A DNA stretch of 34,463 nt from positions 1 to 34,463 of IMG/VR virus record IMGVR_UViG_3300045988_043822. One strand, 5' to 3'. This stretch comes from a virus. Positions within the stretch are counted from its first letter, which is position 1. The number at the start of each line of letters is the position of its first letter. The position numbers and the translations under genes are program-made. The notes under the pieces were generated by a model. That model saw only the letters and a list, made by a program, of their open reading frames with translations, did no database searches and had not been told where the DNA came from. Shown piece after piece: positions 1 through 34,463 of the stretch.

Positions 1-55
1 GGCTCTGTACTGTTTGCTTTCGGCGAGGAAAACGACTTGGCCTTAATGGCTAGCG
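1..55. repeat. Terminal redundancy; bases 1-55 are identical to 34409-34463 (circular-contig overlap)
   Basis: Both ends read GGCTCTGTACTGTTTGCTTTCGGCGAGGAAAACGACTTGGCCTTAATGGCTAGCG. The repeat lies inside a CDS whose frame continues across the junction. Confidence 0.95.
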
Positions 56-87
56 GTATCGAAGGTAAATACATACAATTAAAATAG
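1..87 (+). CDS. 3' end of the DNA N6-adenine methyltransferase gene that opens at 34013 (gene spans the circular junction)
   Basis: Frame 1 reads GSVLFAFGEENDLALMASGIEGKYIQLK then TAG at 85-87. It is in frame with the ORF starting at 34013 because 34409 is equivalent to position 1. Confidence 0.8.
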   Translation, partial: GSVLFAFGEENDLALMASGIEGKYIQLK

Positions 88-118
88 GTTAAAGAGTAAA
101 CCTTTTGAATTACTCAAC

Positions 119-145
119 GTTATTACAGTATAAACCAATTAAAAA
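119..145 (+). promoter_or_regulatory. Conserved 27-nt leader motif GTTATTACAGTATAAACCAATTAAAAA, copy 1
   Basis: Exact copies at 119-145, 31677-31703 and 31994-32020, each 9-10 nt before an ATG. This copy is preceded by a weak hairpin (AGGTT 86-90 / AACCT 99-103) followed by TTTTG. Confidence 0.6.
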
Positions 146-154
146 CAAAAAGTT

Positions 155-409
155 ATGGCAAGAATTAGTATCCAAGAAACAAAAGCGGATGTAGAAAAAT
201 GTATCATGTTGTGGTTGTCCCTGTACACAGGTGCGATGGATTTAAAGGAAGACGCTAAACAAACAAAGCTAGAGGTCATGACAGACCTTGCGAAAGAGAT
301 AGAAAGAGATGTAAAATACTTGTGCAGGCGAATGAATGTAAGCCTTCCTACCGAAACGGACGTAAAAAGTTTAGCGGCGCATTATAAAAAATTTATTTAC
401 AAAAACTAA
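155..409 (+). CDS. Hypothetical small early protein (84 aa)
   Basis: ATG ORF directly behind the conserved 27-nt motif. No recognisable domain. Confidence 0.7.
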   Translation: MARISIQETKADVEKCIMLWLSLYTGAMDLKEDAKQTKLEVMTDLAKEIERDVKYLCRRMNVSLPTETDVKSLAAHYKKFIYKN

Positions 410-416
410 GAAAATC

Positions 417-599
417 ATGGTAGAATATATACAATTAGAAATGAAGTGCCAAGGTAAGAAAACAGAAGTAAAGATCAACGGCCGCAGAATAAAATCATAT
501 TCAGATTATGAGGAGGTTTTAAAAACCATTGATAAGAAAGCACTAAGCACTTTGTATAATCAGCTTTCTATGATCGAAGGAATACTTTGCAGCTATTAA
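417..599 (+). CDS. Hypothetical small protein (60 aa)
   Basis: ATG ORF 7 nt after the previous stop, same strand, tightly packed. Confidence 0.55.
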   Translation: MVEYIQLEMKCQGKKTEVKINGRRIKSYSDYEEVLKTIDKKALSTLYNQLSMIEGILCSY

Positions 600-604
600 A
601 AAAT

Positions 605-626
605 ATGGGGGTGTAACAGCCCCCAC
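605..626 (+). other. GC hairpin element ATGGGGGTGTAACAGCCCCCAC, copy 1 (copy 2 at 25262-25283)
   Basis: G5/C5 stem with a GTAACA-type loop. The A-rich flanks are also conserved between the two copies. There is no T-run on the + strand. Confidence 0.6.
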
Positions 627-640
627 TAAAACTAAAAGAT

Positions 641-1192
641 ATGATAACATTTGAAGAAGCAAAAGAACTATTCATTTATAACCGAGAGACTGGTGTTATT
701 AAATGGAGAAAAAGATTAAGTAATAGCCCTAGGCAAAGGGCAGACCTTGTGGCCGGGTACACTATAGGTAATGGTTACACACAGATTGGTTTTAAGGGTA
801 AACGATATTATGCGCACCGCATAGCGATGTTACTGGCATATGGCTTTTGTAGTGACGAACTTGAAATAGACCATATCAACCATATTAGAGATGATAATCG
901 GTTATCAAACCTAAGGTTTGTTACTAGACCGGGCAACTGTAGAAATCTATCTAAACGTAGTGATAGCACCTCAGGGGTGACAGGCGTGTCCTATTGCAAG
1001 GACAGAAGAAAATATACGGCACGAATTAAGGTAGATGGCGTGTACATTTTTCTAGGTAGATTTGTTTCTTTAGAAGAAGCCATTGAAGCACGGAAAGCGG
1101 CGGATATAAAATATAATCATAATACCAATCACGGAAATAATAAAATTAAAGAATATGTTAGAGCGAAAACAAATGTACGATTATCAAAATAG
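641..1192 (+). CDS. Free-standing HNH-AP2 homing endonuclease
   Basis: HNH_3-type motif EIDHINHIRDDNRLSNLRFVTRPGNCRN. AP2-like domain GVTGVSYCKDRRKYTARIKVDGVYIFLGRFVSLEEAIEARKAA. Paralog of 26393-26888. Confidence 0.85.
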   Translation: MITFEEAKELFIYNRETGVIKWRKRLSNSPRQRADLVAGYTIGNGYTQIGFKGKRYYAHRIAMLLAYGFCSDELEIDHINHIRDDNRLSNLRFVTRPGNCRNLSKRSDSTSGVTGVSYCKDRRKYTARIKVDGVYIFLGRFVSLEEAIEARKAADIKYNHNTNHGNNKIKEYVRAKTNVRLSK

Positions 1193-2552
1193 GGCGGTTG
1201 CTATGATCGAGTCCGAACCTTACTGCGCACTGTTCTTATCGTGCGGATTAGGCAAGACCGTTACAACGTTGACCGCTATCGCTGACTTGCTTGAAGGCTG
1301 TGTCATATCTAAAGTTTTGGTAATCGCGCCAAAAAGGGTAACGCAAGTTACTTGGCGCGATGAGATCAACAACTGGAATCACTTAAAGGGTCTGCGCTTG
1401 TCAGTTATCGACGGGACCGCGGATCAACGGAGAATGGCCATGCAGGCGGACGCTGATATCTATGCCGTGAGCCGAGACAATGTATGTTGGCTTATACAAG
1501 AATACGGAGGCGTTAGAATACCGTATGATATGATAGTCATCGATGAGCTAACCTCTTTTAAAAACCATGCTTCAAAACGTTTTAAGGCGCTCAAAAAAGT
1601 ACGAAAGTTCATACCACGCGTCGTAGGTTTGACCGGAACGCCGTCGCCAAATGGGCTAATAGACCTTTGGAGCCAAATGTATCTTATCGACGAAGGCCAA
1701 AGGCTAGGAAAGTCGATTGGACGATACCGTGACGAATTCTTTACGGCCGGGCAGCGTAACGGTGATATAATTTTTTCATATGTTCCCAAATCGCCCGCAG
1801 AAGAAACAGAGCAAAAGATAAGCACACGTATATCTGATATCACCTTATCAATGACAGCCGAAGATTATTTAAAGATGCCCGACAAAATTATGATCTATGA
1901 TAACGTGGAGATGGATGAGAAAGACTATAAACGTTATAAGGAATTCGAGCGAGAGCGCATTCTCGAATTGATAGACAGTGATGAGCCGTTATCTGCGGCA
2001 AGCGCAGCAGCGTTAAGCAACAAACTGCAACAGTTCGCAAACGGTGCGGTCTATGATTCAGAACGGAACGTTATGCAGGTGCACGACATGAAGATCGAGA
2101 AACTGAAAGAACTTGTAGAGGCAGCAAACGGGAACCCGGTACTGGTTGCATACTCATTCAAACATGACCTAGATAAGATAACCGAGGCATTGAAGGAGTA
2201 CAAGCCCGTCAAGTTACAGACACCAGCGGATATGCAGAGATGGAACGAGGGAAAGATACAAGTTCTGATAACTCATCCAGCATCAGCAGGGCACGGGCTT
2301 AACTTGCAGAAAGGCGGTAATATTATCATTTGGTACGGCAACACATGGTCACTGGAATTGTACTTACAGTTCAACGCTAGACTGTACAGACAGGGCCAAA
2401 AGAAGCCCGTGTACATCCACCACATCGTAACGAAAGGCACGGTAGATGAAAAGATAATACGTTCACTGGGTGGCAAGAAAGACACACAGGACGGCCTAAT
2501 GAATTGCATAAAGGAATTAATGGAATATTACTCAAAAACGAAAAAGATATGA
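1155..2552 (+). CDS. SNF2/DEAD-like superfamily 2 helicase
   Basis: Motif I LSCGLGKTVT, motif II VIDELTSF, motif III LTGTPSPNGLIDLW, and C-terminal helicase motifs HPASAGHGLNLQ and NARLYRQGQ. The start may be ATG 1173 (MYDYQ) rather than 1155. Either start overlaps the 3' end of the HNH gene. Confidence 0.9.
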   Translation: MLERKQMYDYQNRAVAMIESEPYCALFLSCGLGKTVTTLTAIADLLEGCVISKVLVIAPKRVTQVTWRDEINNWNHLKGLRLSVIDGTADQRRMAMQADADIYAVSRDNVCWLIQEYGGVRIPYDMIVIDELTSFKNHASKRFKALKKVRKFIPRVVGLTGTPSPNGLIDLWSQMYLIDEGQRLGKSIGRYRDEFFTAGQRNGDIIFSYVPKSPAEETEQKISTRISDITLSMTAEDYLKMPDKIMIYDNVEMDEKDYKRYKEFERERILELIDSDEPLSAASAAALSNKLQQFANGAVYDSERNVMQVHDMKIEKLKELVEAANGNPVLVAYSFKHDLDKITEALKEYKPVKLQTPADMQRWNEGKIQVLITHPASAGHGLNLQKGGNIIIWYGNTWSLELYLQFNARLYRQGQKKPVYIHHIVTKGTVDEKIIRSLGGKKDTQDGLMNCIKELMEYYSKTKKI

Positions 2553-2706
2553 TAAGATTTATTCATTTAGGTGTTGTGTACGAAACACATTGTACCAACT
2601 ACCAGCAGTACGCGCAGGGCGAGATCAGTCAGCTATGTTTGTTATACCGTAGCTTTACGATCAAGAAATATGAATTTAGTGATAGACAATATAATTATAA
2701 AATGGT

Positions 2707-3156
2707 ATGAGAAATTTATTGATAGACGAAAACGGCACTATGTATTGGGCCGGAACAAAAGATTATTACGATCTTAAATTGGGCAGACGTAGGAAGGCTA
2801 GCATACTTCCTACATTGGAGCAAACGGATAAGGCAAGTGTCCCGAGAGAGGAATGGAAAAACAGGGAATACGTAGATTTCATTTGCGACACGGGTGCCAA
2901 CAGCCGTAAATACAACAAAGCAAAGGCGAAAAGAGGTGGCCGAACGGTAAATGCCTACGGATATTTGCAGGAGTTGCGCGAAAACTATTGGAACGTAGCT
3001 GCGCACATAGGAGGGCACACGTACATTATACCGATAGAGGATGCCATCGAATACACTTTAGGGCTGGTAGGCTGTTACGAGTTAGCCATAAGATTTGCCG
3101 GCCGTGCGAGATGCGCAGATCATTTAGGAGTTACTAATTATTTAATTATAGAATAG
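2707..3156 (+). CDS. Hypothetical protein, tandem paralog 1 of 2
   Basis: Shares MRxLLIDENGxMY, EEWxNREYxDFxC, GGRxVxAYxYLQ, AAHI and LGxTNYLI with 3158-3598. Confidence 0.75.
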   Translation: MRNLLIDENGTMYWAGTKDYYDLKLGRRRKASILPTLEQTDKASVPREEWKNREYVDFICDTGANSRKYNKAKAKRGGRTVNAYGYLQELRENYWNVAAHIGGHTYIIPIEDAIEYTLGLVGCYELAIRFAGRARCADHLGVTNYLIIE

Positions 3157-3157
3157 T

Positions 3158-3598
3158 ATGAGAACATTATTGATAGACGAAAATGGAATTATGTATCGGG
3201 CTTCATTGCTCGATATTAGAGATTTAAGGGCAGGGATCAGAAAGCCATCAACCGTGCTGCCTAGTTTGGAACGTGTAGAGATGCCGAGCGTCTCTACTGA
3301 GGAATGGAATAGGCGGGAGTATTTGGATTTCTTGTGCTGTGTCCCTACCAATGAACGGAAACATGGGGCAAAGAAAGTAAGGAAGGGTGGAAGAGTTGTA
3401 AGCGCCTACCGTTACTTACAACCGTTGATGCTCTTTCAGAAAGAGGTGGCAGCGCACATAGACGATAAATTGTATTTGATCCCTATGGCTGATGCGCTAG
3501 GTTACACCTTGTGTCTAGAGAGCAAAGATGAGGTGAAGAGTTCGGCAGTGGGAAGGCTGGACAATTTAGGTATTACTAATTATTTAATAGTTGTTTGA
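3158..3598 (+). CDS. Hypothetical protein, tandem paralog 2 of 2
   Basis: Starts 1 nt after the stop of the previous gene. Same conserved blocks as 2707-3156. Confidence 0.75.
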   Translation: MRTLLIDENGIMYRASLLDIRDLRAGIRKPSTVLPSLERVEMPSVSTEEWNRREYLDFLCCVPTNERKHGAKKVRKGGRVVSAYRYLQPLMLFQKEVAAHIDDKLYLIPMADALGYTLCLESKDEVKSSAVGRLDNLGITNYLIVV

Positions 3599-3599
3599 T

Positions 3600-3998
3600 A
3601 TGATAAGTTTTGTGGATATATGTAACGCATTCAATGTGCACGCTTTTATAGTTTGGGAGTTCCTTCGTAGATACGATCATTTAAGGGGCGTATCAAAAGA
3701 CAAATGGGGGCGCGGTTATGTACGTACGCCCGAGTGTGATAAATGGTTGGACAAGTTCTCTGGGTATCTGGTTTTTCAAGAATACAGTTACAAACAGGAG
3801 ATCAACAAAGGGCAATACACGTACAGGGACCCAGAGCGATTCCAGCGGGAGAAGGAGAGCGAAACGGATGTTCCTAAGGTTTATGGTGCAAAAGATGATC
3901 TTATAACTAGGACAGATCATTATACGGACGGTTCCAAATCGGTTAAGTACTGGGACACCAAGGAATGTGTGTGGAAGTATCAAAATGTAAGCAGCTAG
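3600..3998 (+). CDS. Hypothetical protein (132 aa from ATG 3600)
   Basis: The ORF track opens at TTG 3591. The first ATG is at 3600, 1 nt after the upstream TGA. The stop TAG lies inside the 33-bp tandem repeat. Confidence 0.65.
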   Translation: MISFVDICNAFNVHAFIVWEFLRRYDHLRGVSKDKWGRGYVRTPECDKWLDKFSGYLVFQEYSYKQEINKGQYTYRDPERFQREKESETDVPKVYGAKDDLITRTDHYTDGSKSVKYWDTKECVWKYQNVSS

Positions 3999-4056
3999 TC
4001 GAAAGAAAATAATCAAAATGATAGCAGCTAATCGAAAGAAAATAATCAAAATGACA
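3991..4056 (+). repeat. 33-bp tandem duplication (2 units, 2 mismatches)
   Basis: GCAGCTAGTCGAAAGAAAATAATCAAAATGATA at 3991-4023 and GCAGCTAATCGAAAGAAAATAATCAAAATGACA at 4024-4056. Confidence 0.9.
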
Positions 4057-4096
4057 CAAGGTGATCGCCTGTTCATTGTCATTTTGATTATTTTCT
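4037..4096 (+). terminator. Long perfect stem-loop at the end of the early/replication arc (putative terminator)
   Basis: AGAAAATAATCAAAATGAC (4037-4055) is the exact reverse complement of GTCATTTTGATTATTTTCT (4078-4096), with a 22-nt loop. It is followed by the T-rich GTTTCTTG. Confidence 0.5.
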
Positions 4097-4197
4097 GTTT
4101 CTTGTCGGGGTTGTCAAATCTTTTCAAGTCGTGAAAAATGACGGAACAAGGTATATGTTAATGAACTAAAACGTGGTTTAACGTATGTGAACAAGGT

Positions 4198-4504
4198 GTT
4201 CCAGATGTTCCAGCACTAAAATAATGTCGGAACACCATTTGGAACACCTCAAACCCCCATGAATACTAGGTTTTCTTATACTGTTCTATATGTTCTTACA
4301 TTATATATAATATAATATATAAAAAAGAATATATACAGTAGCATACAGTAAAAGGGGGTATATACAGTATTCTATTAAAAATCATTTTATAACAACCTAT
4401 ATAGGAAAATATGTGGAACGCTGAACAGTGTCGGAACACTTGGGGGGCCAAACCTCTGTGTTTGAGATGATTAGCCGCTCCAACACCTGTTCCGACACCT
4501 TTTT
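4198..4504 (+). repeat. Structured non-coding element, copy A (paralog of 21287-21593)
   Basis: Aligns end to end with copy B. GTTCC-type motifs sit at 4198, 4207, 4225-4233 (TGTCGGAAC), 4238, 4412, 4429-4437 (TGTCGGAAC), 4477 and 4489-4497 (GTTCCGACA). It has an AT-rich core and the palindrome CCTATATAGG at 4396-4405. Confidence 0.9.
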
Positions 4505-4564
4505 GTCATAGTTTATTACCAAATTAGGTGGTTTTCGAGGATTGTTTGCAGGAACTCAACTAGA

Positions 4565-4596
4565 TTGGTATGTGCTGATGAACTTCTATATCTTTG
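4565..4596 (+). promoter_or_regulatory. Bacteroidota-type promoter for the packaging/virion arc
   Basis: TTG at 4565-4567, a 21-nt spacer, then TATCTTTG (TAnnTTTG) at 4589-4596. It lies about 60 nt upstream of ATG 4659. Confidence 0.6.
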
Positions 4597-4658
4597 CATC
4601 TAACAAGACCGAGCGCGCACACACGTGCGGGCGTTCATTACTTAATAACAATAAAACG

Positions 4659-5261
4659 ATGGCAGCAGATACAAAGAAAGGAATTACTAAAGGGATGGCA
4701 ACCAAGAAAACAGCCAAACAGAAAACAGATATCAAGGAGTGCACCGAGTTGATCCAGTGCTTGAATACTAGAGGCGTCCGAGGCGCGAAACTCGAAAGCC
4801 TAGAGGACTGCATAGACTACCTAACCGAATACGTTGAGTGGTGCCGGGCTAACCCCCTAATGGCTAACGAGGTGTTGAAAGGAGGACAGGCAGCAGGAAC
4901 ACTGGTACCCGTCCCCAAACTTCGTGCTTTGAGCGTAGGGGCGTTTTGCTTGTTCATCGGGTGGAGTATAAAGGACTTCAACAAGAATGCCGAGAAACTC
5001 CTTAAACTAGCCGAGGACGGCAACGAGGAAGCCGAGGTACTTTCACTGGGGTATTCACTGATTAAGGAAACGATTACAACCGATATGGACGAGAGCGCAC
5101 TTAGTGGTTTGGTTGATGCTAACTACATGGCCAAGCTAAGAGGCTTACGAGACTTGAAGGACGTAACCAGCAATGGAAAGGAAGCAGGCACAAAGGCAAT
5201 GCAGGTAAATGTGTTGTCCGAGGATGCAGTGAACAACCTTAAGAAGCTGGGAGCAATTTAA
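4659..5261 (+). CDS. terS: Putative terminase small subunit
   Basis: Sits immediately upstream of terL. The N-terminus is basic. The segment LEDCIDYLTEYVEWCRANPLM...LSVGAFCLFIGWSIKDF resembles gp3-type small terminases. The ORF track start at 4542 is TTG and lies upstream of the promoter, so the gene is trimmed to ATG 4659. Confidence 0.5.
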   Translation: MAADTKKGITKGMATKKTAKQKTDIKECTELIQCLNTRGVRGAKLESLEDCIDYLTEYVEWCRANPLMANEVLKGGQAAGTLVPVPKLRALSVGAFCLFIGWSIKDFNKNAEKLLKLAEDGNEEAEVLSLGYSLIKETITTDMDESALSGLVDANYMAKLRGLRDLKDVTSNGKEAGTKAMQVNVLSEDAVNNLKKLGAI

Positions 5262-5298
5262 TAATTTAACTAAAACAAGAAAAAATGGCAAAAATACT

Positions 5299-6456
5299 AT
5301 GAACGTAACATTTACTTTTGAAAAGCTACTAGATGCCTTCGTTAACCCTCGATACCGTGGGATAGCTTCCAAGGGCGGCACTAGATCGGGTAAGACGTGG
5401 GCAGTGTTGCAGATGCTGCACATACTGGCAAAGACGAACCCTAACCCGTTAGTCATCTCCTGTGTGGCGGCTACGTTCCCTATGGTTAAACGTGGTATGC
5501 TTCGAGACTTCAAAGCCATGGTAGCAGCCGAGGGTGACTGGGACGAGAGCCGTTTTAATAAGACGGAAAGCACCTATGAGTACGAGAGCGGCACGATCGT
5601 TGAGTTCTTCTCCTGTGATAATGCAGGTAAGGTTCATGGCCCTGCACGTGATATACTGTTTATCAATGAAGCACAGGGCATACCTAGGGAGATTTACCGA
5701 CAGCTGGATATACGTACCCGAAAGAAAGTGATCATTGACTTTAACCCCGTTCGTAAGTTTTGGGGTGAAACAGAGTTTGCAGGCGATCGGTACGTAACCA
5801 TACACTCGACATATCTAGATAACCCGTACTTGACACCCGAACAAGTGCACGCGATTGAAAAGAACAAAGGCGACAAGAACTGGTGGCGTGTCTACGGTGA
5901 GGGTATGACAGGTGGCGTAGAAGGTAACGTTTACCCCGAATACGAAGTTATAGACGAGATGCCGGAAGTGTACACAGGTAGATGCCTAGGGCTTGACTTC
6001 GGTTTTGCCAATGACCCCACGGCCATAGTAGATATACGCTTTGAAGGTTACAATCTGTTTCTTGACTTGCTGATGTACGAAACAGGGCTAACCAACCCAC
6101 AGATAGGAGACTACCTTACAGGACAAGCAATCAACCGTATAGTCACGGTGTGCGATAGTGCAGAACAAAAGAGTATAGTGGAACTACAACGCGCCAAGGT
6201 TAAGGCAACGCCAGCTATAAAGGGCAAGGGTTCTATCGCTTCGGGCATTCAACAGGTTAAGACATTCAAACTACACGTAACCAAACGTAGTACGCACATG
6301 ATGGACGAACTGGACAACTACAAATGGGTGAAAGACGAACTTAACGACACCTATACAAACGTTCCTATCGACGCTTGGAACCATAGTTTGGACGCTATGC
6401 GCTACGGAGTTGACTACTTGTTAAGAAAATACAGACCTAAAGCATTTATGCAATGA
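5299..6456 (+). CDS. terL: Terminase large subunit (PBSX / Terminase_3-like)
   Basis: Walker A GGTRSGKTWA, Walker B DILFINEAQ, and nuclease-domain acidic residues in GLDFGFANDPTAIV, CDSAEQKS and LDAMRYG. Confidence 0.9.
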   Translation: MNVTFTFEKLLDAFVNPRYRGIASKGGTRSGKTWAVLQMLHILAKTNPNPLVISCVAATFPMVKRGMLRDFKAMVAAEGDWDESRFNKTESTYEYESGTIVEFFSCDNAGKVHGPARDILFINEAQGIPREIYRQLDIRTRKKVIIDFNPVRKFWGETEFAGDRYVTIHSTYLDNPYLTPEQVHAIEKNKGDKNWWRVYGEGMTGGVEGNVYPEYEVIDEMPEVYTGRCLGLDFGFANDPTAIVDIRFEGYNLFLDLLMYETGLTNPQIGDYLTGQAINRIVTVCDSAEQKSIVELQRAKVKATPAIKGKGSIASGIQQVKTFKLHVTKRSTHMMDELDNYKWVKDELNDTYTNVPIDAWNHSLDAMRYGVDYLLRKYRPKAFMQ

Positions 6457-7043
6457 AAAAATATACAATGAAAGTTAAGATGTGGTTCAGTACGATTAAA
6501 AACATACTGATCCTCAAACGGATAGCCAACCTACGTACAGACGCTAGACTATCCATGACACAGGACGAACAAAGGTTGCTAACCGCACTGGTAGAAAAGC
6601 TAGAGCCAAGCAACCTAATAACAAGGAACGGTAAGATAACGTATAAAGCACCTACCTTAGAGGACGTTACGCTATGGGATATGCTGGAAACACGTAGGGC
6701 GGATGGCAGCGTAGAACGTATTCACGCGTGGACTGGTGGAAAGTATTCACCCGATACCGTTACCGACTGTATCAAGTTGGACAAGTATATACTAGAGCGA
6801 CTTAAAGACGCTGACAGCCTAGAGGAGATGATCTTTAACCAGCCTAAGGGGATGGAAGAGAGCGAAAGCGATCCGATCAGAGAAGCCAAAGCCCTGTTAG
6901 GTTTGGTTCAAGTCACCTCTGAACTGTTCCAATGTTCTTTTGACGAGGCAAAGAAGGTGAATTACACGGATGCCATGCTAGCGATGAGCAAGCGCATGGA
7001 GGAGATAGAGAAAGAGAAAGCTAAAATTAAAAACATGAAGTAA
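6453..7043 (+). CDS. Hypothetical protein (virion module)
   Basis: ATGA overlap with the terL stop. In-frame alternative ATGs at 6468 and 6480. Confidence 0.65.
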   Translation: MKKYTMKVKMWFSTIKNILILKRIANLRTDARLSMTQDEQRLLTALVEKLEPSNLITRNGKITYKAPTLEDVTLWDMLETRRADGSVERIHAWTGGKYSPDTVTDCIKLDKYILERLKDADSLEEMIFNQPKGMEESESDPIREAKALLGLVQVTSELFQCSFDEAKKVNYTDAMLAMSKRMEEIEKEKAKIKNMK

Positions 7044-7453
7044 TGACTTTTGAAACAATTCTTAACACAGTTAGCGAGCAGGCCGATATTATCGGTATGC
7101 CGCTTGTTTTCGGCGATACGAACGTGCAGAACGTAGCAGCCAACAATCTAAGCGTTGACTTCTTTACGCTCGATATAGCAGGCGGTACGGTGGGCGTTAC
7201 CACATACGCCAGTGACCCACAATATACGGTGGTTATTCGGTGTATGGGCACTAGCCACTATCTACGCAATGATGCAGAAGAGATAGCCACTCTTATACGT
7301 ACCGATCTAGGAATACGGTCTATGTTGCAGGCGGTTGTATGTAAGTTGGAAGTAACCACGATGCGAATAACCAAACTACAAAACGAGTACGACAGCATCA
7401 AGTCGGGATGGCAAGTCACGTTTGATGTGATAGACAGTGCTCTAATAGACTAG
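7043..7453 (+). CDS. Hypothetical protein (virion module)
   Basis: TAATG overlap with the previous stop. 136 aa. Confidence 0.65.
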   Translation: MTFETILNTVSEQADIIGMPLVFGDTNVQNVAANNLSVDFFTLDIAGGTVGVTTYASDPQYTVVIRCMGTSHYLRNDAEEIATLIRTDLGIRSMLQAVVCKLEVTTMRITKLQNEYDSIKSGWQVTFDVIDSALID

Positions 7454-7459
7454 TCACGG

Positions 7460-7491
7460 TTTGGTTTAGAGTAGCCAATACCCTATATTTG
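7460..7491 (+). promoter_or_regulatory. Canonical Bacteroidota promoter inside the virion arc
   Basis: TTTG at 7460-7463, a 20-nt spacer, then TATATTTG at 7484-7491. Confidence 0.65.
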
Positions 7492-7534
7492 CAAAGTGGG
7501 AACAAAACAAACCAAAGCACCCACTTTAGCAAAT

Positions 7535-7882
7535 ATGAAAGTTATATACAATAAATTCATACCGTTTAAGGGATTCAAAGCTATTAACTTATTCGGTTTC
7601 GTTTTCGTTCGTAAAGGACAAAGAGTATTTGACAGTACATTAAACCATGAAGCGATACACACCGCTCAAATGAAGGAAATGTTATACGTTCCGTTCTACA
7701 TAGCGTATGTAGGTGAATGGCTGTTCAGACTGATACAAGGCCCGTTCATACGCTCCAAAGGTGTACAGGTTAAGAAGTCTGCCTACGATAGAATATCGTT
7801 TGAAATTGAAGCCTACAAGCACGAACACAATGATCAGTACCTAAAGGCTAGAAAACATTTCGCACAATGGAGAAAGCAATAA
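7535..7882 (+). CDS. Small HExxH protein (putative zinc metallopeptidase-like, DUF4157-like pattern)
   Basis: The segment FKAINLFGFVFVRKGQRVFDSTLNHEAIHTAQ contains HEAIH followed by xxQ. The ORF track start at 7496 is GTG and would sit at the transcription start, so the gene is trimmed to ATG 7535. Confidence 0.45.
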   Translation: MKVIYNKFIPFKGFKAINLFGFVFVRKGQRVFDSTLNHEAIHTAQMKEMLYVPFYIAYVGEWLFRLIQGPFIRSKGVQVKKSAYDRISFEIEAYKHEHNDQYLKARKHFAQWRKQ

Positions 7883-8298
7883 TAGACCTAGTTCAGCAAT
7901 TACGCGACGAAGTTATTGCCAACTATAAGGATAAACACCTTATAGCTAGTGGTAACTTTGAACGTGAAACGGTTGTGAAGGACGGTGGCAACAGCGTTCA
8001 GATAGTAGCACCGCACTACGTGTATCAGATGGTACAGGGTAGACGCGGTGGAAGCGCACCGCCTGTAAGCGTTATTAAGCAATGGATCAAGGACAAGAAC
8101 GCGCAAGGCGCTGATATACCCTTGGAGGCAGCATGGGCGATCGTTACAAAGATCAGACAGGACGGTATCAAAGTCCCTAACAGGTTCAATGACGGGACAG
8201 CTGTAAAGGGCGTTATCAACCCTCAACGGGTACAGCAGTTAACGGCCGATATAAGTGAAATAATTAAAGCAAGAATACTACAAATATTAACAAAATGA
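7867..8298 (+). CDS. Hypothetical virion-module protein
   Basis: ATG ORF overlapping the previous gene by 16 nt. 143 aa. Confidence 0.65.
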   Translation: MEKAIIDLVQQLRDEVIANYKDKHLIASGNFERETVVKDGGNSVQIVAPHYVYQMVQGRRGGSAPPVSVIKQWIKDKNAQGADIPLEAAWAIVTKIRQDGIKVPNRFNDGTAVKGVINPQRVQQLTADISEIIKARILQILTK

Positions 8299-9812
8299 AA
8301 ATAACGTATATAAATACAGGCGACAGCGTAGGAAACCAAACAAACTACGTAGCTCCGATAGTCATACCGATTGCAGCAGGTCTAAAGCAGGAACTACTGT
8401 TTGAGGGAATGACGGGCGTAGCCTATATGACAATAGAGGTGTCCCGCAACGGAACGCCAGTGCACAATCAGCGGCTAACACCGTCCAGCACGATGCGCAT
8501 AGACCTAAGTACTTTTGCACAGGTGCTGCCATCACTTAACGAACTGTACGAGTATTTGGGGGGCGACCCGTCACATAACGTACAGGACAAGATTAAGTTT
8601 GTATTACTGGACGGGGTAACGCCACGTACATACTCTTTCTACGTTTGTTCTCTGAATTGCCCGTACCTAAACTCTAGAGGGTGGGTTCACCACGATGAAC
8701 GTAATTTGGTATCTACGGCATTGGCCAGTATGGTAGATGTGTCCTTGGTTACTCTTGGACATGGAACAAAGGAACTAGTAACCAATCCGATTAGAGGAAC
8801 AGGTACTAAAATAAAAGGGTCTAACGGGTGGCTGGCTAACTTACCTTTCTCGCAGACGGTGATTTCTAAGGGAGTAGAAGTAACGCAGTCAATTTACGTT
8901 GAAAATGTTGGAAACAACCCGTTTACTCTTGCTGCAAGGTTTGCAACAGATGCCTATCCTCCTAGCGTCAGAGAGGAAAATATCAAAATACCAGCGGGCT
9001 TCAAGGGTGTTGTTAGTTCTACGAAGGTTATGCCGATGGATACTGACCCATATATGTACGTAGTGGCAATAGACGGTAGACCTACGGAAGCTAATTTTTA
9101 TTGTTACATGGTGAACTACGGGGGTGAGCCTAAGCCATGGATCAAGGCAGGGGCGAACGCTGCGTCGCCTTGTGCAGGTGCTTTGACTGATTATCGTAGT
9201 GGAAAAACGTTTAATACGGCACAGGTGACGCCCCCATACGCTTATTTTAATGATGCAGCGGTAGATATGGTGGGAACTGTAAGGGGAAGGCGAGTGTATT
9301 ACCCCGTGGGGTCTGACTCTACAAGGTTCGGCTTTAGCACGAATGGCGGTGCACCCTCTAACTACACAACAGGCGTAAAGTTTACAGGCGGATCAACTAT
9401 TAAAGTAACAGCGCCAAACGGTGATATATTCGGATGGATAGAGTACGAAAACAAACTACCTAAAGACGTTTCACCGAATTGTGGCGTTCTCCTTCGGTGG
9501 CTGAATAGTAAGGGCTGGTATGACAGTATGTTCTTTGAAAAGTATTCAATCAAACCAGTTATGCGAACAAACAACAACGGAGGCAATGGTATTGATTATT
9601 ACGAAACCACTTTGCAAATAGATGTTAACTGGGATAATGAGCCGTGCTTAAATTGGATCCAAAGATCATCCGATATTATCGCACGTATTCCGATAGACAT
9701 TTGCCAGTTCGGTAGGGCTACTTTGTTGGCAACCAACGTTTTTAAAACACAAGGGGGCAACAAAACGAAAACAATTCAATTCAAATTTAAAGTTCAAATT
9801 GTAGAACCATGA
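8295..9812 (+). CDS. Putative tail/baseplate structural protein (505 aa)
   Basis: Large, beta-rich, Gly/Asn/Thr-rich protein. It has ATGA overlaps on both sides and sits next to the tape-measure-like gene. Confidence 0.5.
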   Translation: MKITYINTGDSVGNQTNYVAPIVIPIAAGLKQELLFEGMTGVAYMTIEVSRNGTPVHNQRLTPSSTMRIDLSTFAQVLPSLNELYEYLGGDPSHNVQDKIKFVLLDGVTPRTYSFYVCSLNCPYLNSRGWVHHDERNLVSTALASMVDVSLVTLGHGTKELVTNPIRGTGTKIKGSNGWLANLPFSQTVISKGVEVTQSIYVENVGNNPFTLAARFATDAYPPSVREENIKIPAGFKGVVSSTKVMPMDTDPYMYVVAIDGRPTEANFYCYMVNYGGEPKPWIKAGANAASPCAGALTDYRSGKTFNTAQVTPPYAYFNDAAVDMVGTVRGRRVYYPVGSDSTRFGFSTNGGAPSNYTTGVKFTGGSTIKVTAPNGDIFGWIEYENKLPKDVSPNCGVLLRWLNSKGWYDSMFFEKYSIKPVMRTNNNGGNGIDYYETTLQIDVNWDNEPCLNWIQRSSDIIARIPIDICQFGRATLLATNVFKTQGGNKTKTIQFKFKVQIVEP

Positions 9813-11443
9813 TAGAAATTAGCGTAAAGATAGATAATGTAGCGGTTGAGGGCATAAGTCCCGCATCCGTTAAACTCACAATCAATAATGCAGACCCGTT
9901 GAAGTTCACCGATAGGACAGTAGCGTATAGTGCCAGCATCGATGTACCTAGAACCGGGGTGAACGATCGTATCTTTAAGGAGATGCGCACACCGTGGTTA
10001 TTCACCAAGTCAAGGATGTACGTAGCTTATCTGTACTTCGGTGGTTTACCTGCCCCCATGAACGGAGGCAGGTTCAAAGCTAAAGTAACTGCAAAGGATA
10101 GTGGCTATACGGTTGAGTTGATAGAATTGTTCACAAAGTTTAGTTCTATTAATTCTAGCTTTGGGGGTGTCGAGCCTAACTATGAACCCGAAGGTTCTCC
10201 GTATTGGGTAACGTCTTATAACAAGATGCTGCAAAGGGCATACCCGAATATAGTAATACCCACTCAACTGGCCTTTGGCAAGTCTGGGTCGAAAGTTATC
10301 GGGCAGATGGCTTACTGGAGTGCGACTACGGACGTTAAGGCAGGTGACTACGTAGACACGTCAATAGTTATGAGGTATAGGAATTGCTCTGATGGTGACT
10401 ACCAAAGCAGTTACCCGTATAACTATCTTTGGGCTGATACGTCTGACACGGCATTAGCTGCAAGGCTGTACGGTGGGCAGACGTTTTCGTTCCGTGTATC
10501 GAAAGAAAACTACATAACGGTAGATGAATCATTCACGGGCAACATACGTTTGAGGATGGTATCACCAACAGGATCAACAGTTGTTAAATACGAATTTAGT
10601 TCTCAGAATTCGGACGGTACGAAACGTTACAGCCCCAAAAATAACACAACTATTGGCCTTACAATAAACGGTTCAGACCTTCAAGCGGAATTCCTTAATG
10701 ACGCAGGGCAAAGAATAACGCCTACAAAGTCATTACCTGTTGAGGATGCTATGGTATTGGAAATGCAGTTAACAGGCGTAACAGATCCGAGTGCATCCCG
10801 TAGAATGGTTTTCAACCAAGGTTTTACAAATGGTTATGAATTGTTGATGGCTTTTTGCAAGGCGTTCGCATGGACGTATGACTACAACCAAGAAACCAAC
10901 AAGGTAACGTTGAAGCCGTTCATTGATCCCGATATAGCCAACGCAGGAAGCGCCAAGCGCGCAGACTGGACGGGAAAGATAGTAACGGACACGGTGGAAG
11001 TATCGGAGATCGAGGGCATTGGGCGGTCTATGATTTATACGGTGGGCGAAAGGAAGTACAGGTTTAAGGCGTTTGACGGTGCATTGGACAGTTCAGCGGA
11101 TGGGGCAAACAGCTCGTTTCCCGTAACAGTATCTCATGAGATGCCCTTCGCAAACATGACTATTTTTGATGCAGCCAATATTGGCTTTACCAACTACTTT
11201 ACTAATGCAAATAGTTACCGTGCGGATATTGGAGACTATTATTCGTACTTTAGAAAGGGTTACCAAATCAAGTGTACAGCGTATTTAACGTACTTCGATA
11301 TTCTGAACTTTAAAAATGATGGCTGTTACAGAATTGGAGAATTGAATGAATTTTTCTATATTCGCACAATTTCTAATTGGGACGCGTCAACAGGAAAATG
11401 TACTATCACAGCCGTAGCACTGAATTTACTGGGTAAGGGGTGA
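9809..11443 (+). CDS. Putative tail/receptor-binding structural protein (544 aa)
   Basis: Large beta-rich protein translationally coupled to the preceding gene. No specific motif recognised. Confidence 0.5.
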   Translation: MIEISVKIDNVAVEGISPASVKLTINNADPLKFTDRTVAYSASIDVPRTGVNDRIFKEMRTPWLFTKSRMYVAYLYFGGLPAPMNGGRFKAKVTAKDSGYTVELIELFTKFSSINSSFGGVEPNYEPEGSPYWVTSYNKMLQRAYPNIVIPTQLAFGKSGSKVIGQMAYWSATTDVKAGDYVDTSIVMRYRNCSDGDYQSSYPYNYLWADTSDTALAARLYGGQTFSFRVSKENYITVDESFTGNIRLRMVSPTGSTVVKYEFSSQNSDGTKRYSPKNNTTIGLTINGSDLQAEFLNDAGQRITPTKSLPVEDAMVLEMQLTGVTDPSASRRMVFNQGFTNGYELLMAFCKAFAWTYDYNQETNKVTLKPFIDPDIANAGSAKRADWTGKIVTDTVEVSEIEGIGRSMIYTVGERKYRFKAFDGALDSSADGANSSFPVTVSHEMPFANMTIFDAANIGFTNYFTNANSYRADIGDYYSYFRKGYQIKCTAYLTYFDILNFKNDGCYRIGELNEFFYIRTISNWDASTGKCTITAVALNLLGKG

Positions 11444-11477
11444 TGATGGAACGGTTTACAGTTGAAATTTAATAACT

Positions 11478-14024
11478 ATGGGGGCACTGCAAAACGTGCC
11501 CTCTTTAACAATTTTTAATATGGCAGATAGTGTTACGTTACTAGACCTTTCATTTAACACCGATGGGGCTTTAGATGGTTTGGATGCTTTGATTGCCAAG
11601 TCTACGGAATTGGCAGAAAAGAAGGAGCAACTTCGAAAGGCACTAAAGGAAGAAGCCAACCAGCTAAACGAAGCAAGGAAGGCTTACAAGGAAGGCGCGG
11701 CATCACAGAGTGATTATAAAGACGCAGTAGATAAGGCAGCAAGGGCAAGCATAGAACTTAAAAAACAAATGCTTGACGTTAAGGACGAGATCAAAGAAAA
11801 TAATTCAGAGATCAAGATCAATAAAACGCTTTTAGATTCACAGGCTACGAGTGTCAACGCTTTACGGGCGCAGTTGGCGAAGAACACCAAGGAGGTTAAC
11901 GCTATGAGCGCGGCCGAGAGGGAGAACACCGAAGCAGGGAAAAACCTTGTAGCGCAAACAAAAGCTATTTCGGACAAGCTAAAGGAAATGGAGAAGGGCG
12001 TAGGTGATAACAGACGAAACGTAGGTAACTACGCTGACAGTATCACAGAAGCGATGGCGAACACTAAGGGCCTTTCGGGAGCTACTGGGGCGTTAACTTC
12101 GTCAATGAGTGGCGGTATATCGATCATCAAGGTATTCAACGCTACATTGAAAGCAAACCCTATTCTAGCGATAGTGGGCTTTATACTTACTTTGATCAGT
12201 ACGGTAGAAAAGCTAATGGAGCGCAATAGCGAAATGGCGGCATCTCTCAAAGCAGCGTTCGCACCGTTTGAAGTTATATTCAGTAGGTTACTGGATCAGA
12301 TAACAAACTTTCTTTCCGCCGTGGCAAATGCTATCGTATGGGTGAGCGATGCTATTACGGGCTTGTTAGATAAGTTCGGCTTGATTTCAGAGGCAACGAA
12401 GGAAGCAGCTGCACAAGCAAAGGCACTTTCAAAAGCCGAGTATGATATATACGAAGCCGAAACGAATATACTAGTACCTTTGGCAGAACAGAAGCGTAGA
12501 GCGGAAGAACTTAAAACGCTAGGAGCAGATCAAAGTAAATCAGCTAAGGAACGCGCAGAAGCATATAAGCAGGCTAATGAAGTTCTTAAAAGCATGGAAG
12601 AGAAAGAGGTAGGCTTGCTTAAACAGAAGTACGAGCAAATCAAAGCGCAAAACGAACTTTCTTATACCTCACAGGAGGATGCACGTAAAGAAGCCGAGGC
12701 ACTCGCAGCACTTGAAGCTAAACGGGCTGAGTACACCGCCGAAAGAAAAGAGGTTATATCGCAAATTAGTGGTTTGGAAAAGACGGAACGCGATAAGGGC
12801 ATAGCAGCAAGCAAGGCAGCGGCCGCACAGGTAGCGGCCGACAAACTGAAAGCAGAGCAAAAGATACAGCAGCAGATCAAGGAGGCACAGGCACAAGCGA
12901 TCAAGCAGCTAGAGCAAAACATTACGTCCGTAGACCTTGCAGCGCGTGAAGCCGAGATACAAAACAATTCCTTGGAGATGCGAATAGCAAATCAACAGAA
13001 GTTCAACGCTGAAAGTGAGAAACTGGAAAAGTATAAACTTGAACAAGGCTTGATCGACAAGCAAGATTATAACAACAAGGTTCTCGAAATGGATTTGGAG
13101 TTACGATCATTGCAACAAGAACAGGCGCTAGCACAAGAGGAAGCAGATAAGCAGAAGCGAGCTGTCGACTTTGCGAACGCGCAGGAAGCCCGTTTGATGG
13201 GTATCCAAAATGAGTTCGATTTAAAACAGGCCCAACTCGATTTAGCATATTCGCAGGAGATGGAAGCGGCCGAACGGGTGGGGGCTGATACGTCACTAGT
13301 CAAGGAGAAATACGAAAAGTACCAACAGGAATTAACAAGGCAGCGTATTAATGCCGAATTAACAATGGCCGGTTCTTTGGCTGGGCAGTTGGGTGACTTG
13401 CTAGGCGAGGAAAGTGTGGCTGGTAAGGCTTTTGCAGTCGTACAGGCAACGATCAATACGTATCTAGGTGCTACTAAGGCATTGGCGCAGGGTGGTTTTT
13501 GGGGTATCGCACAGGCGGCAATGGTTATAGCGTTTGGTATGAAACAAGTCGCAAGCATCACTAAAACCAAAGACCCCGAAACGAAGGTTCAAACCTCTGT
13601 TAGGAAATTTGCAAAGGGCGGACAGGTGTATGGGGCTTCACACGCAAACGGTGGCGTTACGTTCACAGGTTCAAATGGGCAGATGTTTGAAGCAGAAGGC
13701 GGCGAGAACGTTTATATAATGAAGCGTACGGCATCCGCAGACATTGCAGCCCTTTCGGCAATAAACGAAGCACATGGGGGCAGATCATTCGGTACATCGG
13801 GTATGTACAAATTTGCAGAAGGTGGACAGGTGGCTATGATTTCGGGAAGCAGCCGACAGACCGTAGCAAATCAGCCCGTAATACTATCCAGCGAAAGTAT
13901 TGCACAGTTGGCTGGTGTAGTCATTGACGCTGTTATAAACGCTCCTAACCCTGTTGTATCAGTACAGGACATTGATAACGGACAAAACAACGTACAAGTT
14001 ATACAAAACAGTGCATTATTATAA
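11478..14024 (+). CDS. Tape-measure-like protein (or internal virion protein), 848 aa
   Basis: Long Ala/Glu/Lys/Gln coiled-coil sequence. Hydrophobic segments ANPILAIVGFILTLISTV and GGFWGIAQAAMVIAFGM. Duplicated C-terminal motif KFAKGGQV / KFAEGGQV. Confidence 0.6.
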   Translation: MGALQNVPSLTIFNMADSVTLLDLSFNTDGALDGLDALIAKSTELAEKKEQLRKALKEEANQLNEARKAYKEGAASQSDYKDAVDKAARASIELKKQMLDVKDEIKENNSEIKINKTLLDSQATSVNALRAQLAKNTKEVNAMSAAERENTEAGKNLVAQTKAISDKLKEMEKGVGDNRRNVGNYADSITEAMANTKGLSGATGALTSSMSGGISIIKVFNATLKANPILAIVGFILTLISTVEKLMERNSEMAASLKAAFAPFEVIFSRLLDQITNFLSAVANAIVWVSDAITGLLDKFGLISEATKEAAAQAKALSKAEYDIYEAETNILVPLAEQKRRAEELKTLGADQSKSAKERAEAYKQANEVLKSMEEKEVGLLKQKYEQIKAQNELSYTSQEDARKEAEALAALEAKRAEYTAERKEVISQISGLEKTERDKGIAASKAAAAQVAADKLKAEQKIQQQIKEAQAQAIKQLEQNITSVDLAAREAEIQNNSLEMRIANQQKFNAESEKLEKYKLEQGLIDKQDYNNKVLEMDLELRSLQQEQALAQEEADKQKRAVDFANAQEARLMGIQNEFDLKQAQLDLAYSQEMEAAERVGADTSLVKEKYEKYQQELTRQRINAELTMAGSLAGQLGDLLGEESVAGKAFAVVQATINTYLGATKALAQGGFWGIAQAAMVIAFGMKQVASITKTKDPETKVQTSVRKFAKGGQVYGASHANGGVTFTGSNGQMFEAEGGENVYIMKRTASADIAALSAINEAHGGRSFGTSGMYKFAEGGQVAMISGSSRQTVANQPVILSSESIAQLAGVVIDAVINAPNPVVSVQDIDNGQNNVQVIQNSALL

Positions 14025-14031
14025 AAATTGA

Positions 14032-14079
14032 CTGTCGCAAAGTGGGGTATCTAGTTATTAGGTGCTATCTTTGCGACAG
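14032..14079 (+). promoter_or_regulatory. 11-bp inverted repeat enclosing a -7 promoter box
   Basis: CTGTCGCAAAG (14032-14042) is the reverse complement of CTTTGCGACAG (14069-14079). TATCTTTG at 14066-14073 overlaps the 3' arm. No TTG was seen at -33. Confidence 0.5.
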
Positions 14080-14100
14080 TTACAACAAACCAAAACAATT

Positions 14101-15084
14101 ATGAAATTTAAGAGATTAAGAATTATTCAAGCAGGTGTTACCACCAACTACGGAACGGTGGATCATAAAAAGGTTTTGCCCTTGAATATTACAGAGGCAG
14201 CGGTACAATCAGTTGTAACGTTAGGTAATAAAAAGCCGATTCATTGCAGGCGCACACATGACGGCATTGATATGCTGGACGGGTATCTAGGGAAGTTCGA
14301 TAACTTTGTTTATGAGGATGGCATAGCCTATGCAGACTTTAATATGTCACCGGCCTTGGAAAGTGCTTACCCAGCCGAGGCAAAGTTCATAACTACAATG
14401 ATCGAGCAAGAACCCGAGATGCTAGGTATCTCCATTATCGGTTCACAAAATCAAATAGAAAATGGTGAGGTTATAGATGTCATAGAGTTTACAGAATTGT
14501 ATTCCTGTGATATTGTAGGGCTTCCAGCCGCTACCACCTCTTTATTTAGTAATAATCAAAAAGAAAGTAAAATGAACAAATTTTTTAGTGCATTTGCTTC
14601 TGTATTCACTTCTAAAAATAAGTTTGCCACTGAAACGGTGACTACTAAAGACGGAAGTTCAATCACAATAGAAGCAGTTGGCGAAAGCATGGCCATCGGG
14701 GATAAGGTCTTTGATAGTGAGGGCAACGCGGTTGCAGACGGTGAGATCGTTATCGTGGTTGATGGGCAGGAAGCCGTTATTGAAATTGAAAACGGTGCTA
14801 TCAAAGAAGTTAAGGCCGTTGAAGCCGAAGAGGAAACAACCACAGAACTGGAGGAAGAGAAAAAATCTAAAACCGTTCCCGAAGAGTTCAGCAAGTCTAT
14901 TGCAGCTTTACAGGCAACTATCACGGAACAGGGTAAGAAGTTGGCAGAGTTGACAGAGAAGTTCAGCAAGGCAAGCAAGGCCCCCGCATTCGGCACAGGA
15001 GCAGCCCTCGTCAAAACAGTAGGCGGTATTTCAAAACTATCCAAAGATGCAGTACAAGAAGCTGCAAAGAAGTACAGAAAATAA
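14101..15084 (+). CDS. Putative capsid scaffolding protein, possibly with an N-terminal protease-like domain
   Basis: Sits directly upstream of the capsid gene. The C-terminal half is Ala/Glu/Lys-rich and helical (EAEEETTTELEEEKK...). The ORF track start at 14062 is non-ATG and upstream of the -7 box, so the gene is trimmed to ATG 14101. Confidence 0.5.
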   Translation: MKFKRLRIIQAGVTTNYGTVDHKKVLPLNITEAAVQSVVTLGNKKPIHCRRTHDGIDMLDGYLGKFDNFVYEDGIAYADFNMSPALESAYPAEAKFITTMIEQEPEMLGISIIGSQNQIENGEVIDVIEFTELYSCDIVGLPAATTSLFSNNQKESKMNKFFSAFASVFTSKNKFATETVTTKDGSSITIEAVGESMAIGDKVFDSEGNAVADGEIVIVVDGQEAVIEIENGAIKEVKAVEAEEETTTELEEEKKSKTVPEEFSKSIAALQATITEQGKKLAELTEKFSKASKAPAFGTGAALVKTVGGISKLSKDAVQEAAKKYRK

Positions 15085-15113
15085 TAATTCAACAAATTTA
15101 AAAAATTACAATT

Positions 15114-16073
15114 ATGGCAATGACTTTTACAGCAATGAATAAATTAAACCTTGCAGACTTGAACGACGTTATCGTTTTGACAGTCGGTGCGAGTGGTGAG
15201 ATTTCAGATTCATTAACCGTTATGAACGGTATCGAAAATAATACTCCTATCGTTTCATTAACCGCTAAAGACTACGCTTTGCGTTTGTCAGCAGGTTGTG
15301 CAGACCCTTACAAGTATGACGCTATTTCCGACAAGGTTAAATACTACGAACACTCACCAATTCATTTGCCTTTAGTGGTTTGTTTGCAAGACCTGTGGGG
15401 CAAAATGGTAGCTAAGGGTATTAACCTTGACGATAATTTCGATGAAACAGAACTTGCTGGTTTTATCCAAGTACAGGTTAACGAAGTGTTAGACGCTGAT
15501 ATGTTGCGTTTGGCTTGGTTAGACGGTGGCGACGTTCAGAAGGCAGATAACCCTAATGCAGCAGCCTATGACATTTTGAAACACGGCGGTTTTATCCAAC
15601 AGCATTTGGACAGCACAGAATCACAGGGCGCATTGGTACTTGATAAGGCAGGTGTTCTTAACGCTTTGCGTTCTTGTATTGATAACCAAAATACTAAGGT
15701 ATTGGCCGATTCAGAATTTTTCGTTTCGACAAACGTTATGCGCTTGTACAAAAACTTGTTGCAGGATAGAGATAACAGCGTAGCACAGGTTACTATGACC
15801 GATGGCAAACCGACTTATTTCTTTGAAGGCTATAAGATTACAGCGTTGAACCATGTATCTAATGCCGCTAAGACCGATAGCAAGTACGATGCTTTCGTAG
15901 CATTTGCACCGAAGTCTAACCAGCATTTGGCAATGGAAAGTGGAGCGGTTTCTATCGATCCGTTCATCCGTGATGCACAGGATAGAAAATACTATTCTAC
16001 TACTTTGTTTGCAGCTACTGCAATGTTGGTTGAGCCTTCGTTCATGCAGTTGTGGTTACACGAAGCAGCTTAA
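15114..16073 (+). CDS. Putative major capsid protein
   Basis: 319-aa ORF after the scaffold gene, followed by the strongest intrinsic terminator in the genome. The call rests on position and size. Confidence 0.6.
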   Translation: MAMTFTAMNKLNLADLNDVIVLTVGASGEISDSLTVMNGIENNTPIVSLTAKDYALRLSAGCADPYKYDAISDKVKYYEHSPIHLPLVVCLQDLWGKMVAKGINLDDNFDETELAGFIQVQVNEVLDADMLRLAWLDGGDVQKADNPNAAAYDILKHGGFIQQHLDSTESQGALVLDKAGVLNALRSCIDNQNTKVLADSEFFVSTNVMRLYKNLLQDRDNSVAQVTMTDGKPTYFFEGYKITALNHVSNAAKTDSKYDAFVAFAPKSNQHLAMESGAVSIDPFIRDAQDRKYYSTTLFAATAMLVEPSFMQLWLHEAA

Positions 16074-16098
16074 GAGAGATTTAACAGAATACTAATGT

Positions 16099-16134
16099 AG
16101 GGGGTTGGGCTTTAACCCAGCCCCCTATTTTCAT
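16099..16134 (+). terminator. Rho-independent terminator after the capsid gene
   Basis: AGGGGGTTGGG (16099-16109) pairs with CCCAGCCCCCT (16116-16126) as an 11-bp stem with one G-U pair and a 6-nt loop. It is followed by ATTTTCATTT. Confidence 0.8.
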
Positions 16135-16144
16135 TTAAAACTAT

Positions 16145-16675
16145 ATGGCAACAAATAAAACGTGTTTAGGCAAAATGATTACTAATATACGCGTGAACTG
16201 TGGTATTCCGCAGCACGGTATTGAGGAATTTTTGCTAGTTGATGTAGAGGACGTCGCAGATCTTGTTGTTACAGACTATGTGGCTGTAATTGCTACGACA
16301 GGCGTACCTATCCTAGTGGAATCTTACAAGATGACATCGCAGGTAACAGAGAGTTTGCAGAGTCTTGATGGATCGGCAGCGATGAAACAAACGGTAATTT
16401 TCAATATATTTGATAAGACGAAGTACGCCGAACTTATTTCGGGGCTGGCAAACCGTAGGTTCGTAGCTTTTGCAAAGCACAGGGACGTAGGTTTGTACAA
16501 GGTGTACGGTGCATATTGTGGGCTGGAACTCGCATCGGCTGATATTGACAGTAACGACGCAGGCGGTTACGCTAAAATATCTTTGTCGACACCCGAAGGC
16601 GCACAGGGTGAAATGAGTTTAGTGACTACAAGGGCTAACTATGACTCTATCAAGAAGGAAATACCATCTAACTAA
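16145..16675 (+). CDS. Virion-module paralog 1 of 3 (176 aa)
   Basis: Shares an N-terminal C-x11-C pair and the C-terminal motif (S/T)T(P/D)EGxxG with the next two genes. Confidence 0.75.
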   Translation: MATNKTCLGKMITNIRVNCGIPQHGIEEFLLVDVEDVADLVVTDYVAVIATTGVPILVESYKMTSQVTESLQSLDGSAAMKQTVIFNIFDKTKYAELISGLANRRFVAFAKHRDVGLYKVYGAYCGLELASADIDSNDAGGYAKISLSTPEGAQGEMSLVTTRANYDSIKKEIPSN

Positions 16676-16690
16676 TTAAAACAAATTAAT

Positions 16691-17206
16691 ATGGCTTGTT
16701 TACAAAAAATTACTAGTGCCATTAACTACGATTGCTCCAACGGTTTTGTTGGCTTTTCGCAGGTGGCAATGATTAATAAGGCAGATATTCGGTCTTTCTC
16801 TGTTGACGATTTTAAGGTAGTTACTACTTTGGATATCGGTAGCGGTGTTCCCTATGGGGTAGCATCTCAAAAGAAGGGCTTTTCAGTGTCCGAAACGGTA
16901 CGGGTGAACGATGGCGCGCCCAATGCGTATGTACACGAAGTTACTGTAACGGTTTACGAGAAAGAAAACCCCTTGCTTTTTAACCAGTTGGCAAACGGTG
17001 ACATGGTGTTTATCGCCAAACGTGCAAAGTATTGCCGTGTATACGGTTTGTTCTACGGTTTGCAGCCTACTGCGTCCACAATGAACAGTAACGAGAACGG
17101 GGGCTGGGCTACGTTTACATTCACCACGCCCGAAGGCGTACTAGGTGAGGACTATTTAACAGTTAAAGATACGGTGTGCACCGCTATTTTTAACGCAGCT
17201 GTTTAA
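16691..17206 (+). CDS. Virion-module paralog 2 of 3 (171 aa)
   Basis: Begins MACLQK, has C3-x11-C15, and carries FTFTTPEGVLGE near the C-terminus. Its leader resembles that of paralog 3. Confidence 0.75.
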   Translation: MACLQKITSAINYDCSNGFVGFSQVAMINKADIRSFSVDDFKVVTTLDIGSGVPYGVASQKKGFSVSETVRVNDGAPNAYVHEVTVTVYEKENPLLFNQLANGDMVFIAKRAKYCRVYGLFYGLQPTASTMNSNENGGWATFTFTTPEGVLGEDYLTVKDTVCTAIFNAAV

Positions 17207-17224
17207 CTTTAAAAACAAATAAAT

Positions 17225-17758
17225 ATGGCTTGTCTACAAAAATTCAATGACAACTTAAGTTGGGGGTGCGCTTCTATTGCTAGAAGAGGTACACTAGGCA
17301 AATATACCGAAGCAATTCTAATTAACGCATCGGATATAGAAAGCTTTTCGGCCAGTGGTAACAGTGTTACCATTGTCTTGGCTAAGGGTCAACGGGGGTC
17401 AGTCGTAGCTGTGACCAACAACAGTGTTAAGGTGTCAGTGGCCCGAAAGGGCGGAGACCTGTACCCAGTGATGTATGACCCTAGTGTCATTATGAAAGTG
17501 CCTAATGAATTGTTCAGTACCGGAAACGGTGCATCTCACAACTTAGTTAACTCCAATTTCGTTATCGCTTTAAATGGGTCAAACGGTTGTACTATTATCG
17601 GGCTGGGTGCACCCTTGGTGTGTACAGAGATCGAGGGCGACAGTACGGCCAGTGAGTACCTAACCATTACATTTGGAACGGATGAAGGGCAAACGGGTAG
17701 TACAATCTACGGAATTTCAAAGGCTAAGTATGAAGCACTTAAAGTACCAGCAGTTTAA
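17225..17758 (+). CDS. Virion-module paralog 3 of 3 (177 aa)
   Basis: Begins MACLQK, has C3-x11-C15, and carries ITFGTDEGQTGS near the C-terminus. Confidence 0.75.
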   Translation: MACLQKFNDNLSWGCASIARRGTLGKYTEAILINASDIESFSASGNSVTIVLAKGQRGSVVAVTNNSVKVSVARKGGDLYPVMYDPSVIMKVPNELFSTGNGASHNLVNSNFVIALNGSNGCTIIGLGAPLVCTEIEGDSTASEYLTITFGTDEGQTGSTIYGISKAKYEALKVPAV

Positions 17759-17768
17759 ATAAAATATT

Positions 17769-18104
17769 ATGACAGAAGAGATTATAAACCAAACAGAGCA
17801 GCCCGTAGAGGTTGCTCCTGTTACTGTTTCCACACAGGAAATGATGCAAAAGTATTTTGAAATGACAGGTTTAAAACTAGACCCTAACTGCCACTTAGAC
17901 AGTGAGTTTGTCAAGAAGTGGTACGAAACCAAATACCTAACGGGCGTACACGTTCGTTTCGTTTTGCCGAAGGGGGCTACTATAACTCATTACGAGGATG
18001 GTATCATTTATAAAAATACTAATATTACAGACGAAATCGCACTTCGGTTAATCTCCGAAAATCCCGATTACGGAAAAATATTTATAGATTTACAAAACAA
18101 ATAA
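17769..18104 (+). CDS. Hypothetical virion-module protein (111 aa)
   Basis: ATG ORF tightly packed between the paralog array and the portal-like gene. Confidence 0.65.
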   Translation: MTEEIINQTEQPVEVAPVTVSTQEMMQKYFEMTGLKLDPNCHLDSEFVKKWYETKYLTGVHVRFVLPKGATITHYEDGIIYKNTNITDEIALRLISENPDYGKIFIDLQNK

Positions 18105-18107
18105 GTT

Positions 18108-19265
18108 ATGATCGGATATAAAAGAATTCAATTAATAGTTGAGAGAGCGTTAAAGCTATCGGCAAACACAGGTGATAAGATTATCACTTACGGAGATGGA
18201 AACTTATATCCGCAAGAAATAGCAAACCTTATCTACGCTTCAAAAACTGCATCAGCAGCCGTAGAGAAACTTACTGAAAACATTATTTGTGAAGGTTTCA
18301 AGAACGAAGAGTTCAGAAACATGACAAATGATAACGGTATGAACATGGACGATATTTTAGAGAATACAGCCAATGACCTAGCCCGTTTCAAGGGCTGGGC
18401 TTGGATCGTCCAGTACGGTTTGCGTGAAGGCGGTTATGTTCCAGTTGGCGTGTATAATGTACCGTTTGAATATGTACGTGCGGAGAAATCAGAAAACTAT
18501 CTGAAAGACCCCAAAATATACAAATGGAGAGTTTTTAATAACTGGGACAGACAGACCGTGAGGGCAACACAGGCGATGCAGAACTCAACCGTATATAACA
18601 CATACGATCCGAAGAACGCGCCTAATGAAATCGCGGACTGTGGAGGACTGGAAAACTATAACGGGCAGTTATTGTACGTTAACTTGTGTACTACTAGACC
18701 CTATCCGATATCGACGTTCCACTCTGTACGAAATGAAATGGATGCAGAGAACAAGAACGGTAAATATGTTAGCCGTACCTTGGGGCGCGGCTTCCATATG
18801 TGTTCCATTGTGACACACGGAGAGTTTGAAACGGACCAAGAACAGCAAGATTTTACAGATACGTTAACCGAAATGATGGGTAGTGAAAACGCTGGTTCAG
18901 TTCTTACAGTTCGTAACAATAATATCGAGCAGAAAGATAAGTTTATCACCGTGGACCAATTAGGCAGCCCGATAGATCGCGAACTGTATAAGGCGTATGT
19001 AGAGCCGTTGAGAAAGGATATAGCCATTTCAGCGTATAACATACCACTGCCTTTGATTGATAGTTCTTTGCTTACTTTCTCGAATGCTTCGGGCGAGGTT
19101 ATCAAGGAATTGCAGAAAGTTTATAGAAATTCACTATCGAAAGTAAGACAAAGGATCAGCCGAGAACTAGCACAACTGTTCGGAGTTGATATTTCTGTTA
19201 CCGAGATCAATAATAAATTTGAAACAGATGAGTTACCCACTACAAAAAGTCCGGACGCTTTTTGA
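18108..19265 (+). CDS. Putative portal protein
   Basis: 385 aa. The overall pattern resembles HK97-type portals: YPQEIANLIYASKTASAAVEKL, GWAWIV, and FHMCSIVTHGEF...EQQDF...MGSENAGSVL followed by AYNIPLPLI. This is a by-eye resemblance only. Confidence 0.6.
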   Translation: MIGYKRIQLIVERALKLSANTGDKIITYGDGNLYPQEIANLIYASKTASAAVEKLTENIICEGFKNEEFRNMTNDNGMNMDDILENTANDLARFKGWAWIVQYGLREGGYVPVGVYNVPFEYVRAEKSENYLKDPKIYKWRVFNNWDRQTVRATQAMQNSTVYNTYDPKNAPNEIADCGGLENYNGQLLYVNLCTTRPYPISTFHSVRNEMDAENKNGKYVSRTLGRGFHMCSIVTHGEFETDQEQQDFTDTLTEMMGSENAGSVLTVRNNNIEQKDKFITVDQLGSPIDRELYKAYVEPLRKDIAISAYNIPLPLIDSSLLTFSNASGEVIKELQKVYRNSLSKVRQRISRELAQLFGVDISVTEINNKFETDELPTTKSPDAF

Positions 19266-19665
19266 AATAGCTAAGGACGTACCCGACAACAGGCTAGAAA
19301 AGGCTTTCTTTGAAGCCGATTCCCTAGACCTCTCACCGAAATTAGGGATGCTGTACTCGGCTATCCCTAAAACATACCTAGAGAACACAGATACGTACAT
19401 AGGCGCGGACTATGTTATATGCTATTATATGTTCGCTAGGTATTTACAAACCGCGGATCAAGCATCTACAGCAACTGGTTTGAAGTTACAAACATACAAC
19501 GGTAGTATTGTACTACCCGACAATTCTAGAATAAAACGCTTTGAGGCCGAACGGGGCAAAGCTGATTTATTTGTGGAGGGCTTGATAGCAGCCATGAAAA
19601 AAGATGGCGTAATTAAGGAAAAATGCACTCGAGCCAAGTCTTATCGAATAGGTCTTATCAAGTGA
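19228..19665 (+). CDS. Hypothetical protein (possible head-tail adaptor)
   Basis: The first ATG in the ORF is at 19228 and overlaps the portal 3' end. The functional guess rests on position only. Confidence 0.5.
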   Translation: MSYPLQKVRTLFEIAKDVPDNRLEKAFFEADSLDLSPKLGMLYSAIPKTYLENTDTYIGADYVICYYMFARYLQTADQASTATGLKLQTYNGSIVLPDNSRIKRFEAERGKADLFVEGLIAAMKKDGVIKEKCTRAKSYRIGLIK

Positions 19666-20135
19666 TAGAACATATTGAAACGTACTTTCGCGCGGTGTTT
19701 GCTGTTACCGTTCTAACAGTGGTGCAAAATGTACGTGATTTCTTAATTATAGTATTGCTTATCTCTACGCTTAACTGGCTGGCCGGTTATATAGCAGACG
19801 TTAAGCAGGGAAAGAAGTACCAGCATAAAAAGACTATGCAGGCAGTTAAAGAGATGCTTGTAACGTCTTTAATTTTATTCTTTACGGCTTTTACCTGTAC
19901 TTTGCTAGAGCCCGGCATAGACTACAAGATTATTATAAAGGCGTTGACCGGTATCTTTGTTGTTATCTATGCGAGGAATATAACAAAGAACCTACGTATC
20001 ATACAACCGTCAAACGAATTTGTTAAGGTACTCAATGCTATTGCAGCAGCGAAATACCTTAAAATGAAAAAGACGATTAAAGAGGGTGAGTTTGAAATAC
20101 CAAAAGAAGAAGAAGAAGAAGAAAAAGAAAAATAG
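19623..20135 (+). CDS. Putative holin
   Basis: Several hydrophobic segments (AVFAVTVLTVV, FLIIVLLISTLNWLAGYI, LVTSLILFFTAFTCTLL, LTGIFVVIYA) and a highly charged C-terminus KEEEEEEKEK. It sits directly upstream of the endolysin. An alternative GTG start at 19662 overlaps the upstream stop. Confidence 0.6.
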   Translation: MHSSQVLSNRSYQVIEHIETYFRAVFAVTVLTVVQNVRDFLIIVLLISTLNWLAGYIADVKQGKKYQHKKTMQAVKEMLVTSLILFFTAFTCTLLEPGIDYKIIIKALTGIFVVIYARNITKNLRIIQPSNEFVKVLNAIAAAKYLKMKKTIKEGEFEIPKEEEEEEKEK

Positions 20136-20141
20136 AGTTTA

Positions 20142-20170
20142 CCCTATATAATATATTATATTATATAGGG
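20142..20170 (+). terminator. Perfect 13-bp AT-rich palindrome between holin and endolysin (hairpin or operator)
   Basis: CCCTATATAATAT-ATT-ATATTATATAGGG, followed by TATTTT. Confidence 0.45.
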
Positions 20171-20193
20171 TATTTTCATAAATAGGAAAAACT

Positions 20194-20709
20194 ATGGCTA
20201 AAATTGAAAAATTGATCCCATTTATATTGAAATGGGAAGGTGGTTTCGTTGATGACCCGGCAGATCTAGGGGGAGCGACGAACAAGGGTGTTACTATCGG
20301 AACGTTTGGGGACTTTTGCAAAAAGAAGGGCAGGCCTAAACCTACCGTACAGGACTTGAAAAACATATCTGATGCTGACTGGAAGGAAATCATAAAGACC
20401 CTGTACTGGGATAGATGGAAGGCGGACGATATTAAATCGCAGGGCGTTGCAAATATCCTAGTAGATTGGGTTTGGGCTAGCGGTGTACATGGTATAAAGC
20501 GCCCACAGCGTATTCTAGGCGTTTCTAGCGATGGTTTGGTAGGTCCTAAGACAATTACAGCCGTTAACGCTATGGACGCTGAAAAACTCTTTAAAATGAT
20601 AAAAGAGGATAGGGTCAAATTCGTTGATGAGATATGCAAGGCTAGGCCAGCGAACGAGAGATTTAGAAAAGGATGGATGAATAGAATTAATTCGATTAAA
20701 TATGAATAA
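20194..20709 (+). CDS. Endolysin, GH108-type N-acetylmuramidase with a PG_binding_3-like C-terminus
   Basis: FILKWEGGFVDDPADLGGATNKGVT is the GH108 signature with the catalytic Glu. DGLVGPKTITAVNAMD is a peptidoglycan-binding motif. Confidence 0.9.
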   Translation: MAKIEKLIPFILKWEGGFVDDPADLGGATNKGVTIGTFGDFCKKKGRPKPTVQDLKNISDADWKEIIKTLYWDRWKADDIKSQGVANILVDWVWASGVHGIKRPQRILGVSSDGLVGPKTITAVNAMDAEKLFKMIKEDRVKFVDEICKARPANERFRKGWMNRINSIKYE

Positions 20710-21271
20710 GATATTAGCATACGGTATTGGGGTTATGGTGGTACTAGGTATCATTACTAAGCTATGGGATCAAGTACGTACCCAAAGAATAGAGATAGGA
20801 AGGCTAGAGAGGAACTTTGAAGCCGTTTCCGATACAGGTACATACTATAAGACCAAACTAGGCAATGAAGCCCTTAAAACAAAGGCTTTCGAGTTGTCTA
20901 TAAAGGAACTGAAACAGGCCAACAGGTCATTATACGACGAGTTGGACGCTATGGATATACGTTTAAAGAGTGCCTTATCAGCTACTAGAACGGTTACGGA
21001 AACAAAGATAGTTCAGTCCGTGAAAGTAGATACAGTTAATAATGTTCCCACCGCTATATATAGAGATAGGTGGAACGAGATTAAAGCCAAGATGGTGAAC
21101 GACAGTGTAAACCTGTCTTATATAGGGACGGACACGATAACGGGTGTTATATCCATACGTCAAAAACGGTTCTTATTCTTCAGATATGGCATAAAAAGCA
21201 TAGAATATGATTTAACAAATAAAAACACTTATACACAAATCAAAACAAACATAGCTATAAAGATAAAGTAG
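20702..21271 (+). CDS. Membrane-anchored coiled-coil protein, putative spanin-like lysis accessory
   Basis: N-terminal transmembrane segment ILAYGIGVMVVLGIITKLW followed by a heptad-like helical region. It overlaps the endolysin stop by 8 nt. Confidence 0.4.
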   Translation: MNKILAYGIGVMVVLGIITKLWDQVRTQRIEIGRLERNFEAVSDTGTYYKTKLGNEALKTKAFELSIKELKQANRSLYDELDAMDIRLKSALSATRTVTETKIVQSVKVDTVNNVPTAIYRDRWNEIKAKMVNDSVNLSYIGTDTITGVISIRQKRFLFFRYGIKSIEYDLTNKNTYTQIKTNIAIKIK

Positions 21272-21286
21272 TTTACGTTATAAACT

Positions 21287-21593
21287 GTTCCAGTGTTCCG
21301 ACATTATTTTCAGTGTCGGAACAGTGTCGGAACACCTCAACCACCGATGAACACTAGGTTTCTTTATACTGTTCTAGATGTTCTTACATTTTATATATAA
21401 GAGATATAATAGAGAAAATAAATAGATAGAATACAGTAAAAGGGGGGTATATGCTGTATATTGATCATTTATAAATATATGGTTAGCCTATATAGGAAAA
21501 AAGGTGGAACACGGAGCAATGTCGGAACACCTGGGGGCTAAACCCCTGTGCTTGAGATGGTTAGGGCGTTCCGACATCTGTTCCGACACTTTT
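21287..21593 (+). repeat. Structured non-coding element, copy B (paralog of 4198-4504)
   Basis: GTTCCGACA at 21295-21303, 21568-21576 and 21580-21588. TGTCGGAAC at 21314-21322, 21325-21333 and 21520-21528. Degenerate copies at 21287 and 21503. CCTATATAGG at 21487-21496. AT-rich core. Confidence 0.9.
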
Positions 21594-21606
21594 ATTCTTA
21601 AATAGT

Positions 21607-21648
21607 GTTAACAAAAGAACCAAACACCACATAAAAGCGTTATATTTG
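21607..21648 (+). promoter_or_regulatory. Early promoter of the GTTAAC-N28-TAnnTTTG class
   Basis: GTTAAC at 21607-21612 followed by AAAAGAACCAA. TATATTTG at 21641-21648, which is 34 nt from the G of GTTAAC to the TA. Confidence 0.55.
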
Positions 21649-21719
21649 CAGAGGACGGAACGAAGCTAGCTAACGACTACACAAGTACGTAGAGAACAAA
21701 AAGTATAAACAGTGAAAAC

Positions 21720-21944
21720 GTGAAAAAGATGGAAAAGAATTTAGACCTTACAAAAACTCAATCTCTCACAGATTGTCAATTCGTGATAGGGGAGTCCAAA
21801 TTAAAATTTCAAGCTATGGGTAACGTGTACGTAGATACATTTTTCAGAGTGTACTACCAAGGTTCATTCGTGCACTACCTATATAAAGGTATGGAGTTGG
21901 GAACACTGGAAGAGGTTTCAAACGAAATATATAAAAGAAGTTAA
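21720..21944 (+). CDS. Hypothetical early protein
   Basis: GTG at 21720 or ATG at 21729. This is the first ORF after the promoter at 21641. Confidence 0.6.
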   Translation: MKKMEKNLDLTKTQSLTDCQFVIGESKLKFQAMGNVYVDTFFRVYYQGSFVHYLYKGMELGTLEEVSNEIYKRS

Positions 21945-21984
21945 CGAATGAACCAACTATCAATTTAAAGTGTTATATTTGCAT
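21931..21984 (+). promoter_or_regulatory. 54-bp promoter cassette, copy 1 (GTTAAC-N28-TATATTTG)
   Basis: ATAAAAGAAGTTAACGAATGAACCAACTATCAATTTAAAGTGTTATATTTGCAT differs at 1 of 54 positions from 24211-24264. GTTAAC is at 21940-21945 and the -7 box at 21974-21981. Confidence 0.65.
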
Positions 21985-22009
21985 GGTCAAACAATTAAAA
22001 ATTAAGATC

Positions 22010-22285
22010 ATGAAAAAGTTATCAGTACAAGAATTTATCCTAAATGAAGTAACGGAGTATATCAAAGCAAATATGTTCCCTTTGAGAAACAGATATGCAG
22101 CCCTAACAGTAGCCGAGAATATGCCTAGCTTTGGCACCTTCATAAGCACTTACTACATGGAAAGCATGAATGGGGCACAGTTCCCGGTAGACATAGAAAA
22201 CCTGTATATCAATTCAGACGATTACGAAGAGATGTACAACGAAATAATAATCAATTTAGTTAGTAACCTAGTTAAAAAAGCATGA
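22010..22285 (+). CDS. Hypothetical early protein (91 aa from ATG 22010)
   Basis: The ORF track start at 21983 lies 2 nt after the -7 box and so cannot be in the transcript. The next in-frame ATG is at 22010. Confidence 0.6.
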   Translation: MKKLSVQEFILNEVTEYIKANMFPLRNRYAALTVAENMPSFGTFISTYYMESMNGAQFPVDIENLYINSDDYEEMYNEIIINLVSNLVKKA

Positions 22286-23001
22286 GTATGAAAACTTTAG
22301 TATTTAACATTGAGTGTAGTAAAGACGTAGATTTGGCAGTAGAGTTAATCAAGAAGCTAAACACGCCCGTAGAAGTAATTTCCAGCCCGGTAGCCGAAAG
22401 CAAAGACCCTGTGGTGACCTATTACGAGCAAAAGGTAGAAGAGCCCTTAAAAGCCGGGGATATAAGCCGTGAGGAAGAAGAGGAACTCCTCCTAATCAAG
22501 CAGGCAGCAGAGGCCGAAGCAGAAGCGAAGGCAAAGGCAGAACGTGAAGCAGCAAAGGCAGCATCAGAGGCGAAAGCATTAAAAGCCAAGAAGGCTAGAC
22601 TAGAAGCAGAAGCCAAGGAAGCAGCAGAAGCCAAAGCAGAAGCATTAAAAGCCAAAGCAGCATCCGAACAAGCTAGACTAGAAAAGGAAGCAGAAGAAAA
22701 AGCAGAAGCGGAGGCGATGGATGCCACGAAGGCAGAGGCAGAAGCCGAAGCAGTAGCAAGAGCAGAAGCAGCAGCCCAAAAAGCCAAAGAGGAACGCGCA
22801 GCACTTAGAGAAAAGCGCACCGAACCAGCGGAAGGTACGCACATATCATTCGAGATGATCAGAATTAAAATGATGAAACGTATTAAGGAAGGGGCGTACA
22901 CCCGTGAATCAATGACCGAACTGTTAGCCAAATATGGAGCAAAGAGTTTGAGCAATGTTAAGGAGAGCGATTTCGCACAGTTGTATTACGATTTAAACTA
23001 A
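22282..23001 (+). CDS. Ala/Glu/Lys-rich coiled-coil protein with small globular ends
   Basis: About 110 residues of AEAEAKAKAEREAAKAASEAKALKAKKARLEAEAKEAAEAK... flanked by non-repetitive N- and C-terminal segments. ATGA overlap with the previous gene. Confidence 0.65.
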   Translation: MSMKTLVFNIECSKDVDLAVELIKKLNTPVEVISSPVAESKDPVVTYYEQKVEEPLKAGDISREEEEELLLIKQAAEAEAEAKAKAEREAAKAASEAKALKAKKARLEAEAKEAAEAKAEALKAKAASEQARLEKEAEEKAEAEAMDATKAEAEAEAVARAEAAAQKAKEERAALREKRTEPAEGTHISFEMIRIKMMKRIKEGAYTRESMTELLAKYGAKSLSNVKESDFAQLYYDLN

Positions 23002-23008
23002 AGTAACC

Positions 23009-24208
23009 ATGAATAACGAGAATATCATTCAAGACCACACAAGTAGGGATCACGCCCTACTTTCTCCTAGCGGCTCCCATCGCTGGTTGAACTGCACACC
23101 TAGTGCTAGACTAGAGGACGGACTAAACAAAGTAGACAAAGGCAGCGCAGCAAGCGAAGAGGGCACAGTAGCACATGAGTTAGCCGAGTACGCTCTAACA
23201 AAGTTTCTAAAAGGTGAGTACATTCCACTGATTGACGAACTGCCAGTACCAAAAGAGATAGAGGAGAACAAATACTTTTCGGGCGAAATGGTGGACTATA
23301 TCACCGAATACGTAATCTTCTGTACGGACATACACGATCGTCTAGTAGACGAAGGGAAAACGGTATCTATGACGCTGGAACAGAAGTTTGACCTACGTAA
23401 CTACGTACAAGAGTGCTTCGGATCATGTGACTGCAAGATTTCAACCGAGGACGAGATATATGTAATTGATCTTAAATATGGGAAAGGTATCAAGGTTGAG
23501 GCAGAGAATAACAGTCAGCTAATGATGTACGGGCTGGGTATGCTGGAAACGTTGAGCGGAGCAGAGCGGGCAAAGATTAAGACCGTAAAGATGTACATCG
23601 CACAAGTACGTTTAGAGTCGTTTTCCGAGTTTATAATGAGTAAAGCAGACCTAGTACACTGGGGCATTCACGAACTCCGTGTTAAGGCTAAAATCGCTTG
23701 GAATGGGGAAGGTAAACAGGTAGTAGGCAGTCATTGTAAATTCTGTAAATTCAAAGCCATGTGTAAAGCACAAAAAGATATGGTAATTAATGAGTTTGAA
23801 AGCCACGAGGACGTAAAAGCCATTACGCTAACAGAACTTTCCGAAGTATTAAACAAGTTGGGCGCGATTACTGATTGGGTGTCAGCCGTGAAGGAATACG
23901 CCTTTGCAAGCCTTTCACAGGGGCACACCATAGAAGGATGGAAACTGGTAGAGGGTAGAAGCCAAAGGGTAATAAACGACGTAGAAGAGGCTGTAAAACG
24001 CTTAAACGAAGTAGGTTTCCCGTCTGACCTGTTATTCAACAAGAAGTTGAAAGGTATCGGAGATTTGGAACGGTTAGTAGGAAAGAAAATACTAGCCGAG
24101 GTGCTTAAAGACGTGATTATCAAGCCGAACGGGCTGCCAACTCTAGCTCCCGAAACCGATAAACGCCCGGCACTGGAGAACGCCCTAAACGATTTCGACA
24201 AACTTTAA
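23009..24208 (+). CDS. PD-(D/E)XK (Cas4-like, DUF2800-like) exonuclease
   Basis: N-terminal HALLSPSGSHRWLNCTPS, nuclease core IYVIDLKYGKG, and a Cys cluster (C in LNCTPS plus CKFCKFKAMC, i.e. C-x2-C-x5-C). Confidence 0.8.
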   Translation: MNNENIIQDHTSRDHALLSPSGSHRWLNCTPSARLEDGLNKVDKGSAASEEGTVAHELAEYALTKFLKGEYIPLIDELPVPKEIEENKYFSGEMVDYITEYVIFCTDIHDRLVDEGKTVSMTLEQKFDLRNYVQECFGSCDCKISTEDEIYVIDLKYGKGIKVEAENNSQLMMYGLGMLETLSGAERAKIKTVKMYIAQVRLESFSEFIMSKADLVHWGIHELRVKAKIAWNGEGKQVVGSHCKFCKFKAMCKAQKDMVINEFESHEDVKAITLTELSEVLNKLGAITDWVSAVKEYAFASLSQGHTIEGWKLVEGRSQRVINDVEEAVKRLNEVGFPSDLLFNKKLKGIGDLERLVGKKILAEVLKDVIIKPNGLPTLAPETDKRPALENALNDFDKL

Positions 24209-24210
24209 TC

Positions 24211-24264
24211 ATAAAAGAAGTTAACGAAAGAACCAACTATCAATTTAAAGTGTTATATTTGCAT
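24211..24264 (+). promoter_or_regulatory. 54-bp promoter cassette, copy 2
   Basis: GTTAAC at 24220-24225 and TATATTTG at 24254-24261. 53 of 54 positions identical to 21931-21984. Confidence 0.65.
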
Positions 24265-24308
24265 AGTGATTAAGAAACAAATGGTATAACACTTTAAAAT
24301 TAAAGATT

Positions 24309-24593
24309 ATGAAATCAGACAACGGTATTTTAGACAGCAAAGAACTAGAGAAAAGAACTAAGTTTTGGAACAAGAAAACGTTTCGCACATTTACCCAAAA
24401 GGAATTAAACAGGGATTCTCTTAAAATCCAAAAAGTGCTTGCAGCTATTAAGGACTTGACACTAGAAGAAATTAAAACACGACACAAAATAACTATACGG
24501 TACTCCGGTGGGGTGTTGCAATCCGTTAGCTGGGAAATCATAGAGTATGCTATTTCGATAGCCCCAAAAAGTTTTAAAGTTAAACAGAGTTAA
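24309..24593 (+). CDS. Hypothetical early protein (94 aa)
   Basis: ATG ORF about 45 nt downstream of the -7 box. Confidence 0.65.
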   Translation: MKSDNGILDSKELEKRTKFWNKKTFRTFTQKELNRDSLKIQKVLAAIKDLTLEEIKTRHKITIRYSGGVLQSVSWEIIEYAISIAPKSFKVKQS

Positions 24594-24645
24594 CGCTCTG
24601 AACAAAAACAGAATTTAGATTGTTATTATATCAAACACGGGTTAA

Positions 24646-24671
24646 GTGTCCCTCCCGAACAAACGGGACAC
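24646..24671 (+). other. Stem-loop in the SSB leader
   Basis: GTGTCCC (24646-24652) pairs with GGGACAC (24665-24671) around a 12-nt loop. It is followed by an A-rich, unstructured-looking 28 nt before ATG 24700. Confidence 0.5.
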
Positions 24672-24699
24672 AAAAATTAAAATTCAAAAAAGTACGATT

Positions 24700-25242
24700 A
24701 TGGCAAAAACAATGGTTAAAAACGTTAGATTGAGTTATGTAAAAGTATTCGAAGCTACACAGGTTAACGGACAAGGTGATTTTAATTATTCGGTGCAACT
24801 ACTGATTGACAAGAACAGTGAAGCAGCAGAAAAACTGAAAGCAGCCATCAAGGCAGAATATGAAGCACTTGCGGCGCGATATCCGAAACTATCGGGAAAA
24901 CTTCCTAAAGTGTGGAACAACCCTCTACGAGATGGTGACGAAGAAAAAGACGGTCCAGAATACGAAGGTATGTTTTTTATGAACGCTAAACGTAAAGAGA
25001 AACAAGGTGCACCTATCGTGATTGACGGACACAAGCAATACATCACAGACAAGAACGAATTGTATAGCGGTTGCTATGGTAACGTATCATTGTCGGTATA
25101 TGGTTATGAGCACACAGGCAAATACGGAGTAGGTATCGGGCTTAATGCCATTCAGAAGGCAGCGGACGGTGAACGATTGGACGGTGGCGCAAGCATTGAC
25201 GATTTCGATGCACTGGATGATAACGACGATCTATTTAATTAA
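24700..25242 (+). CDS. Single-stranded DNA-binding protein (DUF2815 / T7 gp2.5-like)
   Basis: N-terminal VKNVRLSYVKVFEA and acidic C-terminal tail DDFDALDDNDDLFN. It sits between the nuclease and the polymerase, as in DUF2800-DUF2815-PolA modules. The ORF track start at 24646 is GTG and lies inside the hairpin, so the gene is trimmed to ATG 24700. Confidence 0.75.
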   Translation: MAKTMVKNVRLSYVKVFEATQVNGQGDFNYSVQLLIDKNSEAAEKLKAAIKAEYEALAARYPKLSGKLPKVWNNPLRDGDEEKDGPEYEGMFFMNAKRKEKQGAPIVIDGHKQYITDKNELYSGCYGNVSLSVYGYEHTGKYGVGIGLNAIQKAADGERLDGGASIDDFDALDDNDDLFN

Positions 25243-25261
25243 GTAAACCAAGTATTAAAAA

Positions 25262-25283
25262 ATGGGGGTGTAACGGCCCCCAC
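25262..25283 (+). other. GC hairpin element ATGGGGGTGTAACGGCCCCCAC, copy 2
   Basis: 21 of 22 positions identical to 605-626, with similar A-rich flanks. Confidence 0.6.
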
Positions 25284-25298
25284 AAACAAAGTAGTAAA

Positions 25299-26390
25299 AT
25301 GAAAAAGTTAAGAATGAAAGAAGCGTATTTAAACGAACAAGGCGTTAGAATCTCAACCGTTACAGGAAAGCCTGTAAGAAAGTATAATAAAACTTCGCCA
25401 ATATGGGGAGAAAAAACCGCACAGGAACAGCCACAACAGGAAGTTAACCCACTTATAGCAGAACTGCAAAGTTTGTACACAGAGGACGAACTAAAAGGGA
25501 TCATAGGTCTTAAGAAAGATGCAGCACCAGTAGAGTTGGTGGAAATCAAAACTAAGGAGCGTAACACATTAGACGAGGATAACACGGGAATAATTATAGC
25601 CAGTGACTGGCACGCCGAAGAAACGGTTAAATCGTCAACGGTTTTAGGTCTTAACGAGTTCAATCTTGAAATAGCCGAAAAGCGAATAAAGAACTTTTTC
25701 TCCAATTCCATCTATATGTTGAAAAAGAAACCAGTGGATAACTTGATCTTTGGGCTTCTAGGTGACTTGATAGGGGGGTATATACATGATGAGTTGGTGC
25801 AAACAAACGGTCTTTCACCAATGGAGGGTATTGCATTTGTAAAGAAGCTGATCATATCGGGACTTAAAGCTATCCATGACGAACTGCCTGAACTTAAAAA
25901 GATCGTAGTGGTAGGCATAGGTGGAAACCACTCTAGAACTACTAAGAAATTACAGTTCAACAACGGCTTTGCAATGAATATGGAGTACTTTTTATACAAG
26001 GACATAGAGCAAACCTTAACGATGATGGGTCTAACAAAATTTGAATACGTTATTCCCGAAGGAGATTTAGCGTACCTTGACATATACGGTAAAAAGCTTT
26101 TGTTCTGTCACGGTTTCCAGTTTAGAAGTGCCGGCGGTATTGGGGGCGTGTACCCGTCAATGTTTAAATGGTTTGGTAAAATGAATCAAGTTATCAAAAT
26201 AGATAAAGCATTCATCGGACACTGGCATTCAAGCATATACACAAAAGAGGTTTGTGTAAACGGGTCTCTGAAAGGATATGACGCCTTTGCAATGGGGCAC
26301 GGGCTGGCATACGAAGAACCGCAACAAACGTTTGTCATTCTAAACAAGAAAAGAGGCTTTATTTTCTACTCACCTATTTTTGCAGATTGA
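25299..26390 (+). CDS. Calcineurin-like metallophosphoesterase
   Basis: Ordered motifs SDWHAEE (DxH), LGDLIGG (GD), GGNHSR (GNH), CHGFQF (H) and GHWHS (GHxH). Confidence 0.75.
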   Translation: MKKLRMKEAYLNEQGVRISTVTGKPVRKYNKTSPIWGEKTAQEQPQQEVNPLIAELQSLYTEDELKGIIGLKKDAAPVELVEIKTKERNTLDEDNTGIIIASDWHAEETVKSSTVLGLNEFNLEIAEKRIKNFFSNSIYMLKKKPVDNLIFGLLGDLIGGYIHDELVQTNGLSPMEGIAFVKKLIISGLKAIHDELPELKKIVVVGIGGNHSRTTKKLQFNNGFAMNMEYFLYKDIEQTLTMMGLTKFEYVIPEGDLAYLDIYGKKLLFCHGFQFRSAGGIGGVYPSMFKWFGKMNQVIKIDKAFIGHWHSSIYTKEVCVNGSLKGYDAFAMGHGLAYEEPQQTFVILNKKRGFIFYSPIFAD

Positions 26391-26392
26391 TT

Positions 26393-26888
26393 ATGACACA
26401 GGAACAGGCTAAGCAGTTACTCCGCTACGAACCCAGTAGCGGAAAACTTTTTTTGGAGGAAACGGGCTTGCAGCACTATGAGACCCGATCTATTAGCCGG
26501 AAGCATAGATACCAGATACAACTACCTCAGACTAAATATAAAAGGTAAAGTGTACATGGCCCACAGGGTTATTATGGTTCTAATGGGTCACGATTTAAAA
26601 GAAACTGAATATGTAGACCACATAAACCACAACCGATTAGATAACCGATACTTAAATCTTCGGATAGTCACAAAGGCACAAAACAACAAAAACCTATCTC
26701 TAAGGAAAAATAACCCTTTAGGTGTTGCAGGCGTGTATCAGCACAAGACGAGCAAACGGTTCATCGCCTATATACACACAGGCGGTAAAAAACTGCATTT
26801 AGGATGTTTCAAAACCCTAGAAGAAGCCGCCACCGCACGTTTAGAAGCTGAAAAGTTATACGGTTTTCACGAGAACCACGGTAAATAA
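26393..26888 (+). pseudogene. HNH-AP2 homing endonuclease interrupted by a 1-nt frameshift in a T7 run
   Basis: Frame A (26393-26548) encodes MTQEQAKQLLRYEPSSGKLF. After the T7 run at 26448-26454, removing one T gives WRKRACSTMRPDLLAG..., continuous with ORF 26478-26888 (YVDHINHNRLDNRYLNLRIV; AP2 GVAGVYQHKTSKRFIAYIHTGGKKLHLGCF) and collinear with the intact paralog at 641-1192. Confidence 0.75.
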
Positions 26889-26892
26889 GTAT

Positions 26893-26930
26893 AAAGCGAT
26901 TAGTTAAAATAATATAACTAATCGCTTTTT
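26893..26930 (+). terminator. Rho-independent terminator
   Basis: AAAGCGATTAGTTA (26893-26906) pairs with TAACTAATCGCTTT (26915-26928) around an 8-nt loop and runs into TTTTTCTTTG. Confidence 0.8.
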
Positions 26931-26931
26931 C

Positions 26932-26963
26932 TTTGTTTATATCAAACCTTTACCCTATCTTTG
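26932..26963 (+). promoter_or_regulatory. Canonical Bacteroidota promoter for the polymerase-primase operon
   Basis: TTTG at 26932-26935, a 20-nt spacer, then TATCTTTG at 26956-26963. Confidence 0.65.
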
Positions 26964-27000
26964 TCGTTATAATAATAAACCAATTAAACAATTAAAAATT

Positions 27001-29001
27001 ATGAAGCATTTATTTATAGATTTTGAAACATGGTCGGGCGTAGACATAAAGAAGTCGGGTAACTACAAGTACTCGCAGAGCAAAGACTTTGAAATACTTC
27101 TTTGCGGTTATATGTGGGACGAGCAAACAGAACCTACAATCATAGACCTAACAGATGAAGGCGGGCACACATCTTTCATGGATATGTTCCACGCTATCGC
27201 CAATGATAGTAACGTTACGATAGTAGCGCACAATGCCACGTTTGAGCGCATTTGCTTGAAGGCATACGGTATTGATATTCCAGTAGATCGTTTCTTTTGC
27301 ACGGCTAACATGGCTTTGTATTGCGGTCTGCCTCCGTCCTTGGACGCCGTGTCACAGATACTAAACCTAAAGGACAAGAAACTAGGCACAGGTAAGAACC
27401 TAATAAAGTTCTTTTCGGTTCCCTGTAAAGCAACCAAGTCAAACGGTGGCGTTACCCGTAATTTCAAGGAGGGTAACGAAAGGAAATGGGACGAGTTCAA
27501 AGAATACCTAAAGTATGACGTGCTCTCTGAAAAGGAAATTTTCGATAAGCTATCGGTGTTTGAGTTCCCACAGTTCGAGAAAGACGTTTATGCAGCGGAC
27601 CAGCGTATCAATGACTACGGTATTTTAGCAGACATGGACTTGGCCAATGCAGCCGAAGCCATGAACGAGGAACACAAGGTACTAGTAAAGGCAGAAATGG
27701 ATCAGTTGTTTGCAGAAGTTGGGGCAACCAATGTGAACACCTATCTGCACGCGCTTACAGGTATTAAACCTAGTAGTCTGAATAAGAAAAGTATTCCCGA
27801 ATATGTTGCAGGCCTTAAAGATAAACCCACCGAGATACAGAATAAAGCAAAATATATGCTTACTTTGCGCTCCGAGATGATGAAAACAAGCAACGCAAAG
27901 TACACGGCAATAAAGAATTGTATCGGTGACGGTGGGAGGATCAGAGGTTTGTTTCGTTACTATGGGGCCAACCGTACCGGAAGATGGGCCGGCCGACTAG
28001 TTCAGTTACAGAACCTACCACAGAACCATATCGATGATTTGGACGCAGCCCGTGAAACGGCTAAAATGGGTGATTTAGCCTTGCTAGGGCTTATGTATGA
28101 CAAGCCGACACACATTCTATCACAACTGATCCGTACAGCGTTTGTAGCCCCCAAGGGTATGACCTTTTCAGTTGCGGACTTTTCAGCCATTGAGGCTAGA
28201 GTTATCGCATGGGTGGCACAGGAGAAATGGCGTTTGGAATTGTTCGAGGACCCCCACAGTGATATATACTGTGCTTCGGCCGGTAAAATGTTCGGGTATG
28301 AAGTCCATAAGGGGATGGCAGAACGCCAACAAGGTAAGGTAGCCGAACTAGCTTTGGGGTACGGCGGAGGTGTTAACGCGTTAACCGCTATGGACACCAA
28401 AGGAGCACTATCTGACGATATGAAACCTATCATCGTAACCAAGTGGAGGGAGGCCAACAAAGAGATCACAGGGCTTTGGAAAAAACTTGAAACGTGCGCT
28501 AAGAACTGTATCGGCACTAGACGGGAACAAACCTACACAATAACAGAGAAAGCAAGTATTGTTTTTAATTATGAAAAAGGTGCAATGACTGTTAAATTAC
28601 CTAGTGGGCGAAAACTTTTCTACCCGTCCGCGCGTTTATCCGAAAGAACCATACAGGGGGCGGACGGTGATTTCACGGTTAAGGATATCTCCTACATGGG
28701 ACAGGATCAGATAACGGGCAAATGGACGAAGTTACACACCTACGGTGGGAAGTTAACGGAGAACGTTATACAGGCTATCGCCCGTGATCTTTTGGCAAAT
28801 GCGATATTTAAAGTATTTGATATGGGATATAACATAGTGTTACACGTACATGATGAGATAGCAGCCGAGATTAAGCAAGACGGCACAGAACAGTTCGTTC
28901 TAGACCAAATGTGTGATGCGATGTGCGACAAACCAAGCTGGGCGGAAGGTATAGCCCTACGGGCAGCAGGTTATTTAACTAATTATTATAAAAAAGATTA
29001 A
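27001..29001 (+). CDS. Family A DNA polymerase with 3'-5' exonuclease domain
   Basis: Exo I FIDFETWS, Exo II AHNATFE, Exo III YLKYDV, motif A VADFSAIEARV, motif B RQQGKVAELALGYGGG, motif C VLHVHDEI. Confidence 0.95.
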   Translation: MKHLFIDFETWSGVDIKKSGNYKYSQSKDFEILLCGYMWDEQTEPTIIDLTDEGGHTSFMDMFHAIANDSNVTIVAHNATFERICLKAYGIDIPVDRFFCTANMALYCGLPPSLDAVSQILNLKDKKLGTGKNLIKFFSVPCKATKSNGGVTRNFKEGNERKWDEFKEYLKYDVLSEKEIFDKLSVFEFPQFEKDVYAADQRINDYGILADMDLANAAEAMNEEHKVLVKAEMDQLFAEVGATNVNTYLHALTGIKPSSLNKKSIPEYVAGLKDKPTEIQNKAKYMLTLRSEMMKTSNAKYTAIKNCIGDGGRIRGLFRYYGANRTGRWAGRLVQLQNLPQNHIDDLDAARETAKMGDLALLGLMYDKPTHILSQLIRTAFVAPKGMTFSVADFSAIEARVIAWVAQEKWRLELFEDPHSDIYCASAGKMFGYEVHKGMAERQQGKVAELALGYGGGVNALTAMDTKGALSDDMKPIIVTKWREANKEITGLWKKLETCAKNCIGTRREQTYTITEKASIVFNYEKGAMTVKLPSGRKLFYPSARLSERTIQGADGDFTVKDISYMGQDQITGKWTKLHTYGGKLTENVIQAIARDLLANAIFKVFDMGYNIVLHVHDEIAAEIKQDGTEQFVLDQMCDAMCDKPSWAEGIALRAAGYLTNYYKKD

Positions 29002-31433
29002 TGATTATGAGAGTTACAGAATTAAGTTTTAATGTTGCGGTGTCTAGTTCTTCAAACAGTAAGAAGTGGAAAAACATTTCTATGACGTGGGGGGAGATAC
29101 AAGAACGGTTCGGGACAGCCGTACAGACCAAGGAAACACACAAGGAATTTATAAACCTTCCGAAGTCGGAACAAGGTATTATAAAGGATGTGGGCGCGTT
29201 CGTAGGCGGCGAACTGAACGGTGAACGTAGAATTAAGTCAGCCATGCTAGACCGTTCGCTACTGGCTTTGGATGTAGACTTCGGAGATGAAAATTTCCCT
29301 AGTCGATTCGAGGATATGATTCGCTGCGCATTCATCATTCATGGAACACACAAGCACAACCCGAAAGTAGGTATGTACCGTTACCGTATTCTTATCCCGT
29401 TGTCTAGACCCGTCGACGGTGACGAGTACGAAGCACTTGGGAGAAAGGTTGCGGAGTTGACAGGGATAGACTTGTACGATAGAACAACCTTCCAGCCCGA
29501 ACGCTGTATGTACTATCCTAGCGTGCCTAGTGACGTTGCGTATTACTTCTACGATAGTAGCCTGTTCCGCGACAATGCCTTGGACGTTGACGAGTATTTA
29601 GGTATGTATGAGGATTATCTAGATACATCAGAGTGGGCGTACCATAAGGACGAAAAGAACGAAGTCCGTTCACTAGTAAAGGAGCAGCAGAACCCGATAA
29701 TGAAAACGGGTGTTGTAGGTGAGTTCTGTCGGGCGTACACTATCTCCGAAGTTATCGAGAGATACCTGTCAGACGTGTACGAGCCTTCCGATATCGGAGA
29801 GGACAGATATACGTATCTAGGTGGAACGACACACGGAGGCATGATCGTGTTTGACGATATGTTCGCAAAGTCGTACCATAACAATGACCCGATACAGGGA
29901 AACCACGTGTATAACGCTTATGACTTGGTACGTGTACACAAGTTCGGCAAAATGGATAAGGGCGACGATAAGAAGTCCACAGCAATGATGCTGGAACTCA
30001 TCAACAAGGATGAGAAGGTAGCAGCCATGCGACGGGATAACATCCTAGGCAAGGGTAAACAGGTTGCAAATGATATAGACGATTTCAACGAACTTGTAGG
30101 TGGTGATGACGAAATGAGCGATGAGGACTTTAATTTCGACTTTGACAGCAAAGGAAACATGAAACCTAATGCGAATAACATATCGCAAATTTTCAAGGCT
30201 GACCAAGCGTTAAAAGGTCTGATAGCGAAAGACGAATTCAAGGACCGTATTATTCTTACTAGAAAACCAGCTTGGAGAAACGGCTTTGCAGGTGATGATT
30301 TCAGAGACGTAGATTTTGCAGGTATTAGAGTACACATCGAGAACAAGTACGGTATATCAGCAGCCAATAAGATAGATGATGCAATACAGATGGAAGCCGA
30401 GAAAAACTCATTCCACCCTGTGAAAGACTATCTAACCCATTTGGTATGGGACGGAACGCCTAGGGTGGATACACTTCTTATAGACTTTATGAAAGCAGAG
30501 GATACATTATACACCCGTGAAGCCATACGCATTATGCTAGTCGGTGCTGTACGTAGAATTTTTAGGGCCGGTTACAAATTTGATAGTATGCTAGTCTTAC
30601 AGAGCAGACAGGGAGCAGGAAAAAGTAAACTGATCAGTTTGCTAGGTAAGAGTTGGTTTAGTGATTCACTTTCAACAATGGACGGCAAAGCAGCGTACGA
30701 GCAGTTGCAGGGTAATTGGATATTGGAAGTAGCCGAACTTTCAGCCATGAAAAAGGCAGAAGTGGAAGGAGTTAAGAACTTCATATCCAAAACGGAGGAT
30801 AACTTTAGACCGGCATACGGGCGCGTTACAGTGAACTACAAACGCCAATGTGTGTTCTTTGGTACTACTAACCAATACGAGTTCTTGAAAGATACGACAG
30901 GGGGCAGACGGTTTTTGCCCGTAGTGGTTGAAGCCAATGAACGGACAGCCGATTTATTCAAGCCCGAAATGAAAGAGTATATAGATCAAGTTTGGGCAGA
31001 AGCCGTTAAGATGCACTACGACGGTGTTAGTACATTGTTATCACCCGAAGCCGAGAATGTAGCTAACGATCTAAGAGAGGAACACTTGGAAGTAGATTCA
31101 CGTGCAGAGGACATAGAGCGCTACTTGGAGATGCGCGTACCTAGTGACTGGTACGACATGAATGCAGCAGAACGAAAGATGTACTTTGATAACTACGATC
31201 CTAGTATGATTCCCGATAGCTACGGTGTTGCCGACTTCGTACCTACAAACGCTATAATGGTTGAAGTGTTCGGGCTAAGCGCTGAGAAACGGAACGTACA
31301 GATTGGTAGAATAATTTCGGGAATAATGAATTCTATGTGTGACTGGGATAGATCTAGACGGAGATCGTGCAAAGCGTATGGCAATGCAAACGGATATGTT
31401 AGAAAAGGTTCAGACTTCGATCTATTTGGTTAA
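29001..31433 (+). CDS. Primase-helicase (AEP-type VirE_N primase domain plus VirE P-loop domain)
   Basis: N-terminal LALDVDF and IIHGTHKH (AEP-like). Walker A QSRQGAGKSKL. VirE-like block NFISKTEDNFRPAYGRVTVNYKRQCVFFGTTNQ...GGRRFLPV. The start overlaps the polymerase stop (TAATG). Confidence 0.9.
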   Translation: MIMRVTELSFNVAVSSSSNSKKWKNISMTWGEIQERFGTAVQTKETHKEFINLPKSEQGIIKDVGAFVGGELNGERRIKSAMLDRSLLALDVDFGDENFPSRFEDMIRCAFIIHGTHKHNPKVGMYRYRILIPLSRPVDGDEYEALGRKVAELTGIDLYDRTTFQPERCMYYPSVPSDVAYYFYDSSLFRDNALDVDEYLGMYEDYLDTSEWAYHKDEKNEVRSLVKEQQNPIMKTGVVGEFCRAYTISEVIERYLSDVYEPSDIGEDRYTYLGGTTHGGMIVFDDMFAKSYHNNDPIQGNHVYNAYDLVRVHKFGKMDKGDDKKSTAMMLELINKDEKVAAMRRDNILGKGKQVANDIDDFNELVGGDDEMSDEDFNFDFDSKGNMKPNANNISQIFKADQALKGLIAKDEFKDRIILTRKPAWRNGFAGDDFRDVDFAGIRVHIENKYGISAANKIDDAIQMEAEKNSFHPVKDYLTHLVWDGTPRVDTLLIDFMKAEDTLYTREAIRIMLVGAVRRIFRAGYKFDSMLVLQSRQGAGKSKLISLLGKSWFSDSLSTMDGKAAYEQLQGNWILEVAELSAMKKAEVEGVKNFISKTEDNFRPAYGRVTVNYKRQCVFFGTTNQYEFLKDTTGGRRFLPVVVEANERTADLFKPEMKEYIDQVWAEAVKMHYDGVSTLLSPEAENVANDLREEHLEVDSRAEDIERYLEMRVPSDWYDMNAAERKMYFDNYDPSMIPDSYGVADFVPTNAIMVEVFGLSAEKRNVQIGRIISGIMNSMCDWDRSRRRSCKAYGNANGYVRKGSDFDLFG

Positions 31434-31445
31434 CAGAAGTTAACC
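31428..31445 (+). other. GGTTAAC-AGAA-GTTAACC hairpin at the primase stop
   Basis: 7-bp stem with a 4-nt loop. It contains two GTTAAC palindromes. The stop TAA at 31431-31433 lies in the 5' arm. Confidence 0.5.
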
Positions 31446-31458
31446 AGGAAAAGAAAAA

Positions 31459-31520
31459 CGGCTTTATTCATAAAGGATGTTAACAGAATATACAACCTAT
31501 CGAATAAAGCCGTATCTTTG
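31459..31520 (+). promoter_or_regulatory. 11-bp inverted repeat abutting a GTTAAC-N28-TAnnTTTG promoter
   Basis: CGGCTTTATTC (31459-31469) pairs with GAATAAAGCCG (31502-31512). GTTAAC at 31479-31484 lies in the loop. TATCTTTG is at 31513-31520. Confidence 0.55.
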
Positions 31521-31676
31521 AAATGTCGGAAGGGAGAAAGGTTGTTTCTTACCGAAACTAGAAACTAGATACCCCCACCAAAAGGAAAGATTAAACAGTG
31601 AATGGAATTTAATCACCGAGCCCCCAACCGATAAATAAAAAAGGTTAATGTACCGAACCAAATAACAGGTACAAAT

Positions 31677-31703
31677 GTTATTACAGTATAAACCAATTAA
31701 AAA
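31677..31703 (+). promoter_or_regulatory. Conserved 27-nt leader motif, copy 2
   Basis: Exact GTTATTACAGTATAAACCAATTAAAAA. It is preceded by the hairpin TGTACC (31649-31654) / GGTACA (31668-31673). The ATG follows 10 nt downstream. Confidence 0.6.
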
Positions 31704-31713
31704 AATAAAGATT

Positions 31714-31959
31714 ATGATTACAACGAATTACATTTCAGAGATCATGCACACAGTGATGACATTGCAGAAAGACAACCACATATTTATGTACCTGTCACCG
31801 CACGTATCGCAACTAGAGCTGAAAGTATATATAGGCGGCTGGGAGTATGGTAGCGAAAATGTAGCAGGGCTTACAGTTTACTACGGAGATAAAGACTACC
31901 TAAACCCCAAAGATATTAAATCAAAGGTTGAGGAGTTCCTAAGCAAATATGCAAAATAA
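31714..31959 (+). CDS. Hypothetical small early protein (81 aa)
   Basis: ATG at 31714 sits behind the conserved motif. The ORF track start at 31675 would read through the motif. Confidence 0.65.
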   Translation: MITTNYISEIMHTVMTLQKDNHIFMYLSPHVSQLELKVYIGGWEYGSENVAGLTVYYGDKDYLNPKDIKSKVEEFLSKYAK

Positions 31960-31993
31960 GGTTAAAGGGGCGAACCTTTCCAATCGCCCCAAC

Positions 31994-32020
31994 GTTATTA
32001 CAGTATAAACCAATTAAAAA
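31994..32020 (+). promoter_or_regulatory. Conserved 27-nt leader motif, copy 3
   Basis: Exact copy, preceded by the hairpin GGGGCGA (31967-31973) / TCGCCCC (31984-31990). The ATG follows 10 nt downstream. Confidence 0.6.
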
Positions 32021-32030
32021 AGAAAACAGC

Positions 32031-32213
32031 ATGAAAACTTTAGGCGAAGTAATTGCAGTAGCAGAAGCCCTCAACGGAGCTAGCTGCGAGGCAAAAATCA
32101 AATTAAACCGTATAGCATCAGACAGATGGGCGATAGTGTATGAGTGCAAGGGGAGAGCAAGAACCCTAGCAACCGGAGAGGATATTCTCGCAGCATACAA
32201 AAAGAGTTTATAA
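32031..32213 (+). CDS. Hypothetical small early protein (60 aa)
   Basis: ATG ORF behind motif copy 3. Confidence 0.6.
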   Translation: MKTLGEVIAVAEALNGASCEAKIKLNRIASDRWAIVYECKGRARTLATGEDILAAYKKSL

Positions 32214-32234
32214 ACAAAGTAAAATTTAGAAATC

Positions 32235-32642
32235 ATGAAAAAGTTATTAGTGTTATTAGTGTTAGTTATGACTAGCGTATCAATGTTCTCACAAATTACA
32301 TCAAACGGTAAACCCGAAGTTTTAAAGTCTTTCAGAATGGGGAATTGCAAGCTGATAAATACAGACGGTGCTATATCCATAGAAGCTACCGTACTCGAAG
32401 CTACGGGCCTAAAACTGACAGTAGAGCTAGGCGATAAGGGTCAAGCGATAGCAATACTCCAATCAATGGTTGATTACAAACCGGCAAAGGGAGAAACGGT
32501 AAGCCTCAACAACCCGTCGGATAATGAAGCCGAGTATCGAAAGCTTATGGGGGATTGGCTTATACTAAGCAGAAGCAATACTACCAGCATATCAGTAACC
32601 AAGGGGGAAATGAAAAAAATGGTAACAGCATTAAACAAATAG
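32235..32642 (+). CDS. Secreted protein of unknown function
   Basis: N-terminal signal-peptide-like MKKLLVLLVLVMTSVSMFSQ, with no lipobox Cys. Confidence 0.65.
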   Translation: MKKLLVLLVLVMTSVSMFSQITSNGKPEVLKSFRMGNCKLINTDGAISIEATVLEATGLKLTVELGDKGQAIAILQSMVDYKPAKGETVSLNNPSDNEAEYRKLMGDWLILSRSNTTSISVTKGEMKKMVTALNK

Positions 32643-32644
32643 CC

Positions 32645-32725
32645 ATGAAAAAGAATGTGATTTTAATATCCATCGTTTGGGTGACATTACTGTTAACGTT
32701 CAGTTTAAAAGCGTGTGTTTTATAA
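32645..32725 (+). CDS. Possible 26-aa hydrophobic micro-ORF with a lipobox-like end
   Basis: It reads MKKNVILISIVWVTLLLTFSLKACVL. The ATG is 2 nt after the previous stop, and the stop lies inside the partial leader motif. It is below the ORF-track length cut-off. Confidence 0.3.
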   Translation: MKKNVILISIVWVTLLLTFSLKACVL

Positions 32726-32737
32726 ACCAATTAAAAA
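32721..32737 (+). promoter_or_regulatory. Partial leader motif TATAAACCAATTAAAAA, copy 4
   Basis: This is the 3' 17 nt of the 27-nt motif, 8 nt before ATG 32746. A looser version, ATAAACCAATTAAA, sits at 26975-26988 before the polymerase ATG. Confidence 0.5.
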
Positions 32738-32745
32738 TTATAATT

Positions 32746-32934
32746 ATGAAAGCTATTCAATTAACATTTGTAGTAAAAGGTATCGAACAGGTTGAAATTA
32801 TCAATGTGAACCATATATCAAGAATTTTAGTAGTAAACGGTGCACCATTTATCGGAATGGTAGGGCAGACCTTCACGCGCCAAATAACCGTAGGTAGTTA
32901 CGAAAAACTAGTAAGAACCATACAAACAGTATAA
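32746..32934 (+). CDS. Hypothetical small protein (62 aa)
   Basis: ATG at 32746 sits behind the partial motif. The ORF track start at 32677 is TTG. Confidence 0.55.
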   Translation: MKAIQLTFVVKGIEQVEIINVNHISRILVVNGAPFIGMVGQTFTRQITVGSYEKLVRTIQTV

Positions 32935-32936
32935 CA

Positions 32937-33095
32937 ATGATAACAGTAATTAAAGTAAGATATTTTATAGATGGGGTAGGCAGGAACTACCTACCCGAAG
33001 TAAGCGAAAAAGTATTTGGTTCAATAGCCAGCGCACGGGAATTTTATAAGACAAAGTTCAATTCAACAATAATAAATTTAACTTACATAGCATGA
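32937..33095 (+). CDS. Hypothetical small protein (52 aa), not in the ORF track
   Basis: It reads MITVIKVRYFIDGVGRNYLPEVSEKVFGSIASAREFYKTKFNSTIINLTYIA. It starts 2 nt after the previous stop and ends in an ATGA overlap with the next gene. Confidence 0.5.
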   Translation: MITVIKVRYFIDGVGRNYLPEVSEKVFGSIASAREFYKTKFNSTIINLTYIA

Positions 33096-33715
33096 AAAAG
33101 TTTACAGCAACAGAGGCAGAAATGTTCCTAGAGAACGGGAGTAAATTAAATCAAGTTTTTAATTGTAGTGACGAATATCTAGAGGATTTTGTACAATACA
33201 TTTTGGAGGTATGCAGCCGAGCAAAAAACAGGGAAAAATTAGTAGTTAGGGGTTGGTACGATTGTGTCGGCTTCGTCCTAGAAATATTTTTCCCACTGGA
33301 GGCGGACGACGATGTACAAATAATGTTTGATAGTGATGTACATTTGAATGTAAATGAATCCACAGGGGATGTCTTTTACGCTGGCAAGTGGTACGAGATA
33401 GGCTTCATCAGTGCTAGGGCAAGGAACAGGAACACAGCAGGATTCGGTAGTGATCTGTACAAGGACAAAGAACCCGTGGAAGTTAAGGAGGACAAGGGAG
33501 ACGTACGTTCATACAATGTAGGATCGTCCGACTATGCCAAGCATGATATACAACCGTGGGACATTTGGAGAGAATATAATCTAAACCCGTGGGATGCCGA
33601 TATAGTGAAGCGCGTACTACGTACCAAAGAAACGGACGGACGAAGGTTAGACTACGAAAAGATTATCCACATTTGTAAAGAACGTATCAGACAGATAGAT
33701 GAGTATGGAAAGTAA
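33092..33715 (+). CDS. Protein with a C-terminal DUF3310-like domain
   Basis: The C-terminal block YAKHDIQPWDIWREYNLNPWDADIVKRVLRTKE...DYEKIIHICKERI matches the DUF3310 pattern as I remember it. Confidence 0.55.
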   Translation: MKKFTATEAEMFLENGSKLNQVFNCSDEYLEDFVQYILEVCSRAKNREKLVVRGWYDCVGFVLEIFFPLEADDDVQIMFDSDVHLNVNESTGDVFYAGKWYEIGFISARARNRNTAGFGSDLYKDKEPVEVKEDKGDVRSYNVGSSDYAKHDIQPWDIWREYNLNPWDADIVKRVLRTKETDGRRLDYEKIIHICKERIRQIDEYGK

Positions 33716-34016
33716 AACAATATATTCGGAGAAGTACCTAGAGCGTACCTTCACCGAGAAGCTAAACAAGTCGGGAAAATGTGAGGTTATAAAGCTGTTA
33801 TCCACTTTCGTAAAGGGCCTGCCCGATAGAATGGTTTTGTGCACTGGGGGCTATGTAGGCTTTGCAGAAATTAAGACCACGGGAAAGAAACCAACCAAGA
33901 TTCAGTTGTACATTCACAGCAAGCTAGAAAAGCTAGGTTACAAAGTGTTCGTAGTCTATGACGTGGAAACAAGGGATGAGGCAATAGAGTATTTCTTAAG
34001 CAAAGTAAAATTATGA
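33699..34016 (+). CDS. VRR-NUC domain nuclease
   Basis: GLPDRMVLCTGGYVGFAEIKTTGKKPTKIQ shows the PD...ExK...Q pattern. 105 aa. The gene overlaps both neighbours. Confidence 0.8.
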   Translation: MSMESKTIYSEKYLERTFTEKLNKSGKCEVIKLLSTFVKGLPDRMVLCTGGYVGFAEIKTTGKKPTKIQLYIHSKLEKLGYKVFVVYDVETRDEAIEYFLSKVKL

Positions 34017-34463
34017 ATACATCATTTGAAAGAGTAAAAAATAGTACGGACGAGTGGTACACTCCAAAATACATTATAGACGCTTTGGGGGAGTTCGACA
34101 CAGACCCGTGTTCACCTATGGTACCTCCGTTCAAAACGGCAAATACCATGTACAACAAGGAGAATGACGGGCTCGAACAGGAGTGGGTGGGCCGAGTATG
34201 GTTAAACCCTCCGTACTCTAGACCGTTGATAAACAAGTTCATTGAAAAGATGGTTAAACACAACAACGGAGTAGCCCTAGTTTTTAACAGGCTTGACAGT
34301 AAACTATTTCAAGAACAACTACTAGATAAAGCAACTTCAATGCTTATAATGAAAGGTAGAATTAAGTTCTTGCGTGATAACGGGCAGCAAGGTGGATCGG
34401 CCGGGTGTGGCTCTGTACTGTTTGCTTTCGGCGAGGAAAACGACTTGGCCTTAATGGCTAGCG
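34013..34463 (+). CDS. Phage Dam-like DNA N6-adenine methyltransferase; 5' part in this window, continues at 56-87 after the junction (160 aa in total)
   Basis: DEWYTPKYIIDALGEFDTDPCS and VWLNPPYS motifs. ATGA overlap with the VRR-NUC stop. Confidence 0.8.
   Translation, partial: MNTSFERVKNSTDEWYTPKYIIDALGEFDTDPCSPMVPPFKTANTMYNKENDGLEQEWVGRVWLNPPYSRPLINKFIEKMVKHNNGVALVFNRLDSKLFQEQLLDKATSMLIMKGRIKFLRDNGQQGGSAGCGSVLFAFGEENDLALMAS

Follow-up and report, generated by a model that had tools for sequence, protein, structure and literature searches.

Two non-coding elements of a 34,408-bp circular phage genome, here called copies A and B, are most likely two copies of one cis-acting DNA element. 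From their sequence we consider it probable that they are twin replication origins of the iteron-plus-unwinding-element type, read by the phage's own primase-helicase; nothing suggests that the elements act as RNA. An earlier note on this DNA had listed a bipartite origin bound by the primase-helicase, by analogy with phage P4, as the first of three candidate roles. We favour that proposal on three grounds: iterons of fixed geometry flank an AT-rich core, the two copies evolve in concert, and the primase-helicase is homologous to SaPI Rep1 with the C-terminal domain included; the binding to the elements is what we infer. The same note held that no standard feature class explains the elements, which is incorrect, since the class of iteron-plus-unwinding-element origins fits them, with the SaPI ori as the closest example.

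The window, that is, the whole stretch of DNA analysed (34,463 nt of IMG/VR record IMGVR_UViG_3300045988_043822, positions 1 to 34,463), closes into a circle through a terminal overlap of 55 bp and carries all its genes on a single strand. The two elements do lie in its two longest non-coding stretches, at 3999-4658 (660 nt, copy A) and 21272-21719 (448 nt, copy B), the third-longest intergenic gap being 241 nt. Copy A precedes terS (PHROG 606), whose actual start is at 4659, while copy B follows the last late gene and precedes the first early promoter; judged by similarity to BU2-2, whose genome is annotated, the last genes of the late operon are a holin, an endolysin and one further gene. 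Both copies are followed by a TAnnTTTG promoter, 85 nt past A and 48 nt past B, and each element has a terminator-like hairpin on its other side.

The offset from A to B had been correctly given as 17,089 bp, or 49.7% of the circle. The idea that the copies sit almost exactly opposite each other did not survive comparison: in 11 close relatives this distance varies from 44 to 54% of the genome, so that the near-opposite placement reflects module sizes and is a coincidence, not a constraint. GC and AT skew are positive throughout, and GC skew does not change sign at either element; skew is therefore uninformative for mapping an origin in this genome, where transcription from one strand would hide such a signal.

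Aligned with itself by BLASTN, the window returns an end-to-end match in the same orientation between 4197-4502 and 21286-21593, identical in 77.8% of 315 aligned columns (E = 2e-58 to 3e-57). A MAFFT alignment agrees, and the near-identical blocks quoted in the earlier note are present. The features of the two regions are as follows (strand given where one applies).

4037-4096, + strand: terminator-like 20-bp perfect inverted repeat that ends the early arc, upstream of copy A
4134-4524: variable island around copy A, from pairwise identity across 9 genomes
4197-4504: element copy A, direct repeat of 21286-21593
4197-4246: left arm of copy A, with TGTTCC at 4197 and 4206 (+) and GGAACA at 4229 and 4241 (-)
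4241-4281: best-conserved block, GGAACACCTCAAACCCCCATGAAYACTAGGTTTTCTTATAC, mostly invariant in 24 copies
4282-4296, + strand: inner iteron pair of copy A, TGTTCT at 4282 and 4291, directed toward the AT-rich core
4296-4400: AT-rich core of copy A, which may be the unwinding element and has a degenerate hairpin at its centre (4343-4372)
4396-4409, + strand: CCTATATAGGAAAA, right border of the core, largely invariant in 24 copies
4415-4493: right arm of copy A, with GGAACG at 4415, TGAACA at 4422 and GGAACA at 4433 (-)
within 4415-4493, + strand: outer part of that arm, a degenerate GCTCCA and then TGTTCC at 4488
4589-4596, + strand: TATCTTTG, -7 motif of the promoter of terS and the late operon, 85 nt after copy A
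21286-21593: element copy B, coinciding with a variable island at 21286-21579
21286-21384: left arm of copy B, with TGTTCC at 21286 and 21294 (+) and GGAACA at 21318 and 21329 (-)
21370 and 21379, + strand: inner pair of that arm, TGTTCT, with iteron order and spacings as in copy A
21384-21490: AT-rich core of copy B, with a central hairpin at 21431-21459
21491-21584: right part of copy B, with TATAGGAAA at 21491, and GGAACA at 21506, GGAGCA at 21513 and GGAACA at 21524 (-)
21567 and 21579, + strand: outer iterons of that part, CGTTCC and TGTTCC
21641-21648, + strand: TATATTTG, the -7 motif belonging to the first of the early promoters, 48 nt beyond copy B

In copy A the left arm is an imperfect palindrome of exact hexamers, spaced by 9, 23 and 12 nt, with an extra GGAACA (4143) and TGAACA (4188) upstream of the repeat. 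The TGTTCT units of its inner pair carry one mismatch to TGTTCC and are exact TGTTCC in several relatives (for example L2B, L4B, L6B and L11B). Its right side holds perfect 11-nt inverted repeats, GTGTCGGAACA (4428-4438) and TGTTCCGACAC (4488-4498). The core of copy A reaches 95% A+T in 4296-4335 and ranges from 73 to 93% per 30-nt window; that of copy B reaches 88% in 21384-21423, and its hairpin arms are ATACAGTA and TGCTGTAT. These repeats are concentrated where the elements are: TGTTCC[AG][AG]C occurs 12 times in the genome, 9 of them inside the two elements (0.64 kb), an enrichment of about 150-fold. An unbiased scan of the whole genome found no other non-coding cluster of short repeats, and there are no TGTTCC arrays at the other early promoters (21931-21987, 24211-24267 and ~31513).

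Two further candidates within the elements were tried and rejected. An 18-codon peptide in the conserved block (ATGAACACTAGG...) has its frame shifted by a 2-nt insertion in L2B and L4B, and a long-range pairing of CCTCAAAC on the left with GTTTGAG on the right has, in several copies, its right partner changed to GATTCAATG or GGTTCAATG and its left partner unchanged.

Absence or lack of conservation in relatives had been named among the outcomes that together would speak against the element. Instead, each of the 11 close relatives carries both copies in syntenic position, hence all 12 close genomes do when the window is counted, and their geometry could be compared across 24 copies from 12 related Phocaeicola phages. 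Every copy contains 9-11 GTTC[CT]/[AG]GAAC units (of the TGTTCC/GGAACA type) in a fixed order: two pointing right, two left and two right, the AT-rich core, then two or three pointing left and two right. The successive spacings are 9, 22, 11-12, 42, 9, ~124, 7-12 (or 18), 41-47 and 12 nt, roughly whole helical turns, with a core of about 100 nt between the arms. Iterons flank the AT-rich centre on both sides in all 24 copies; the inner left pair (TGTTCT/TGTTCC x2) points right and the inner right GGAAC units (x2-3) point left in 24 of 24. Likewise, the 40-nt A+T maximum is 80-95% throughout, in a core whose own sequence is variable.

Order and spacings are thus kept despite a sequence divergence of about 30% and indels. 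Among the close relatives the elements are about 70% identical, against about 91% for coding DNA and 97-98% for proteins, the primase-helicase among them (97-98%). The island around copy A has a mean pairwise identity of 47-89% versus 93-97% in its flanks (9 genomes), and element B 63-85% versus 93-98% (11 genomes). Within this variable sequence the block at 4241-4281 stands out, being 89% identical among A copies compared with 47-77% in the adjoining windows. A scan of IMG/VR with the exact inner-iteron-block pattern TACTGTTCTANATGTTCTTACATT gave no match because this inner block varies; a pattern taken from the most conserved block did match. The surroundings are conserved as well: the TATATTTG motif at 21641-21648, part of a three-copy promoter family, is present in 12 of 12 genomes, a TAnnTTTG motif lies at the matching position upstream of terS in BM127P1, BU2-2, PM21P1, BS162P3 and ARB14, and BM127P1 and BU2-2 have analogous hairpins upstream of their copy A. 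The left arm of the element is also a break point in several assemblies, which is relevant to assembling these genomes.

More distant lineages present a different picture. In BM127P1, BU2-2 and ARB14 the two boundaries are likewise occupied by an A/B pair, a different one in each lineage (78.7% identity over 287 nt, 82.8% over 203 nt and 61% over 334 nt, respectively), and the pairs of different lineages are almost unalignable to each other. The repeats are also each lineage's own: TGTTCCA in BM127P1, TCTATCC-type words in ARB14, and in EMB2 CTGTGCA, found 10 times in the gaps and once elsewhere. From these matched pairs, built from different short repeats, we conclude that the sequences of A and B evolve in concert. 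One word crosses lineages: TATAGGAAA, which within the window and BM127P1 is confined to their two elements, is also found in copy A of BS162P3 and ARB14, at the same relative position beside iterons of other sequence. As to a DnaA box (TTATCCACA), the ARB14 repeat TCTATCCA(C) agrees with it at 7 of 9 positions and TGTTCC, by eye, at 5 of 9. A/B pairs were found in lineages down to 44% primase-helicase identity; PM21P1 and BS162P3 show only weak A/B similarity, and not one 7-mer recurs two or more times in each of their two gaps, which makes the extent of the pair at that family distance uncertain. The linear BU2-2 record has ends that overlap by 141 nt, and an apparent 142-bp perfect tandem duplication in its copy B is an artefact of joining them.

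The candidate reader of the elements is encoded 7.2 and 7.4 kb (approximately) from them:

29001-31433, + strand: primase-helicase of the VapE type, 810 aa, candidate initiator, with its C-terminal domain (residues 728-810) at 31182-31430

Its assignment as a VirE/VapE-type primase-helicase was borne out by a Pfam VapE-like domain (E = 6e-75). The 810-aa protein matches SaPI1 Rep1 (PDB 7PDS) with E = 1.5e-78, and in a family profile positions 388-804 align with residues 28-465 of the 477 in the 7PDS chain (E = 2.8e-108), so that at the sequence level the alignment spans both the helicase and the C-terminal domain. A single-sequence AlphaFold model of residues 655-810 (pLDDT 42) was too poor to judge a C-terminal winged helix. 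The gap after the gene (31434-31674) contains a promoter and leader and no iterons. Compared with the window protein, the primase-helicase domains of the other lineages have the following identities.

BM127P1: helicase 75%, C-terminal domain 67%
BU2-2: helicase 65%, C-terminal domain 30%
EMB2: helicase 65%, C-terminal domain 27%
BS162P3: helicase 61%, C-terminal domain 31%
PM21P1: helicase 47%, C-terminal domain 19%
ARB14: helicase 46%, C-terminal domain 22%

Only BM127P1, which alone among these lineages retains TGTTCC, has a C-terminal domain that is still similar, a covariation to be read across a handful of lineages and for a kind of region that often diverges fast anyway. TerS, with identities of 84/66/66/63/35/27% in the same order, goes without a comparable drop. 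The first early protein (59/33/17/29/25/25%) follows the same divergence pattern as the C-terminal domain, so that some small DNA-binding protein could be the reader instead.

Mechanistically, the primase-helicase would be a primase fused to a SaPI Rep1-like, self-loading SF3 helicase, whose C-terminal domain would read the TGTTCC-type repeats. It would assemble on both sides of the core, melt it, load itself and prime synthesis by the T7-like replisome of the phage, which has a family A polymerase and a Gp2.5-like SSB. Gene conversion may keep A and B alike because both must be read by one protein. Either both copies would fire or, as proposed for SPP1 oriL and oriR, one would fire and the initiator bound at the other would stall the fork. 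For the recombination proteins that the SPP1 model requires, this phage has counterparts: an exonuclease, a PD-(D/E)XK nuclease, a VRR-NUC/resolvase-like protein and an annealing SSB.

A more elaborate arrangement, in which A and B form a coupled device, we put forward only tentatively and think rather unlikely. Here the primase-helicase would pair the two sites by handcuffing or looping, one site would fire and the other arrest the fork to yield concatemers, array occupancy would gate the early and late promoters, and gene conversion would match the copies. If true, one protein-DNA architecture would time the replication mode, the early/late switch and packaging readiness, with copies matched by gene conversion across a family of abundant human-gut Bacteroidales phages.

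The second role proposed in the earlier note, a shared operator or enhancer of the early/late switch, may coexist with origin function, both elements lying just upstream of major promoters. It supposes that a phage regulator binds the TGTTCC arrays ahead of the first early promoter (past B) and the terS/late promoter (past A) and represses one promoter while activating the other, possibly by looping as lambda CI does on OL and OR. As the explanation of the elements we regard it as possible but doubtful. Each element follows a terminator-like hairpin and has a conserved TAnnTTTG promoter of a major operon 48-85 nt downstream, phased repeat arrays suit cooperative binding, and the many small early proteins of unassigned function are candidate regulators, the first of which diverges in step with the repeat type. 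However, repeats converging on a 100-nt core of 80-95% A+T are typical of an origin and would be superfluous in a plain operator. Moreover, the other early promoters do without TGTTCC arrays, A and B lie at unequal distances from their promoters, the variable island stops sharply ahead of the conserved promoter block, and neither Pfam nor PHROGs recognised a transcription factor.

That copy A is a pac site bound by TerS, with copy B a second or vestigial pac-like site, seems improbable to us. Copy A lies directly upstream of terS, TerS sites are often repeat arrays, and the relative EMB2 is reported to package by the headful (pac) mechanism with circularly permuted ends (PMC9584325). A pac site nevertheless does not explain why a full second copy, where cutting would be harmful, is kept half a genome away in every lineage examined. 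TerS, furthermore, is still 63-66% identical where the repeats wholly differ (BU2-2 and BS162P3), with no domain-specific drop, and another repeat, ATCAAAATGAYA, found between the last early gene and copy A across lineages, is an alternative pac candidate. The start of the EMB2 record is no packaging end and gives no pac position.

The third proposed role, paralogous ncRNA genes (or, similarly, cis-acting RNA structures), is disfavoured and in our estimate very unlikely. The central hairpin does have perfect stems of 11-13 bp and compensatory variants (GAATACAGTA/TACTGTATTC, GATCACAGTA/TACTGTGATC and AATGTACA/TGTACATT). The covariation check that the earlier note suggested, carried out here with RNAalifold, gave a weak consensus fold (-11.35 kcal/mol for 354 alignment columns; covariation term -1.62), and the only covarying hairpin is missing from half of the copies (12 'type 2' cores). 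No internal promoter was found, TAnnTTTG occurring inside the element in 0 of 24 copies with both strands scanned. Rfam returned no match at gathering thresholds (and sub-threshold hairpin noise at E <= 1), and a tRNA search gave nothing. The conserved parts are instead one hexamer in both orientations, a strand symmetry typical of DNA sites.

Least credible of all is a neutral duplication or small MITE-like mobile element without function: much of the element does evolve near the rate of unconstrained sites, as its identity relative to coding DNA indicates, but both copies are syntenic in every close genome, pairs also occur in distant lineages, the repeats keep their order and spacing, A and B evolve in concert, and 185,579 bacterial and archaeal genomes scanned for an exact pattern gave a single match, on one phage-sized MAG contig, thus no sign of spread in host genomes.

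The hosts of these phages are the dominant human-gut Phocaeicola, Bacteroides and Parabacteroides, in which siphovirus replication is almost uncharted and genomes are nearly all "hypothetical". Once pinned down, an origin and its reader would supply the cis and trans parts for replicons and for engineering these phages. Should the twin-origin reading be true, the pairing of iteron and C-terminal domain would be a lineage-specific compatibility determinant that may govern which modules recombine, the paradigm of the SaPI Rep self-loading helicase would extend to true phages of a different phylum, and there would be a second system beside SPP1 in which to ask why some phages keep two matched origins. 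The twin-origin layout itself is already known from SPP1; in this family of gut Bacteroidales phages it has most likely not been noted before.

Several known systems share parts of this organisation. In the iteron plasmids (R6K alpha/beta/gamma, and the handcuffing of P1, F and RK2) iteron arrays that lie apart are bound by the same initiator, which can bring them together by looping. Separated arrays and a single initiator, as we propose, recall our phage; however, the plasmid systems serve copy-number control and use unrelated winged-helix Rep initiators without helicase activity. In P4, ori and crr are separated cis elements that share a short repeat, TGTTCACC, read by the C-terminal domain of the alpha primase-helicase fusion that binds them. 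Our phage has one short repeat in two separated elements and a primase-helicase whose C-terminal domain varies between lineages and may read that repeat; the P4 repeat only resembles TGTTCC, in a way that may be chance. P4 crr, however, consists of two 120-bp direct repeats, is not a copy of ori and is needed in cis as a helper, unlike A and B, which are colinear full copies or equivalents.

In SPP1 a single initiator binds both oriL and oriR, two origins of similar organisation (PMC6316719), and a stalled fork is proposed to trigger there the recombination-dependent switch to the concatemer synthesis that headful packaging requires. Our phage resembles it in having two sites with repeats and AT-rich unwinding sequence on one circularised genome (A and B sharing order, spacing and AT core), all genes on one purine-rich strand, headful (pac) packaging, here reported for a relative, and a nuclease, annealing-protein and resolvase set that could serve a fork-stalling switch to concatemers. 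In contrast, the SPP1 initiator gp38 is unrelated and depends on a DnaB-type helicase and a distinct loader, gene 38 itself contains oriL, and the SPP1 origins use direct repeats and not convergent arrays. We know of no description of concerted evolution of oriL and oriR across SPP1 relatives.

The closest parallel is with the SaPIs, whose Reps use a C-terminal winged helix to bind 6-12 iterons of five or six nucleotides, at an ori with an AT-rich centre and at least two iterons per side in opposite directions (PMC9371898). The SaPI ori is single and immediately downstream of rep, whereas here there are two full copies, each some 7 kb away from the gene and placed where the modules of a lytic-type Bacteroidales siphovirus meet, which the primase-helicase would bind. 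Nonetheless, the count of short iterons, the AT-rich centre and the opposed flanking iterons are all found in A and B, the putative initiator joins a homologous helicase to a primase in one protein, the arrangement of PriRep5, and the iteron sequence is lineage-specific and tracks the C-terminal domain of the initiator.

The window closes into a circle of 34,408 bp, with a 55-bp assembly overlap, and the + strand carries all of its genes. As the earlier note had proposed, it holds two similar elements in the same orientation: BLASTN aligns 4197-4502 (copy A) with 21286-21593 (copy B) at 77.8% identity over 315 columns (E about 1e-58), and the near-identical blocks quoted by that reader are seen in a MAFFT alignment of the two copies. 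The gaps that hold them, 3999-4658 and 21272-21719, are indeed the longest between genes (the third in length measures 241 nt), and copy B comes after the last late gene.

Features flanking the two elements
4037-4096: terminator-like perfect inverted repeat of 20 bp, upstream of copy A
4589-4596: promoter motif TATCTTTG, downstream of copy A and before terS
4659-5261, + strand: terS, downstream of copy A
21641-21648: first early promoter TATATTTG, downstream of copy B

Several smaller observations concern these surroundings. Two tandem 33-bp units (3979-4011 and 4012-4044, 91% identical) lead into the perfect 20-bp inverted repeat (4037-4056/4077-4096), and the motif ATCAAAATGAYA occurs in 3979-4096 three times directly and once inverted; this region may be a terminator or a pac/TerS site. 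Repeats resembling AAAATGATAG also occupy this position, after the last early gene and before copy A, in the more distant phages BM127P1, BS162P3 and BU2-2, despite differing iterons (the short repeats within the elements). The leader that separates the terS start codon from its promoter (4606-4640, GACCGAGCGCGCACACACGTGCGGGCGTTCATTAC) is recognisable in BM127P1, BU2-2, BS162P3 and PM21P1 (GACCGCG.GCACACACGT.CATTAC), is kept far better than the adjacent origin-like element, and may serve in control of the late operon or belong to pac. A 57-nt early promoter cassette (TTAAC.AA.GAACCAA...GTTATATTTGCA) is present three times, at 21598-21654, 21931-21987 and 24211-24267, the last two being 96% identical. 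Finally, a 160-aa ORF (MNTSFERVKNSTDEWYTPKY...) spans the window ends, so that 34013-34408 joined to 1-87 is not a third long non-coding gap.

The window phage groups with 21 sewage isolates on Phocaeicola (OP172736-750, OP172652-657), whose structural DNA is about 91% and whose primase-helicase 97-98% identical to those of the window. Eleven of these genomes (L001-L011) were compared in detail, and all 11 carry both copies in the same two places, as do one IMG/VR genome and several metagenome contigs. The nearly opposite placement on the circle (49.7% in the window) is not a conserved feature: among close relatives the A-to-B distance runs from 44 to 54% of the genome, which makes the window's value a coincidence of module sizes. 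Genome size varies in part because of scattered genes for HNH (I-HmuI-like) endonucleases, whose positions in the early region differ among relatives (641-1192 and 26478-26888 in the window, 33862-34413 in L006, 23809-24348 in L009). Three of the 11 GenBank assemblies start or end no more than 55-78 nt into an element copy, in the stretch of greatest A/B likeness (L005 at its end, L006 and L007 at both start and end); most likely the assembler broke there because the repeat exceeded its k-mer length, and real DNA ends are possible. The metagenome contig OGLQ01000047.1 (L022/L023; 128,884 bp, 3.6 times the phage length) contains, in the 20 kb read, a colinear relative with copies 17.4 kb apart; the contig may have been misassembled in the manner of a concatemer, or may represent an integrated or episomal phage.

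Each of 24 copies contains 9-11 GTTC[CT]/[AG]GAAC units, whose fuller form is TGTTCCGAC. The order of these iterons is identical throughout (>> << >>, AT-rich core, << (<) >>, the arrowheads giving orientation), with almost constant spacings of 9, 22, 11-12, 42, 9, about 124, 7-12 (or 18), 41-47 and 12 nt; the longer ones mostly come close to whole helical turns. The core attains 80-95% A+T in all copies despite its varying sequence. Nine of the 12 genomic occurrences of TGTTCC[AG][AG]C fall inside the 0.64 kb of the two elements, and a blind genome-wide scan for clusters of any 6-mer returned the two elements, one coding low-complexity tract and nothing else. That tract (22481-22800, in ORF 22282-23001) is a dense AAGCAG/GAAGC repeat encoding a Glu/Ala/Lys-rich stretch. 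Non-iteron blocks are kept on the left (GGAACACCTCAAAC.CC.ATGAAYACTAGGTTTT) and at the right edge of the core (CCTATATAGGAAAA); TATAGGAAA stands at the equivalent position in BM127P1 and also in copy A of BS162P3 and ARB14, beside iterons of very different sequence.

Judged from sequence, the pair is probably a duplicated, concertedly evolving iteron origin of the SaPI-Rep type. The main rival, a shared regulatory platform, is less likely, and such a role may coexist with origin function. Paralogous ncRNA genes, also suggested earlier, are unlikely: a central 11-13-bp hairpin does covary, with three compensated variants, but it is the sole covarying helix, occurs in about half of the copies and is missing from the other core type. 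The consensus fold is weak (RNAalifold, -11.35 kcal/mol over 354 columns, covariation term -1.62), the TAnnTTTG motif is found inside no copy on either strand, and Rfam gave no match at gathering thresholds; with relaxed cut-offs, the hits were no more than sub-threshold hairpin noise.

Among close relatives the elements are variable islands with sharp edges, at 63-85% identity for B and 47-89% for A; their flanks, non-coding DNA included, are 93-98% identical. On average, A-A pairs share 69% and B-B pairs 77% identity, and A versus B inside one genome ranges from 61% to 89%. Given proteins at 97-98% and coding DNA at about 91%, roughly 70% would be expected of unconstrained sites, suggesting that the spacers drift freely while repeats and spacing are held; a neutral duplication is unlikely. 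Cores sort into discrete cassettes common to A and B copies and to different phages, and copies are exchanged, as the nearly identical pair of cores in L003 shows.

Element pairs in more distant phages (primase-helicase identity to the window; A versus B; repeat)
BM127P1: 68%; 78.7% over 287 nt; TGTTCCA
BU2-2 / EMB2: 58%; 82.8% over 203 nt (BU2-2); CTGTGCA
ARB14: 44%; 61% over 334 nt; TCTATCC-type words

These pairs lie at the same two boundaries as in the window, and in EMB2 CTGTGCA occurs 10 times within the gaps and once elsewhere; in BS162P3 and PM21P1 the pairs are weak. The elements are almost unalignable across lineages, and the two copies are alike inside each genome. The pair thus evolves in concert, and would have to match a lineage-specific reader.

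The main candidate for this reader is the VapE-type primase-helicase (29001..31433, + strand, 810 aa), which belongs to a T7-like replication module together with a DUF2800/PD-(D/E)XK nuclease, a Gp2.5-like SSB and annealing protein, an exonuclease, a family A polymerase, an SNF2 helicase and a VRR-NUC/resolvase-like nuclease. It matches PDB 7PDS (SaPI1 Rep1) at E = 1.5e-78; with a profile of seven family members, positions 388-804, a span that takes in the C-terminal domain, align with residues 28-465 of the 477-residue chain (E = 2.8e-108).

Identity to the window primase-helicase (helicase domain; C-terminal 83 residues)
BM127P1: 75%; 67%
BU2-2: 65%; 30%
EMB2: 65%; 27%
BS162P3: 61%; 31%
PM21P1: 47%; 19%
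ARB14: 46%; 22%

TGTTCC is kept only in the BM127P1 lineage, the only one with a similar C-terminal domain. TerS identity, in the same order, is 84/66/66/63/35/27%, with no comparable drop, which argues against the elements as TerS sites; a pac site is unlikely. Divergence of the first early protein follows the pattern seen for the C-terminal domain, so some small protein, instead of the primase-helicase, may be the reader. After the primase-helicase gene (31513-31674), a TATCTTTG promoter motif is followed by a leader about 120 nt long (GGGAGAAAGGTTGTTTCTTACCGAAACTAGAAACTAGATACCCCC...GTGAATGGAATTTAATCACCGAGCCCCC). Similar sequence lies downstream of the early promoter in BU2-2 and, with a looser likeness, in that of ARB14. 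This 5' leader, to which Rfam returned no match at gathering thresholds, may be structured and conserved.

As twin origins, either both copies would fire, or one would fire and the other arrest the fork; GC skew does not help in choosing. The parts are already known (iteron origin, Rep-like self-loading helicase, twin origins); as far as we found in the literature, the combination, the placement at both boundaries away from the initiator gene and the family-wide maintenance are new, the pair being maintained across a family of gut Bacteroidales phages. The ori/crr of P4, offered earlier as an analogue, is loosely alike, but crr is not a copy of ori, which makes P4 a looser analogue than SPP1.

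SaPI Reps are self-loading initiator-helicases; with a winged helix at the C-terminus they read 6-12 penta- or hexanucleotide iterons, arranged around an AT-rich centre with at least two per side in opposite directions, and in SaPI5 a primase is fused to Rep (PMC9371898). The window elements agree on every described point but location: in SaPIs the ori lies right beside rep, whereas no iterons occur in the gap that follows the window's primase-helicase gene. For twin origins SPP1 is a documented precedent: its oriL and oriR are organised alike, and the gp38 initiator binds both. Replication begins at oriL; in the proposed model, gp38 sitting on oriR stalls the fork and triggers a recombination-dependent switch to concatemers (PMC6316719). 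The window phage family likewise has one coding strand, recombination nucleases and an annealing protein, and headful packaging is reported for its relative EMB2 (PMC9584325), a further likeness to SPP1.
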